64,000 bases of DNA from Gammaproteobacteria bacterium. GTDB taxonomy: Bacteria > Pseudomonadota > Gammaproteobacteria > Eutrophobiales > Eutrophobiaceae. Position 1 is the first letter of the stretch; each line of letters begins with the position of its first letter. Position numbers and translations under genes: made by a program. The stretch is taken from positions 848,639-912,638 of the forward strand of contig OZ245888.1 of assembly GCA_965229565.1 (NCBI GenBank), given 5' to 3'. Shown here piece by piece: positions 1 to 64,000 of the stretch. A model generated the notes under the pieces. The model saw nothing but the letters and a program-made list of their open reading frames with translations, was not told where the DNA came from and made no database searches.

Positions 1-243
1 GTCTTGCGTGATAACCTCACGGCCATTGCACCTACCTTCAGCCAGATGCCTTACTTCATGTCCGAGGAGTATTCACTTGTAGATTGCTGCATGGCCCCGT
101 TGTTATGGCGCCTGTCCCGCTACGGTATCAAGCTACCCATGTCTGCCAAGCCGCTGCAGCAATATGCTGACAGGTTGTTTGAAAGATCATCCTTTAAACA
201 AAGCCTGTCGCCAGTAGAAAAAGAGTTCAACGAGACGGTTTAG
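1..243 (+). CDS. sspA: Stringent starvation protein A, C-terminal fragment (GST-like); the 5' end lies outside the window
   Basis: The C-terminal sequence ...LLWRLSRYGIKLP...PLQQYADRLFERSSFKQSLSP matches the SspA C-terminus. It sits immediately upstream of sspB as in the enteric sspAB operon. Confidence 0.8.
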   Translation, partial: VLRDNLTAIAPTFSQMPYFMSEEYSLVDCCMAPLLWRLSRYGIKLPMSAKPLQQYADRLFERSSFKQSLSPVEKEFNETV

Positions 244-259
244 TTTCCAGTACGGAACC

Positions 260-658
260 ATGACCTCGAACAAGCCATATCTTATACGTGCCCTGTATGA
301 CTGGATCGTCGATAATCATCTGACGCCCCATGTGCTGGTTGATGCGAGTGGTGAGGATCTAAGCGTACCCGCAGATTACGTCGAGGATGATCGCATCGTA
401 CTGAATCTTTCTCCTTCTGCCGTTCGCGATCTGGATTTGAGTAATGACTATATTAACTTCAAGGCCCGTTTTTCCGGTCAGAGCATGAATGTCTATTTTC
501 CAAGCAGTGCGGTGCTGGCTATTTATGCAAAGGAAAATGGCAGGGGTATGATATTCCCGGAGGAAGAGGAGATGGAGTCAGCGCCTGAAACAGAAGAAGC
601 ACCTGCAAAAAAGAAATCCACCAAAAAGAAAAAACCACACCTGAAAGTTATCAAGTAA
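260..658 (+). CDS. sspB: Stringent starvation protein B (ClpXP specificity-enhancing adaptor)
   Basis: The N-terminus MTSNKPYLIRALYDWIVDNHLTPHVLVDA is the conserved SspB substrate-binding domain. There is an acidic/Lys-rich C-terminal tail and conserved sspA-sspB adjacency. Confidence 0.85.
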   Translation: MTSNKPYLIRALYDWIVDNHLTPHVLVDASGEDLSVPADYVEDDRIVLNLSPSAVRDLDLSNDYINFKARFSGQSMNVYFPSSAVLAIYAKENGRGMIFPEEEEMESAPETEEAPAKKKSTKKKKPHLKVIK

Positions 659-667
659 CCTGTTTTA

Positions 668-3484
668 TTACTGGGCAATAACAAGTCTCAGTGCCTGCAT
701 TTCATAATTCGCGTTGTTGATCGCTTCCAGGCATGCATCAAGCTGGTCCTGCAGGAACTGCATTTCCTCATCGCGTATCGTCGGGTTTTTAGCCTTTAGC
801 TGTTTCATCCGTTCAATTTCTGCAGCCAGAATCGATTCAAGTTTCTGCTTTGCCTGCTGTTTTACTTCGGGAAGTTTTGATTCGGTAAAACGGGTCGCAA
901 AATCACACATGTCTTCTATTTCATGTTTGATCTGTTTAATGATGGCAACAGCGGTCTGGCGGTTTATTTTCATGCTTAGTTGATTAAGCTTTTCATGGCT
1001 CAATGCCTTGGCATAGTTTTTACGTTCCTTGCTGATAAGGGTACGAAACGGTGTTAAAGGCAAATATCGCTCGACTTGCAGATGCCTGGGGGCAACGGTT
1101 TTAATACTGGCAAAGGTCTCCAGCAGGATGGTGCCAGGTTCTATACCCTCCATTTCAATGGTGGTAACAAAGCTGTTGCCAATTTCACTGTTCATTACCA
1201 TGTCCATGGAATCGGCGACCATGGGGTGTTCCCAGCTTATGAAGGCAAAGTCCTCACGACTCAATGCCCGGTCGCGAGCAAACGTCACTGTCATGCTGTC
1301 ATCACCCAACCCGGGAAAATAACCGATACGCATGTGATCACTTGGATGCAGTATCCAGGTGTGGTCTGAATGTTCCTCATGATCAACACCGTAAGTATCG
1401 AACATGTTCTCCATGTAGTTCATCAAGGCGGCAGGGTTTTCCTGCTGTCGAATATTATCTATGACGCTCTCTGCTATATCCATGCGACAGGAGTTAATCT
1501 CGACCAGTCGATCCCGTCCTGCCTGCATCGCCTGCTTGACTGACCGGGTGTGATCCCGTGTTTGTTGCAACAGGTCGCTGATATCCTTACCCGGGTTAGC
1601 CAGGGCCTGTTCGATCTTCTGTTCGAATTTTTCATAAATTGAAAAACCGGCGGCGCAACTTTCATTAAATATTTCCAGCCCCTGGTCGTACCAGTGAAAC
1701 ATCACTTCCTGCGCCGTGCCCTGCAGGTAGGGGACGTGTATATGGATGGTCTCCGATTGGCCGATGCGATCCAGCCTGCCAATGCGTTGCTCCAGCAGAT
1801 CAGGATTCAATGGCAGGTCAAATAAAACAAGGTGGTGTGCAAACTGGAAATTCCTGCCTTCACTGCCAATCTCTGAACATACCAGTAGCTGTGCTCCGGT
1901 TTCATGATCGGCAAAATAGGCGGCAGCCCGATCGCGTTCTATGATGCTCAAGCCTTCATAAAAAGCGGTCGTACGAATTCCGACACGCAATTGCAGGTAT
2001 TTTTCCAGCGCGATAGCTGTTTGAGCATGGGCACAAATAACAAGTACCTTTTCATCACCAAGCTGCTTGAGCAGGTTGATCAAGTGTTCAACGCGTGGAT
2101 CCTGTTTCAACCAGGTTTCATCATGATCTGTGATTTCCGGAAACAGTGTTTCCTTCCCGGTCAGGTCTGCGTAGCAACCTGGCAGGGAAAGCGAAGTAGC
2201 AACCAGCTTGCGCTCGGGAAAACCCTTGATAGCCTCACGCGTATTACGCAGAAAGACTCGGCCGGTACCATGCAGATCCAGTAATTGTTCAACCAGCTTC
2301 TTACGTTCCGCTGGATTGATGCTGGTTGTCGGGACTGTTTCCTTGCCAAGATAGTCCCGCAACTGTTTGAGTACATCATCCGACAGAGTTTCATCATTAC
2401 TATCCAGCAGTTTGCCAACCAGGTTACTCAATGATTGATAATTCTGTTCTTCTTCCTTGAACGCGTCGAGATCATGGAAACGGGCCGGATCCAGTAGTCG
2501 CAGCCTTGCAAAATGGCTGGCAACGCCAACCTGTTCAGGCGTTGCCGTAAGAAGTAACAGTCCCCGGCTGCGTTGCGCCAGGGCCTCGATACAGCGGTAT
2601 TCATGACCCTGTTCGTCTTCACTCCAGTGTAGATGATGTGCCTCATCGACCACGACCATGTCCCAGTTCGCGTTTTTTGCATTGTTGAATAATACCGGAT
2701 CACTGGTCAGGTCGCCCAGGCTGCAGATGATGAGTTGCTCACTCTCGAACGGGTTGCCCTCGGCAAGTTCTTTCAAACCCTGTAATCGATCCTCGTTGAA
2801 GAGTGCAAAGTGCAGGTTAAAGCGTCGCAACATCTCGACCAGCCATTGGTGCGTTAGCGTGTCAGGTACAATGATCAGGATTCGGCTGGCCAGCCCGGTA
2901 TGGAGCTGGTAGTGAATGATCATTCCGGCCTCAATGGTTTTACCCAGTCCTACCTCGTCAGCCAGTAAAACCCTTGGTGCATAACGACGCGCAACCTCGT
3001 GGGCAATATAGGTCTGGTGAGGAAGCAGGCTGGTTCGGGAGCCAAGTAAACCCCTGACCGGAGATTGCTGTAACTGGTTTAAATGTAACAGAGTCGCGCA
3101 GCGTAACTGGTAGGCGCGAAGATTATCGAGTTGACCGCTTACGAGTCGTTGCCTGGGTGCTGTTAATTCGATCGAGCTGTTTAGATCCAGTTCATCAATA
3201 TCATGAGTGTCGCCCTTGTCATCACGTGAGCGATAGATAAGTCTGCCGTCTTCCTGCAGTACCTCGAGCACTTGCAGATAGGTATCGTGCGCCGTATGAA
3301 TACGGTCACCAGGTTTGTGCTCAATACGTGTCAGTGGTGCACTGTCAATGGCATAGATTCGTTGTTCATCCACAGCGGGGAATGCAATCTCGATCTTGCG
3401 ACCCTCGGTCGCGACGATAATGCCCAGGCCCAGGTTCGTTTCTGTATGACTTACCCAGCGCTGTCCGATTTTAAATTCTGACAT
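668..3484 (-). CDS. rapA: RNA polymerase-associated SWI2/SNF2 ATPase RapA (HepA)
   Basis: A 938-aa protein starting MSEFKIGQRWVSHTETNLGLGIIV, with the helicase motif LLADEVGLGKTIEAG, a DEAH box (VVVDEAHHL) and a helicase C domain. Length and motifs match RapA. Confidence 0.9.
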   Translation of the reverse strand: MSEFKIGQRWVSHTETNLGLGIIVATEGRKIEIAFPAVDEQRIYAIDSAPLTRIEHKPGDRIHTAHDTYLQVLEVLQEDGRLIYRSRDDKGDTHDIDELDLNSSIELTAPRQRLVSGQLDNLRAYQLRCATLLHLNQLQQSPVRGLLGSRTSLLPHQTYIAHEVARRYAPRVLLADEVGLGKTIEAGMIIHYQLHTGLASRILIIVPDTLTHQWLVEMLRRFNLHFALFNEDRLQGLKELAEGNPFESEQLIICSLGDLTSDPVLFNNAKNANWDMVVVDEAHHLHWSEDEQGHEYRCIEALAQRSRGLLLLTATPEQVGVASHFARLRLLDPARFHDLDAFKEEEQNYQSLSNLVGKLLDSNDETLSDDVLKQLRDYLGKETVPTTSINPAERKKLVEQLLDLHGTGRVFLRNTREAIKGFPERKLVATSLSLPGCYADLTGKETLFPEITDHDETWLKQDPRVEHLINLLKQLGDEKVLVICAHAQTAIALEKYLQLRVGIRTTAFYEGLSIIERDRAAAYFADHETGAQLLVCSEIGSEGRNFQFAHHLVLFDLPLNPDLLEQRIGRLDRIGQSETIHIHVPYLQGTAQEVMFHWYDQGLEIFNESCAAGFSIYEKFEQKIEQALANPGKDISDLLQQTRDHTRSVKQAMQAGRDRLVEINSCRMDIAESVIDNIRQQENPAALMNYMENMFDTYGVDHEEHSDHTWILHPSDHMRIGYFPGLGDDSMTVTFARDRALSREDFAFISWEHPMVADSMDMVMNSEIGNSFVTTIEMEGIEPGTILLETFASIKTVAPRHLQVERYLPLTPFRTLISKERKNYAKALSHEKLNQLSMKINRQTAVAIIKQIKHEIEDMCDFATRFTESKLPEVKQQAKQKLESILAAEIERMKQLKAKNPTIRDEEMQFLQDQLDACLEAINNANYEMQALRLVIAQ

Positions 3485-3569
3485 GGTCCAAAATCTGTTT
3501 TAAAACGCCGTGAAGTGTAACAAACCAATGACGTGCTTTATACTGCTGTAAAAAACTATTTGAATAATT

Positions 3570-4334
3570 ATGTCGCTTCTGGAAACCATTAACGAACTCG
3601 GAACGGAAAAAACCGAACTGCTTTACTCTGAAGAAGTAAACGGGGAGCAGTTAACGGTCAGGCAATACCAGAACTATCGCTGGCTGAGCGTGGGCGGCGA
3701 GATGATCCAGAGCCTTATGGATCTTGAACAGCCAGCACAGCTGTTGTTACCAAACCTCGTTGCGATGCTGGCCGTGCTGGAACTCGTTGATCGTCCTGTA
3801 ACCCTGCTAAACCTGGGGGCGGGTGGTGGTGCCATGGAGCGTTATTTCAGGCAGGTGCAGCCTGATATGGCAATCACCTCCATAGAATCAAATGAAAAAA
3901 TTATCAAGCTGGCCGAACGCTTTTTTGATATGAATCCTGAAGTGTTTATCTTGGACAGTGCTGAACACTTCCTGTCAGTTAGCGAGCAAAGTTACGACAT
4001 CATCCTGGTTGATATTTATTCCGATGAAAGACAGCCGGCATGTCTTTATGAACCTGGTTTTCACAAGTCGCTTGCTGCTGCGCTGAACATGGGAGGTGCC
4101 ATCGCGATGAACCTGTTACCACATACCGAGGAAGAACTCTTGCGCGTATTACGGCCGCTGAACGAGTATGTCAGTTGCCTGTTACTGTACATGGTCCCGA
4201 ATCATGACAACGTCATTGTTTATGCCCTTAAACAAGACAGCGTCGATCAGGAAGTGTTTGGTCGCAGGCTGGAAAAAATCAGCGAACAGGGCCTGGAGTT
4301 ACAGGTCATTGCCCAGGCACACCAATCCGGCTAG
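3570..4334 (+). CDS. Spermidine-synthase-like protein (class I SAM-dependent methyltransferase fold)
   Basis: Gly-rich SAM-binding loop [12 protein letters not shown] and an acidic ILVDIY motif. The 254-aa size matches the spermine/spermidine-synthase-like family. Function not assignable. Confidence 0.45.
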
Positions 4335-6628
4335 AGGTAGGCGAGCAATACAATTTTTTCCGGTGCCAGGCAGCGTTCGTGGGTGCAGGCCTGTAGTGTG
4401 ATGCCCAACCTTATAAACGGTAACGAGGATTGTTGTCTTTCCTGCTCCTTTCTCTCCAGCTTTAACTGTGCCTTTATTCTTCCCGGGTACACACGGGCAG
4501 GTTCGTCCTGGTAGGCGACCTGTTGCTCAATCACGCCGGGTAAGTGTTTGCCAAGTACTAACCAGTCTTCAGGTACTTCTAGCTGAAATGGTACTGTCTC
4601 ATCATTGTCTGCGGCCTGGGCATTCAGATGCCAGGCATGATCGCTATCAACAGTAATCGTGATCGTAATGCAATCGTTCTCCGCTTCAGCATGCGCCTGT
4701 ATCATTAACTGCCCGTCGCAACACCATTGCTGGTTGTCCTGTTCACCGGCAAGTAGCTCCAGCAGCCCCCCCATCATGTAACTGCTGATATAGGGTCGCT
4801 GGGTAATGTCATCGGAAAAAGTACGTATCAATTGCCGGGCATACGTCTGGTATTTATGCTGTCCACAACGTCGCGACAAGCGACCGAGCAGTTTCAGGCC
4901 TACCGAGTTACCGGACGCAGTGGCATTGTCCTGTGTCTCTTTTGGTGAATATGGCAACAGGTTGTCGTTCCCCGGTTCAGCCATGAAGAATCCGCCGGCC
5001 TCCTGGTCCCAGAAATGTTTTAGCATTTGATCTGTTAGAGACATGGCCTGTTCAAGCCATGTTGACTCTCCGCTAGCATCGTACAATTCAACCAGCGCCT
5101 CACCAAGGTAGGCATAATCCTCTTGCAATGCCGGGATCGAGGCATAGTTATTCAGGCTGGAACGGCTGAGGCTGCCACTGCCCAGCCTGTTTGCTGCAAG
5201 TACGTATTTGGCAGCTCTTTTCGCTATCTCAACATAGTCCTTTCGATCCAGCTTGTTACCGGCCAATGCAAAGGTCTTGATCATCATGCCGTTCCATGCC
5301 GTGATGATCTTGTCATCTCGCAGTGGTGGGATCCGCGTATTACGTTCCTGCATCAGTTTTTGTTTGAACTTATTCAGCCGCTTCAGTAATTCTTCATAAT
5401 CCAGGTTACTATCACTGGCATACTGCGCCAGTGATTTTTGCAGATGCGGTATGTTTCTGCCCTCGAAGTTACCGCCGGCAGTAACCTGGTAGAGTTGTAT
5501 GAATTCAGTGGCGTCCGGACCGAGAAGCTTCTCTATTTCTTCCTGTTCCCAGGTGAAGAACAGGCCTTCTTCACCCTCGCTATCTGCATCGGTTGCCGAA
5601 TAGAATCCACCCTCCGGGTTGGTCATTTCTCTCGCTACATAATCCAGTGTTTCTTCGGCGATGCGCCTGAAGTCCTTTTCACCGGTCAATAACCAGGCCT
5701 CGGTATAGACACAGGCCAGGTTGGCCTGGTTGTAAAGCATTTTTTCGAAATGTGGTACCAGCCAGTTCTGATCGGTAGCGTATCGGTGAAACCCGCCGCC
5801 GACATGATCGTAAATACCACCACACGCCATGATGTGTAGTGTTTGTGTAAGCGTTGACTGAATAAACCTGTCTTCGCGCAGCTTGATATAGTCGAGCAGG
5901 AAATAGAGATAGGGTTCGTTTGGGAATTTCGGTGCCTGGCCAAAACCACCGTGCTTTGGATCCTGGTGATTCATTAGCGCTTGTGCAGTCAGGTCAATGA
6001 CGTTGATACCAATCTCGTTGAGTGATTGCTTGGCCGCCATTGCGCCCGCAACCTGCTGGCTGAAATTATAGGCCTGTTCTAACAGATCGTTGCGCTGGTT
6101 TTGCCAGAGTTCGTTGACCCGGTGCATCAGCGTGACAAATTGACCGGGCCGAAAGTAGGTAGCACCAAAAAACGGTTTCCTCTCGGGGGTGAGAAAACTG
6201 CTCATCGGCCAGCCGCCCTGGCCCTGCATCATCATTACCGCTGTCATGTAATATGTATCGACATCAGGATGCAGTTCGCGATCCACTTTTATACAAATAA
6301 AGTAATCGTTCATCACCTGCGCCACGTCCTCGTTGTCGAAGCTTTCCTCTTCCATGACGTGACACCAGTGACAGGTTGAATAACCGATGGAAAGAAATAC
6401 CGGTTTGTTTTGCCTGTGCGCCTCGTTGAATGCCTCTTCCCCCCATGGAAACCAGTCCACCGGGTTGTGAGCATGTTGTAACAGGTAGGGTGAGTCTTCC
6501 AGTATCAGGCGATTGATAAAGCGTGGTTGACCTGAATCATCAAGGTAACGTGTACGCGGCCTGTAATTATTGCCTTTATTCCGGTAAGCCGTTAATAATT
6601 GTTCTGTCAGTGAAGCGGAGTATTGCAA
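4331..6628 (-). CDS. Thioredoxin-domain protein of the DUF255 (YyaL/SSP411-like) family, with a C-terminal extension
   Basis: The N-terminal motif [20 protein letters not shown] is the hallmark thioredoxin-like CxxC of DUF255, followed by a six-hairpin-glycosidase-like region. 765 aa is longer than typical family members. Confidence 0.75.
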
Positions 6629-6700
6629 AATAGAAACCCTGATCTGGTTACAGGAACACCACTTTAACGTTTATGGACAGGAGATAACACCACCGGAAAT

Positions 6701-7201
6701 ATGGTTGAAATCATACAGGGCGATATTACGCGACTACATGTTGATGCCGTGGTTAATGCTGCCAATAGTTCGTTACAACGCGGGGGTGGTGTCGATGGGG
6801 CCATCCATCATGCTGCAGGTCCGCAACTACAGGCCTACAACGACATGCTGGGTGGCTGCGGTGTGGGTGCCGCAAAACTGGCACCCGGTTTCGGTTTGCC
6901 GGCCAGGTATATTATCCATACGGTGGGGCCGGTGTGGCAGGGAGGCGAGCACGGTGAGGCAGAATTACTGGCGTCCTGTTACCGAAAATCACTACTCCTG
7001 GCTGCCAGTAATGGTGTTAAGCAGATTGCCTTTCCCGCTATCAGTACCGGTATCTTTGGCTATCCACTGGAGGCAGCCGCAAGGATTGCACTGACAGTCA
7101 TGCTTGAGTACGAAACAAAGTTTGAAAAGATCTTTGCCTGCTGTTTCAGCCGTTCCGATAGCGACGTTTATGAAAAAGTATTGCGTGAACTACGACAATG
7201 A
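6701..7201 (+). CDS. ymdB: Macro-domain protein, O-acetyl-ADP-ribose deacetylase (YmdB-like)
   Basis: MVEIIQGDITRLHVDAVVNAANSSLQRGGGVDGAIHHAAG is a canonical macro-domain N-terminus. The protein is 166 aa. Confidence 0.8.
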   Translation: MVEIIQGDITRLHVDAVVNAANSSLQRGGGVDGAIHHAAGPQLQAYNDMLGGCGVGAAKLAPGFGLPARYIIHTVGPVWQGGEHGEAELLASCYRKSLLLAASNGVKQIAFPAISTGIFGYPLEAAARIALTVMLEYETKFEKIFACCFSRSDSDVYEKVLRELRQ

Positions 7202-7783
7202 TCAGTCAATATACTGGAATAGCTTGACAACTTTCTGTACGCCACCGGTCTGCCTGGCAATATCGGTAGCGACTTCTGCCTCGCGCTTGGATACCAGCCC
7301 CATCAGGTAGACCACACCTTTTTCAGTGACTACCTTGACCGCCAGGCCACTCAGTTCCTGGTTGGATAACATCTTTGTTTTTACCTTGCTGGTAATAATG
7401 GAATCGCTACTGCGTGACGTCATTGAGCTGGGTGCTGCAATCGTCAGTTCATTGTAGATGTGGGTAACTTTTTCCAGCGACTTGATGATATCGACCGTGC
7501 GTTGACGCATTGCCTCGGTAGGAGTTTCCCCGGTTAATAATACCACCGTGTTATAACTGGTTACGTTGATATGAGCCTGGTCATTGAGTTCGGCATCCTC
7601 TTTTATTTGCTTGTACGCCTTTAATTCAATCGACTGGTCTTCAATCTGTGTGCCGGTAGTACGTCGATCAATGATTGTGCTTGCCGCCACGGCGCCACCG
7701 CCTACCAGGGCTGCGGCACAACCAGACAGGGCCGGTAGTAAACATATCAATAATACTGTTGTATAAACCTTATTTAACTTCAT
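7202..7783 (-). CDS. dolP: Dual-BON-domain outer-membrane lipoprotein DolP (YraP)
   Basis: Lipoprotein signal peptide with lipobox LSGC and two BON-domain repeats. 193 aa. It lies downstream of diaA, as yraP does in E. coli. Confidence 0.75.
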   Translation of the reverse strand: MKLNKVYTTVLLICLLPALSGCAAALVGGGAVAASTIIDRRTTGTQIEDQSIELKAYKQIKEDAELNDQAHINVTSYNTVVLLTGETPTEAMRQRTVDIIKSLEKVTHIYNELTIAAPSSMTSRSSDSIITSKVKTKMLSNQELSGLAVKVVTEKGVVYLMGLVSKREAEVATDIARQTGGVQKVVKLFQYID

Positions 7784-7798
7784 ATACGTTTCCTTTAA

Positions 7799-8790
<992 letters not shown>

Positions 8791-8807
8791 CCTTGAGCTG
8801 CATTAAG

Positions 8808-10643
8808 CTAGTTCGATAACACGGGCTGACCATTGATAAAACGGGCGCGGCGTAACTTTCGTTTGATAATATTATCTGTAGCAAGTTGAAGGTCACCAGT
8901 TTCACCGCTAAGCACAGCATCCTGTTCAACGCGCAGGCGATTAAGTTCCGGGATCAGTCGGTAGGCATCAATGCCCAGAGCATACAACCGGCGAAAGTTC
9001 GAACGGTCCTGTGCCCAGTTGCGGTTGAGTGAATCCTGTATCAATGAAAGCTGACGCCGCGTATCCAGTATCCATGGCATGTCGACAAAGATTACATCGT
9101 TCATGTCACTGTCACGCGTGCGATCATAAATTCCGGTGAAGATATGTGAAGTGGAATAAATCGGTACGTCGCCAGCATGATAAAATCGCACCTGCGGTAG
9201 TAACTGACGGGCGTCTCCCGGAAGTGCCGCGGTAAATATAAAATCCGCATCCTGTCGACGACGCTCCCTGGAGTCAATGCGCAGGTTAAGCTTGCCGCGC
9301 AACTGCGCGATGCGTGCTTCACTGCTATCGACATTCAAGACTTCTTTTACCGGAGTGGCATAGTCTTTCAGATCACTTGAGAAATGGACCTGTTCCAGTA
9401 CCGCTCCACCAATTTCTACCCAGCGCTGGGTAAAGCTCTCTGCAATACGCCTGCCCCAGTTATTATCAGGTGTTACTACCAGCGCCAGGGTGTGACCATC
9501 AGAAAGTGCAACCTCGGCAACCTGCCTGGCTTCTTCTTCCGGGGCCAGTCCGAACTGTATGAGTTTATCATTGCCCTGTTCTGAAACATTATCAGCACGA
9601 TTCAGTGCCAGTACCGGGACGGCCAGGCTTTCCTGCTCCAGCAATGTTTTTACTGCCTCTTTCTCCAGCGGACCGACGACATATTCAACGCCATCAGACA
9701 CGGCCTGTTGATACACTTCCATGATATTGAGTGAGTTAGCATCATATATGCTGACGTTTGATTCTCCCTGGCCCTGTTTATCAAAATACCAGGCCGCAAG
9801 AAAACCATCCCGGATTGCAGTTGCGGCTTTTTTAAACTGGTTACTTAATGGCAGTAACAAACCTATATTTGCCGGTCGCTGTACATACTGCTCAGTCTTC
9901 CGTTGCAGGTCTGGCACGATAGCAGTTAATGCCGGATGTCCCGGGTAGCGCTGCACCCAGCTATCTATGGCAAAGTTGAATTTTTTCGGATCAAAGCGAT
10001 AGGTACGATACAGCGAGGCAAGGTCCACCCAGCCGCGTAATGCATCCGGTGCAGTCTGTGGCAATGTTTCCAGCTCTTCATCAGTCAGGGTTTGAAAACT
10101 GTTCCATAGTGACTGGTAGTTTTGTTGTTGCTGTGTATTGGTACTGGCAAATTCCCGGGCGGTCAGGCGTTCCTGTGCCGACGCCATGAAATTGTTCTGC
10201 GCCAGGTAGGCACGGGCAAGAATGTCATGATAGGCAAAACGCAGCCCGGTTGGGACTGCATCAGGATTCAGAGCTTGTAACTGCTGCATGGCTTTCTCTG
10301 GCTGGCCAAATTCCAGGTCCAGTCGCGCGCTGAGTATAGTGCGACGACTGTTTTGTACTACGTCATCTTCATCAACACCGGTTTCTTTCAGGACCATGAA
10401 GGCGCGATCATAATTGCCGGCCTCGATGAAGGCGGTCGTTGCCTTCAGGCGGTAGGTACCGGCATTGCCCTCGTCCTTGCCTGCCAGTAGCAGGTATTCT
10501 TCCGCCGCAGCCAGGTAATCACCACGGAGCATGAATTGCCTTGCTGCAAGTTCCGGGTCTTCCTGTGGCTCCTGTGTCTCACGTACCTGACCACAGGCCG
10601 TCAACAGTGAAAATGAAATCAGGATTAGAATTAAAAATCGCAT
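8808..10643 (-). CDS. lpoA: Penicillin-binding protein activator LpoA (outer-membrane lipoprotein, TPR + periplasmic binding-like domains)
   Basis: The ORF-track start at 10742 was trimmed to the Met preceding the lipoprotein signal MRFLILILISFSLLTACGQ; the ATG at 10641-10643 was read on the minus strand. It is divergent from rsmI, as E. coli yraM is from yraL. Confidence 0.75.
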   Translation of the reverse strand: MRFLILILISFSLLTACGQVRETQEPQEDPELAARQFMLRGDYLAAAEEYLLLAGKDEGNAGTYRLKATTAFIEAGNYDRAFMVLKETGVDEDDVVQNSRRTILSARLDLEFGQPEKAMQQLQALNPDAVPTGLRFAYHDILARAYLAQNNFMASAQERLTAREFASTNTQQQQNYQSLWNSFQTLTDEELETLPQTAPDALRGWVDLASLYRTYRFDPKKFNFAIDSWVQRYPGHPALTAIVPDLQRKTEQYVQRPANIGLLLPLSNQFKKAATAIRDGFLAAWYFDKQGQGESNVSIYDANSLNIMEVYQQAVSDGVEYVVGPLEKEAVKTLLEQESLAVPVLALNRADNVSEQGNDKLIQFGLAPEEEARQVAEVALSDGHTLALVVTPDNNWGRRIAESFTQRWVEIGGAVLEQVHFSSDLKDYATPVKEVLNVDSSEARIAQLRGKLNLRIDSRERRRQDADFIFTAALPGDARQLLPQVRFYHAGDVPIYSTSHIFTGIYDRTRDSDMNDVIFVDMPWILDTRRQLSLIQDSLNRNWAQDRSNFRRLYALGIDAYRLIPELNRLRVEQDAVLSGETGDLQLATDNIIKRKLRRARFINGQPVLSN

Positions 10644-10708
10644 GGGTATATTGTACATTGCACTGCTATTTACGACAGTACTTATACATTTACGTTCAGG
10701 ATATCGCT

Positions 10709-11557
10709 TTGAACCCGACCTTATATATAGTTGCGACTCCAATCGGCAACCTTGGCGATATCAGCCAGCGTGCCATCGAAGTCCTTAAAGCAGTGGACCT
10801 GATCGCAGCCGAGGATACCCGCCACAGTAAAACACTGTTGCAATCTTTTTCGATAACAACACCTGTACGTGCCTATCATGAGCATAACGAGGATGAGACC
10901 ACGGCCAGGCTGATCGAGCAACTTGTGGCGGGGCAATCGATCGCCCTGATCTCGGATGCCGGTACACCATTAATCAATGACCCGGGATATAAACTGGTTG
11001 CAGCAGCACTGGAAAAACGGATTGCCGTCGTGCCTGTGCCGGGTCCCTCGGCGATTATCGCGGCCCTGTCTGTTGCGGGCTTGCCCACACATCGTTTTGC
11101 CTTCGAGGGGTATCTGCCGGCAAAAACCACAGCGCGCAAAAAGCTATTGCAGAGTCTGATAAATGAAACCCGTACACTGGTTTTTTATGAAACGCCCCAT
11201 CGTATACGCGATGCACTGGAGGATATGCAGTCGATATTCGGCGCACAGCGCAGGGTCAGTGTTGCCCGCGAACTGACCAAGCAGTTCGAACAAGTGGTCC
11301 TTGCCCCGGTTACCAACATCATCGCCGATCTTGCCGATGGTTCCATAACCAGCAAGGGTGAATTCGTTGTCGTCGTTGAGGGTGCGGCAGACAGCCCGGC
11401 CGATGACGAAGAGGTAAAGCGTGTGCATGAAATCCTTGCCACGAAACTCAGTAGCAAGGATGCCGTACTGCTAACGACGAAGATTACCGGGCGTAACAGG
11501 AACGACGTCTACAAGCTGGCCCTGGAAGCGACGGATAGAACAGCTGTGGATAAGTGA
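10709..11557 (+). CDS. rsmI: 16S rRNA (cytidine1402-2'-O)-methyltransferase RsmI
   Basis: The tetrapyrrole-methylase-like core LYIVATPIGNLGDISQRAIEVL matches the E. coli RsmI N-terminus. The ORF-track start at 10541 overlaps lpoA, so the start was reset to the in-frame TTG at 10709 just before LNPTLYIV. The start codon is uncertain. Confidence 0.8.
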   Translation: MNPTLYIVATPIGNLGDISQRAIEVLKAVDLIAAEDTRHSKTLLQSFSITTPVRAYHEHNEDETTARLIEQLVAGQSIALISDAGTPLINDPGYKLVAAALEKRIAVVPVPGPSAIIAALSVAGLPTHRFAFEGYLPAKTTARKKLLQSLINETRTLVFYETPHRIRDALEDMQSIFGAQRRVSVARELTKQFEQVVLAPVTNIIADLADGSITSKGEFVVVVEGAADSPADDEEVKRVHEILATKLSSKDAVLLTTKITGRNRNDVYKLALEATDRTAVDK

Positions 11558-11671
11558 TTAATAAGCCGCTTATAGTTTTGCTGGCCAGGTTATTCATGAC
11601 AAATAGAGTTAAGTAAGCCATATTTTGGTCGCTATATGATCATAGTGATCACTTTAAAATTCTTGAACGCG

Positions 11672-12001
11672 ATGAAGTCAACACGCAAATATTTAATATT
11701 GCTGTTATTCCTGCCGCTGGTCAGCAAGGCCGATGTCAACCGTGTATTCATTACCGGTATTGACCTCCTTGACTATTGCCAGCAGAGCAGTAATTTTTGT
11801 TTCGGCTATGTGACGGCCGTGGTGGATGACACCAGCATGATTTACGGTGAAGGTGCCAGTTTCTGTTTGCCCGCCGATATCAATGCCGAGCAGTTGCAGC
11901 AGGTTGTAATCGAGTACATGGAAAATCGGCCGCAGCAGTTACATTTGCCCGGCCCCGACATTGTGAACCTCGCACTGACCACTGCCTATTCCTGTCCCTA
12001 G
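11672..12001 (+). CDS. Small secreted cysteine-containing protein of unknown function
   Basis: The start was chosen at MKSTRKYLILLLFLPLVSKA (signal peptide, predicted cleavage after SKA); the ORF track began 12 codons upstream. The mature protein is ~90 aa with 4 Cys. No family recognised. Confidence 0.5.
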   Translation: MKSTRKYLILLLFLPLVSKADVNRVFITGIDLLDYCQQSSNFCFGYVTAVVDDTSMIYGEGASFCLPADINAEQLQQVVIEYMENRPQQLHLPGPDIVNLALTTAYSCP

Positions 12002-12037
12002 TACCAGTGCAGTAACAGCCAAAGTTCATTATTATCC

Positions 12038-12469
12038 ATGCCTATGGATAATTTTGTGCTGGATAGCAAACTGGATTCTGACTGCATCACCATCGCCGAA
12101 TGGGATGATTGCCTGCTACTGCTGATGAATAATGCCCTGGTCCCGTGGTTTATCCTGGTTCCGAAGACGCGGGCGACCGAGCTTTTTCAGCTTGATCACG
12201 AACAGCAACAATTGTTGCAACAACATATTGATGCGTTGTCACAGTTCATTCTTGGGCACTTTGACGTGACCAAGATTAATATTGCGACCATCGGTAATGT
12301 GGTGTCCCAGCTGCATGTACACGTAATAGGCCGTAGTCCGGAAGATTATTGCTGGCCGGGAGTGGTCTGGGGAAGGTCAGAATCTGAACCCTACCAGCCT
12401 GATGCCATGATACGAATCTGCGCCGCGGCCCGTAAGAAATTAAATCTTACCTCTGATACTTATGATTAA
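12038..12469 (+). CDS. HIT-family (histidine triad) nucleotide hydrolase
   Basis: 143 aa with the histidine-triad motif QLHVHVIGR near the C-terminus. Confidence 0.7.
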   Translation: MPMDNFVLDSKLDSDCITIAEWDDCLLLLMNNALVPWFILVPKTRATELFQLDHEQQQLLQQHIDALSQFILGHFDVTKINIATIGNVVSQLHVHVIGRSPEDYCWPGVVWGRSESEPYQPDAMIRICAAARKKLNLTSDTYD

Positions 12470-14151
12470 CTGAGTAGTCGCAGGACGTTCTGTGGCTGGA
12501 TATTGGCCTGGGCAATGATCGCATTACTGGCACGTTGCAGGATACTGCTACGAGTCAGGGCAAGTGTCTCCTTGGCAAAATCGGTATCGAGTATGCGCGA
12601 ACGTGCAGCCGAAATATTCTCCGACGTGGTAGCCACGGCGGTAATAGCGATGTCCATGCGATTCATTGCTGCACCCAGTTTGGCGCGCTCGCTATCGATG
12701 GCCGCCAGTGCGTCATCAATCGTCTGGATCGCTCCTTCCGCTGCATCGACGACATCCAGCGTGTCGACACCCAGTGCCGAGCTGGAAATGCGTCTGGTTG
12801 AGATGGAAATGGTTTGCCCGGCCTCGGCACCAACCTGGAAGTCCAGGGTCTCGTTAGTTTCCAGAGAGATCAGGTTTGGCCAGGTTTCAACAAAGAATTC
12901 CAGTGGGTCGGTCGTGTAGTTCGCGGTATCCGGGATAGTGTTTGCCCATGAAGTATCACGTGCGCCACCGTCGGCGTCATTACCGCCAATGGCGCCGGTA
13001 TCCGCGACACCATCAGCCAGGTCCATGGTGCCGATGAACGCGGCGCCGTTGTTCCTGAATGCCGTTACAAACTCGTCCGCGGTCGTTACGCCGGTAACAG
13101 CACCAGTTGCGAAATAATCATCCAGTGTTCTACTGGTGTCTGCCGATAAATAGGCCAGCATATCTCTTACACCGTTGCCACCAATTTCAGAATGCAGGTA
13201 GCGGGTTGCGGCATATGCGGTAGCGTAATCCAGGTCACTGCCGCTCCAGGCAGTTTGAATATTATCAATGTTATTTGCTACATCATTGGCAGTGTAACCG
13301 CCGGTTGTCAGTACGTTATTCAGGCGCGCATCACCTCCTGGAACGAACTCAGCCACACCCTCGGCAAACCAGATATTGTTACTTGCCATATCAGCAAAGT
13401 TGGTGGTGACGGCCATGATGGCATGTGTCATTTCATGTGCGATTAGTTGATCCAGTGCGTCATCCTGCACGTCAAGCAATGGGGCCAATTCGTTCACATC
13501 AATATGCAGTTCCAGGTTCATCAGCGTGGTTGAACCGGTACCAGTGACATAGGCAGAAGCACCTGCAATATCGTCGTCCAGGATGATTTTAAGTTCAACA
13601 TTGGTTCCTGTTAAACCAAGGTAGTTTTGAATAATGTCTTCGCTTTGTTCGAGCCACGACGTGCGAAGTTTATCGATAATCGCTTCTTTTTCTGCAAGCA
13701 GCATTACCGGCGAGCCGCCACTACCGCTGGGGCCACCTGTAAACAGTTGCTTGCCATTAAAACTGGCCGTTTGCGTGATGCGTTCTATTTCTTCAACGAT
13801 TTGATTGATCTCTGCCTGCAGGCTCTGGCGATCCGTGGTGCCGTTGGTGCTATTGTTGGCCTGCAGTGCCAGCACCCGTCCTCTTTGCAACAGGTTAGTG
13901 ATCTCCTGCATGGACCCCTCGGCGGTTTGCAACATGGAGACCGCGTCGTTCATATTCCGCTGTGCCTGGTTTAGACCGCGTACTTTGGTGGTCATGCGTT
14001 CTGAGATCGCCAGGCCAGCGGCATCATCACGCGCGCTGTTCACACGCATGCCGCTGGATAAACGCTGCAGCGTACGCGACATCGCATTGCTGGATGTATT
14101 CGCTTTTCGCTGCGCGTTTAGTGACATGACATTGGTATTAATCTGTAACAC
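12466..14151 (-). CDS. Flagellin with an embedded zinc-metalloprotease domain (proteolytic flagellin / flagellinolysin-like)
   Basis: The N-terminus (MLQINTNVMSLNAQ...RLSSGMRVNSARDDAAGLAISERM) and C-terminus (...ARSRILDTDFAKETLALTRSSILQRASNAIIAQANIQPQNVLRLLS) are canonical flagellin D0/D1 regions. The central region contains HEMTH (aa 239-243; CAT GAA ATG ACA CAT read on the minus strand at 13423-13437), followed ~25 aa later by FAEGVAEF. Confidence 0.8.
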   Translation of the reverse strand: MLQINTNVMSLNAQRKANTSSNAMSRTLQRLSSGMRVNSARDDAAGLAISERMTTKVRGLNQAQRNMNDAVSMLQTAEGSMQEITNLLQRGRVLALQANNSTNGTTDRQSLQAEINQIVEEIERITQTASFNGKQLFTGGPSGSGGSPVMLLAEKEAIIDKLRTSWLEQSEDIIQNYLGLTGTNVELKIILDDDIAGASAYVTGTGSTTLMNLELHIDVNELAPLLDVQDDALDQLIAHEMTHAIMAVTTNFADMASNNIWFAEGVAEFVPGGDARLNNVLTTGGYTANDVANNIDNIQTAWSGSDLDYATAYAATRYLHSEIGGNGVRDMLAYLSADTSRTLDDYFATGAVTGVTTADEFVTAFRNNGAAFIGTMDLADGVADTGAIGGNDADGGARDTSWANTIPDTANYTTDPLEFFVETWPNLISLETNETLDFQVGAEAGQTISISTRRISSSALGVDTLDVVDAAEGAIQTIDDALAAIDSERAKLGAAMNRMDIAITAVATTSENISAARSRILDTDFAKETLALTRSSILQRASNAIIAQANIQPQNVLRLLS

Positions 14152-14189
14152 CAGGCTTACACCTAAAAAATATTTTCCTTGTAAGCAGC

Positions 14190-14216
14190 TTATCGTCCAT
14201 TTCTGTGAATTTTTTA
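14190..14216 (-). promoter_or_regulatory. Sigma-28 (FliA) class-3 flagellar promoter for the flagellin gene
   Basis: The minus strand reads TAAA-N15-GACGATAA, against the consensus TAAA-N15-GCCGATAA. The -10 element ends ~39 nt upstream of the flagellin ATG at 14151. Confidence 0.6.
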
Positions 14217-14297
14217 GACCTGGCAGGATAAAAACTGGCCGGTAATGGCCAATATTCGGTTCAAGTGTTTATTAATTCAGGTAAATTTCAAAAAACC

Positions 14298-14325
14298 TTG
14301 CAACTTCTCGCTCTGCCCATACACT
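14298..14325 (+). promoter_or_regulatory. Sigma-70 promoter of rnpB
   Basis: TTGCAA (14298-14303), a 16-nt spacer, then TACACT (14320-14325). The predicted +1 is ~7-9 nt downstream, coinciding with the start of the P1 stem. Confidence 0.5.
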
Positions 14326-14333
14326 CTTAGCCG

Positions 14334-14670
14334 AGAGTCGGCCAGGCAGTCGCTGTTGGCCTTGGTCAATAGAGGAAAGTCCGGGCTCCACAGGGCGAGG
14401 TGCCAGATAACGTCTGGACGGCGTGAGCCGATGGAAAGTGCCACAGAAAATATACCGCCTGCTTGCAGGTAAGGGTGAAATGGTGTGGTAAGAGCGCACC
14501 GCGCTGCCAGCAATGGCAGTGGCAGGGTAAACCCCACCGGGAGCAAGACCAAATAGGGAAACAATGGTGTGGCCCGCACTGTTTCCGGGTAGGTTGCTAG
14601 AGGTGTACGGTGACGTGCATCCCAGATGAATGATTGCCTTCGACAGAACCCGGCTTATCGGCCGACTCTT
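14334..14670 (+). ncRNA. rnpB: RNase P RNA (bacterial type A, M1 RNA)
   Basis: Contains the universally conserved AGGAAAGTCCGGGCTCCACAGGGCGAGGTGCCAGATAACGTCTGG, AAGGGTGAAATGGTGTGGTAAGAGCGCACC, and ACAGAACCCGGCTTATCGGCCGACTCT. The 3' end pairs with the 5' AGAGTCGGCC (P1) and is followed by a T-run. The sequence aligns with E. coli M1 RNA across all conserved regions. The ORFs called here on both strands are spurious. Confidence 0.9.
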
Positions 14671-14695
14671 TTTTTTTAACTACACGAGGATAACA

Positions 14696-15136
14696 ATGCA
14701 TTGGAAAGTTTATTTATCCGGTGAGATACACACCGATTGGCGAGAACAGATCGAGCAGGCCGTCAACAAACTTGAGCTACCCGTCAGTTTCTATTCTGCC
14801 GTTACCGAACACGAGGCCAGTGATGCCGCCGGGGATCACCTGGCACCAACGAGTACTGGTTTCTGGCGCGACCACCAGTCTGCCAGGGTGAATTCAATAC
14901 GAACAAAGAACTTGATTGAGAAGTGTGATATCGCTGTCATTCGCTTTGGCGAAAAATACAAGCAGTGGAATGCGGCCTTTGATGCCGGTATGTGCGCGGC
15001 CCTGAGTAAGCCGTACATTACTTTACACGATGAAGCGTTAGTACATCCACTGAAGGAAGTGAATGCAGCCGCACTGGCCTGGGCGCAGTCACCGCAGCAA
15101 GTCGTTGATACCCTGCAATACGTGGTTGCCGCATGA
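14696..15136 (+). CDS. YtoQ-family protein (nucleoside 2-deoxyribosyltransferase-like fold)
   Basis: The start was reset to MHWKVYLSGEIHTDWRE (ATG at 14696, GAGGA RBS at 14686-14690). The sequence resembles Bacillus YtoQ (xxKVYLAGEIH...FGEKYKQWN..HHPLKE). The ORF-track start lay inside the rnpB terminator. Confidence 0.55.
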   Translation: MHWKVYLSGEIHTDWREQIEQAVNKLELPVSFYSAVTEHEASDAAGDHLAPTSTGFWRDHQSARVNSIRTKNLIEKCDIAVIRFGEKYKQWNAAFDAGMCAALSKPYITLHDEALVHPLKEVNAAALAWAQSPQQVVDTLQYVVAA

Positions 15137-15495
15137 CCGAAGCTGACAATCGCGATGCCGAGCTGCGTGAGGCAATCGACACCGTCAGCCAGGCGTTCTC
15201 CGACGGGCGTCATGCGGAGGCATTGTTGCTACTACGGCCACTGGCCGATGCCGGTGTGGCCGAGGCCATTGGCATGCTGGCGCTTGCCTATCAACGTGGT
15301 GCCGGTCTTGAAGCCGACGGTGAAAAGGCGATCGAGTTGTTCCTGAAGGCGATAGACATGGGCGACGCCGTTGCCGCCTATCATCTCGGTATGCTTTATA
15401 AGACCGGGATGCCGGGTATAGAGGTTAACTTGAAGCTTGGCGAGGAGTACCTGCAGCGGGCAAACGAGATGGGACTGGAATTGCCAGCACAATAA
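15133..15495 (+). CDS. Sel1-repeat (TPR-like) protein
   Basis: Two to three Sel1-type repeats (AIGMLALAYQRGAGLEADGEKAIELFLKAIDMGDAVAAYHLGMLYKTG). The start codon overlaps the YtoQ stop (ATGA), suggesting co-transcription. Confidence 0.6.
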   Translation: MTEADNRDAELREAIDTVSQAFSDGRHAEALLLLRPLADAGVAEAIGMLALAYQRGAGLEADGEKAIELFLKAIDMGDAVAAYHLGMLYKTGMPGIEVNLKLGEEYLQRANEMGLELPAQ

Positions 15496-15796
15496 CGGCG
15501 CACTCCCGTGCGGGGGGGCTGATCAGCAATATCACCTGTTGTCGCTTACTGAGCCCTGAATAAACTGGCCGCCACGCTTATCTAACTGATTCAGTAGAAA
15601 ATAGATACCCGGGCGGTAGCGGCGGATCGATGTCGGATTCAGAGTTAAAGTATTACATTAACAAACAGTTTAAAGATAATGATATAAAGAACAATAGTTG
15701 CTTGTTAATTCTGATAGAACAGCGTAAAACATAAATTTTGAGCGCTAAGTTACTGTTAAAAAGAGGGTTTTTAATAGAAAAAATTGCAAAGAATCC

Positions 15797-15826
15797 TTGA
15801 CAGCAAAGTCTCCAAATCCCTATAGT
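15797..15826 (+). promoter_or_regulatory. Pmra, the strong sigma-70 promoter of the dcw cluster
   Basis: Near-consensus TTGACA (15797-15802), an 18-nt spacer, then TATAGT (15821-15826), directly upstream of mraZ. Confidence 0.65.
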
Positions 15827-15833
15827 TCGCTAA

Positions 15834-15858
15834 GTGGGGAATTGTGGGTAAAAGTGGA
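15834..15858 (+). promoter_or_regulatory. MraZ operator: three direct GTGGG repeats at 10-bp periodicity
   Basis: GTGGG at 15834-15838, GTGGG at 15844-15848 and GTGGA at 15854-15858, immediately downstream of the Pmra -10 element. This matches the known MraZ binding-site arrangement. Confidence 0.65.
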
Positions 15859-15883
15859 TTTTACCCCAACTTGGGGATGCAAA

Positions 15884-16342
15884 GTGTTTCGAGGCTTTAA
15901 TACAATCAGTCTGGATAATAAAGGTCGCATGGCGGTGCCAAGCCGTTATCGCGAGCTTATATCCGTTCAGTCAGAGAATTACCTTGTCATTACCCTGAAC
16001 CCGCTCGATCGCTCCCTTTGGCTATATCCCCTGCCGGAGTGGGAAGTGATCGAAGACAAACTGGCCACCCTTTCCGATTTCGATAAACAAAGTCGTCGTA
16101 CCAAGCAGATGATGCGTGGCTACGCCTCCGACTGTCAGCTCGATGCCCAGGGCCGCATCCTGGTCCCCAAGGAACTGCGCGACTATGCCGACCTGCAAAA
16201 GCAGGCCGTCATCCTGGGTCAAGGTAACAAATTCGAAATCTGGAACGAGAAGGCCTGGGCATCCCAGCGTGATGAATGGTTGGAGTCAGTCGGCGATGAA
16301 TCGGTCCCCACACCTGAATCATTACAAGACCTGTCACTTTAG
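15884..16342 (+). CDS. mraZ: Transcriptional regulator MraZ
   Basis: GTG start giving VFRGFNTISLDNKGRMAVPSRYR (152 aa, the same length as E. coli MraZ) with two SpoVT/AbrB-like repeats. The ORF-track start at 15797 overlaps the promoter and was rejected. Confidence 0.85.
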   Translation: MFRGFNTISLDNKGRMAVPSRYRELISVQSENYLVITLNPLDRSLWLYPLPEWEVIEDKLATLSDFDKQSRRTKQMMRGYASDCQLDAQGRILVPKELRDYADLQKQAVILGQGNKFEIWNEKAWASQRDEWLESVGDESVPTPESLQDLSL

Positions 16343-16368
16343 CCAGCAGCAACGGACCTGGCATCACA

Positions 16369-17298
16369 TTGGGTTATGAGCATAAACCGGTCTTACTGGA
16401 CGAGGTGATAGAGGCACTCGCTATAAGTGCAAATGGTTTTTACATTGATGCGACATTTGGCCGCGGCGGACACAGCCGGGCGATCCTGCAGAGATTGGGC
16501 AGGGAAGGCCAGCTGTTGGCATTCGATAAAGACCCCACTGCGATTAACTCTATTGCAACCGACGTTGTCTCTGATCCCCGTTTCGCGATTGTACAAGGCT
16601 CATTCACTATGCTGATGCAGCAGGTAGAACAACGAAAAATGACTGGCAAAGTCGCCGGCATCCTGTTCGATTTCGGTGTATCTTCACCGCAGCTGGATGA
16701 TCCACATCGTGGCTTCAGTTTCCGTCATGACGCACCCCTGGACATGCGTATGGATCCCACCAGCGGCATGCCTGTTTCCGAATGGTTAAACATGGCCGAT
16801 GAAAAAGAGATTGCCGATGTTATTTACCAATATGGAGAAGAGCGTGCGTCGCGACGTATAGCCCGCGCAATCGTCAATGACAGGGAGCAACAACCGTTCA
16901 CCCATACGCGGCAGCTAGCCGATCTTATCCAGCGTCTATTACCTGGCAAGAAACACGATATTCATCCAGCCACCCGGACCTTCCAGGCACTGCGTATTTT
17001 TATCAACCATGAACTGGAAGATATCGAACAGGTATTACCGCAGGCAGTAACCGCACTGGCCAAAGGTGGTCGACTGGCGGCCATCAGCTTTCATTCACTG
17101 GAAGACCGAATCGTTAAGCGTTTTATTCGTGATGCATCACGGCCACCATCAGTACCCATTGCGATACCGGTGATGCCGGATGATAGCCAGGTCAGCCTGA
17201 AACCTGTTGGTAAAAAGCAGCGTGCCAGCACGCAAGAGATAAGTAACAACCCGCGCGCACGCAGTGCTGTACTGCGAGTGGCGGAGAAGCTTTCATGA
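16369..17298 (+). CDS. rsmH: 16S rRNA (cytosine1402-N4)-methyltransferase RsmH (MraW)
   Basis: HKPVLLDEVIEAL...YIDATFGRGGHS SAM-binding motif. Position in the dcw cluster. Confidence 0.9.
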   Translation: MGYEHKPVLLDEVIEALAISANGFYIDATFGRGGHSRAILQRLGREGQLLAFDKDPTAINSIATDVVSDPRFAIVQGSFTMLMQQVEQRKMTGKVAGILFDFGVSSPQLDDPHRGFSFRHDAPLDMRMDPTSGMPVSEWLNMADEKEIADVIYQYGEERASRRIARAIVNDREQQPFTHTRQLADLIQRLLPGKKHDIHPATRTFQALRIFINHELEDIEQVLPQAVTALAKGGRLAAISFHSLEDRIVKRFIRDASRPPSVPIAIPVMPDDSQVSLKPVGKKQRASTQEISNNPRARSAVLRVAEKLS

Positions 17299-17558
17299 AA
17301 CTGCTACTGCAAACAGCCTTATACCTGGCTATTTTCGTTTCCGCCTTGCAGGTGGTCATTGCACGTCATGAAACCCGGCGCCTGTTTGTTGATTTGCAGG
17401 CAATGGAACGCACCCAGGACGAATTGAAAGAAGAGTGGGGCAGGCTGCAACTGGAACAAAGTACCTGGGCGATAAATGATCGTATAGAAAGTGTTGCCCG
17501 ATCACAGCTTGATATGAAGATGCCGGAACAAAGTTCGGTGGTGTTGTTGGCAAAATGA
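17295..17558 (+). CDS. ftsL: Cell division protein FtsL
   Basis: An 87-aa bitopic protein with a single TM and a coiled coil. Its start overlaps rsmH and its stop overlaps ftsI. Confidence 0.8.
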   Translation: MKLLLQTALYLAIFVSALQVVIARHETRRLFVDLQAMERTQDELKEEWGRLQLEQSTWAINDRIESVARSQLDMKMPEQSSVVLLAK

Positions 17559-19291
17559 AGATTCGAACCATACAACCGCAGTATCCGTTTCGTCGCTGGT
17601 TCATCCTGGGCGTTTTCATGTGCGGCATGCTGGCGCTGGTTTCGCGCGCATCCTATTTGCAACTCTTGAATAACGAGGTGTTGAAAGAACATGGCGATGC
17701 ACGCTCGATACGCGTTGTAGAGATACCATCTCATCGAGGCGTTATTACTGATCGCAACGGTGAACAACTGGCCATGAGTACGCCGGTAGACTCTATCTGG
17801 GCAAACCCGAAAAAGGTGTTCGAGGACGTGGGTAAACTACCTGCGCTGGCAAGTGCACTGGGAACAACAGTGAAGGATTTACACCAGACCCTGCGCGATC
17901 GCATCAGTCGTGAGTTTATTTACCTGAAGCGACATGCCACCCCGGATGTCGTTGATGCAGTGAATGCACTGGAAGTATCAGGTGTTGCCACGCAGCGCGA
18001 ATACAAGCGTTACTACCCGGCCGGGGAAGTTACGTCTCATATCATCGGTTTTACCAATATCGATGACCATGGTCAGGAAGGACTGGAACTGGCCTACGAT
18101 AACTGGTTGGCGGGTGAACCCGGTTTGAAGCGGGTATTAAAAGATCGCCTGAACCGGGTTATAGAAAATATTGAAAGTATCAAGACGCCGCAACCAGGTA
18201 AGGATCTCATGCTCAGTATCGACAGGCGTGTGCAATACCTGGCTTACCGGGAACTGGCCGCCGCAGTGAAATACCATCGTGCCAAAGGCGGGTCACTGGT
18301 CATGCTGGACGTGAAAACAGGTGAGGTGATGGCCATGGTTGGCCAGCCGTCCTACAACCCGAATAATCGTACTAATCTTAAAAGTCATTACTATCGTAAC
18401 CGCGCGGTAACCGATGTGTTTGAACCAGGTTCAACCATGAAGCCATTTACGATCTCGGCAGGACTTGAAACCGGAAATTTCAAACCGCTAACACCCATAA
18501 ATACAACGCCGGGTTATATCAAGGTCGGAGATCACACGATCCGCGATATGCATAATTACGGCGATATCGATGTGACCCGTGTCATCACCAAGTCCAGTAA
18601 CGTGGGTGCCAGCAAGATCGCGTTGTCACTGGAGCCGGAACAATACTGGGAGACACTGGCACGTTTTGGTTTTGGCCAACCTACCGGTAGTGGTTTCCCG
18701 GGTGAATCCAGTGGATCACTGAATCCATATAACACCTGGTCCGATGTCGAAATGGCGACGCTGTCATTCGGCTATGGTCTTTCTGTCACGCCACTGCAAC
18801 TGGCCCAGGCCTACTCGGTACTGGCCTCGGGTGGTGTGATGCTACCGGTTTCATTTTTAAAGGTGAATAAGCCCGTGTCTGGTCAGCGTGTGCTGTCCGA
18901 GAGCGTTGCCCGTCAAGTCAGGAACATGCTGGAGACAGTGGTCTCTGCCGAGGGTACTGGCAAGCGTGCAGCCATACGCGGTTACCGGGTGATCGGTAAA
19001 ACCGGAACCGTGCACAAGTCAGTACGTGGCGGCTATTCCGATGACCGTTACCTGTCATTGTTTGCCGGCATTGCCCCGGCCAGCGATCCAAGGTTTGCGA
19101 TGGTGATCCTGGTCGATGAACCGCGCGGCGATCATTATTACGGTGGCGTTGTGGCAGCACCGGTTTTTTCAAGAGTCATGGAAGGTACGTTTCGTATTCT
19201 CAATATTCCGCCGGATGATCTACCTGCCATTACCAGTCCAATCATGGCGAACAAACCAGTTGGCGATGCAGAACAGGGGTCCGACGGATGA
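17555..19291 (+). CDS. ftsI: Peptidoglycan D,D-transpeptidase FtsI (PBP3)
   Basis: Transpeptidase motifs STMKP, SSN and KTGT are all present. 578 aa. Confidence 0.9.
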   Translation: MKIRTIQPQYPFRRWFILGVFMCGMLALVSRASYLQLLNNEVLKEHGDARSIRVVEIPSHRGVITDRNGEQLAMSTPVDSIWANPKKVFEDVGKLPALASALGTTVKDLHQTLRDRISREFIYLKRHATPDVVDAVNALEVSGVATQREYKRYYPAGEVTSHIIGFTNIDDHGQEGLELAYDNWLAGEPGLKRVLKDRLNRVIENIESIKTPQPGKDLMLSIDRRVQYLAYRELAAAVKYHRAKGGSLVMLDVKTGEVMAMVGQPSYNPNNRTNLKSHYYRNRAVTDVFEPGSTMKPFTISAGLETGNFKPLTPINTTPGYIKVGDHTIRDMHNYGDIDVTRVITKSSNVGASKIALSLEPEQYWETLARFGFGQPTGSGFPGESSGSLNPYNTWSDVEMATLSFGYGLSVTPLQLAQAYSVLASGGVMLPVSFLKVNKPVSGQRVLSESVARQVRNMLETVVSAEGTGKRAAIRGYRVIGKTGTVHKSVRGGYSDDRYLSLFAGIAPASDPRFAMVILVDEPRGDHYYGGVVAAPVFSRVMEGTFRILNIPPDDLPAITSPIMANKPVGDAEQGSDG

Positions 19292-20793
19292 TGGCGGCAG
19301 AAAAACTTAAACCTGAAGTTTCGTTAACAACGTTGTTTGCCGGTCTGGTCGATGTTGAATCAAACTTACTTGTTACCGGTATAGCCATTGACAGTCGACT
19401 GGTCAAGCCAGGCGATTTGTTCATGGCCTATCGCGGCAGCAGTAGCAACGGGATCGACTATATCGACGCAGCGATAGCTGCCGGTGCGATAGCGGTTGCC
19501 GCGGAAGCAGCTGAACAGTTTGATGAAGCTACTATTTCTGTCCCGTTTATCAAGGTCACCAATTTGCGCAAACAGGTTGGTGTGATTGCCAGTCGTTTCT
19601 TTAACGAGCCCTCTGCCGCACTAAACGTGATCGGGGTAACCGGAACGAATGGCAAGACCACGGTTTCCTTCCTGGTATCGCATGCGCTGGGTCAGTGTCA
19701 GCAGGAAACGGCATTTATCGGCACATTGGGCTACGGTAAAACCGGTGACATTCGTGATGGCAACATGACGACACCGGATCCAATCAAGTTGCATAGCCTT
19801 TTTGCCGAGTGGCGTAACGAATTGCAAAACGTGGTAATGGAGGTGTCATCGCATGCGCTGGACCAGGGTCGGGTGTCAGGCGTGCAGTTTGATATTGGTG
19901 TCTTCACCAATCTGAGTCGTGATCATCTTGATTACCATGAAACACTGGAAGAATACGCGGCAGCAAAGGCAAGCCTGTTTAGCACGGAATCATTACAACA
20001 TGCAGTGATTAACCATGATGACAGCTTTGGTCGGGAACTGATCAATCGTTTGCAAACCGAGCTGGACCTGATCGTCTACACGACGGATAGATCCACTATT
20101 GAAGATATTGATAACCACCAGGTAGTTGCCAGCGAGACCAGCACTGACAGTGATCTGGTTACTACCATCAAGATTAGCAGTCCCTGGGGTGAGGCACAGG
20201 TTAAAACCGGGCTACTCGGCAGATTTAATGTATCCAACATTCTTGCTGCTTTTTCCGTATTGTGCCTTCGCGGTATCCCGGTTGCACAGGCAGCTAACGC
20301 CATATCATCTTTTCACGGTGTGCCGGGTCGCATGGAGTGTTTTCAAACCAGCGACAAGGCCTTGCTAGTGGTTGATTATGCGCATACCCCGGATGCACTG
20401 GAAAAAGCATTGCAGAGTTTACGACCTTATTGCCAGGGCAAATTGTATTGTGTGTTTGGCTGTGGTGGTGATCGCGATACAGGTAAGCGACCACAAATGG
20501 GCGCCGTCGCCGAGACAAATGCCGACGTGGTGGTCATCACCAATGACAATCCCAGAACCGAGCAACCGGAACGAATCGTGTCGCAGATCCTCGCAGGTAT
20601 GCAGGACAAGGAAAGGGTCGCCGTACGTTATGACCGTTCCGATGCCATCATTAATACCTGCTTGCAGGCTAAGGCAGGTGACATAGTGCTTATCGCTGGC
20701 AAGGGACATGAAACCACGCAAACCATCGGTACAGACGTGATGCCATTCAGCGACCGTGAACTGGCAAGAAGGCTGGGCGAGGAGTCATCATGA
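19288..20793 (+). CDS. murE: UDP-MurNAc-tripeptide synthetase MurE (meso-DAP adding)
   Basis: Mur ligase P-loop GVTGTNGKTT and the DNPR motif (meso-DAP specificity) are present. Confidence 0.9.
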   Translation: MMAAEKLKPEVSLTTLFAGLVDVESNLLVTGIAIDSRLVKPGDLFMAYRGSSSNGIDYIDAAIAAGAIAVAAEAAEQFDEATISVPFIKVTNLRKQVGVIASRFFNEPSAALNVIGVTGTNGKTTVSFLVSHALGQCQQETAFIGTLGYGKTGDIRDGNMTTPDPIKLHSLFAEWRNELQNVVMEVSSHALDQGRVSGVQFDIGVFTNLSRDHLDYHETLEEYAAAKASLFSTESLQHAVINHDDSFGRELINRLQTELDLIVYTTDRSTIEDIDNHQVVASETSTDSDLVTTIKISSPWGEAQVKTGLLGRFNVSNILAAFSVLCLRGIPVAQAANAISSFHGVPGRMECFQTSDKALLVVDYAHTPDALEKALQSLRPYCQGKLYCVFGCGGDRDTGKRPQMGAVAETNADVVVITNDNPRTEQPERIVSQILAGMQDKERVAVRYDRSDAIINTCLQAKAGDIVLIAGKGHETTQTIGTDVMPFSDRELARRLGEESS

Positions 20794-22139
20794 TCAGAAT
20801 GACGTTATCGCGCGCCGCTGATGCCATGAATGCCCGCTACCACGGTCAAGACGTGGAGTTTATCGGTTGCAGTACAGATAGCCGCACGTTGCAAAAACAA
20901 AACCTGTTTATTGCTATCAAGGGTGAAAATTTTGACGGCCATGATTTTGTCAGCAAGGCAGAAGCAGCCGGAGCCTCTTCATTATTACTACAAAAAAATG
21001 TTGATCATGTACTGCCTGCGCTGACCGTGGATGATACCCGCAAGGCGATGGGTAAACTTGCCAGGGCATGGCGCGAGCAACTGGCTATTCCGCTGGTTGC
21101 GATAACGGGTAGCAATGGCAAGACCACCGTAAAGGAAATGGTCAAGGCAATACTGGCCAACATTGCCGACGTGCACGCTACCTCGGGAAATCTCAATAAT
21201 GATATTGGTGTGCCATTAACCCTGTTTGCGCTGGATCAGCATCATCGTTACGCGGTTATCGAGATGGGCGCCAATCACCCGGGCGAGATTGCCTGGTTGA
21301 GTTCAATCGCGCGTCCAAATGTTGCTGTCATCACGCAGTGTGCCCCGGCGCACCTGGAAGGCTTCGGCAGTATTGATGGCGTAGCCAGCGCCAAAGCCGA
21401 GATCTATTCCGGTCTGGGGACGTCGGGCACAGCGATCATCAATGCCGATGACGATTATGCGGAATACTGGAAAGCAGGTAGTAGCGTGCACAAGCAATGT
21501 ACGTTTGCGATTGAAAATACACACGCTGATGTGCGTGCGTTGGACATCACCACTGTCGGTGACTCGACAGAATTTACTTTATTGACCAGGCATGGCGAGA
21601 TTGCAATCCGGTTGCCCCTGCCCGGACGTCACAATGTAATGAATGCCCTTGCTGCTGCCGCCTGTTGTATCAGTCTCGGTATTGAACTGATGGTTATCAG
21701 AAAAGGCCTTGAACAAATGCAGGGTGTGAAAGGGCGCTTACAGATTAGGAAAGGGTACAAGGGTTGTCGCGTGATAGATGATACCTACAATGCCAATCCG
21801 ACTTCACTGGCCGCAGCGGTAAACGTATTGATGTCATACCCGGGCAAGCACGTACTTGTGCTGGGTGATATGGGCGAACTGGGAGATAGTTCGATCGCGT
21901 TGCATGCAACAGCAGGCAAACAGGCACGGGTTGCAGGTGTCGATCAGTTATTTACCCTGGGCGAACTGAGTCGTCATGCCAGTGCTGCCTTTGGCGACGA
22001 TGAGCAGCACTACGTAAAGGTCGACAAGTTAACTTCGGCACTGCTTGATGCTATTGATGAAACTACCACCTTGCTGATCAAGGGCTCACGCTCCATGAAA
22101 ATGGAACGCGTTGTAGAAAAACTGCTGGGGGGAAAATAA
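20790..22139 (+). CDS. murF: UDP-MurNAc-pentapeptide synthetase MurF
   Basis: Mur ligase P-loop ITGSNGKTT. Position between murE and mraY. Confidence 0.9.
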
Positions 22140-22141
22140 TC

Positions 22142-23224
22142 ATGTTGCTCTGGCTGACAGAATACCTGGCCCAATTCGAATCAGGCTTCAACGTATTCCA
22201 GTACCTGACGCTGCGCACGATACTTGGCGTACTGACATCATTGTTTATCTCCTTTATCTTCGGGCCATACCTCATTCGCCATTTGACCTCCAGGCAAATT
22301 GGACAGAGTGTGCGTGATGATGGACCCCAGACTCACCTGGACAAGACCGGCACACCCACCATGGGCGGTTCCCTGATCCTGTTATCAATTGCGATCAGCA
22401 CGCTGTGCTGGTCTGACCTTGGTAACCGTTATGTCTGGGTCGTCTTGTTGGTCACGTTCCTGTTTGGCGTCATTGGTTTTGTCGATGACTATAAAAAAGT
22501 TATATACAACAACCCGAGAGGATTGAGTGCCCGGGTTAAGTACACTTGCCAATCACTGGTTGCATTCCTTGCTGCTGCATATCTATATCAAGCCGCCACA
22601 ACTCCGGCTGAAACACAGCTGATTGTGCCATTTTTCAAGACGCTGGTGTTTGACCTTGGCTGGCTGTACGTAGTGCTTGCCTACTTTGTGATTGTCGGCT
22701 CCAGTAACGCGGTTAATTTAACTGACGGTCTTGACGGTCTTGCGATCTTGCCCACGGTAATGGTCGCCGCTGCGTTAGCAATTTTTGCATACGTCACCGG
22801 TAACATACGCTTTGCAGAATACCTGGGTATCCCCTACATCCCCGGCGTGGGCGAGGTCGCTATCTTTTGCGGCACGATGGCAGGTGCCGGTCTCGGCTTC
22901 CTCTGGTTTAACACCTATCCCGCCCAGGTTTTCATGGGTGATATAGGTGCCCTTTCACTCGGTGCGGCACTGGGTATCGTGGCTGTCGTTATTCGGCAGG
23001 AACTGGTGCTGTTTATCATGGGCGGCGTTTTCGTGATAGAAACTGTTTCGGTCATTCTCCAGGTCGGTTCATACAAGTTGACCGGCAAGCGCATCTTCCG
23101 CATGGCGCCATTGCATCATCACTATGAATTGAAGGGCTGGCCCGAACCCAGGGTGATTGTCCGTTTCTGGATTATTACGGTTGTACTGGTATTAATCGGG
23201 CTTGCCAGTCTGAAGATACGTTGA
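22142..23224 (+). CDS. mraY: Phospho-N-acetylmuramoyl-pentapeptide transferase MraY
   Basis: A 360-aa polytopic membrane protein with conserved MraY motifs ([18 protein letters not shown]). Confidence 0.9.
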
Positions 23225-23264
23225 GGAATGCGAGTTGTTAGGAGTATTGGAAAAAAAGAGCGAC

Positions 23265-24614
23265 ATGAGCAAGGCTGAACAAAAACTCGATGCAGTTGTT
23301 ATCGGTCTGGGCAAAACAGGTCTGTCCTGCATTCGTTTTCTGAAACAGCAGGGCCTCCATGTTGCTGTTACCGATACTCGCACGCAGCCACCATGTCTGG
23401 CCGACTTGCACAAGCATTTTCCGGACGTGTCTTTTTACCCGGGAGAAGTTGAGGATAAATTATGTCGGCGTGCCGCGCAGATCATAGTGAGCCCTGGCGT
23501 GTCGTTGCAGCAACCGGCATTGCAGGCAGTGATCGCTGCTGGCAAGCCAGTACACGGGGACATTGAGCTGTTTTGCCAACATGCAAGAGCGCCAGTAGTG
23601 GCGATCACCGGTTCCAATGGCAAGAGCACAGTAACAACGCTGGTAGCAAAGATGGCCTCGGCTGCAGGCATGCAGGTTCTATCAGGTGGCAACCTGGGTA
23701 CACCGGCACTGGAATTACTGGAACAGCCAGTACCACAGTTCTACGTGCTTGAGCTATCCAGTTTCCAGCTGGACAGCACGTTCTCTCTGAATGCTTATGC
23801 CAGCGTGGTATTGAATGTCTGTTCCGATCATATGGATCGCTACAGTGATATTGAACAATACGCGCAATCCAAGCAAAAGATATATGGCGGCGATGGTTAC
23901 ATGATCATAAACAGTGATGATGCGCGTGTGCGGGCAATGCTGGATCCATCAAGGAAAGCGCTTACTTTTTCGGTACAGCCGGAACAAAAAGCGGACTTCA
24001 GCATGCGCAAGATCAATGATGAAAACTGGTTGTGCCTGGCAGATGAGAAATTGATCACTGTCGCCGAGCTGGGTATCAAGGGCAAGCATAATATTTCCAA
24101 CGCGCTTGCCGCCATGGCACTGGGCAGCGTGATGAATATTCCAAATTCCACCATGCACTATGTACTGACATCGTTTCATGGTTTGCCGCATCGTTGCCAG
24201 TTCGTCGCGAGTATCAACGAGGTTGACTGGATCAATGATTCCAAGGCGACCAATGTGGGTGCCAGCATTGCGGCCATTGAAGGGCTGGCAAGACCCGGTC
24301 GGATCATTCTTATTGCCGGTGGTGATAGCAAGGGAGCCGATCTGCAACCGCTGCTGCCGGTGTTAACCGAGCATGTGAAGCAGATGGTGTTGATCGGTGC
24401 CGACGCCGACCTGTTTGCAGAACTTGTCACGGACCAGGTTCCTTGTTCCAGGGCCACTGATATGACTGAGGCCGTTGCCATTGCGCAGCAATTGGCACAG
24501 GCAGGTGACGTGGTTTTACTGGCACCGGCCTGTGCCAGCCTGGACATGTTTGATAATTACCAGCAACGCGGTGACGTGTTTGTCGAAGCGGTGACGGGCA
24601 TGGAGAAACACTAA
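23265..24614 (+). CDS. murD: UDP-MurNAc-L-Ala--D-Glu ligase MurD
   Basis: The start was chosen at MSKAEQKLDAVVIGLGKTGLSC, matching the E. coli MurD N-terminus; the ORF track began 10 codons upstream. P-loop ITGSNGKST present. Confidence 0.85.
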   Translation: MSKAEQKLDAVVIGLGKTGLSCIRFLKQQGLHVAVTDTRTQPPCLADLHKHFPDVSFYPGEVEDKLCRRAAQIIVSPGVSLQQPALQAVIAAGKPVHGDIELFCQHARAPVVAITGSNGKSTVTTLVAKMASAAGMQVLSGGNLGTPALELLEQPVPQFYVLELSSFQLDSTFSLNAYASVVLNVCSDHMDRYSDIEQYAQSKQKIYGGDGYMIINSDDARVRAMLDPSRKALTFSVQPEQKADFSMRKINDENWLCLADEKLITVAELGIKGKHNISNALAAMALGSVMNIPNSTMHYVLTSFHGLPHRCQFVASINEVDWINDSKATNVGASIAAIEGLARPGRIILIAGGDSKGADLQPLLPVLTEHVKQMVLIGADADLFAELVTDQVPCSRATDMTEAVAIAQQLAQAGDVVLLAPACASLDMFDNYQQRGDVFVEAVTGMEKH

Positions 24615-25816
24615 TGGTCTTGCGCAAACGAAACCAGGCCACGGTCGCTTCCAATTACCATATCAAGCATCGCCTTGTTGCCGGTTATGACCTGTGGCTT
24701 TTGGGTGTGTCGCTACTGGTGATCTGCCTTGGCCTGGTCATGGTGACGTCGTCATCAATTTCAATTGCGGCCAAGGAGTATGCCGATCCGCTGCACTTCT
24801 TCTGGCGCCAAGGCTTTGCTGCTGTCATTGGTTTATCTCTCGGGTTCGTCCTGTTACATATTCCCATGAAGTTCTGGGAAGCCTTGAGCGTGCCATTACT
24901 TATTGCCGCGATCCTGATGTTGATCATGGTGTTGTTACCGGGCGTGGGCAAAGAGGTTAACGGCAGTATGCGCTGGATACAGCTTGGACCGTTTGCCTTA
25001 CAAGCATCCGAACCGGTGAAGTTTTGCGTGATTGCCTATCTTGCCGGCTACATTGTCAGGCACCAGGAAACAGTACGCTCCGAGTTCGCAGGGTTCATTC
25101 GACCCATCGGTGTTCTTACTCTCATCTCAGGTTTGCTGTTACTTGAGCCGGACTTCGGTGCCAGTGTCGTATTATTTGGTACTGCTTTGGGCATGCTGTT
25201 CATGGGTGGTGTGCCTCTCGGTCGTTTCTTTGCATGGGTATCGGTTGCCGTCACGGCACTGTTCACGCTTGCTGTATTGTCACCTTACCGCATGCAACGA
25301 CTGATGAGTTTTATCGATCCATGGAAAGACCCATATGACAGCGGCTTCCAGTTAACCCAGGCGTTGATCGCCTTTGGTCGTGGCGAGTGGTTTGGCGTTG
25401 GTCTAGGCAGCAGTGTGCAGAAACTCTTTTATCTGCCGGAAGCGCATACCGACTTTGTTTTTTCTGTACTGGCAGAGGAAACCGGCCTGGTCGGCAGTGT
25501 CTTTATCGTATTGCTGTTTTCCTTTCTTGTCTGGCGTGCGTTTGTTATAGGCCATATGGCAGAAATGGTGGAGAAGTATTTTGCTGCTTATTTTGCCTAC
25601 GGCATTGGGTTAATTATCGGTATACAGGCCTTTATTAATATGGGCGTGAACATGGGCGTGTTACCGACCAAGGGTCTAACGTTACCGTTGTTGAGCTATG
25701 GCGGTAACAGCCTGATCGTGTATTGCATGTTGTTGAGTATCCTGCTGCGCATCGAGTACGAGAATCGCCAGGACACACGCAACCTTGTGCCCAAGGTGGT
25801 GACGACCTATGCCTGA
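24614..25816 (+). CDS. ftsW: Peptidoglycan glycosyltransferase / lipid II flippase FtsW (SEDS family)
   Basis: A 400-aa SEDS-family polytopic membrane protein. Position between murD and murG. Confidence 0.9.
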   Translation: MVLRKRNQATVASNYHIKHRLVAGYDLWLLGVSLLVICLGLVMVTSSSISIAAKEYADPLHFFWRQGFAAVIGLSLGFVLLHIPMKFWEALSVPLLIAAILMLIMVLLPGVGKEVNGSMRWIQLGPFALQASEPVKFCVIAYLAGYIVRHQETVRSEFAGFIRPIGVLTLISGLLLLEPDFGASVVLFGTALGMLFMGGVPLGRFFAWVSVAVTALFTLAVLSPYRMQRLMSFIDPWKDPYDSGFQLTQALIAFGRGEWFGVGLGSSVQKLFYLPEAHTDFVFSVLAEETGLVGSVFIVLLFSFLVWRAFVIGHMAEMVEKYFAAYFAYGIGLIIGIQAFINMGVNMGVLPTKGLTLPLLSYGGNSLIVYCMLLSILLRIEYENRQDTRNLVPKVVTTYA

Positions 25817-26891
25817 TAAAACCATCATGATCATGGCAGGTGGCACCGGCGGACACGTGTACCCGGCACTGGCCGTGGCCGACTACCTGAAACAGCAGGG
25901 TTTTAACCTGTTGTGGCTGGGTACGGAAAGAGGGCTTGAGTATCGAGTTGTGCCTGAACGCGGCTATACCTTGCTCACCATCAGCGTCGCAGGTGTCCGT
26001 GGAAAAGGTCTGCTTCGTACTTTGGTCAGTCCCTTCATGCTGGCCTTTGCCCTGATACAGGCATTGCTGATCATGATCCGCTTGCGGCCTGCTGCCGTGC
26101 TTGGCATGGGTGGTTTTGCCAGCGGTCCCGGTGGTGTGGCTGCCTGGATGATGCGAATCCCGTTATTGATACATGAACAAAATGCCATTGCCGGCTTGAC
26201 GAACAAGTTGCTGGTACCTTTTGCACGCAAGGTCATGGCTGCCTTCCCGGGTGCCTTTGAACAAATGGATAAACTGATTATTTCCGGTAACCCGGTACGT
26301 GACGAGATCAGCAGTATCCTGCCACCGGAAAAACGTCTTGCCGGTCGTAGCGGTGAAACATTGAACGTGCTGGTGCTGGGCGGCAGTCTCGGGGCACTGA
26401 AACTCAATGAACAACTACCTGCTGCGCTGGCCGCGGTTGATCAATGCCGGTTGAATATCAGGCACCAGTGCGGCGAGGCGCATCAACAACTGACCGAACA
26501 GAAATACGAGGTACTTGGAATACACGCCGAGGTGATGCCCTACATCGACAACATGGCCGAGCAATATAGCTGGGCCGATATCGTTATCTGCCGTGCAGGT
26601 GCATTGACGATTGCCGAACTGGCCGCAACCGGCGTTGGTTCGATACTGGTGCCGTATCCGCATGCCGTTGATGATCACCAGACTGCTAACGCCCGTTACC
26701 TGGAGCAAGGCGATGCCGCAGTGATCATTCAGCAACCCGATCTGAATGCTGAGCGTATCAAACAGGTCCTGGGCGGTTTGTGCCAGTCGTACCAGCGCTG
26801 TATTGACATGGCCAGCAAGGCGCGGGCCCTGGCAAAACCGGATGCCACCCGACTGGTAGCAGAGAACTGCATGGAGGCGGCCCATGCCTGA
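25809..26891 (+). CDS. murG: UDP-GlcNAc:lipid I GlcNAc transferase MurG
   Basis: N-terminal [14 protein letters not shown] motif. 360 aa. Confidence 0.9.
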
Positions 26892-28305
26892 TATTCATTC
26901 GCACGGAATGGGACGCGTTAAGCACGTGCACTTCATCGGTATCGGCGGTGCCGGTATGGGCGGGATTGCCGAGGTGTTGAAAAACCTTGGCTATACCGTC
27001 TCGGGTTCAGACGTGAAAGAAAACCGCGTAACGCGCCGCTTGAAGTCACTGGATATTGATGTGCATATCGGCCATTCCCCGGAATACGTGGAAAAGAGCG
27101 ACGTGGTGGTTATTACCAGTGCCATCAAGCCGGATAACATAGAACTGGATGCGGCGCGTTCCTTGCGCATACCCGTTGTCAGGCGTGCCGAGATGCTGGC
27201 AGAACTGATGCGCTTCAACCAGGGTATCGCGATTGCCGGCACCCATGGCAAGACCACGACCACCAGTCTTGTTGCCAGCGTACTCGCCGAGGCCGGACTG
27301 GATCCCACTTATGTTATTGGTGGTTTGCTCAACAGCTCCGGTACCAATGCCAGGCTTGGCAGTGGCAAGTATTTTGTGGCCGAGGCAGACGAAAGCGATG
27401 CTTCTTTTCTACACCTGCACCCGGTTATATCCGTGATTACCAATATCGATGCCGATCACCTTGATACGTACGGTGGTGATATGGCCAACCTGCGCAATCA
27501 TTTCATCGAGTTCCTGCGCCAGCTTCCGTTTTACGGCCTGGCCATACTATGCGTTGACGACGAGGGCATACGCAAGATACTGCCCGAGGTAACGCGACCG
27601 GTTGTGACCTACGGACTGGACTTCGAGGCTGACTACAACGCTGAACTCATCAGGCAGGAAGGCAATAAAACCTGGTTCAGGGTTTCTCACCTGCATAACC
27701 GTGACTGGCTGGAGGTCGAACTGAACCTGCCCGGCAGGCATAACCTGCGTAATGCACTCGCTGCGATCGCCGTGGCGCATGAACTGGGTGTGGAAGATCA
27801 ATCTATCGTCAATGCCTTGCGTAATTTCCAGGGCATTGCCCGTCGTTGCCATGTGCGTGGCCAGGTCACCATTGGTGAGAACACTGCGACGCTGATCGAT
27901 GACTATGCGCATCACCCCACTGAAATTGCTGCCTGTTTTGATGCTATTCATGGCGGCTGGGAAGGCAGACGCCTGGTCGTGGTCTATCAACCACATCGTT
28001 ACACGCGTATGCGCGATCTGTTTGAAGACTTTTGCCAGGTCTTGTCCCGGGCTGATGTGCTACTGGTACTCGATGTGTATCCGGCCGGTGAAGAACCGAT
28101 TACCAGCGCCGACAGTCGGTCGCTGTGCCGGGCTATCCGTTTGCGCGGCCAGATAGAACCGATATCGATACAAGATCCGGCAACCCTGCAGAAGGTGTTG
28201 GCGGGTGTACTTAAAGAAGACGATTTATTACTGACCCTGGGCGCGGGTGATATCGGCGCCATGTCGAGAAAACTCTATGAAGACTGTGCGACTACCGTGC
28301 ACTAG
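26884..28305 (+). CDS. murC: UDP-MurNAc--L-Ala ligase MurC
   Basis: [18 protein letters not shown] and the P-loop [11 protein letters not shown]. Confidence 0.9.
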
Positions 28306-28317
28306 GGGATACAGGAT

Positions 28318-29274
28318 TTGTTACGCGTTACAGAGGAAAACAAGGAACAGGCATTACAGATGAAATATGACCTGGATAAAAAACTGTTTGCAGGACATCT
28401 GCGTGAACAGGAACCGATGTCGCGTCACACCTCGTGGAAGACAGGCGGCCCGGCGGAACTGTATTTTTCGCCGGCCGACCTGAAAGACCTGGTGGCATTC
28501 ATGCAGTCATTGCCGGAAGACATGCCGGTGACGTGGCTGGGCAAGGGCAGCAACCTCCTGGTCAGGGATGGCGGTATAGCCGGAGCAGTGATCTCGATCG
28601 ATGGCGTACTGGATCAGTGTGAGCTGGTAGGTGATACGGGTTTACAGGTGGGTGCCGGCCTCGCCTGTGTCAAGGCGGCACGCACAGCAGGCCAGCATGG
28701 ACTTGCCGGCATCGAATTCCTGGCAGGGATTCCCGGCACCCTGGGAGGTGCGTTGGCCATGAATGCCGGTGCCTGGGGCGGCGAGATGTGGCGCCATGTG
28801 CAGGCTGTAGAAACCATTAACCGTCGTGGCGAGCTACAACATTATGACAAGTCTGATTTCAACGTGGGTTATCGCAGTGTTTCCCTGCCGACGGGTGAAT
28901 GGTTTATTTCGGCGCGACTGGAGCTTGTCAAAGACGACAGGCAAGCCGTGCAGGCACGCATACGCAACATGTTAAGCGAGCGCGCAGCAGCACAACCGCT
29001 GGGTCAACTTAGTTGTGGTTCCGTGTTCCGCAACCCTGACAAGGATTATGCCGCACGCCTGATTGAAGACTGCGGTCTGAAGGGCTATGCGATTGGTGGT
29101 GCCTGCGTTTCTGAAAAACATGCCAACTTTATTATCAATACGGGACAGGCAACATCGGCCGACATAGAAATGTTGATCGAAACGGTACAGTCCACGGTGC
29201 AGCAAAGGCACGGCATTGAATTGATACCCGAGGTCAGGATTATCGGCAAGGCCAGCATGGGAGGCAGCAACTGA
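28318..29274 (+). CDS. murB: UDP-N-acetylenolpyruvoylglucosamine reductase MurB
   Basis: FAD-binding PCMH-type domain (TSWKTGGPAELYF). Apparent TTG start at 28318 with a GGGGA RBS ~8 nt upstream. The stop overlaps the ddl start. Confidence 0.8.
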   Translation: MLRVTEENKEQALQMKYDLDKKLFAGHLREQEPMSRHTSWKTGGPAELYFSPADLKDLVAFMQSLPEDMPVTWLGKGSNLLVRDGGIAGAVISIDGVLDQCELVGDTGLQVGAGLACVKAARTAGQHGLAGIEFLAGIPGTLGGALAMNAGAWGGEMWRHVQAVETINRRGELQHYDKSDFNVGYRSVSLPTGEWFISARLELVKDDRQAVQARIRNMLSERAAAQPLGQLSCGSVFRNPDKDYAARLIEDCGLKGYAIGGACVSEKHANFIINTGQATSADIEMLIETVQSTVQQRHGIELIPEVRIIGKASMGGSN

Positions 29275-30230
29275 TGCAATTGCCTCACTATAAACCTGAT
29301 GTGTTTGGCAAGGTCGCCGTATTAATGGGCGGTGAGTCTGCCGAGCGCGAGATCTCGCTGCAAAGTGGCAAGGCAGTATACGACGCGCTGCTCGCTTCCG
29401 GTGTCGATGCCCATGCCATTGATTTTAACAAGCAGCGCCTGCCGAAATTGATAAGTGACGGCTTTGATCGTGTGTTTATCGCCTTGCACGGGCGTGGTGG
29501 TGAGGACGGTGCCATACAGGGAGCGCTGGAATCGATTGGACTGCCTTATACCGGCACTGGCGTTCTTGGTTCAGCACTGGCCATGGATAAATCGCGCAGT
29601 AAGGCCATCTGGCAAAACGCCGGTTTGCCGACCCCGCCGGCGGTCGAGTTAAACAGCAACAGTGATTGGTCCGCGACTGCCGAAGAACTGGGTTTACCAA
29701 TCATGGTCAAGCCGGTGCGGGAAGGTTCGAGTATCGGTGCCAGCAAGGTCATGGTCGCTGACGATCTGTTCGCTGCCTGGGAGCAGGCGAGTAGTTTCGA
29801 TGATCGCGTGCTGGCCGAACGCTGGATAAGCGGTGCCGAGTACACGGTACCAATCTTACATGGTGAGGTATTACCGGTAATAAAGCTGGAGACGAAACGG
29901 GATTTTTACGACTACCAGGCCAAGTATGTCGACGACGATACGCAATACATCTGTCCCTGCGGGCTGGATGCAAAACAGGAACAACTGCTGGGCGAACTGG
30001 GACAACAGGCATGTCGCGCCCTGGATGTCAGCGGCTGGGCCCGGGCTGATTTAATGATGGATTCACTAGGGCAACCCTGGTTGATCGAGGTAAACACGGT
30101 ACCGGGCATGACCAGCCACAGTCTTGTGCCCATGGCAGCAAGGCAGGCGGGTATTTCTTTCGAGGAACTGGTTGTGCAGATTCTTGCCACGAGTTTCAAC
30201 GAAGACGGTTACAAGGACGGGCAACACTGA
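29274..30230 (+). CDS. ddl: D-alanine--D-alanine ligase
   Basis: ATP-grasp fold with conserved Ddl motifs (FIALHGRGGEDG, EVNTVPGMT). Confidence 0.9.
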   Translation: MQLPHYKPDVFGKVAVLMGGESAEREISLQSGKAVYDALLASGVDAHAIDFNKQRLPKLISDGFDRVFIALHGRGGEDGAIQGALESIGLPYTGTGVLGSALAMDKSRSKAIWQNAGLPTPPAVELNSNSDWSATAEELGLPIMVKPVREGSSIGASKVMVADDLFAAWEQASSFDDRVLAERWISGAEYTVPILHGEVLPVIKLETKRDFYDYQAKYVDDDTQYICPCGLDAKQEQLLGELGQQACRALDVSGWARADLMMDSLGQPWLIEVNTVPGMTSHSLVPMAARQAGISFEELVVQILATSFNEDGYKDGQH

Positions 30231-30988
30231 TGAGTATCGACATGGTTGCAGACCCGCACAAACTGGACTTTGATCAACCCGGACATGGCCGCCGCGCACG
30301 CGTACTTGGCAGCATGCTGGCACTGCTGTTAATCGTATTATTCATAACAGGTGCTGTGCACCTGTCGCATCCGGATACCATGCCTATCAAGCAGGTCAGG
30401 ATTGAAGGTGATTTCACCAGGTTGTCGCCGGTAGACCTGCAACTGCTCGTGACCGACAAGGTCCGAGGTGGTTTCTTCAGTCTGAATGTGGACGCCGTCA
30501 GGGATGCCTTGCTGGCTGAACCCTGGGTTAGCCGCGTCACCGTGCAGCGGGTATGGCCCGATGGCTTGCGCGTTATCGTGACCGAGCAGGTGCCAGCCGT
30601 GCGTTGGAAAGACAAGGGGCTGCTTAATATCGAGGGTATGTACTTCGAACCGGATAGCAAAACCATTCCACGGGGGCTGCCACTGTTATCGGGGCCAGCG
30701 GGATCCGAGACCATGCTTTTGCAGCGTTACAACCACATGCAGAGGCAGGTGAATAAGGTGGGTTTCAGTATTGCCGAACTGGTTCTTGATGAGCGCCGGG
30801 CCTGGTCGTTCAGGCTCGCCAGCGGAATTCAAATCGTTCTGGGAAGGCGCGATTTTGAACAACGATTTCAGCGTTTTCTAAATTTAATTCCTACAACTTT
30901 GTCTGGACGTGTAGCACAGGCCGAGCAAATAGATATGCGCTACACCAACGGCTTCTCAATCAAATGGAAACAGCAGGTTAGCTTATGA
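30230..30988 (+). CDS. ftsQ: Cell division protein FtsQ
   Basis: Bitopic protein with POTRA and FtsQ domains. Position between ddl and ftsA. Confidence 0.85.
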   Translation: MSIDMVADPHKLDFDQPGHGRRARVLGSMLALLLIVLFITGAVHLSHPDTMPIKQVRIEGDFTRLSPVDLQLLVTDKVRGGFFSLNVDAVRDALLAEPWVSRVTVQRVWPDGLRVIVTEQVPAVRWKDKGLLNIEGMYFEPDSKTIPRGLPLLSGPAGSETMLLQRYNHMQRQVNKVGFSIAELVLDERRAWSFRLASGIQIVLGRRDFEQRFQRFLNLIPTTLSGRVAQAEQIDMRYTNGFSIKWKQQVSL

Positions 30989-31012
30989 GTATTGCTAATA
31001 AAGGCGGGTGTA

Positions 31013-32248
31013 ATGGCTAAGAAATCTGACAAGAACCTAATTGTTGGACTCGATATCGGGACATCGAAGATCGTTGCCATCGTGGGTGAGATAACAGTTG
31101 ATAACGAGATCGAGATCATCGGTATCGGTTCGAATCAATCGCGCGGATTGAAAAAAGGCGTGGTCGTCAATATCGAATCAACTGTGCACTCGATACAGCG
31201 CGCAATTGAAGAAGCCGAGTTAATGGCCGGTTGTGAAATACATTCTGTATATACAGGTATTGCCGGCAGTCATATACGCAGTCTTAACTCGCACGGCATC
31301 GTTGCAATTCGCGATAACGAGGTGACCTATGGTGATGTCGATCGCGTAATTGATGCTGCCAAGGCAGTAGCCATCCCGGCTGATCAGAAGATCCTGCATA
31401 TACTGCCGCAGGAATTCATCATCGATAACCAGGAAGGCGTTAAGGAACCGATAGGTATGTCCGGCGTCAGGCTGGAGTCCAAGGTACACATGGTCACCGG
31501 TGCAGTCAGTGCTGCGCAGAATATAGTCAAGTGTGTACGTCGCTGTGGTCTTGATGTTGACGACATCATCCTGGAACAACTTGCTTCCAGTTACTCGGTG
31601 CTCACCGATGATGAAAAGGACCTCGGCGTGTGCATGATTGATATCGGTGGTGGCACGACTGACATCGCGGTCTTTACCGATGGTGCCATACACCACACGG
31701 CGGTTATCCCTATTGCCGGTGACCAGGTCACCAATGACATTGCCGTGGCATTACGCACGCCTACCCAGCATGCAGAAGACATCAAGATGCAGTATGCCTG
31801 CTGCCTGACGCAACTCGCCAGTCATGACGAAACGATAGAAGTGCCGAGTGTGGGCGATCGTCCAACACGACGTTTATCGCGTCAGACCCTGGCAGAAGTT
31901 GTGCAACCACGCTACGAGGAATTGTTTTCATTGGTACAGGCCGAATTGCGCCGCAGTGGTTATGAGAGTCTGATTGCAGCCGGGATCGTGCTGACCGGCG
32001 GTAGTTCGAAAATGGAAGGTGCAATAGAACTGGCCGAGGAAATTTTTCATATGCCAGTGCGCCTGGGTGTTCCGCAGTATGTTTCCGGTCTTTCTGACGT
32101 TGTCAAAAGTCCGATTTATTCAACCGGTGTGGGCCTGCTGTTGTTTGGCAAGCGCCAGATGCTCGAGGGCAATACACCGGTACATGTTAATGATGGTTTC
32201 AAGGGTATTTTGGAAAGAATGAAGAGTTGGTTTCAAGGCAACTTCTGA
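31013..32248 (+). CDS. ftsA: Cell division protein FtsA (actin-like ATPase)
   Basis: The start was chosen at MAKKSDKNLIVGLDIGTSKI, the canonical FtsA N-terminus; the ORF track began 7 codons upstream. Confidence 0.9.
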   Translation: MAKKSDKNLIVGLDIGTSKIVAIVGEITVDNEIEIIGIGSNQSRGLKKGVVVNIESTVHSIQRAIEEAELMAGCEIHSVYTGIAGSHIRSLNSHGIVAIRDNEVTYGDVDRVIDAAKAVAIPADQKILHILPQEFIIDNQEGVKEPIGMSGVRLESKVHMVTGAVSAAQNIVKCVRRCGLDVDDIILEQLASSYSVLTDDEKDLGVCMIDIGGGTTDIAVFTDGAIHHTAVIPIAGDQVTNDIAVALRTPTQHAEDIKMQYACCLTQLASHDETIEVPSVGDRPTRRLSRQTLAEVVQPRYEELFSLVQAELRRSGYESLIAAGIVLTGGSSKMEGAIELAEEIFHMPVRLGVPQYVSGLSDVVKSPIYSTGVGLLLFGKRQMLEGNTPVHVNDGFKGILERMKSWFQGNF

Positions 32249-32283
32249 TTATTTAGCAGTAACTCAATGTAGGAGGTAATACA

Positions 32284-33420
32284 ATGTTTGAACTAGTCGA
32301 TGCAGCAAATCAAGCAGCAGTCATAAAGGTGATAGGTGTTGGCGGTGGTGGCGGTAATGCCCTGCAACACATGTTGTCAGCACAAATGGAAGGCGTTGAA
32401 TTTATCTGTGCCAATACAGATGCACAGGCGCTAAAAAATTCAACGGCCAAAACCATGTTGCAACTGGGTGTGAATATGACCAAGGGATTGGGCGCGGGGG
32501 CGAACCCGGATGTCGGTCGTCAGGCCGCACTTGAGGATCGTGATCGCATCATGGATATACTCGAAGGTTCTGACATGGTCTTCATCACCGCGGGCATGGG
32601 TGGTGGTACCGGTACCGGTGCAGCACCAATCGTTGCCCAGGTGGCGAAGGAGATGGGTATCCTGACCGTTGCGGTAGTCACGAGGCCGTTTGCTTTTGAA
32701 GGTAAAAAGCGTGCTGCGGTTGCAGACCAGGGTATTGTTGAACTGAGTCAGTTCGTTGACTCACTCATCACCATTCCCAATGAAAAATTACTGAGCGTGC
32801 TAGGTCGCGATGTCAGCTTGTTGAATGCCTTCAGTGCAGCAAATGATGTGTTACTGGGTGCTGTTCAGGGGATCGCCGAATTGATTACATGCCCAGGCTT
32901 AATCAACGTCGACTTTGCCGATGTCAGGACGGTCATGTCGGAAATGGGAATGGCCATGATGGGTTCCGGTAAGGCGCAAGGCGAGGACCGTGCCAAGGTT
33001 GCTGCCGAGGCCGCCATCTCCAGCCCGTTACTGGAAGATGTGAACCTTTCCGGTGCGCGCGGTATCCTAGTTAACATTACTGCCGGCATGGATTTGTCCA
33101 TTGGTGAATTCGATGAAGTCGGTAGTACGGTCAAGGAGTTTGCCTCCGAGAACGCAACCGTCGTCGTTGGTACCGTAATAGACCCGGAAATGTCAGGTGA
33201 TATACGCGTCACAATTGTGGCAACTGGTCTCGGCAACATGATGAAAGAAGATGCATCACGCATCAAATTGGTTCAAAATGCTGATTACACGGTAGATTAT
33301 AAGGACCTGGATCGTCCGACTGTAATGCGCAATCAGGCGCCTGACAAAGAGGCCGAAAAACTCTCCGGAGACTCGGATTACCTTGATATTCCAGCATTTT
33401 TAAGGAGACAGGCGGATTAG
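32284..33420 (+). CDS. ftsZ: Cell division GTPase FtsZ
   Basis: Tubulin signature GGGTGTG, and the C-terminal conserved peptide DIPAFLRRQ for FtsA/ZipA binding. Confidence 0.95.
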
Positions 33421-33459
33421 TTTTTGCTGATTACGTGGTATAGTACGGCGGCTTTGTCG

Positions 33460-33483
33460 AGCGAAAATTATATTTTCGCTTTT
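33460..33483 (+). terminator. Candidate rho-independent terminator after ftsZ
   Basis: Perfect 9-bp stem AGCGAAAAT / ATTTTCGCT with loop TAT, followed by TTT. The T-run is short, so this is probably a partial terminator upstream of the lpxC promoter region. Confidence 0.4.
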
Positions 33484-33557
33484 ATGGCATCAAAATTGCC
33501 TATAATACAAAGAGATAACTATAATATTTTATTCATCAGTATAGGTTTAAAACTCGC

Positions 33558-34469
33558 ATGATAAAGCAACGTACTCTTAAAAACGTCATCCGCGCGACGG
33601 GTGTCGGTTTGCACACAGGGAAAAAAGTGTTTCTGACGCTGAGGCCCGCGCCAGTCAATTCCGGCATTACTTTTAGACGTGTAGACCTGGACCCGGCAGT
33701 AGAAATACCAGCCAGGCCTGACAATGTGGGTGATACGCAACTTTCCACGACACTGGTCAATGGTGATGTGCGTATTTCTACCGTCGAGCATTTACTGTCC
33801 GCGTTGGCAGGGTTCGGTATTGATAATGCCTACATAGACCTGAGTGCTGACGAAGTCCCCATCATGGACGGCAGTGCCGGCCCGTTTGTATTCCTTATCC
33901 AGTCAGCCGGCGTGGAAGAACAAAATGCGCCCAAGAAATTCATGCGCATCAAGAAGAAAGTGTGTGTTGAGCATGATGGTAAATCAGCCATGTTCGAGCC
34001 GTTCGAGGGTTTCAAGGTAGGATTTACCATCGAGTTCGATCATCCTGCTTTCGAGGAGAGACACTGCAAGGCCGAGATTGATTTCTCGACAACTTCGTTT
34101 GTGAAGGAAGTCAGTCGTGCGAGAACCTTTGGCTTTATGCGAGATGTCGAGTTATTAAGAGAGAATAACCTGGCACTTGGCGGCAGTCTGGATAACGCAG
34201 TTGTTGTTGATGACTATCGAATTCTTAATGAAGATGGATTGCGCTACGAAGATGAATGCGTGAAGCACAAGATCCTGGATGCGATTGGTGACCTGTACCT
34301 GTTAGGACACAGCCTGATTGGTTCATTTAGCGGGTTCAAGTCCGGGCACGCATTAAACAATGCACTGTTGATGAAATTGATTGCTGACGAACAAGCCTGG
34401 GAGCTGATTACTTTCGAAGAAGAAGGCAAGGCCCCGATTTCATTCATGCAGGCTATTACTGCGAGTTAA
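33558..34469 (+). CDS. lpxC: UDP-3-O-acyl-GlcNAc deacetylase LpxC
   Basis: [24 protein letters not shown] is the canonical LpxC N-terminus. 303 aa. Confidence 0.95.
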
Positions 34470-34933
34470 TCCTCGGCAGTATAGTGGCGCGCAATACTTA
34501 ATAATGTGTCACGGATAGGACTGTCGCCAAAATCGTCGGCGGTCCTGATTAAATAAGATGCGGCTTCACGGGAAAGTTTGTTTTGTTTTTTCCCGGTTGC
34601 AATAATTTCTTGATGAGTTGGGGCAATTTTTATTCTCACCGTTTTAACGCGGCCCTGTCCTAACTGCTTTGTCAGTTCATCAAGAATGTCTGGAATGTGA
34701 TATCGAAGTCGCGTAGCCCAGGCAGAAGAATTTGCAAGAATGATGGCGACGCCATCATTGATATTAGCCAGGGTAAAATGACCCTGAAATGAAGGATCGA
34801 GACGGGATTCAAGTTTTCTCCCAAGTTGCTGGATTCTTTGTGCTTTTTTTACTAGGTTTTGAAGAGGGGATGGTTCTGCTGATACAAGCGATTCGATGCT
34901 TTTGCACTTGTTAGTTCGTCGGGTCTGGTCCAT
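34466..34933 (-). CDS. dciA: DUF721-domain protein (DciA-like helicase-loader family)
   Basis: A 155-aa protein at the position of the DUF721 gene between lpxC and secA in Pseudomonas. Assignment to DciA is by synteny and size only; no catalytic motifs to check by eye. Confidence 0.45.
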
Positions 34934-34968
34934 GTAAAGATATTAGCAGATTTTGCCGAAACAAATTT

Positions 34969-35904
34969 ATGCATGTAATACTGATACCTAAAAGCAGAAC
35001 CAGTAACAGCCGGGCCATTAACCTTGGTCCCCTGGCTATCTATTTCCTGGCGATACTTATCATGGCTGCGGCGGCGGGTATATTTTTCGCCGGGAAAAAC
35101 CATTCCCTTTCACAAACTCGCTCATCACTGAAAACGCTTTATTCACAGGCTGCCCCGGATTGGAACAGGGAAATCAGTGCACAGAAGGCACTGTTGGAAG
35201 AAGCCCAGCAAAATGCCGAAAAAAACCTTGATGCCCTGGCCACGCGCCTTAGCCAGATGCAGGCGCATATCCTGCGACTCGATGCGCTCGGGTCACGCCT
35301 CGCAGTAATGGCAGATATCAAGGATATCGAATTTGACATGGGATCCGCACCTGGTATTGGCGGTCCGAAACCTGACACAATGCAGGGTTCCATGCAGGTA
35401 AATGATTTCATTGCGGCCCTTGAAGAGCTTGATCTGCAAATCAAGGACCGGTCTGATAAATTGGCCGCGATTGAATCCATGCTAATCGACCGTAGCCTGC
35501 AGGATAAGATTACCCCGGTGGGCAAGCCTATACATGAAGGCTGGGTGTCATCGCTATTCGGCAAACGTACCGATCCGATAACCGGCAAAATTGAGTTCCA
35601 CGAAGGCATAGATTACGCGGGTAAACCGGGTTCGCCGATTATTGCCGTTGCTTCAGGTATAGTTACATGGTCCGGCATGCGCTATGGCTATGGCAACATG
35701 GTTGAAATCAATCATGGTAATGGATACCAGACACGTTATGCGCACAATAAGAAAAACCTGGTAGCTGTAGGACAGAAAGTAGAGAAGGGACAAACAATAG
35801 CGCTCATGGGATCTTCAGGTCGTGCAACCGGACCTCATGTGCATTTTGAAGTTGTAACAAATGGCAAGGCAGTCAACCCCGGGAAACTCCGCTCCATTAA
35901 CTAG
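34969..35904 (+). CDS. M23-family metallopeptidase (EnvC/NlpD-like, with N-terminal TM anchor and coiled coil)
   Basis: The C-terminal LytM domain carries HxxxD (HEGIDYA) and HxH (GPHVHFEV) zinc ligands. Upstream there is a coiled-coil region. Confidence 0.8.
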   Translation: MHVILIPKSRTSNSRAINLGPLAIYFLAILIMAAAAGIFFAGKNHSLSQTRSSLKTLYSQAAPDWNREISAQKALLEEAQQNAEKNLDALATRLSQMQAHILRLDALGSRLAVMADIKDIEFDMGSAPGIGGPKPDTMQGSMQVNDFIAALEELDLQIKDRSDKLAAIESMLIDRSLQDKITPVGKPIHEGWVSSLFGKRTDPITGKIEFHEGIDYAGKPGSPIIAVASGIVTWSGMRYGYGNMVEINHGNGYQTRYAHNKKNLVAVGQKVEKGQTIALMGSSGRATGPHVHFEVVTNGKAVNPGKLRSIN

Positions 35905-35981
35905 CTCTGATTCAGTTCCTTTACGATAACTCCTTGCAACAGCAGGTAAGTTGTTGTTGATATGATTAATCAACTATAAAG

Positions 35982-38720
35982 ATGATAACTACACTCGCAA
36001 AAAAAATATTTGGCTCTAGAAACGACCGCGTTGTTAAGAAGCTCAGTAAATCGGTGCAGCGAATTAATGCACTGGAAGAAGAGTATCAGTCTTTATCCAA
36101 AGAAGATTTTCCACGTAAAACTGAAGAGTTCAGGCAGCAGCTTGCTGACGGCAAGCATTTGGATGAAATTTTGCCTGAGGCCTTTGCGCTGGTGAGAGAA
36201 GCCGGCAAGCGTGCCCTTGATATGCGTCACTTCGATGTGCAGTTGGTCGGTGGCATGGTTCTGCACCACGGCAATATTGCTGAAATGAGAACGGGTGAGG
36301 GTAAAACGCTGGTAGCTACACTGGCGGCTTACCTTAACGCATTGCCAGGCAATGGTGTGCACATTATTACTGTTAACGATTACCTGGCACGTCGCGATGC
36401 CGAATGGATGGGTAAACTTTACGCCTATCTTGGCTTGAGTACCGGCGTTATCGTATCTGGCCTGTCCGGCGAAGAACGTAAAGCGGCCTACGCTTGTGAT
36501 ATTACCTACGGCACTAATAACGAATTTGGTTTTGACTATCTCCGTGACAACATGGCATTTAGCCCCGAAGCACGGGTGCAACGCGGATTGAATTTCGCCA
36601 TAGTCGACGAAGTTGACTCGATCCTGATCGACGAGGCCAGAACGCCTTTAATTATTTCAGGTGCCGTTGATGATCGTTCGGACCTGTATATCTCAATTAA
36701 TAAATTGATTCCACGCTTGCAACCCCAGCTTGAGGAAGATGGACCGGGTGATTTTACACTGGACGAAAAATCCAGGCAGGCCTTCCTGACCGAGAGTGGG
36801 CACGAGCGAGTAGAGGAGTTGTTACGTAAAGAAGGGATTATTGATGAAGGCCAGGGGCTATACGACCCGGTCAACATAGGTCTTTTTCATCACTTGAATG
36901 CAGCCCTGAGAGCGCATCACCTGTTTAAAAACGATGTAGATTACATTGTGAAGGATAACCAGGTCATCATCGTAGATGAATTTACAGGACGTACCATGGA
37001 GGGACGGCGCTGGTCAGACGGCTTGCACCAGGCCGTAGAAGCCAAGGAAAACGTGCCTATCCAGAATGAGAACCAGACACTGGCTTCCATTACCTACCAG
37101 AATTATTTTCGTTTATACAACAAGCTTTCGGGTATGACCGGAACGGCCGATACCGAGGCCTTTGAATTCCAGCAGATTTACGGGCTGGAAGTGGTCATTA
37201 TTCCCACGCACAAACCCATGGTTCGTGATGACCAGAGTGACGTGGTATACCTGACCGCAAAGGAAAAATATGATGCCATCATTGAGGACATCAAGGAGCG
37301 TCGCGCAAAGGAACAACCTGTGTTGGTAGGTACGGCATCGATTGAAGTTTCCGAGTACCTGTCCGGGTTACTGGATAAAGCGAATATCGCTCACAAAGTA
37401 TTAAATGCGAAGTTTCATCAGAAGGAAGCCGAGATCATTGCGCAGGCGGGTAGGCCGGGTGCGGTGACCATTGCTACCAATATGGCAGGACGTGGTACCG
37501 ATATTGTTCTAGGCGGAAATTACGAGGCTGCACTGGAGGCATTAGGCGATGCCACCGATGAACAGATAAGCAGTCTTTCCACAGAATGGAAACAGCTGCA
37601 TCAAAAAGTAATAGACAGCGGTGGCCTGCACATCATTGGTACCGAGCGACACGAATCCCGCCGTATTGATAACCAGTTGCGTGGGCGTTCAGGTAGACAA
37701 GGTGATCCGGGTTCCAGTCGTTTTTACCTGTCGCTGGAAGACAACCTGATGCGTATTTTCGCATCGGACAAGGTCTCGGCAATTATGCAAAAACTTGGCA
37801 TGGAAGAGGGTGAGGCCATTGAATCGAGACTGGTTTCAAGGGCGATTGAAAATGCACAACGTAAGGTTGAGGCGCATAACTTCGATATTCGTAAGCACCT
37901 GCTAGAGTTTGATGATGTCGCCAACGATCAGCGCAAGGTCATTTATGAACAGCGTAACGATTTGCTTGATGGTGAAAATGTTTCAGCCGAGGTTTCGGCG
38001 ATGCGCGATGATGTTGTCAACGCTGTTATCGATGAATATATGCCGCGCGGTAGTATGGATGAATTATGGGATATCAAGGGATTGGAAGAGGCCTTGCTAC
38101 ATGAATTTGATGCGGAATTTCCAATTCAGCAATGGCTTGATGAAGACAAATCGCTACATGAAGAGTCATTAAGAGAAAAAATCCTGGCGAGCATCAGGGA
38201 CAAGGCTGAACAGAAAGAGAAGTCAGTCACATCTGAACTGATGCGACGTATAGAAAAACAAATCATGCTGGATGTGCTGGACCGGCACTGGAAAGATCAC
38301 CTGGTTGCCATGGACCAGTTAAGGCAGGGCATACATCTGCGCAGTTTTGCCGCCAAGAATCCGAAGCAGGAATACAAGCGTGAGGCATTTGAGCTGTTCG
38401 TGCAGATGCTTGAAAGAATAAAACACGATGTGGTTGTATTCCTGGCCAAGGTTTCCATCAGAACCGAGCAGGACGTGGAGATGGCCGAGAATAAACAACA
38501 CGAGCAAAATATGAGCTTCAATCATCCCCAGGCGCCGGATAGCCTGCAGGGTCCTGACCAGAGCACGACTCCAAGGACAGGCACACCCATACAACCAGGC
38601 AAGCAGGCGCAACCACAAGCCCAGCCTTTTACGCGTGAGCAACCAAAGATTGGCAGGAACCAGCCCTGTCCTTGCGGTTCGGGCAAAAAATACAAGCAGT
38701 GTCATGGCCGCTTGAACTAG
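35982..38720 (+). CDS. secA: Preprotein translocase ATPase SecA
   Basis: 912 aa with N-terminal [20 protein letters not shown]-like motor motifs, and the C-terminal zinc finger [14 protein letters not shown]. Confidence 0.95.
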
Positions 38721-38729
38721 GCCGATATA

Positions 38730-39953
38730 GTGGCTGTTGGACTTAAACCTCCCGGAGATCTTCTTACTGTAGAAGGTATTTCATTGTCTACCTGTTCTGC
38801 AGGCATCTACGTAAATAAAAAACGCAATGACATGGCCTTACTGCAACTGCAGGAAGGAACAACGGTTGCTGCCGTGTTTACCCGCAACCAGTTTTGTGCT
38901 GCTCCAGTAATTATTGCCAGGCAGCACCTGGCCGAAACCAGTCCGCGCTACCTGTTAATCAATGCCGGCAATGCCAATGCAGGAACCGGTGAGCAGGGAA
39001 TTAATGATGCCAGGACGTTATGCGCCAGGCTTGCCGCGCTGTGTAAATGTAATAGTAACGAAATATTGCCTTTTTCTACCGGGGTAATCGGTGAATACCT
39101 GCCCGTGGAGAAGATGAGCGCAGCACTCGATTCCATGGTTAAAGGCCTGTCAGCGAATAACTGGCTTTCAACTGCCGAGACAATCTTGACCACGGACACG
39201 ATTGCAAAGGCCAGTTCGCTGCGTTGTGATGTGGGCGGCAAGACGGTGACATTTACCGGTATTACCAAGGGCTCCGGGATGATAAAACCAAACATGGCGA
39301 CCATGCTGGCCTATGTTGCCACCGATGCAAGTATCGAACAAACAGTCCTGCAGCAGGCTCTAAACTCAGCGGTAAACCAGTCCTTTAACAGGATCACGGT
39401 AGATGGTGATACTTCCACCAATGATGCCTGCGTATTGATGGCAACAGGGGCAGCAGGCAACAACACTATTAGCAGCAGCAATAGCGAAGACTATCTCGCT
39501 TTCGTTACTGCCCTGACCAACCTGTGTACTGAACTGGCGCAGTCCATCGTCAGGGATGGAGAGGGGGCGACAAAATTTGTCACGATAACTGTCAGGAACG
39601 GTGCGAGTCAGCAAGACTGCCTGGCTATAGCCTACCAGATTGCACATTCACCCCTGGTCAAGACCGCACTGACGGCATGTGATGCTAATTGGGGACGTAT
39701 CCTTGCTGCTGTGGGTAATGCCAATGCCGGTAATATTGATATAAACGCACTGACACTTTGGCTTGATGACGTCTGTATTGTTGAAAACGGGCAGCGTGCG
39801 GCAGGTTATACCGAAGCGCAGGGGCAGGCTGTCATGGCCCGGGCTGAAATTACTATTATTGTCGATCTACAGGTTGGAAACGTCGAAGAAACTGTGTGGA
39901 CAACCGACTTGTCGCACGAATACATAAAAATCAATGCCGAATATAGAACCTGA
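38730..39953 (+). CDS. argJ: Bifunctional glutamate N-acetyltransferase / amino-acid acetyltransferase ArgJ
   Basis: Autoproteolytic ATML motif (PNMATMLAYVATD). 407 aa. Confidence 0.85.
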   Translation: MAVGLKPPGDLLTVEGISLSTCSAGIYVNKKRNDMALLQLQEGTTVAAVFTRNQFCAAPVIIARQHLAETSPRYLLINAGNANAGTGEQGINDARTLCARLAALCKCNSNEILPFSTGVIGEYLPVEKMSAALDSMVKGLSANNWLSTAETILTTDTIAKASSLRCDVGGKTVTFTGITKGSGMIKPNMATMLAYVATDASIEQTVLQQALNSAVNQSFNRITVDGDTSTNDACVLMATGAAGNNTISSSNSEDYLAFVTALTNLCTELAQSIVRDGEGATKFVTITVRNGASQQDCLAIAYQIAHSPLVKTALTACDANWGRILAAVGNANAGNIDINALTLWLDDVCIVENGQRAAGYTEAQGQAVMARAEITIIVDLQVGNVEETVWTTDLSHEYIKINAEYRT

Positions 39954-39959
39954 CGTGTC

Positions 39960-40937
39960 ATGGAACGGATCCATGTCGCCGTCGGCGTTATCTATAACGA
40001 AACACAAGACTCGGTATTAATAGCCCGGAGAGGAGATCACCAGCACCTGGCTGGCTACTGGGAGTTTCCCGGTGGCAAGTTACATCCCGGTGAAACAACA
40101 TCACAGGCATTACAGCGTGAACTCCAGGAAGAGCTTGGTATTCATGTTCAGACGGCATCACCATTGATGCAGGTAAACTATACTTATCCCGACAAACAGG
40201 TATTGCTGGATGTCTATACCGTGCAAAAGTGGCAGGGTAGAGCACAGGGGGTCGAACAGCAGGAAATAAAATGGGTTGCCTTGCAACAGCTTAAGCAAGT
40301 TAATTTCCCCCCGGCTAACCGCAGAATCGTTACCCGCCTGTTATTACCCGACGCTTGTGTCATTAGCCGTACAACAAACCCGGATATCGATACTATCAGG
40401 CAGATAATTAACGAGTGTCAGCACTTACCCATGTTGCAACTCAGGTTGGAGAATAATGATCATGGATATCTTACCGACATTATTAAGCGTATACAGGAAG
40501 ATAATACAGAAGGTAAGCTTCAGCTTGTATTAAATGGTGTTCCGGAGGATTCTGAAAAATACAATATCCATGGTGTGCATCTGAAAGCGCACAGGTTATT
40601 TGAGTATGCTGGCAGGCCGCTGAGTGACGATTACATACTCGGGGCATCATGTCATAACGAAGAAGAACTCGAACAGGCGCAGAAGCTGGATGTTGATTAT
40701 GTTTTTATTTCGCCAGTAAAAAATACGGCGACGCATCCGGGTGTTGCTCCACTTGGCTGGCAAGCCTTCATGGGGTTGTGTGCAAAGTCCAGTAAACCGG
40801 TTTATGCGCTGGGAGGAATACAACCGGGAGACCTGGCCATTGCCAGGCAACACGGTGCCACAGGTATAGCCATGATAGAGGCAGTCTGGGGTTCGAAAGA
40901 TCCGTGCGCTGTAGTGCGTTCCCTGCTAGCCGATTAA
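39960..40937 (+). CDS. mutT: Nudix hydrolase MutT (8-oxo-dGTP diphosphatase) fused to a thiamine-phosphate-synthase-like (ThiE/TenI) domain
   Basis: The N-terminal Nudix box [23 protein letters not shown] is followed by a ~190-aa C-terminal domain with a TMP-synthase-like Gly-rich end ([10 protein letters not shown]...GATGIAMI). The same fusion occupies this position in Pseudomonas. Confidence 0.75.
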
Positions 40938-41134
40938 TGCCTGGAAAAGTAATCCTGTTCTTCTTCAGGGATGGAGGATGGTGCTGAATCCTTATCCGGT
41001 ATTGAATATCCTTCCTGTACCCATTCACCCAGGTCTACCAGGCGGCACCTTTCAGAACAGAAGGGTCGGGATGGGTTAGCAGCAGCCAGTGATACCGGCT
41101 TGTTACAAGTCGGGCAAAGTACTTGTTTATTCAT
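40934..41134 (-). CDS. yacG: DNA gyrase inhibitor YacG (zinc ribbon)
   Basis: 66 aa with CPTC...C..RC, and the YacG motif [14 protein letters not shown]. Confidence 0.85.
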
Positions 41135-41901
41135 AACATGCAGCAGTGTAGTTCAAATTCAACGTCATCGGAAGTTTGCGCAGCACGAGCGCTTGTCGAC
41201 GGGTTTTCCATAAAACGAATGGTAAAGCGATGTTTGCCACCACTTATTTCCGGGTATAACGAGCTGGTTAGCGGCAATTTCACCCTGATCAGTTGGCAGG
41301 TGATCTTGCTGTCCATGGGTTTTTGATAAAACCCGTCTCGCGCGGTTTCTATGCTTGGTTGAGAACTGTTTCTTATCATATCCAGCGTTAAACTCACTGC
41401 CTGTTTCACAGGTTCCAGGTCACTAAACCAATTCAACAGGTTGTCTTTAATAATGGAATCAGGCAGGTTTAACCAGTGGTGGAAACGCGGTAAATCAAAA
41501 CTACAGGTTCCCCCCGGAATGGAGATCCGCTGCTTGAAACTATTAACCAGCTCATCGCTTTTCAACTGCATTCCAGGTTGATAGTTACCCGCTTTCAGTA
41601 TTTTAAGCAGATCGTTTATGCGTGCTGTAATCGAACTCAAACGGACAGGATCTACTGCCGGGTTATCCTTTAGCCCATTAAGCATATTGGCATGTTTCTC
41701 AAGTTCCTTGATGAGATCGCCCTTAAGGTCGGAACGAGATAGCAAGTCCATAATTTCCAGCATGGCTTCCAGGATAAACCGGCTATGCCAATCCGTTAAA
41801 TCCTGTATATTGCTGTCAACAAGGTTGAATAGATGTTCCAGGCGCAACAGATTCCTGATTCTCTCATTGAGCGGTTGTTCATATGTGATCTTATTGGACA
41901 C
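41131..41901 (-). CDS. zapD: Cell division protein ZapD
   Basis: 256 aa. Its start overlaps the yacG stop, conserving the coaE-zapD-yacG order of enterics and pseudomonads. Confidence 0.75.
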
Positions 41902-41916
41902 GAATATTTGGTTATA

Positions 41917-42531
41917 TTAATTAATAGGTGCGCCCGCGAGTTCAAGATATTTCCGGTGTAATTTTTCGACGTTCATTTCAAGCTCATCGATAGTAACATC
42001 ATTGCTAATCACATCATCAGCCTGGGCCAGGCGATGTTCGCGACTGGCCTGGGAAGCAATTATCTTTTCCACCATGGCTTCGGTTCTGTTATCGCGTTGC
42101 AAGGTGCGTGTCTTCTGGGATGTCTCCGGAACGTCGACCACCAGGACCCGATCAAACCTATCAGTTGCCCCGGTTTCTACCAGTAAAGGTATCACAATAA
42201 TGCAATACGGGCAGTTTAACTGCTCTATCCTGTGCGATATTTCAGCATAAATCTCCGGATGCAGCAGGTCCTCCAGCTTTTTCTTTTTGGCCGGGTCGCT
42301 AAATACCTGTTCGGCAAGTTTTTTCCTGTCTATTTGTTGATCCGGTAGCAGCAGTTCCTTGCCAAATTCAGTGACCAACTGCTGCCATGCGGGCATACCC
42401 GGCTCAATCACCTTGCGTGCGATCAGGTCCGAATCAATTATAGATATGCCTTTACGCGAAAACAGGTTTGCTACTGTTGATTTTCCACTACCTATGCCGC
42501 CCGTGAGTGCTATCGTCAATTTTGGTGACAT
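41917..42531 (-). CDS. coaE: Dephospho-CoA kinase
   Basis: The P-loop ALTGGIGSGKST lies at the N-terminus of this 204-aa protein. Confidence 0.9.
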   Translation of the reverse strand: MSPKLTIALTGGIGSGKSTVANLFSRKGISIIDSDLIARKVIEPGMPAWQQLVTEFGKELLLPDQQIDRKKLAEQVFSDPAKKKKLEDLLHPEIYAEISHRIEQLNCPYCIIVIPLLVETGATDRFDRVLVVDVPETSQKTRTLQRDNRTEAMVEKIIASQASREHRLAQADDVISNDVTIDELEMNVEKLHRKYLELAGAPIN

Positions 42532-42533
42532 GT

Positions 42534-43409
42534 CTATAGCATGAGGTTGAGGTAGGTCGCCATAATATAGGGCCCCCAGATCATCGAAATCCAGCCGGCA
42601 ATGGCGAGATAGGGTCCAAAGGGAATCGGAATAGTGCGATCACGGGATTTAAGCACAATCATGGCTATTCCGATGAAGGCCCCTACCAGCGAAGACATTA
42701 CAATAATCAGTGGCAGCATCTGCCAGCCAAACCATGCACCTAGTAAACCGAGCAATTTAAAATCGCCATGCCCCATACCTTCCTTGCCGGTTACCAGTTT
42801 AAAGATGATGTAGACAGTCCATAAGGTACCGTAACCGAGCATGGCACCAATCACACTGGCCTGCAGGGTGGTAAATACACCGAACAGGTTAAGCAGGATG
42901 CCAAGCCAGAGAAATGGCAGGGTGATGTTATCCGGTAACAGTTGCTCATCAATATCGATAAAACTCAGTGCTATCAAGGCCCAGGTCAGGATAATGGCAA
43001 ACAGGGTTTGAATAGTAACGCCAAAGTAGTAGGCAACACTTACTGAAGCCAAAGCCGTAAGCAGTTCGATAGCAGGGTAGCGCAGTGATATCCTTGTTCC
43101 GCATTCCTTACAGCGACCCTTAAGGAACAGGTAACTAATAACCGGAATATTTTCCAGTGCAGTTATCAGATGTTGACAGTTAGGACAGCGTGAGCGTGGC
43201 ACGACCAGATTAAAAGCCGATGTCTGCTGTTCTTCTTCCGTTGTTAATTCAAGAAATTCACAACACTCTTCACGCCATTCTTGTTTCATCATGACGGGCA
43301 GTCGCAGTATAACGACATTCAGAAAACTGCCGACCATTAAACTAAAGAGAAAAACTGCCGCCAGGAAAAAGGCGGGGTGCATGATGAATGCTTCAGTAAT
43401 TATTGACAC
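42534..43409 (-). CDS. pilD: Prepilin leader peptidase / N-methyltransferase PilD (A24 family)
   Basis: Polytopic membrane protein with a cytoplasmic tetracysteine (CPNC...CKEC) and catalytic Asp regions typical of PilD. It sits upstream of coaE as in Pseudomonas. Confidence 0.85.
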   Translation of the reverse strand: MSIITEAFIMHPAFFLAAVFLFSLMVGSFLNVVILRLPVMMKQEWREECCEFLELTTEEEQQTSAFNLVVPRSRCPNCQHLITALENIPVISYLFLKGRCKECGTRISLRYPAIELLTALASVSVAYYFGVTIQTLFAIILTWALIALSFIDIDEQLLPDNITLPFLWLGILLNLFGVFTTLQASVIGAMLGYGTLWTVYIIFKLVTGKEGMGHGDFKLLGLLGAWFGWQMLPLIIVMSSLVGAFIGIAMIVLKSRDRTIPIPFGPYLAIAGWISMIWGPYIMATYLNLML

Positions 43410-43479
43410 AAGTCAGGCCTGTACTTGAAGAAGAGAACCGGAATTTGTAGAGCCCTAATAGATGGGCTGAACGGGTATA

Positions 43480-44700
43480 TTATACGACCGCGCCCATCTT
43501 GAAAATCGGCAGGTACATACCAATTACGATACCACCGATGACAACACCCAGGAAACCCATGATCATCGGTTCAAGCAGGCTGGTTAATGCCTCTACGGCA
43601 TCGTCTACTTCCTGCTCGTACCAGTCGGCGACCTTGCCAAGCATTGTGTCAATCGCGCCGGATTCTTCACCAATTGCCACCATTTGCACGACCATGTTAG
43701 GGAAAAGACCTGAATCGCGCATCGCAGCCTGTAATTGAGTCCCGGTAGAGATTTCGTCTTTCATTTTCATCGTGGCGTCATAAAACTTGATGTTACCGCA
43801 TGCCCCTGCAACAGAAGACATGGCCTCCACCAGCGGCGTACCGGCTGCAAACATGGTTTCCAGTGTTCTGGCAAAACGAGCGATGGCTGATTTCTCAAGT
43901 ATCTCGCCGATGACAGGGATCTTTAAACTTGCTTTGTCTATAAAGTGTTGTACCGCAATGGAGCGTTTTTTGAGTTGAATCAAGCCAAACACAGTGCCGC
44001 CCATTGCCACGAAAATATAAAACCAGTAAGCCACAAAAAAGTTAGAGCAGTCGATCAGGAACTGGGTTAATGCAGGCAGGTCAGCACCGAAAGAACTAAA
44101 CAGTTCAGTAAACTGTGGAATCACGAATATCATCAGGATGGATACAACGATAACCGCTGCGACAATAACGGCCGCAGGATAGAACAGGGCTGATTTAATC
44201 TTGGATTTCAGTGCCTCTGTTTTTTCCATGTAGGCGGCAATCTTGTGCAAGATGGCTTCCAGGATACCGGCATGTTCACCGGCCTCGACCAGGTTGCAAT
44301 AGAGAGCGTTGAATTGCATCGGGCGTTTCTGTAATGCGTCTGTGAGGTTATTACCGGCCTCAACGTCGGCTTTGATACCGAGGATTAATTCCTGCATGCC
44401 TGCATTTTCATGACCACGTCCGACGATTTCAAATGCCTGTACCAGTGGTACACCGGAAGACATCATGGTAGCCAACTGTCGACTGAATACGGTGATATCT
44501 TTTGGAGTGATCTTGGTTTTGCCACCACCACCTAACAGTGGCTTGGGCTTTTTCTTGCACTTGAGAGGATTGACTCCCTGGCGCCGCAGTACGGCCTTGA
44601 CCAGGGCTTCGCTTTGGCCGGTCATTTCCCCTTTTACACGTTTGCCTTGTCTGTCGGTACCTTCCCAGACATACATATCTGCTTTTTGTGCTTCAGCCAT
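43480..44700 (-). CDS. pilC: Type IV pilus inner-membrane platform protein PilC (GspF family)
   Basis: 406 aa with two GspF repeats. Position between pilB and pilD. Confidence 0.85.
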   Translation of the reverse strand: MAEAQKADMYVWEGTDRQGKRVKGEMTGQSEALVKAVLRRQGVNPLKCKKKPKPLLGGGGKTKITPKDITVFSRQLATMMSSGVPLVQAFEIVGRGHENAGMQELILGIKADVEAGNNLTDALQKRPMQFNALYCNLVEAGEHAGILEAILHKIAAYMEKTEALKSKIKSALFYPAAVIVAAVIVVSILMIFVIPQFTELFSSFGADLPALTQFLIDCSNFFVAYWFYIFVAMGGTVFGLIQLKKRSIAVQHFIDKASLKIPVIGEILEKSAIARFARTLETMFAAGTPLVEAMSSVAGACGNIKFYDATMKMKDEISTGTQLQAAMRDSGLFPNMVVQMVAIGEESGAIDTMLGKVADWYEQEVDDAVEALTSLLEPMIMGFLGVVIGGIVIGMYLPIFKMGAVV

Positions 44701-44705
44701 AATCC

Positions 44706-46427
44706 TTACTCAACAGTCACTCGGTTAACCTCGGTCAAACTGGTAATGCCATCTGCGACTTTCTGCAGGCCACTGCGCCTGATATCCCAAATGCCTTCGG
44801 CCAGCGCCTGGTCAGCAAGCTGTACAGCGTTGGCCCCCTCGATAATCAGACGCTTCATCGCATCCGAGATGTTCATTACCTGGTATATACCCGCACGCCC
44901 TTTATAACCCGGGTTGTCTTCTGTTACTTCGCCAGGCTCGTAAATTGTGAGCCCTTTCTCAATCATGTCCTCTGGGAAGCCCTCGTCCTTCAATGCCTCG
45001 GGTGGCATCTCGGCAGGTACCATATTGCCGGAGTTCAGGCGTCGACACAGGCGTTGTGCTGTAATCAGGTTAATACTGGTTGCGACGGCAAAGGCCTGGA
45101 TACCCATATCCTGTAGACGCGTTAGCGTTTGCGGGCCGTCATTGGTATGCAGGGTAGACATCACCATGTGGCCAGTCTGGGCGGCTTTTACTGCGATAGA
45201 GGCCGTACCGAGATCTCGAATCTCGCCAACGAGAATAATATCCGGGTCCTGACGCAGGAAGGCCTTCAATGCCTTTTCAAATGTCATGCCGGTACGTTCA
45301 TCGACCTGCACCTGGTTTACGCCGGCCAGGTTGATTTCCACCGGGTCTTCTGCCGTGGAAATGTTGATGTCTACCTGGTTGAGTATATTAATACCGGTGT
45401 AAAGCGAAACGGTTTTACCACTACCCGTTGGCCCGGTGACCAGGAACATACCGTAGGGTTTATGCAGGTTCTCGAGGAACAGTTCTTTTTGAAAATCTTC
45501 GTAGCCAAGCTGATCAATCTGCAACGCGGCAGCATCCGAATTGAGGATACGCATCACGCTTTTTTCACCAAACAGCGTCGGACAGGTACTGACACGAAAA
45601 TCAATCGACTTGGTCTTGGAAAGTTTAAGCTTGATACGACCATCTTGCGGCACGCGGCGCTCGGATACGTCCAGTCGCGACATGACCTTGATACGGGCCG
45701 CGATCTTGTTGGACAGGCTCAGTGGTGGTTTGGCGACTTCCTGCAATACACCATCAATTCGGAATCGAACCCGGTAGACCTTTTCGTATGGCTCAAAGTG
45801 TAAGTCAGATGCCCCTTTCTTGATGGCGTCAAGTAATACCTTGTTGACGAAACGTACGACCGGGGCGTCATCCACATCGGAATCATCATCACCCGGATGA
45901 TCGCCACCATCTTCGGCCACTTCAAGATCATCCAGGTCTTCGAAATCTTCATCATCCATGTCGCCCAGGCCACCATCAGCATCTTCCAGTGCTTTATCTA
46001 TTGTTTTACTGAGCTTGTCTTCTTCGACAATGACGGCATCGGTATTCAGGCCGGTCGCAAACTTGATCTCATCCAGTGCCTGGATATTGGTGGGATCGGA
46101 AATAGCGACGGCGAGTCTTTTTCCGCGTCTGAATATAGGTAAAGCATGGTGTTTCTTGATCTGGTCTTCCTTAACCAGCTTGACGACGTCCGGGTCAATA
46201 TCGACCAGGTTGATGTCTACCAGTGGAAATCCAAACTCGGTTGATGCCGCAATGGCGATGCTGTTACTGGGTACGAGTTTTTCACTGACAACGTGGGAGA
46301 CGAAGGGAATTTTTTTCTTGAGTGCCGCTTCCCAGGCGGTCTGGGCCTTTTCCTCATCCAGCAGGCCATCCATAACCAGCTTCCTGGCCAGCCCCCCGAG
46401 ATTTATTTTTCTGTTAGAAACAGCCAT
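44706..46427 (-). CDS. pilB: Type IV pilus assembly ATPase PilB (GspE family)
   Basis: Walker A GPTGSGKT, an Asp box, a His box, and a tetracysteine-less N-terminal GspII-like domain. 573 aa. Confidence 0.9.
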   Translation of the reverse strand: MAVSNRKINLGGLARKLVMDGLLDEEKAQTAWEAALKKKIPFVSHVVSEKLVPSNSIAIAASTEFGFPLVDINLVDIDPDVVKLVKEDQIKKHHALPIFRRGKRLAVAISDPTNIQALDEIKFATGLNTDAVIVEEDKLSKTIDKALEDADGGLGDMDDEDFEDLDDLEVAEDGGDHPGDDDSDVDDAPVVRFVNKVLLDAIKKGASDLHFEPYEKVYRVRFRIDGVLQEVAKPPLSLSNKIAARIKVMSRLDVSERRVPQDGRIKLKLSKTKSIDFRVSTCPTLFGEKSVMRILNSDAAALQIDQLGYEDFQKELFLENLHKPYGMFLVTGPTGSGKTVSLYTGINILNQVDINISTAEDPVEINLAGVNQVQVDERTGMTFEKALKAFLRQDPDIILVGEIRDLGTASIAVKAAQTGHMVMSTLHTNDGPQTLTRLQDMGIQAFAVATSINLITAQRLCRRLNSGNMVPAEMPPEALKDEGFPEDMIEKGLTIYEPGEVTEDNPGYKGRAGIYQVMNISDAMKRLIIEGANAVQLADQALAEGIWDIRRSGLQKVADGITSLTEVNRVTVE

Positions 46428-46568
46428 TGCTGCACCCTTGACCCATTAAAATATCAAGTATGACAGCTAAATATTAGATTATATAGAAAAAATAACCAAT
46501 AGTTTTAGGGTAAAAACGGTGAATTATTAAGCTGATGCGACTGAAAATACAGGTATTTCCGTAAATTA

Positions 46569-49160
46569 TCAGGCCGCATCCGCTTCCTTCTGACTGAACT
46601 GCAGTTCCCCGTCGGAAAGATCCACGCGGATGATCGACTCCGGTCCAAATTCGCCAGACAGGATTTTTTCCGCGATCGGGGTTTCAATATCATCCTGTAT
46701 TGCCCGTTTTAATGGTCTTGCGCCGTATACCGGGTCAAAGCCGGTTTTACCAAGGTGCGTGATTGCCTCGTCGCTGATCTCCAGAGACATCTCCTGGTCG
46801 GCCAGTCGCTTGCGCAAGCGGGATAGCTGGATTTTGGCTATCGCGTTGATTTGTTCCTGCAGCAGGGCATGGAACACCACGACCTCGTCGATACGGTTCA
46901 GAAACTCGGGCCGGAAATGCTGACTGACCTCGTGCATCACGACTTCCTTCATGGTGTCGTAGTCAGAGTCGTTGGTCATCTCCTGGATAAGGTTTGAACC
47001 AAGGTTAGAGGTCATGACGATGACCGTGTTACGGAAATCAACGGTGCGACCATGACCATCGGTCAGGCGTCCGTCATCCAGTACCTGTAACAGGATATTG
47101 AATACGTCGTTATGCGCCTTCTCGATTTCGTCCAGCAGTATCAGGCTGTAGGGTCGACGACGCACGGCCTCCGTCAGGTAACCACCTTGCTCATAGCCAA
47201 CATATCCGGGTGGGGCGCCGATCAGTCGAGCTACCGAGTGCTTTTCCATGAACTCCGACATATCAATACGAATCATGGCGTCTTCGCTATCGAAGATAAA
47301 TTCAGTCAAGCTCTTGCAAAGTTCTGTCTTACCGACACCGGTGGGACCAAGAAACAGGAAGCTGCCATTTGGCTTTTGCGGGTCTGACAGGCCCGCGCGC
47401 GAACGTCGTATTGCATTGGCCACGGCCTTGACGGCCTGGTCCTGACCTACGACACGCTGATGCAAGGCATCTTCCATTTGTAACAGTTTTTCCTTCTCAC
47501 CTTCGAGCATCTTGCTGACCGGGATACCGGTCCACGCAGCAACGACCTCGGCGATCTCGTTTTCAGTCACCTTGTTTCGTAACAGTTTCATGTCTTGCAT
47601 CTCGGCGGCACCGGCCCTATCCAGCTGCTTTTCCAGTTCCGGGATAGTGCCGTATTGCAGTTCCGACATGGCATTTAAATCTCCGGCGCGCCTGGCGGCT
47701 TCAAAATCAATACGTGCCTGCTCCAGTTTTTCCTTGATGGTATGGGAACCATGCAGGGCTGCCTTTTCGGCCACCCAGATCTCTTCCAGGTCCTTGAACT
47801 CGCGCTCGGTTTCATTGATCTCGTCTTCAAGCAGGCCAAGGCGCTTCTTCGAGGCCGGGTCGTTTTCCTTCTTTAAAGCCTCACGTTCTATCTTCATCTG
47901 GATCAGGCGCCGTTCCAGCCTGTCCATGGATTCCGGTTTCGAATTGATTTCAATACTGATACGGCTGGCCGATTCGTCGATCAAGTCAATGGCCTTGTCC
48001 GGTAGTTGCCTGTCGGTAATGTAACGCGTGGACAGCGTCGCTGCGGCGACAATCGCGGGGTCGGTTATCTGTACATTGTGGTGTACCTCGTAGCGTTCTT
48101 TCAGGCCACGTAGAATCGCGATGGTATCTTCGACACTGGGTTCATTGACGAGTACTTTCTGAAAGCGTCGTTCCAGTGCTGCATCTTTTTCTATGTTTTC
48201 CCGGTATTCATCAAGCGTGGTCGCGCCAATACAGTGCAGTTCACCTCGTGCCAGTGCAGGCTTTAACATGTTGCCCGCATCCATGGCGCCCTCGGCCTTG
48301 CCAGCGCCGACCATGGTATGCACCTCGTCGATAAACAGGATGATCTGTCCTTCCTGTTTGGAAAGGTCGTTCAGTACGGCCTTGAGTCGTTCTTCGAATT
48401 CACCGCGAAACTTGGCACCGGCAATCAGTGCGCCCATGTCCAGTGACAGCAGGCGCTTGTGACGCAGTGCATCCGGCACCTCGTTATTGACGATACGTTG
48501 TGCCAGTCCTTCTACGATAGCGGTTTTACCAACACCGGGTTCACCAATCAGGACGGGGTTGTTTTTGGTCCTGCGTTGCAAGACCTGGATGGTACGACGG
48601 ATTTCTTCATCACGACCAATGACCGGGTCCAGTTTGCCGTTTTCGGCGCGCTCGGTCAGATCGATAGTATATTTTTGCAGTGCCTGCCGGTTTTCCTCGG
48701 CATTGGGATCGCTAACCTGTTCACCACCGCGGACATCGTCAATGGCGTTGTTGATCCTGCTCTTGTCGGCACCGGCCTGGCGAAAGATGTCACCAAGTTT
48801 GCCCTTGTCTTCCAGTACGGCAATGGCAAACAGTTCGCTGGAAATAAATTCATCCTTGCGCTGTTGTGCTGCCTTGTCCATCAGGTTCAGCAAACGATCC
48901 AGATCGCGGCTGATATGTACATCGCCGGCAGTGCCACTCACACCAGGTAACGAATCAATCAGTTTATTAATATCGTTGCTGAGCTTGTTAATGTTGACGC
49001 CTGCATTGGCAAGCAGGTTGCGCAATGTCCCTCCCTGCTGATCCAGCAGGGCCCTGGCAACATGTGCGGGTTCGATGTACTGGTTGTCCTTGCCAATCGC
49101 CAGCGACTGGGCATCGGCGAGTGCCAGTTGTAATTTTGTTGTCAGTTTATCCGGGCGCAT
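46569..49160 (-). CDS. clpB: AAA+ disaggregase chaperone ClpB
   Basis: 863 aa with N-terminal [21 protein letters not shown], two AAA modules ([13 protein letters not shown] and [14 protein letters not shown]), and a coiled-coil M domain. Confidence 0.95.
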
Positions 49161-49196
49161 TGGTTCTCGGTATCTATAAAGTTACTAATATCCTGA

Positions 49197-49225
49197 TAAA
49201 TGGGGACAACAGGCACTTATTCAAG
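49197..49225 (-). promoter_or_regulatory. Sigma-32 (RpoH) heat-shock promoter of clpB
   Basis: The minus strand reads CTTGAAT-N13-CCCCATTT, against the consensus CTTGAAA-N13/14-CCCCATNT. It ends ~37 nt upstream of the clpB ATG. Confidence 0.65.
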
Positions 49226-49260
49226 TGTCTTGCCTGTTAATTAATACAGGCACGATTTGA

Positions 49261-50688
49261 CTAGTAAACGCCTATATCCTGGTAAGAGCGTGAAATTTTA
49301 CTGACCGCGACCACGAAAGCTGCCGTACGGTAGTCCGTTATCTGGTCATTACTATCAAGTACTTCCTTGATCTGCTGGAATGCGAGTCGCATGGTATCGT
49401 CCAGGCCAGAACGTACCAGGTCGAGTTCATCGGCACCGCGTACGAGTTCACGGTGTACCCAGTCGGGTGATTCCTTGCCGGTCATCGCTTCCACCGCTTT
49501 CAAAATATTTTCGCCGCGCGTCTCGTCATAACGGCGTTCCATACGGCCAAAGCGTATGTGTGCCAGGTTTCGAATCCACTCGAAATAGGACACGGTCACG
49601 CCGCCTGCATTGACGTAGGCATCGGGTATGATTGGAATGTTACGTGCCCGCAATATCTCGTCGCCCTCGAATGTTACTGGCCCGTTCGCGGCCTCGAATA
49701 TGATATTTGCCTGGATTTTGGCCGCGTTATGCTCGGTAATTTGCGCTTCCAGCGCAGCCGGGATCAAAATGTCGCATTCCAGTTCCAGCGCCAGTTTGCC
49801 GTCTTCCAGGAACTCGGCATCCGGGTACCCCTTCACTGTTTTATTTTCAATATTGTATTGATGCAGGTTATCGATATTGATGCCGGCACTGTTCACCAGT
49901 GCGCCATCACGTTCAATGACAGCAATGATTTTGCAATTGTCCTCATCGTGTAAGAGTTTTGCGGCGTGATAACCGACATTACCCAGCCCCTGCAAGACCA
50001 CTTTTTTTCCAGCAAGGCCGCCATCAAGCCCGGCTTTTTTCACATCCTCGGGATGGCGAAAGAATTCACGCATGGCATAAACAACGCCACGGCCGGTCGC
50101 CTCGGTCCTGCCGCGAATACCGCCATGTGCTACCGGTTTCCCGGTGACACAACCGGAGTAGTTCACATCTTCCGGGTGCAGGTGTTTGTAGGTGTCGGCT
50201 ATCCATGCCATCTCGCGTTCACCGGTGCCCATGTCCGGCGCCGGTACATTGGTGGCCGGACTGAGAAAGCCCTTGCGTATCAGTTCGCGCGCAAAGCGGC
50301 GGGTAATGAGTTCCACTTCATCCCGGGAGTATTTAGTCGGATCGATTTGCAGGCCACCCTTGGAACCGCCAAACGGCACGTCAACAATGGCACACTTATA
50401 AGTCATCAGGGCGGCCAGCGCCTCTACTTCATCTTCATCCACAATAGCTGCATACCTTATGCCGCCCTTGGCAGGCAAGCGATGGATGCTGTGCACAGAG
50501 CGCCAGCCGGTGAAGACCTCGATATGATCACCAATGTCCACCGGGAAGTTAACCTTCAGGGTAGAGTTACAGGTCTTCATTGCCTTGGCGATACCGGGAT
50601 CCATATCCAGTACAGACAGTGCCCGGTCAACCATGTGGTTAACACTCTCCCTGAAACTGGTTTTCTTACCCTTATTGTTGTTGTTCAT
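49261..50688 (-). CDS. Glu/Leu/Phe/Val dehydrogenase family protein (probable glutamate dehydrogenase)
   Basis: Catalytic-Lys motif FGGSKGG and a C-terminal Rossmann domain GLGNVG. 475 aa. Confidence 0.7.
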   Translation of the reverse strand: MNNNNKGKKTSFRESVNHMVDRALSVLDMDPGIAKAMKTCNSTLKVNFPVDIGDHIEVFTGWRSVHSIHRLPAKGGIRYAAIVDEDEVEALAALMTYKCAIVDVPFGGSKGGLQIDPTKYSRDEVELITRRFARELIRKGFLSPATNVPAPDMGTGEREMAWIADTYKHLHPEDVNYSGCVTGKPVAHGGIRGRTEATGRGVVYAMREFFRHPEDVKKAGLDGGLAGKKVVLQGLGNVGYHAAKLLHDEDNCKIIAVIERDGALVNSAGINIDNLHQYNIENKTVKGYPDAEFLEDGKLALELECDILIPAALEAQITEHNAAKIQANIIFEAANGPVTFEGDEILRARNIPIIPDAYVNAGGVTVSYFEWIRNLAHIRFGRMERRYDETRGENILKAVEAMTGKESPDWVHRELVRGADELDLVRSGLDDTMRLAFQQIKEVLDSNDQITDYRTAAFVVAVSKISRSYQDIGVY

Positions 50689-50742
50689 AGTCAGGCTCTG
50701 CTTGTTATTGTTATTAATACCTAGCTTAGTTCATTATTTTAC

Positions 50743-51486
50743 TTATTCCATCCAGATCAGGCTTGCCGTCCTGCCCGTCTTGCCATCCCGCCGGTATGAA
50801 TAAAACAGGTCTGCCTGTTCATAAGTGCATAGTCCACTGTCATAGACCCTGTTTACACGGTTTGCTGTCAGGCTCAGTTTCACCAGTTTTCTCATATCAA
50901 GCTGCCAGTGTGTTGCATCGGTTTGCTCGAGGGCAGTTTGACTGGCTTCCCGGTAGGCCAGGCAGGCACTCACGACATCCTGGCCTACCTCGTAACATGC
51001 TTTACTGATGCAGGGTCCTATCCAGACCAGTAGCTGTTCCGGTTCCGGGAAAAGGTCGACAACACGATCAATAATGCCCTTACAGGTTCCTCGCCAGCCT
51101 GCATGTACGGCAGCAATACACTCACCCTGTTCATCACTGAACAGCAACGGCACGCAGTCAGCCGTGAGTACTGCACAGACAGTATTGTGTCGCCGGGTCA
51201 TACTGCCATCCGCCTTACCGGATTCCGCCTGTTCTGTATCCAGGTTGATAATCCTGTTGCCGTGTACCTGTTGTAGCCAGGCTGGCGCTGCAGGTAACTT
51301 GTGACGCGCGATAAAAGAATCGCGATTGGCAAGGACCGAGTTTGCATCATCCCCGACATGTGCCGCCAGGTTCAGGCTGGCATAGTTACCCTGGCTGACG
51401 CCACCAACGCGTAATGACGTACCGGCACGGACATGCGCTGCTGCCGGCCAGTCTGCCTCGATCCAGTCTTTGCTATTCACGGTCAT
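50743..51486 (-). CDS. pgeF: Peptidoglycan editing factor PgeF (YfiH, purine nucleoside phosphorylase/LACC1 family)
   Basis: The start was reset to MTVNSKDW (ATG at 51484-51486), giving 248 aa; the upstream part of the ORF overlaps rluD. The rluD-pgeF-clpB order is the same as in E. coli. Conserved His/Cys residues present (CAVLTADCVPL, HAGWRG). Confidence 0.75.
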   Translation of the reverse strand: MTVNSKDWIEADWPAAAHVRAGTSLRVGGVSQGNYASLNLAAHVGDDANSVLANRDSFIARHKLPAAPAWLQQVHGNRIINLDTEQAESGKADGSMTRRHNTVCAVLTADCVPLLFSDEQGECIAAVHAGWRGTCKGIIDRVVDLFPEPEQLLVWIGPCISKACYEVGQDVVSACLAYREASQTALEQTDATHWQLDMRKLVKLSLTANRVNRVYDSGLCTYEQADLFYSYRRDGKTGRTASLIWME

Positions 51487-52438
51487 GTTCAGATAAAAGA
51501 GTAATGAGTGCCTGCATGTCATCCGGTACCGGTGCCTGGTACTCGAGCATCTGTCCCGTACGTGGGTGTGGCAGTTGCAATTGCCATGCATGCAGTGCCT
51601 GGCGCTTAAAATTCGCTACCGCATCGCGCACGGGTTCGCTGATGCCTTTTAACATTGATTTGTTCCTGCCATAGAGCGGATCACCGACAACAGCATGCTT
51701 GATATGAGACATGTGCACACGTATCTGGTGAGTGCGTCCTGTCTCCAGTATCACGCGTAGCAGAGTGTAGTGTTCGAATTTTTCCAGTAACCGGTAGTGC
51801 GTTAACGCGTGCTTGCCGGATTCGCTAACTGCCATGCGTGTACGTTTTGCAGGGTGACGGCCGATCCCGGTTTCGATCTGGCCACCGGCAGTGATGACAC
51901 CACAGACCAGCGCCTGGTATTCGCGCTTGATATCCCGTGACTGCAGCTTATCGACCAGGAAGGTATGTGCCTCCGGTGTGCGTGCAATCAGCATGATGCC
52001 GGTCGTGTCTTTATCCAGCCTGTGTACGATACCGGCGCGTGGCAGTCGATTCAGTTTACTATCGTGATGGAGCAGGGCATTGACCAGTGTATGCGCAGGG
52101 TTACCGGCACCGGGATGTACCACCAGCCCGGCCGGTTTATTAACCAGGATAATGTCGTCATCTTCGTAGACAATATTCAGCGGAATGGCTTCGGCCTGGT
52201 TTTCATCCATTGCCTCGAAACGGACATCGAGGTTGATCACATCGCCGGCCTGAACCGTATCGCGTTGCCTGGGTGCATTTTCGTTCACGGTAACCATGCC
52301 AGACTTGATCCAGGACTGGATTCGCGAACGCGAGTGTTGTGGCAATATCCTGCTGAGCACCTGGTCCAGCCGTAGCCCGGCATGCTCGTCGGTGATGGTG
52401 GTATTGAGTTCGAGTTTTTCCATATCAGTCGTTTGCAA
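51473..52438 (-). CDS. rluD: 23S rRNA pseudouridine(1911/1915/1917) synthase RluD
   Basis: S4 domain plus the RluA-family catalytic motif HRLDKDTTG. 321 aa. Confidence 0.9.
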   Translation of the reverse strand: MQTTDMEKLELNTTITDEHAGLRLDQVLSRILPQHSRSRIQSWIKSGMVTVNENAPRQRDTVQAGDVINLDVRFEAMDENQAEAIPLNIVYEDDDIILVNKPAGLVVHPGAGNPAHTLVNALLHHDSKLNRLPRAGIVHRLDKDTTGIMLIARTPEAHTFLVDKLQSRDIKREYQALVCGVITAGGQIETGIGRHPAKRTRMAVSESGKHALTHYRLLEKFEHYTLLRVILETGRTHQIRVHMSHIKHAVVGDPLYGRNKSMLKGISEPVRDAVANFKRQALHAWQLQLPHPRTGQMLEYQAPVPDDMQALITLLSEHDRE

Positions 52439-52478
52439 GAGTCTAGCCCTGAAGATGGGTTTAGGCTAACCTAGCGCC

Positions 52479-53249
52479 ATGCGTATTTTGACTACAATCT
52501 TACTGTTTTTCATACTTGCCGGCTGTTCATTCTTCGGCGATAAGGAAGACGAGACGGTTAACTGGAGTGCTGACCGCCTCTACGCGGAGGCGAGAGGGGC
52601 GCTTGATTCCGGCAACTACAATGATGCCGTAGATTTCTACCAGAAACTCGAAGCTCGCTTTCCATTTGGTAAACATGCCCAGCAGTCTTTGCTTGACCTG
52701 GCCTATGCCCATTACAGGAACGATGAGCCAGATGCGGCCATTGCTGCTTGCGACAGGTTTATCAAGCTATACCCGCAAAACCGTTTTGTTGACTATGCCT
52801 ATTACCTGAAGGGACTGGCGAATTTCAACCGCGGTAAAGGGCTGGCACAGAGACTGATACCACGGGACCAGGCGCAACGTGATCCGGGCTCAGCATTGCG
52901 CTCTTTCCAGGACTTTTCTGAGCTCGTTAAACGATTTCCGGATAGCCAGTACCGGAGCGATTCGGAACAACGTATGCGCTATCTGCGCAACCAGCTTGCC
53001 CAGAACGAGGTATACGTCGCCACCTATTATATGCGTCGCGGTGCATTTATTGCGGCCGTAAATCGCGCCCGTTACGTGATTGAGAACTATCAACGTACGC
53101 CCTCTGTACCGGATGCGCTGGTCATAATGGCCAAGGGCTATCGCATACTGGAAATGGAGGACCTGGCCAGCGATGCACTGCGCGTACTGGAAAAGAATTA
53201 CCCGAACCATCCGGGTATTTACGAAATTCGACAGTTAAGCGTTAACTAG
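52479..53249 (+). CDS. bamD: Outer-membrane protein assembly factor BamD (TPR lipoprotein)
   Basis: Lipobox LAGC with TPR repeats. Divergent from rluD, as bamD (yfiO) is in E. coli. Confidence 0.85.
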   Translation: MRILTTILLFFILAGCSFFGDKEDETVNWSADRLYAEARGALDSGNYNDAVDFYQKLEARFPFGKHAQQSLLDLAYAHYRNDEPDAAIAACDRFIKLYPQNRFVDYAYYLKGLANFNRGKGLAQRLIPRDQAQRDPGSALRSFQDFSELVKRFPDSQYRSDSEQRMRYLRNQLAQNEVYVATYYMRRGAFIAAVNRARYVIENYQRTPSVPDALVIMAKGYRILEMEDLASDALRVLEKNYPNHPGIYEIRQLSVN

Positions 53250-53250
53250 G

Positions 53251-63929: not shown

Positions 63930-63956
63930 GGCCGCCTTCAGGGCGGCCTTTTTTTT
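63930..63956 (+). terminator. Rho-independent terminator of pilA
   Basis: 7-bp GC-rich stem GGCCGCC / GGCGGCC with loop TTCAG, followed by T8. It lies 43 nt after the pilA stop. Confidence 0.8.
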
Positions 63957-64000
63957 ACCAGGCTCTAACTGGAAGAAATGGATTTCTATAGGGATGTGTA

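Follow-up and report, generated by a model that had tools for sequence, protein, structure and literature searches.

The window, a stretch of 64,000 nucleotides (64 kb) analysed here as a whole, carries on its reverse strand a gene for a flagellin with a predicted zinc metallopeptidase in place of its variable region. The gene lies between rsmI and rnpB, and the Pfam and Rfam matches listed below confirm the position given to it in the original prediction. A permissive Rfam scan of positions 11500-15800 found nothing besides rnpB. The features of the locus are the following:

10742-11557 (+): rsmI (Pfam TP_methylase and RsmI_C)
12466..14151 (-): flagellinolysin coding sequence, 561 aa, GTG start, TAA stop (list of open reading frames)
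12469..12741 (-): C-terminal D1/D0 helix, aa 471-561 (Pfam Flagellin_C, AF2)
12964..13002 (-): DTGAIGGNDADGG motif, aa 384-396, near-invariant in the family
13012..13716 (-): gluzincin metallopeptidase core, aa ~146-380, replacing the D2/D3 hypervariable region
13345..13371 (-): WFAEGVAEF, aa 261-269 (alignment to ColG WFDEGTAEF, family conservation)
13423..13437 (-): HEMTH, predicted zinc-binding/catalytic motif with H239, E240 and H243 (verified by script, family conservation)
13732..14151 (-): N-terminal D0/D1 helices, aa 1-140 (Pfam Flagellin_N, AF2, PDB matches)
14160..14164 (-): Shine-Dalgarno-like AGGTG, 8 nt 5' of the GTG (read from the sequence)
14190..14216 (-): sigma-28 (FliA)-type promoter motif TAAA-N15-GACGATAA, ending 38 nt 5' of the GTG
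14334-14673 (+): rnpB (Rfam RF00010, 348.7 bits)

The gene is a member of the flagellinolysin family, which was described in 2017. The NCBIfam equivalog model of this family (NF033876) scores 344 bits against a cutoff of 205 bits, and the full model (positions 1-384 of 384) aligns to aa 111-492. The protein is already known under this name from both the curated model and GenBank, and the gene is an ordinary finding, since the GenBank protein MEQ8428619.1, identical at 560 of the 561 residues (99.8%), had already been labelled 'flagellinolysin'. An exact-sequence look-up of the 561-aa protein gave no match, and a 553-aa form starting at Met9 is present in database records. The GTG start is the same in the 561-aa call of NCBI and in the orthologue L001, which shares 73% identity and occupies the same locus.

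Flagellin ends and peptidase insert

Both ends of the protein are those of a flagellin. Pfam Flagellin_N (PF00669) matches aa 4-139 (E 4.5e-42) and Flagellin_C (PF00700) matches aa 475-560 (E 4e-22); the AF2 model places helices at 8-32, 40-98 and 105-128 in the N-terminal region and a single one at 471-560 in the C-terminal region, and the former matches flagellins of the PDB with E values down to 1e-61. In the full-length model (pLDDT 82.7) a compact insert lies between the D0/D1 helices. Foldseek searches with this model retrieved only flagellin filaments because D0/D1 dominates, and the insert was then re-modelled alone for the fold search (pLDDT 89.3), which gave weak matches in the PDB (best E 0.064). 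The fold of the insert is of the gluzincin (thermolysin-like) type, nearest to the peptidase domain of the clostridial collagenases, and a profile-to-PDB comparison matched ColG at E 0.019. Together with NF033876 and the HEMTH motif, the two flagellin domains bear out the proposal of a flagellin with a zinc-metalloprotease centre.

The relationship with the M9 collagenases (ColG, ColH, ColT and the collagenase of Grimontia hollisae) is distant. Their identity with the window protein is about 14-15%, and the latter differs from them in having neither an activator nor a collagen-binding domain. In the HMM search suggested along with the original prediction, Pfam Peptidase_M9 (PF01752) reached a weak 20.7 bits, below its gathering score of 26 bits and over aa 238-334 only. 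This sub-threshold score fits the view of the authors who described the family, for whom flagellinolysins are a discrete family distant from M9; in the published members the Gly-Gly motif of the collagenases is missing and collagen is not a substrate (PMC5595980).

The HEMTH motif was read by script at aa 239-243 (CAT GAA ATG ACA CAT, nt 13437-13423), exactly where it had been predicted, and FAEGVAEF at aa 262-269. The zinc-binding Glu had been expected about 25 residues downstream within the latter motif. The motif stands, but the position does not: the probable third ligand is E264, 21 residues past H243, whereas E268, at +25, is the second of the two conserved Glu residues in the ExxAE motif. 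A267 would be the hydrophobic 'basement' residue of WFAEGVAEF. In the profile of the insert, HEMTH and WFxEGxAEF align to HEYTH and WFDEGTAEF of ColG, with offsets consistent with the zinc ligands of that enzyme, His523, His527 and Glu555. The E-x-x-A pattern of E264/A267 also agrees with Glu262/Ala265, published for FliA(H) of Clostridium haemolyticum (PMC5595980). Neither FliA(H) nor the flagellinolysin of Hylemonella gracilis (HgrFlaMP), sought by their published motif positions, was among the retrieved proteins, so the mapping of residues rests on this pattern and on the alignment with ColG. The spacing between His and Glu varies from 17 to 32 across the family.

These residues are strongly conserved. 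In the family sequences covering each column, H239 is kept in 186/191, E240 in 184/190 and H243 in 186/191, followed by W261 (191/194), E264 (189/194), G265 (193/195), A267 (192/195) and E268 (180/195). Over the 197 sequences of the family, conservation of HExxH is about 97% and that of E264 and A267 97-98%, and every orthologue spanning the HExxH columns retains the motif. The conservation of H239/E240/H243 and of the downstream Glu, on which the original prediction could have failed, therefore holds in both orthologues and family. Further conserved positions lie outside the two motifs. The DTGAIGGNDADGG motif, with D384 in 180/184, G386 in 184/187, G390 in 168/185 and D392 in 149/182, is possibly a Ca2+-binding loop, and further alignments also show invariant columns in it. 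Another conserved Asp, D218, is found 21 residues ahead of H239 (D in 127/179 family sequences and N in 36/179). The Ca2+ site of FliA(H), formed by Asp206 and backbone carbonyls, is near the active site (PMC5595980).

Promoter motif and genomic setting

A sigma-28-like site, TAAAAAATTCACAGAAATGGACGATAA, is found at 14216-14190 (-), with one mismatch to the TAAA-N15-GCCGATAA-type consensus. It is the sole match with at most one mismatch in the 64 kb, where 0.26 are expected per window; from this figure, simple arithmetic gives an expectation of about 4e-4 for a correctly oriented site within the 180 nt upstream of the gene. Its -10 element 'ACGATAA' is kept in register in L001. Similar sites (at most two mismatches) occur upstream of 32/76 family genes versus 3% of random windows. 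The original claim that the gene has a sigma-28 promoter of its own is upheld as far as the motif goes, which is correctly placed for such a function. A terminator-like hairpin at 14253-14234 (-) was rejected, as it did not exceed the shuffle expectation.

No other flagellar gene, whether for a structural flagellin or for the apparatus, was recognised in the 64 kb by inspection of the gene list and Pfam searches of ten uncertain ORFs, in line with the isolation originally described. Such isolation is the rule in the family: 39 of the 44 loci with complete flanks have no flagellar neighbour, and the same had been reported earlier for the H. gracilis gene (PMC7643111). When FliG of L003, one of the gammaproteobacterial relatives, was used as a query, none of the best 120 matches (all at least 78% identical) fell on either of the contigs, 2.71 and 2.75 Mb long, that carry the flagellinolysin gene. 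The use of D0/D1 as bait for structural flagellins of the same genome was dropped because the co-resident flagellins of L003 and L008 (59-65% identical) are no closer than cross-genome pairs.

The nearest relatives of the window protein are gammaproteobacterial copies. After L001 and L002, the closest full-length ones (46-52% identity) are L003-L006, from Methylophaga-like and Piscirickettsiaceae MAGs, and L008 from Sedimenticola. They share the motifs of the window protein but differ in that their genes lie inside polar flagellar clusters. In L003 the order is flagellin, flagellin, flaG, fliD, fliS, flagellinolysin, fleQ/S/R and fliEFG; in L008 its neighbours are flgL on one side and a flagellin gene on the other. 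L003-L006 also lack a good upstream sigma-28 consensus, whereas the window copy has its own promoter motif. A relocation can thus be traced from the polar flagellar cluster, kept in the nearest relatives, to a fixed site beside rnpB in the window organism and L001.

Two members of the family have been characterised biochemically. FliA(H) of C. haemolyticum (Eckhard et al. 2017) is an active metallopeptidase, surface-exposed on the filaments; among the filament proteins it ranks second in abundance, and its activity pellets with the filaments (PMC5595980). Like the window protein, it has flagellin N and C domains around a gluzincin peptidase, HExxH, a downstream Glu ligand and an Ala three residues after this Glu, and it matches NF033876. 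The differences are its Gram-positive host, a gene inside a flagellar cluster and a His-to-Glu spacing of 25 versus 21; moreover, its activity and filament display are demonstrated, and those of the window protein would follow by analogy. For HgrFlaMP of H. gracilis (Eckhard et al. 2020), Ca-dependent Zn peptidase activity has been demonstrated, and 784 cleavage sites in peptides and 206 in proteins were mapped (PMC7643111). These data have in part overtaken the original statement that proteobacterial members are poorly characterised and have no known substrate; as regards the physiological role, it stands. HgrFlaMP resembles the window protein in its proteobacterial host, its domain order and motifs, and in a gene outside any flagellar cluster, a likeness also seen in L079. 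It differs in being betaproteobacterial, with about 38% identity in the insert (a figure taken from L079), in its neighbours, a NUDIX hydrolase and a MarR regulator, and in having been characterised biochemically.

A probable protease on the filament and its alternatives

Several scenarios may account for these observations. Very probably, the gene encodes a filament-forming flagellin that displays a zinc endopeptidase, is transcribed from a FliA promoter and is likely a minority subunit. The D0/D1 helices would direct export through the flagellar type III system and then polymerise into the filament core, leaving the thermolysin-like (gluzincin) endopeptidase that takes the place of the hypervariable region on the filament surface. 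There, H239, H243 and E264 would hold the zinc, E240 would act as general base and A267 would form the hydrophobic floor beneath the metal. The late-class FliA (sigma-28) promoter would drive transcription despite the site beside rnpB, so that the protein would be made during the export of filament subunits. By analogy with FliA(H), it would most likely be a minor component that co-polymerises with structural flagellins whose genes lie elsewhere, giving the filament a broad-specificity extracellular protease activity. This scenario presumes a flagellar apparatus in the genome, and it extrapolates activity and filament incorporation from homologues at most 40% identical in the insert.

One alternative is that D0/D1 serve only as an export signal and that the protein is released, or its insert clipped off, as a soluble protease. 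This possibility was raised in the work on H. gracilis, in which the recombinant enzyme cleaved itself near the domain borders (PMC7643111), and it would agree with the Gly/Ser-rich, low-confidence linker ahead of the insert (aa 141-150, pLDDT <50 in the AF2 model) and with the uncoupling of the gene from flagellar structural genes, here as in most family loci. Nevertheless, the C. haemolyticum homologue is an abundant component of the filament. In addition, the comparison with L001 shows purifying selection on all domains of the gene (pN 0.10-0.22 versus a saturated pS of about 0.8), and the full D0/D1 is constrained (pN 0.10 in its N-terminal part) beyond what an export signal needs, which makes a soluble protease unlikely. 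It is also improbable that, in the window organism and L001, flagellinolysin has ceased to be a minor subunit and become either the sole flagellin, in an all-protease filament, or a soluble protease exported by the type III system, in which case the flagellar regulon would merely time its expression.

The insert could also be an adhesin or a structural outer domain with HExxH as a relic, and inactive variants do exist in the family, as 7/189 members have degenerate motifs (e.g., RAQS, RARS). Yet the other 182 retain the catalytic residues, and the window protein itself has kept H239, E240, H243, E264, A267 and E268; orthologues at 51-90% identity also retain all catalytic residues and purifying selection acts on the protease core (pN 0.16), so that a dead domain is very unlikely. 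Least probable of all is a silent, decaying gene of horizontal origin in a variable intergenic block, for although the rsmI-rnpB interval contains a Rap1a-like gene and HIT in the window versus RsgA in L001, and the family is patchily distributed, with lateral transfer suggested in published work (PMC5595980), the ORF is intact, its position, -10 element and GTG start are conserved in L001 despite saturated synonymous sites (pN/pS about 0.2), its closest relatives are gammaproteobacterial, and its GC content (52.7% versus 49.8% for the window) is not anomalous and gives no compositional sign of recent transfer.

The gene leaves the knowledge of the flagellinolysin family unchanged, to which it adds one member from an uncultured marine-type gammaproteobacterium with all catalytic residues intact. 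The comparative points are modest: most family genes lie away from flagellar clusters, many have sigma-28-type promoters of their own, and a relocation can be followed in this lineage. With flagellinolysins, the flagellar filament becomes a large assembly of proteases displayed at the surface, for which roles in nutrition, biofilm remodelling, attack on the flagella of competitors and immune evasion have been proposed.

A flagellin carrying a gluzincin domain

The original prediction of a protease-carrying flagellin was correct in its main interpretation, and its gene coordinates and motif positions were exact (ORF list, script check):

12466..14151 (-): flagellinolysin gene, ORF of 561 aa, GTG start
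aa 4-139: Flagellin_N (Pfam, E 4.5e-42)
aa 239-243: HEMTH, codons CAT GAA ATG ACA CAT at nt 13437-13423
aa 262-269: FAEGVAEF
aa 475-560: Flagellin_C (Pfam, E 4e-22)

Besides both flagellin domains, the proposed HMM search recovered the NCBIfam equivalog NF033876 "flagellinolysin" (344 bits vs a curated cutoff of 205), whose whole length (model positions 1-384) falls on aa 111-492, and a weak Peptidase_M9 match on aa 238-334 (Pfam, 20.7 bits, under the 26-bit gathering score). The PDB sequence matches are flagellins throughout, with coverage restricted to both ends. A 561-aa GenBank protein found by exact-sequence look-up (MEQ8428619.1 and MEQ8795557.1, titled "MAG: flagellinolysin [Gammaproteobacteria bacterium]") differs from the window protein by one residue (M150T). 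The gene is an ordinary representative of a family known since 2017, for which a curated HMM exists and whose name this 560/561-identical protein already bears. A 553-aa version of the window protein, starting at Met9, is recorded on an ENA contig of 2.71 Mb where the neighbouring genes are identical; this gene call loses the conserved N-terminus MLQINTNV (14127-14151 (-); L084). The upstream GTG is supported by its conservation in the nearest orthologue locus (L001), by the 561-aa NCBI call and by the Flagellin_N match from residue 4.

Eckhard et al. 2017, who described the family, counted 86 flagellins in 74 species whose hypervariable region holds a gluzincin metallopeptidase, and showed C. 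haemolyticum FliA(H) to be an active protease displayed on filaments, sensitive to EDTA and to the E234A substitution (PMC5595980). For a second member, HgrFlaMP from the betaproteobacterium Hylemonella gracilis, work from 2020 demonstrated a broad-specificity Zn peptidase that depends on Ca (PMC7643111).

The fold was modelled with AlphaFold2 from a 53-sequence family alignment. In the full-length model (mean pLDDT 82.7), predicted D0/D1 flagellin helices (8-32, 40-98, 105-128 and 471-560) bracket a compact high-confidence insert, as the original prediction expected. Modelled alone, the insert (aa 146-470) reached a pLDDT of 89.3 and a pTM of 0.84, and its best structural matches aligned over ~195-205 residues at 3.4-4.2 Å, which argues against the lack of a metallopeptidase fold.

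The active site and its conservation

A profile of the central domain matched the bacterial collagenase ColG in the PDB (E 0.019), pairing HEMTH with HEYTH and WFxEGxAEF with WFDEGTAEF. Given the chain offsets in this alignment, and with His523, His527 and Glu555 as the zinc ligands of ColG, the third ligand would be E264, the Glu directly before Gly. The original prediction was thus right about a conserved downstream Glu as a ligand candidate but not about which one: the Glu at its +25 spacing is E268, a second conserved residue. In the published FliA(H), Glu262 is followed three residues on by a "basement" Ala265 (PMC5595980), a pattern that matches E264/A267 and agrees with E264 as the ligand. 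The His-to-Glu spacing is 21 here and ranges from 17 to 32 in the family (mode 18), so it is not diagnostic.

Conservation, counted across 197 family sequences with denominators that differ by column, was as follows:

H239: 186/191
E240: 184/190
H243: 186/191
W261: 191/194
E264: 189/194
G265: 193/195
A267: 192/195
E268: 180/195

The predicted conservation of H239, E240, H243 and a downstream Glu holds, the H-E-H-E set being complete in 182/189 sequences, and a dead enzyme is a less likely reading of the window protein. Elsewhere in the family, seven full-length (540-600 aa) members (P0130, P0133, P0136, P0156, P0161, P0168, P0181) have a degenerate set, e.g. RAQS or RARS; these could be "pseudo-protease" flagellins that lack catalytic activity.

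C-terminal to the protease core, the motif D-T-G-x-I-G-G-x-D-A-D-G-G (aa 384-396; 12964-13002 (-)) is near-invariant family-wide (D384 in 180/184). No mention of it was found in the available parts of both flagellinolysin papers (PMC5595980, PMC7643111); it could be a Ca2+-binding loop that bears on the published Ca dependence.

Searched exhaustively with HMMER, the insert matched 313 cluster representatives (50% identity) at E <= 1e-3 and 212 at <= 1e-10, most of them 540-600 aa long with the domain beginning near residue 150. Among species-representative genomes, at least 189 flagellinolysin loci were confirmed. Some considerably longer proteins also carry a flagellinolysin-type domain (P0096, 987 aa; P0132, 907 aa; P0144, 876 aa; P0169, 1235 aa; P0176, 1101 aa), in several cases at a position unlike that in flagellins, e.g. 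residues 616-892 of 907.

Closest relatives of the window protein among the matches listed
L001, uncultured gammaproteobacterial MAG: 72-73% identity, the closest
L002: 55%
L003-L006, Methylophaga-like and Piscirickettsiaceae MAGs: ~50%
L007, Methylococcaceae MAG: 46%
L008, Sedimenticola: 44-46%
Bacillota, Nitrosomonas, Massilia, Methyloversatilis and Hylemonella: 35-41%

Genomic position and promoter

The neighbourhood, from a gene list read by eye with Pfam run on ten uncertain ORFs, is as follows:

First in the window: sspAB, rapA, lpoA-yraN-diaA-dolP, rsmI
11636-12001 (+): Rap1a-like gene, 121 aa (Pfam Rap1a, type VI secretion immunity proteins, E 5.5e-18)
12038-12469 (+): HIT-family gene, convergent with the flagellinolysin gene
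14334-14673: rnpB, divergent from the flagellinolysin gene
14630-15495 (+): YtoQ-family (nucleoside 2-deoxyribosyltransferase-like) and Sel1-repeat genes, between rnpB and mraZ
Beyond: whole dcw cluster, then lpxC, secA, pilBCD, clpB, sucCD, pilSR, pilin gene

By this reading no other flagellar gene was recognised in the 64 kb, and the gene lies between rsmI and rnpB as predicted; nor does the list contain a recognisable T6SS or effector gene near the Rap1a-like gene. The HIT and flagellinolysin genes share 4 nt (12466-12469, a TTAA containing both stop codons), which leaves no space for an intrinsic terminator between them. L001 is syntenic (dcw, mraZ, Sel1, YtoQ, rnpB, flagellinolysin, rsmI), with YtoQ and Sel1 in the identical place. 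Between rsmI and flagellinolysin (11557-12466 in the window, 11270-12256 in L001), the window has the Rap1a-like and HIT genes, whereas L001 lacks the Rap1a-like gene and has a 328-aa RsgA-type GTPase gene; the interval is thus variable and flagellinolysin its stable resident.

Read by eye, L003 has its copy inside a canonical polar flagellar cluster (two flagellins, flaG, fliD, fliS, flagellinolysin, fleQ/S/R, fliEFGH) and L008 between flgL and another flagellin, so the rnpB-adjacent position is a derived relocation common to the window organism and L001. The "orphan" label holds for location but not as something unusual: at 39/44 family loci (those among L001-L080 with >=8 kb on both sides), tblastn with gammaproteobacterial queries, less sensitive for Bacillota, detected neither a flagellar gene nor another flagellin within ~10 kb, and the HgrFlaMP gene does not lie in a flagellar cluster either (PMC7643111). 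A location apart from flagellar clusters seems to be usual in the family.

The predicted sigma-28 promoter was found as a motif:

14216-14190 (-): TAAAAAATTCACAGAAATGGACGATAA, one mismatch to the sigma-28 consensus TAAA-N15-GCCGATAA

It is the sole such match in the window (chance expectation 0.26 per 64 kb) and terminates 38 nt before the GTG, itself preceded by AGGTG 8 nt upstream. L001 keeps the -10 element ACGATAA and the GTG in register, amid flanking sequence that has diverged. Within 200 nt upstream, 32/76 family loci have a site with <=2 mismatches, in most cases with its end 27-45 nt from the start, vs 63/2000 random windows; in many betaproteobacterial loci, three-mismatch variants recur at this position. 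No good sigma-28 match lies upstream of the in-cluster copies of L003-L006; the L003 copy begins ~10 nt after a small ORF (fliS/fliT-like region), which suggests co-transcription. Relocated and orphan copies tend to carry their own putative sigma-28-type promoter. A terminator-like GC hairpin with a T run (14234-14253 (-)), directly upstream of the -35 towards rnpB, was rejected, as such hairpins occur at shuffle expectation and this one is not conserved in L001.

Possible role of the window flagellinolysin

The best-supported model is a protease flagellin whose expression would be timed by FliA, which would be exported by the flagellar T3SS and co-polymerise, in some stoichiometry, with structural flagellins encoded elsewhere, presumably as part of a flagellar apparatus in the 2.7-Mb genome. 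The filament surface would then display an active gluzincin endopeptidase with H239, H243 and E264 as predicted zinc ligands and E240 as base. None of the best 120 matches of a FliG search lay on contigs carrying the window gene. A soluble exported protease, rather than a filament subunit, is less likely. Compared with its counterpart in L001, the gene shows saturation at synonymous sites (pS ~0.8), with a pN of 0.10 for the N-terminal D0/D1, 0.16 for the protease core and 0.22 for the C-terminal D1/D0. Every part is under purifying selection, which argues against a silent relic and is an indirect hint that the ends needed for export and assembly still serve this purpose. The gene's GC content is unremarkable.

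What interest is left concerns the general question of the role of flagellinolysins in vivo, and the possibility that the window lineage uses its copy differently after the relocation of the gene.
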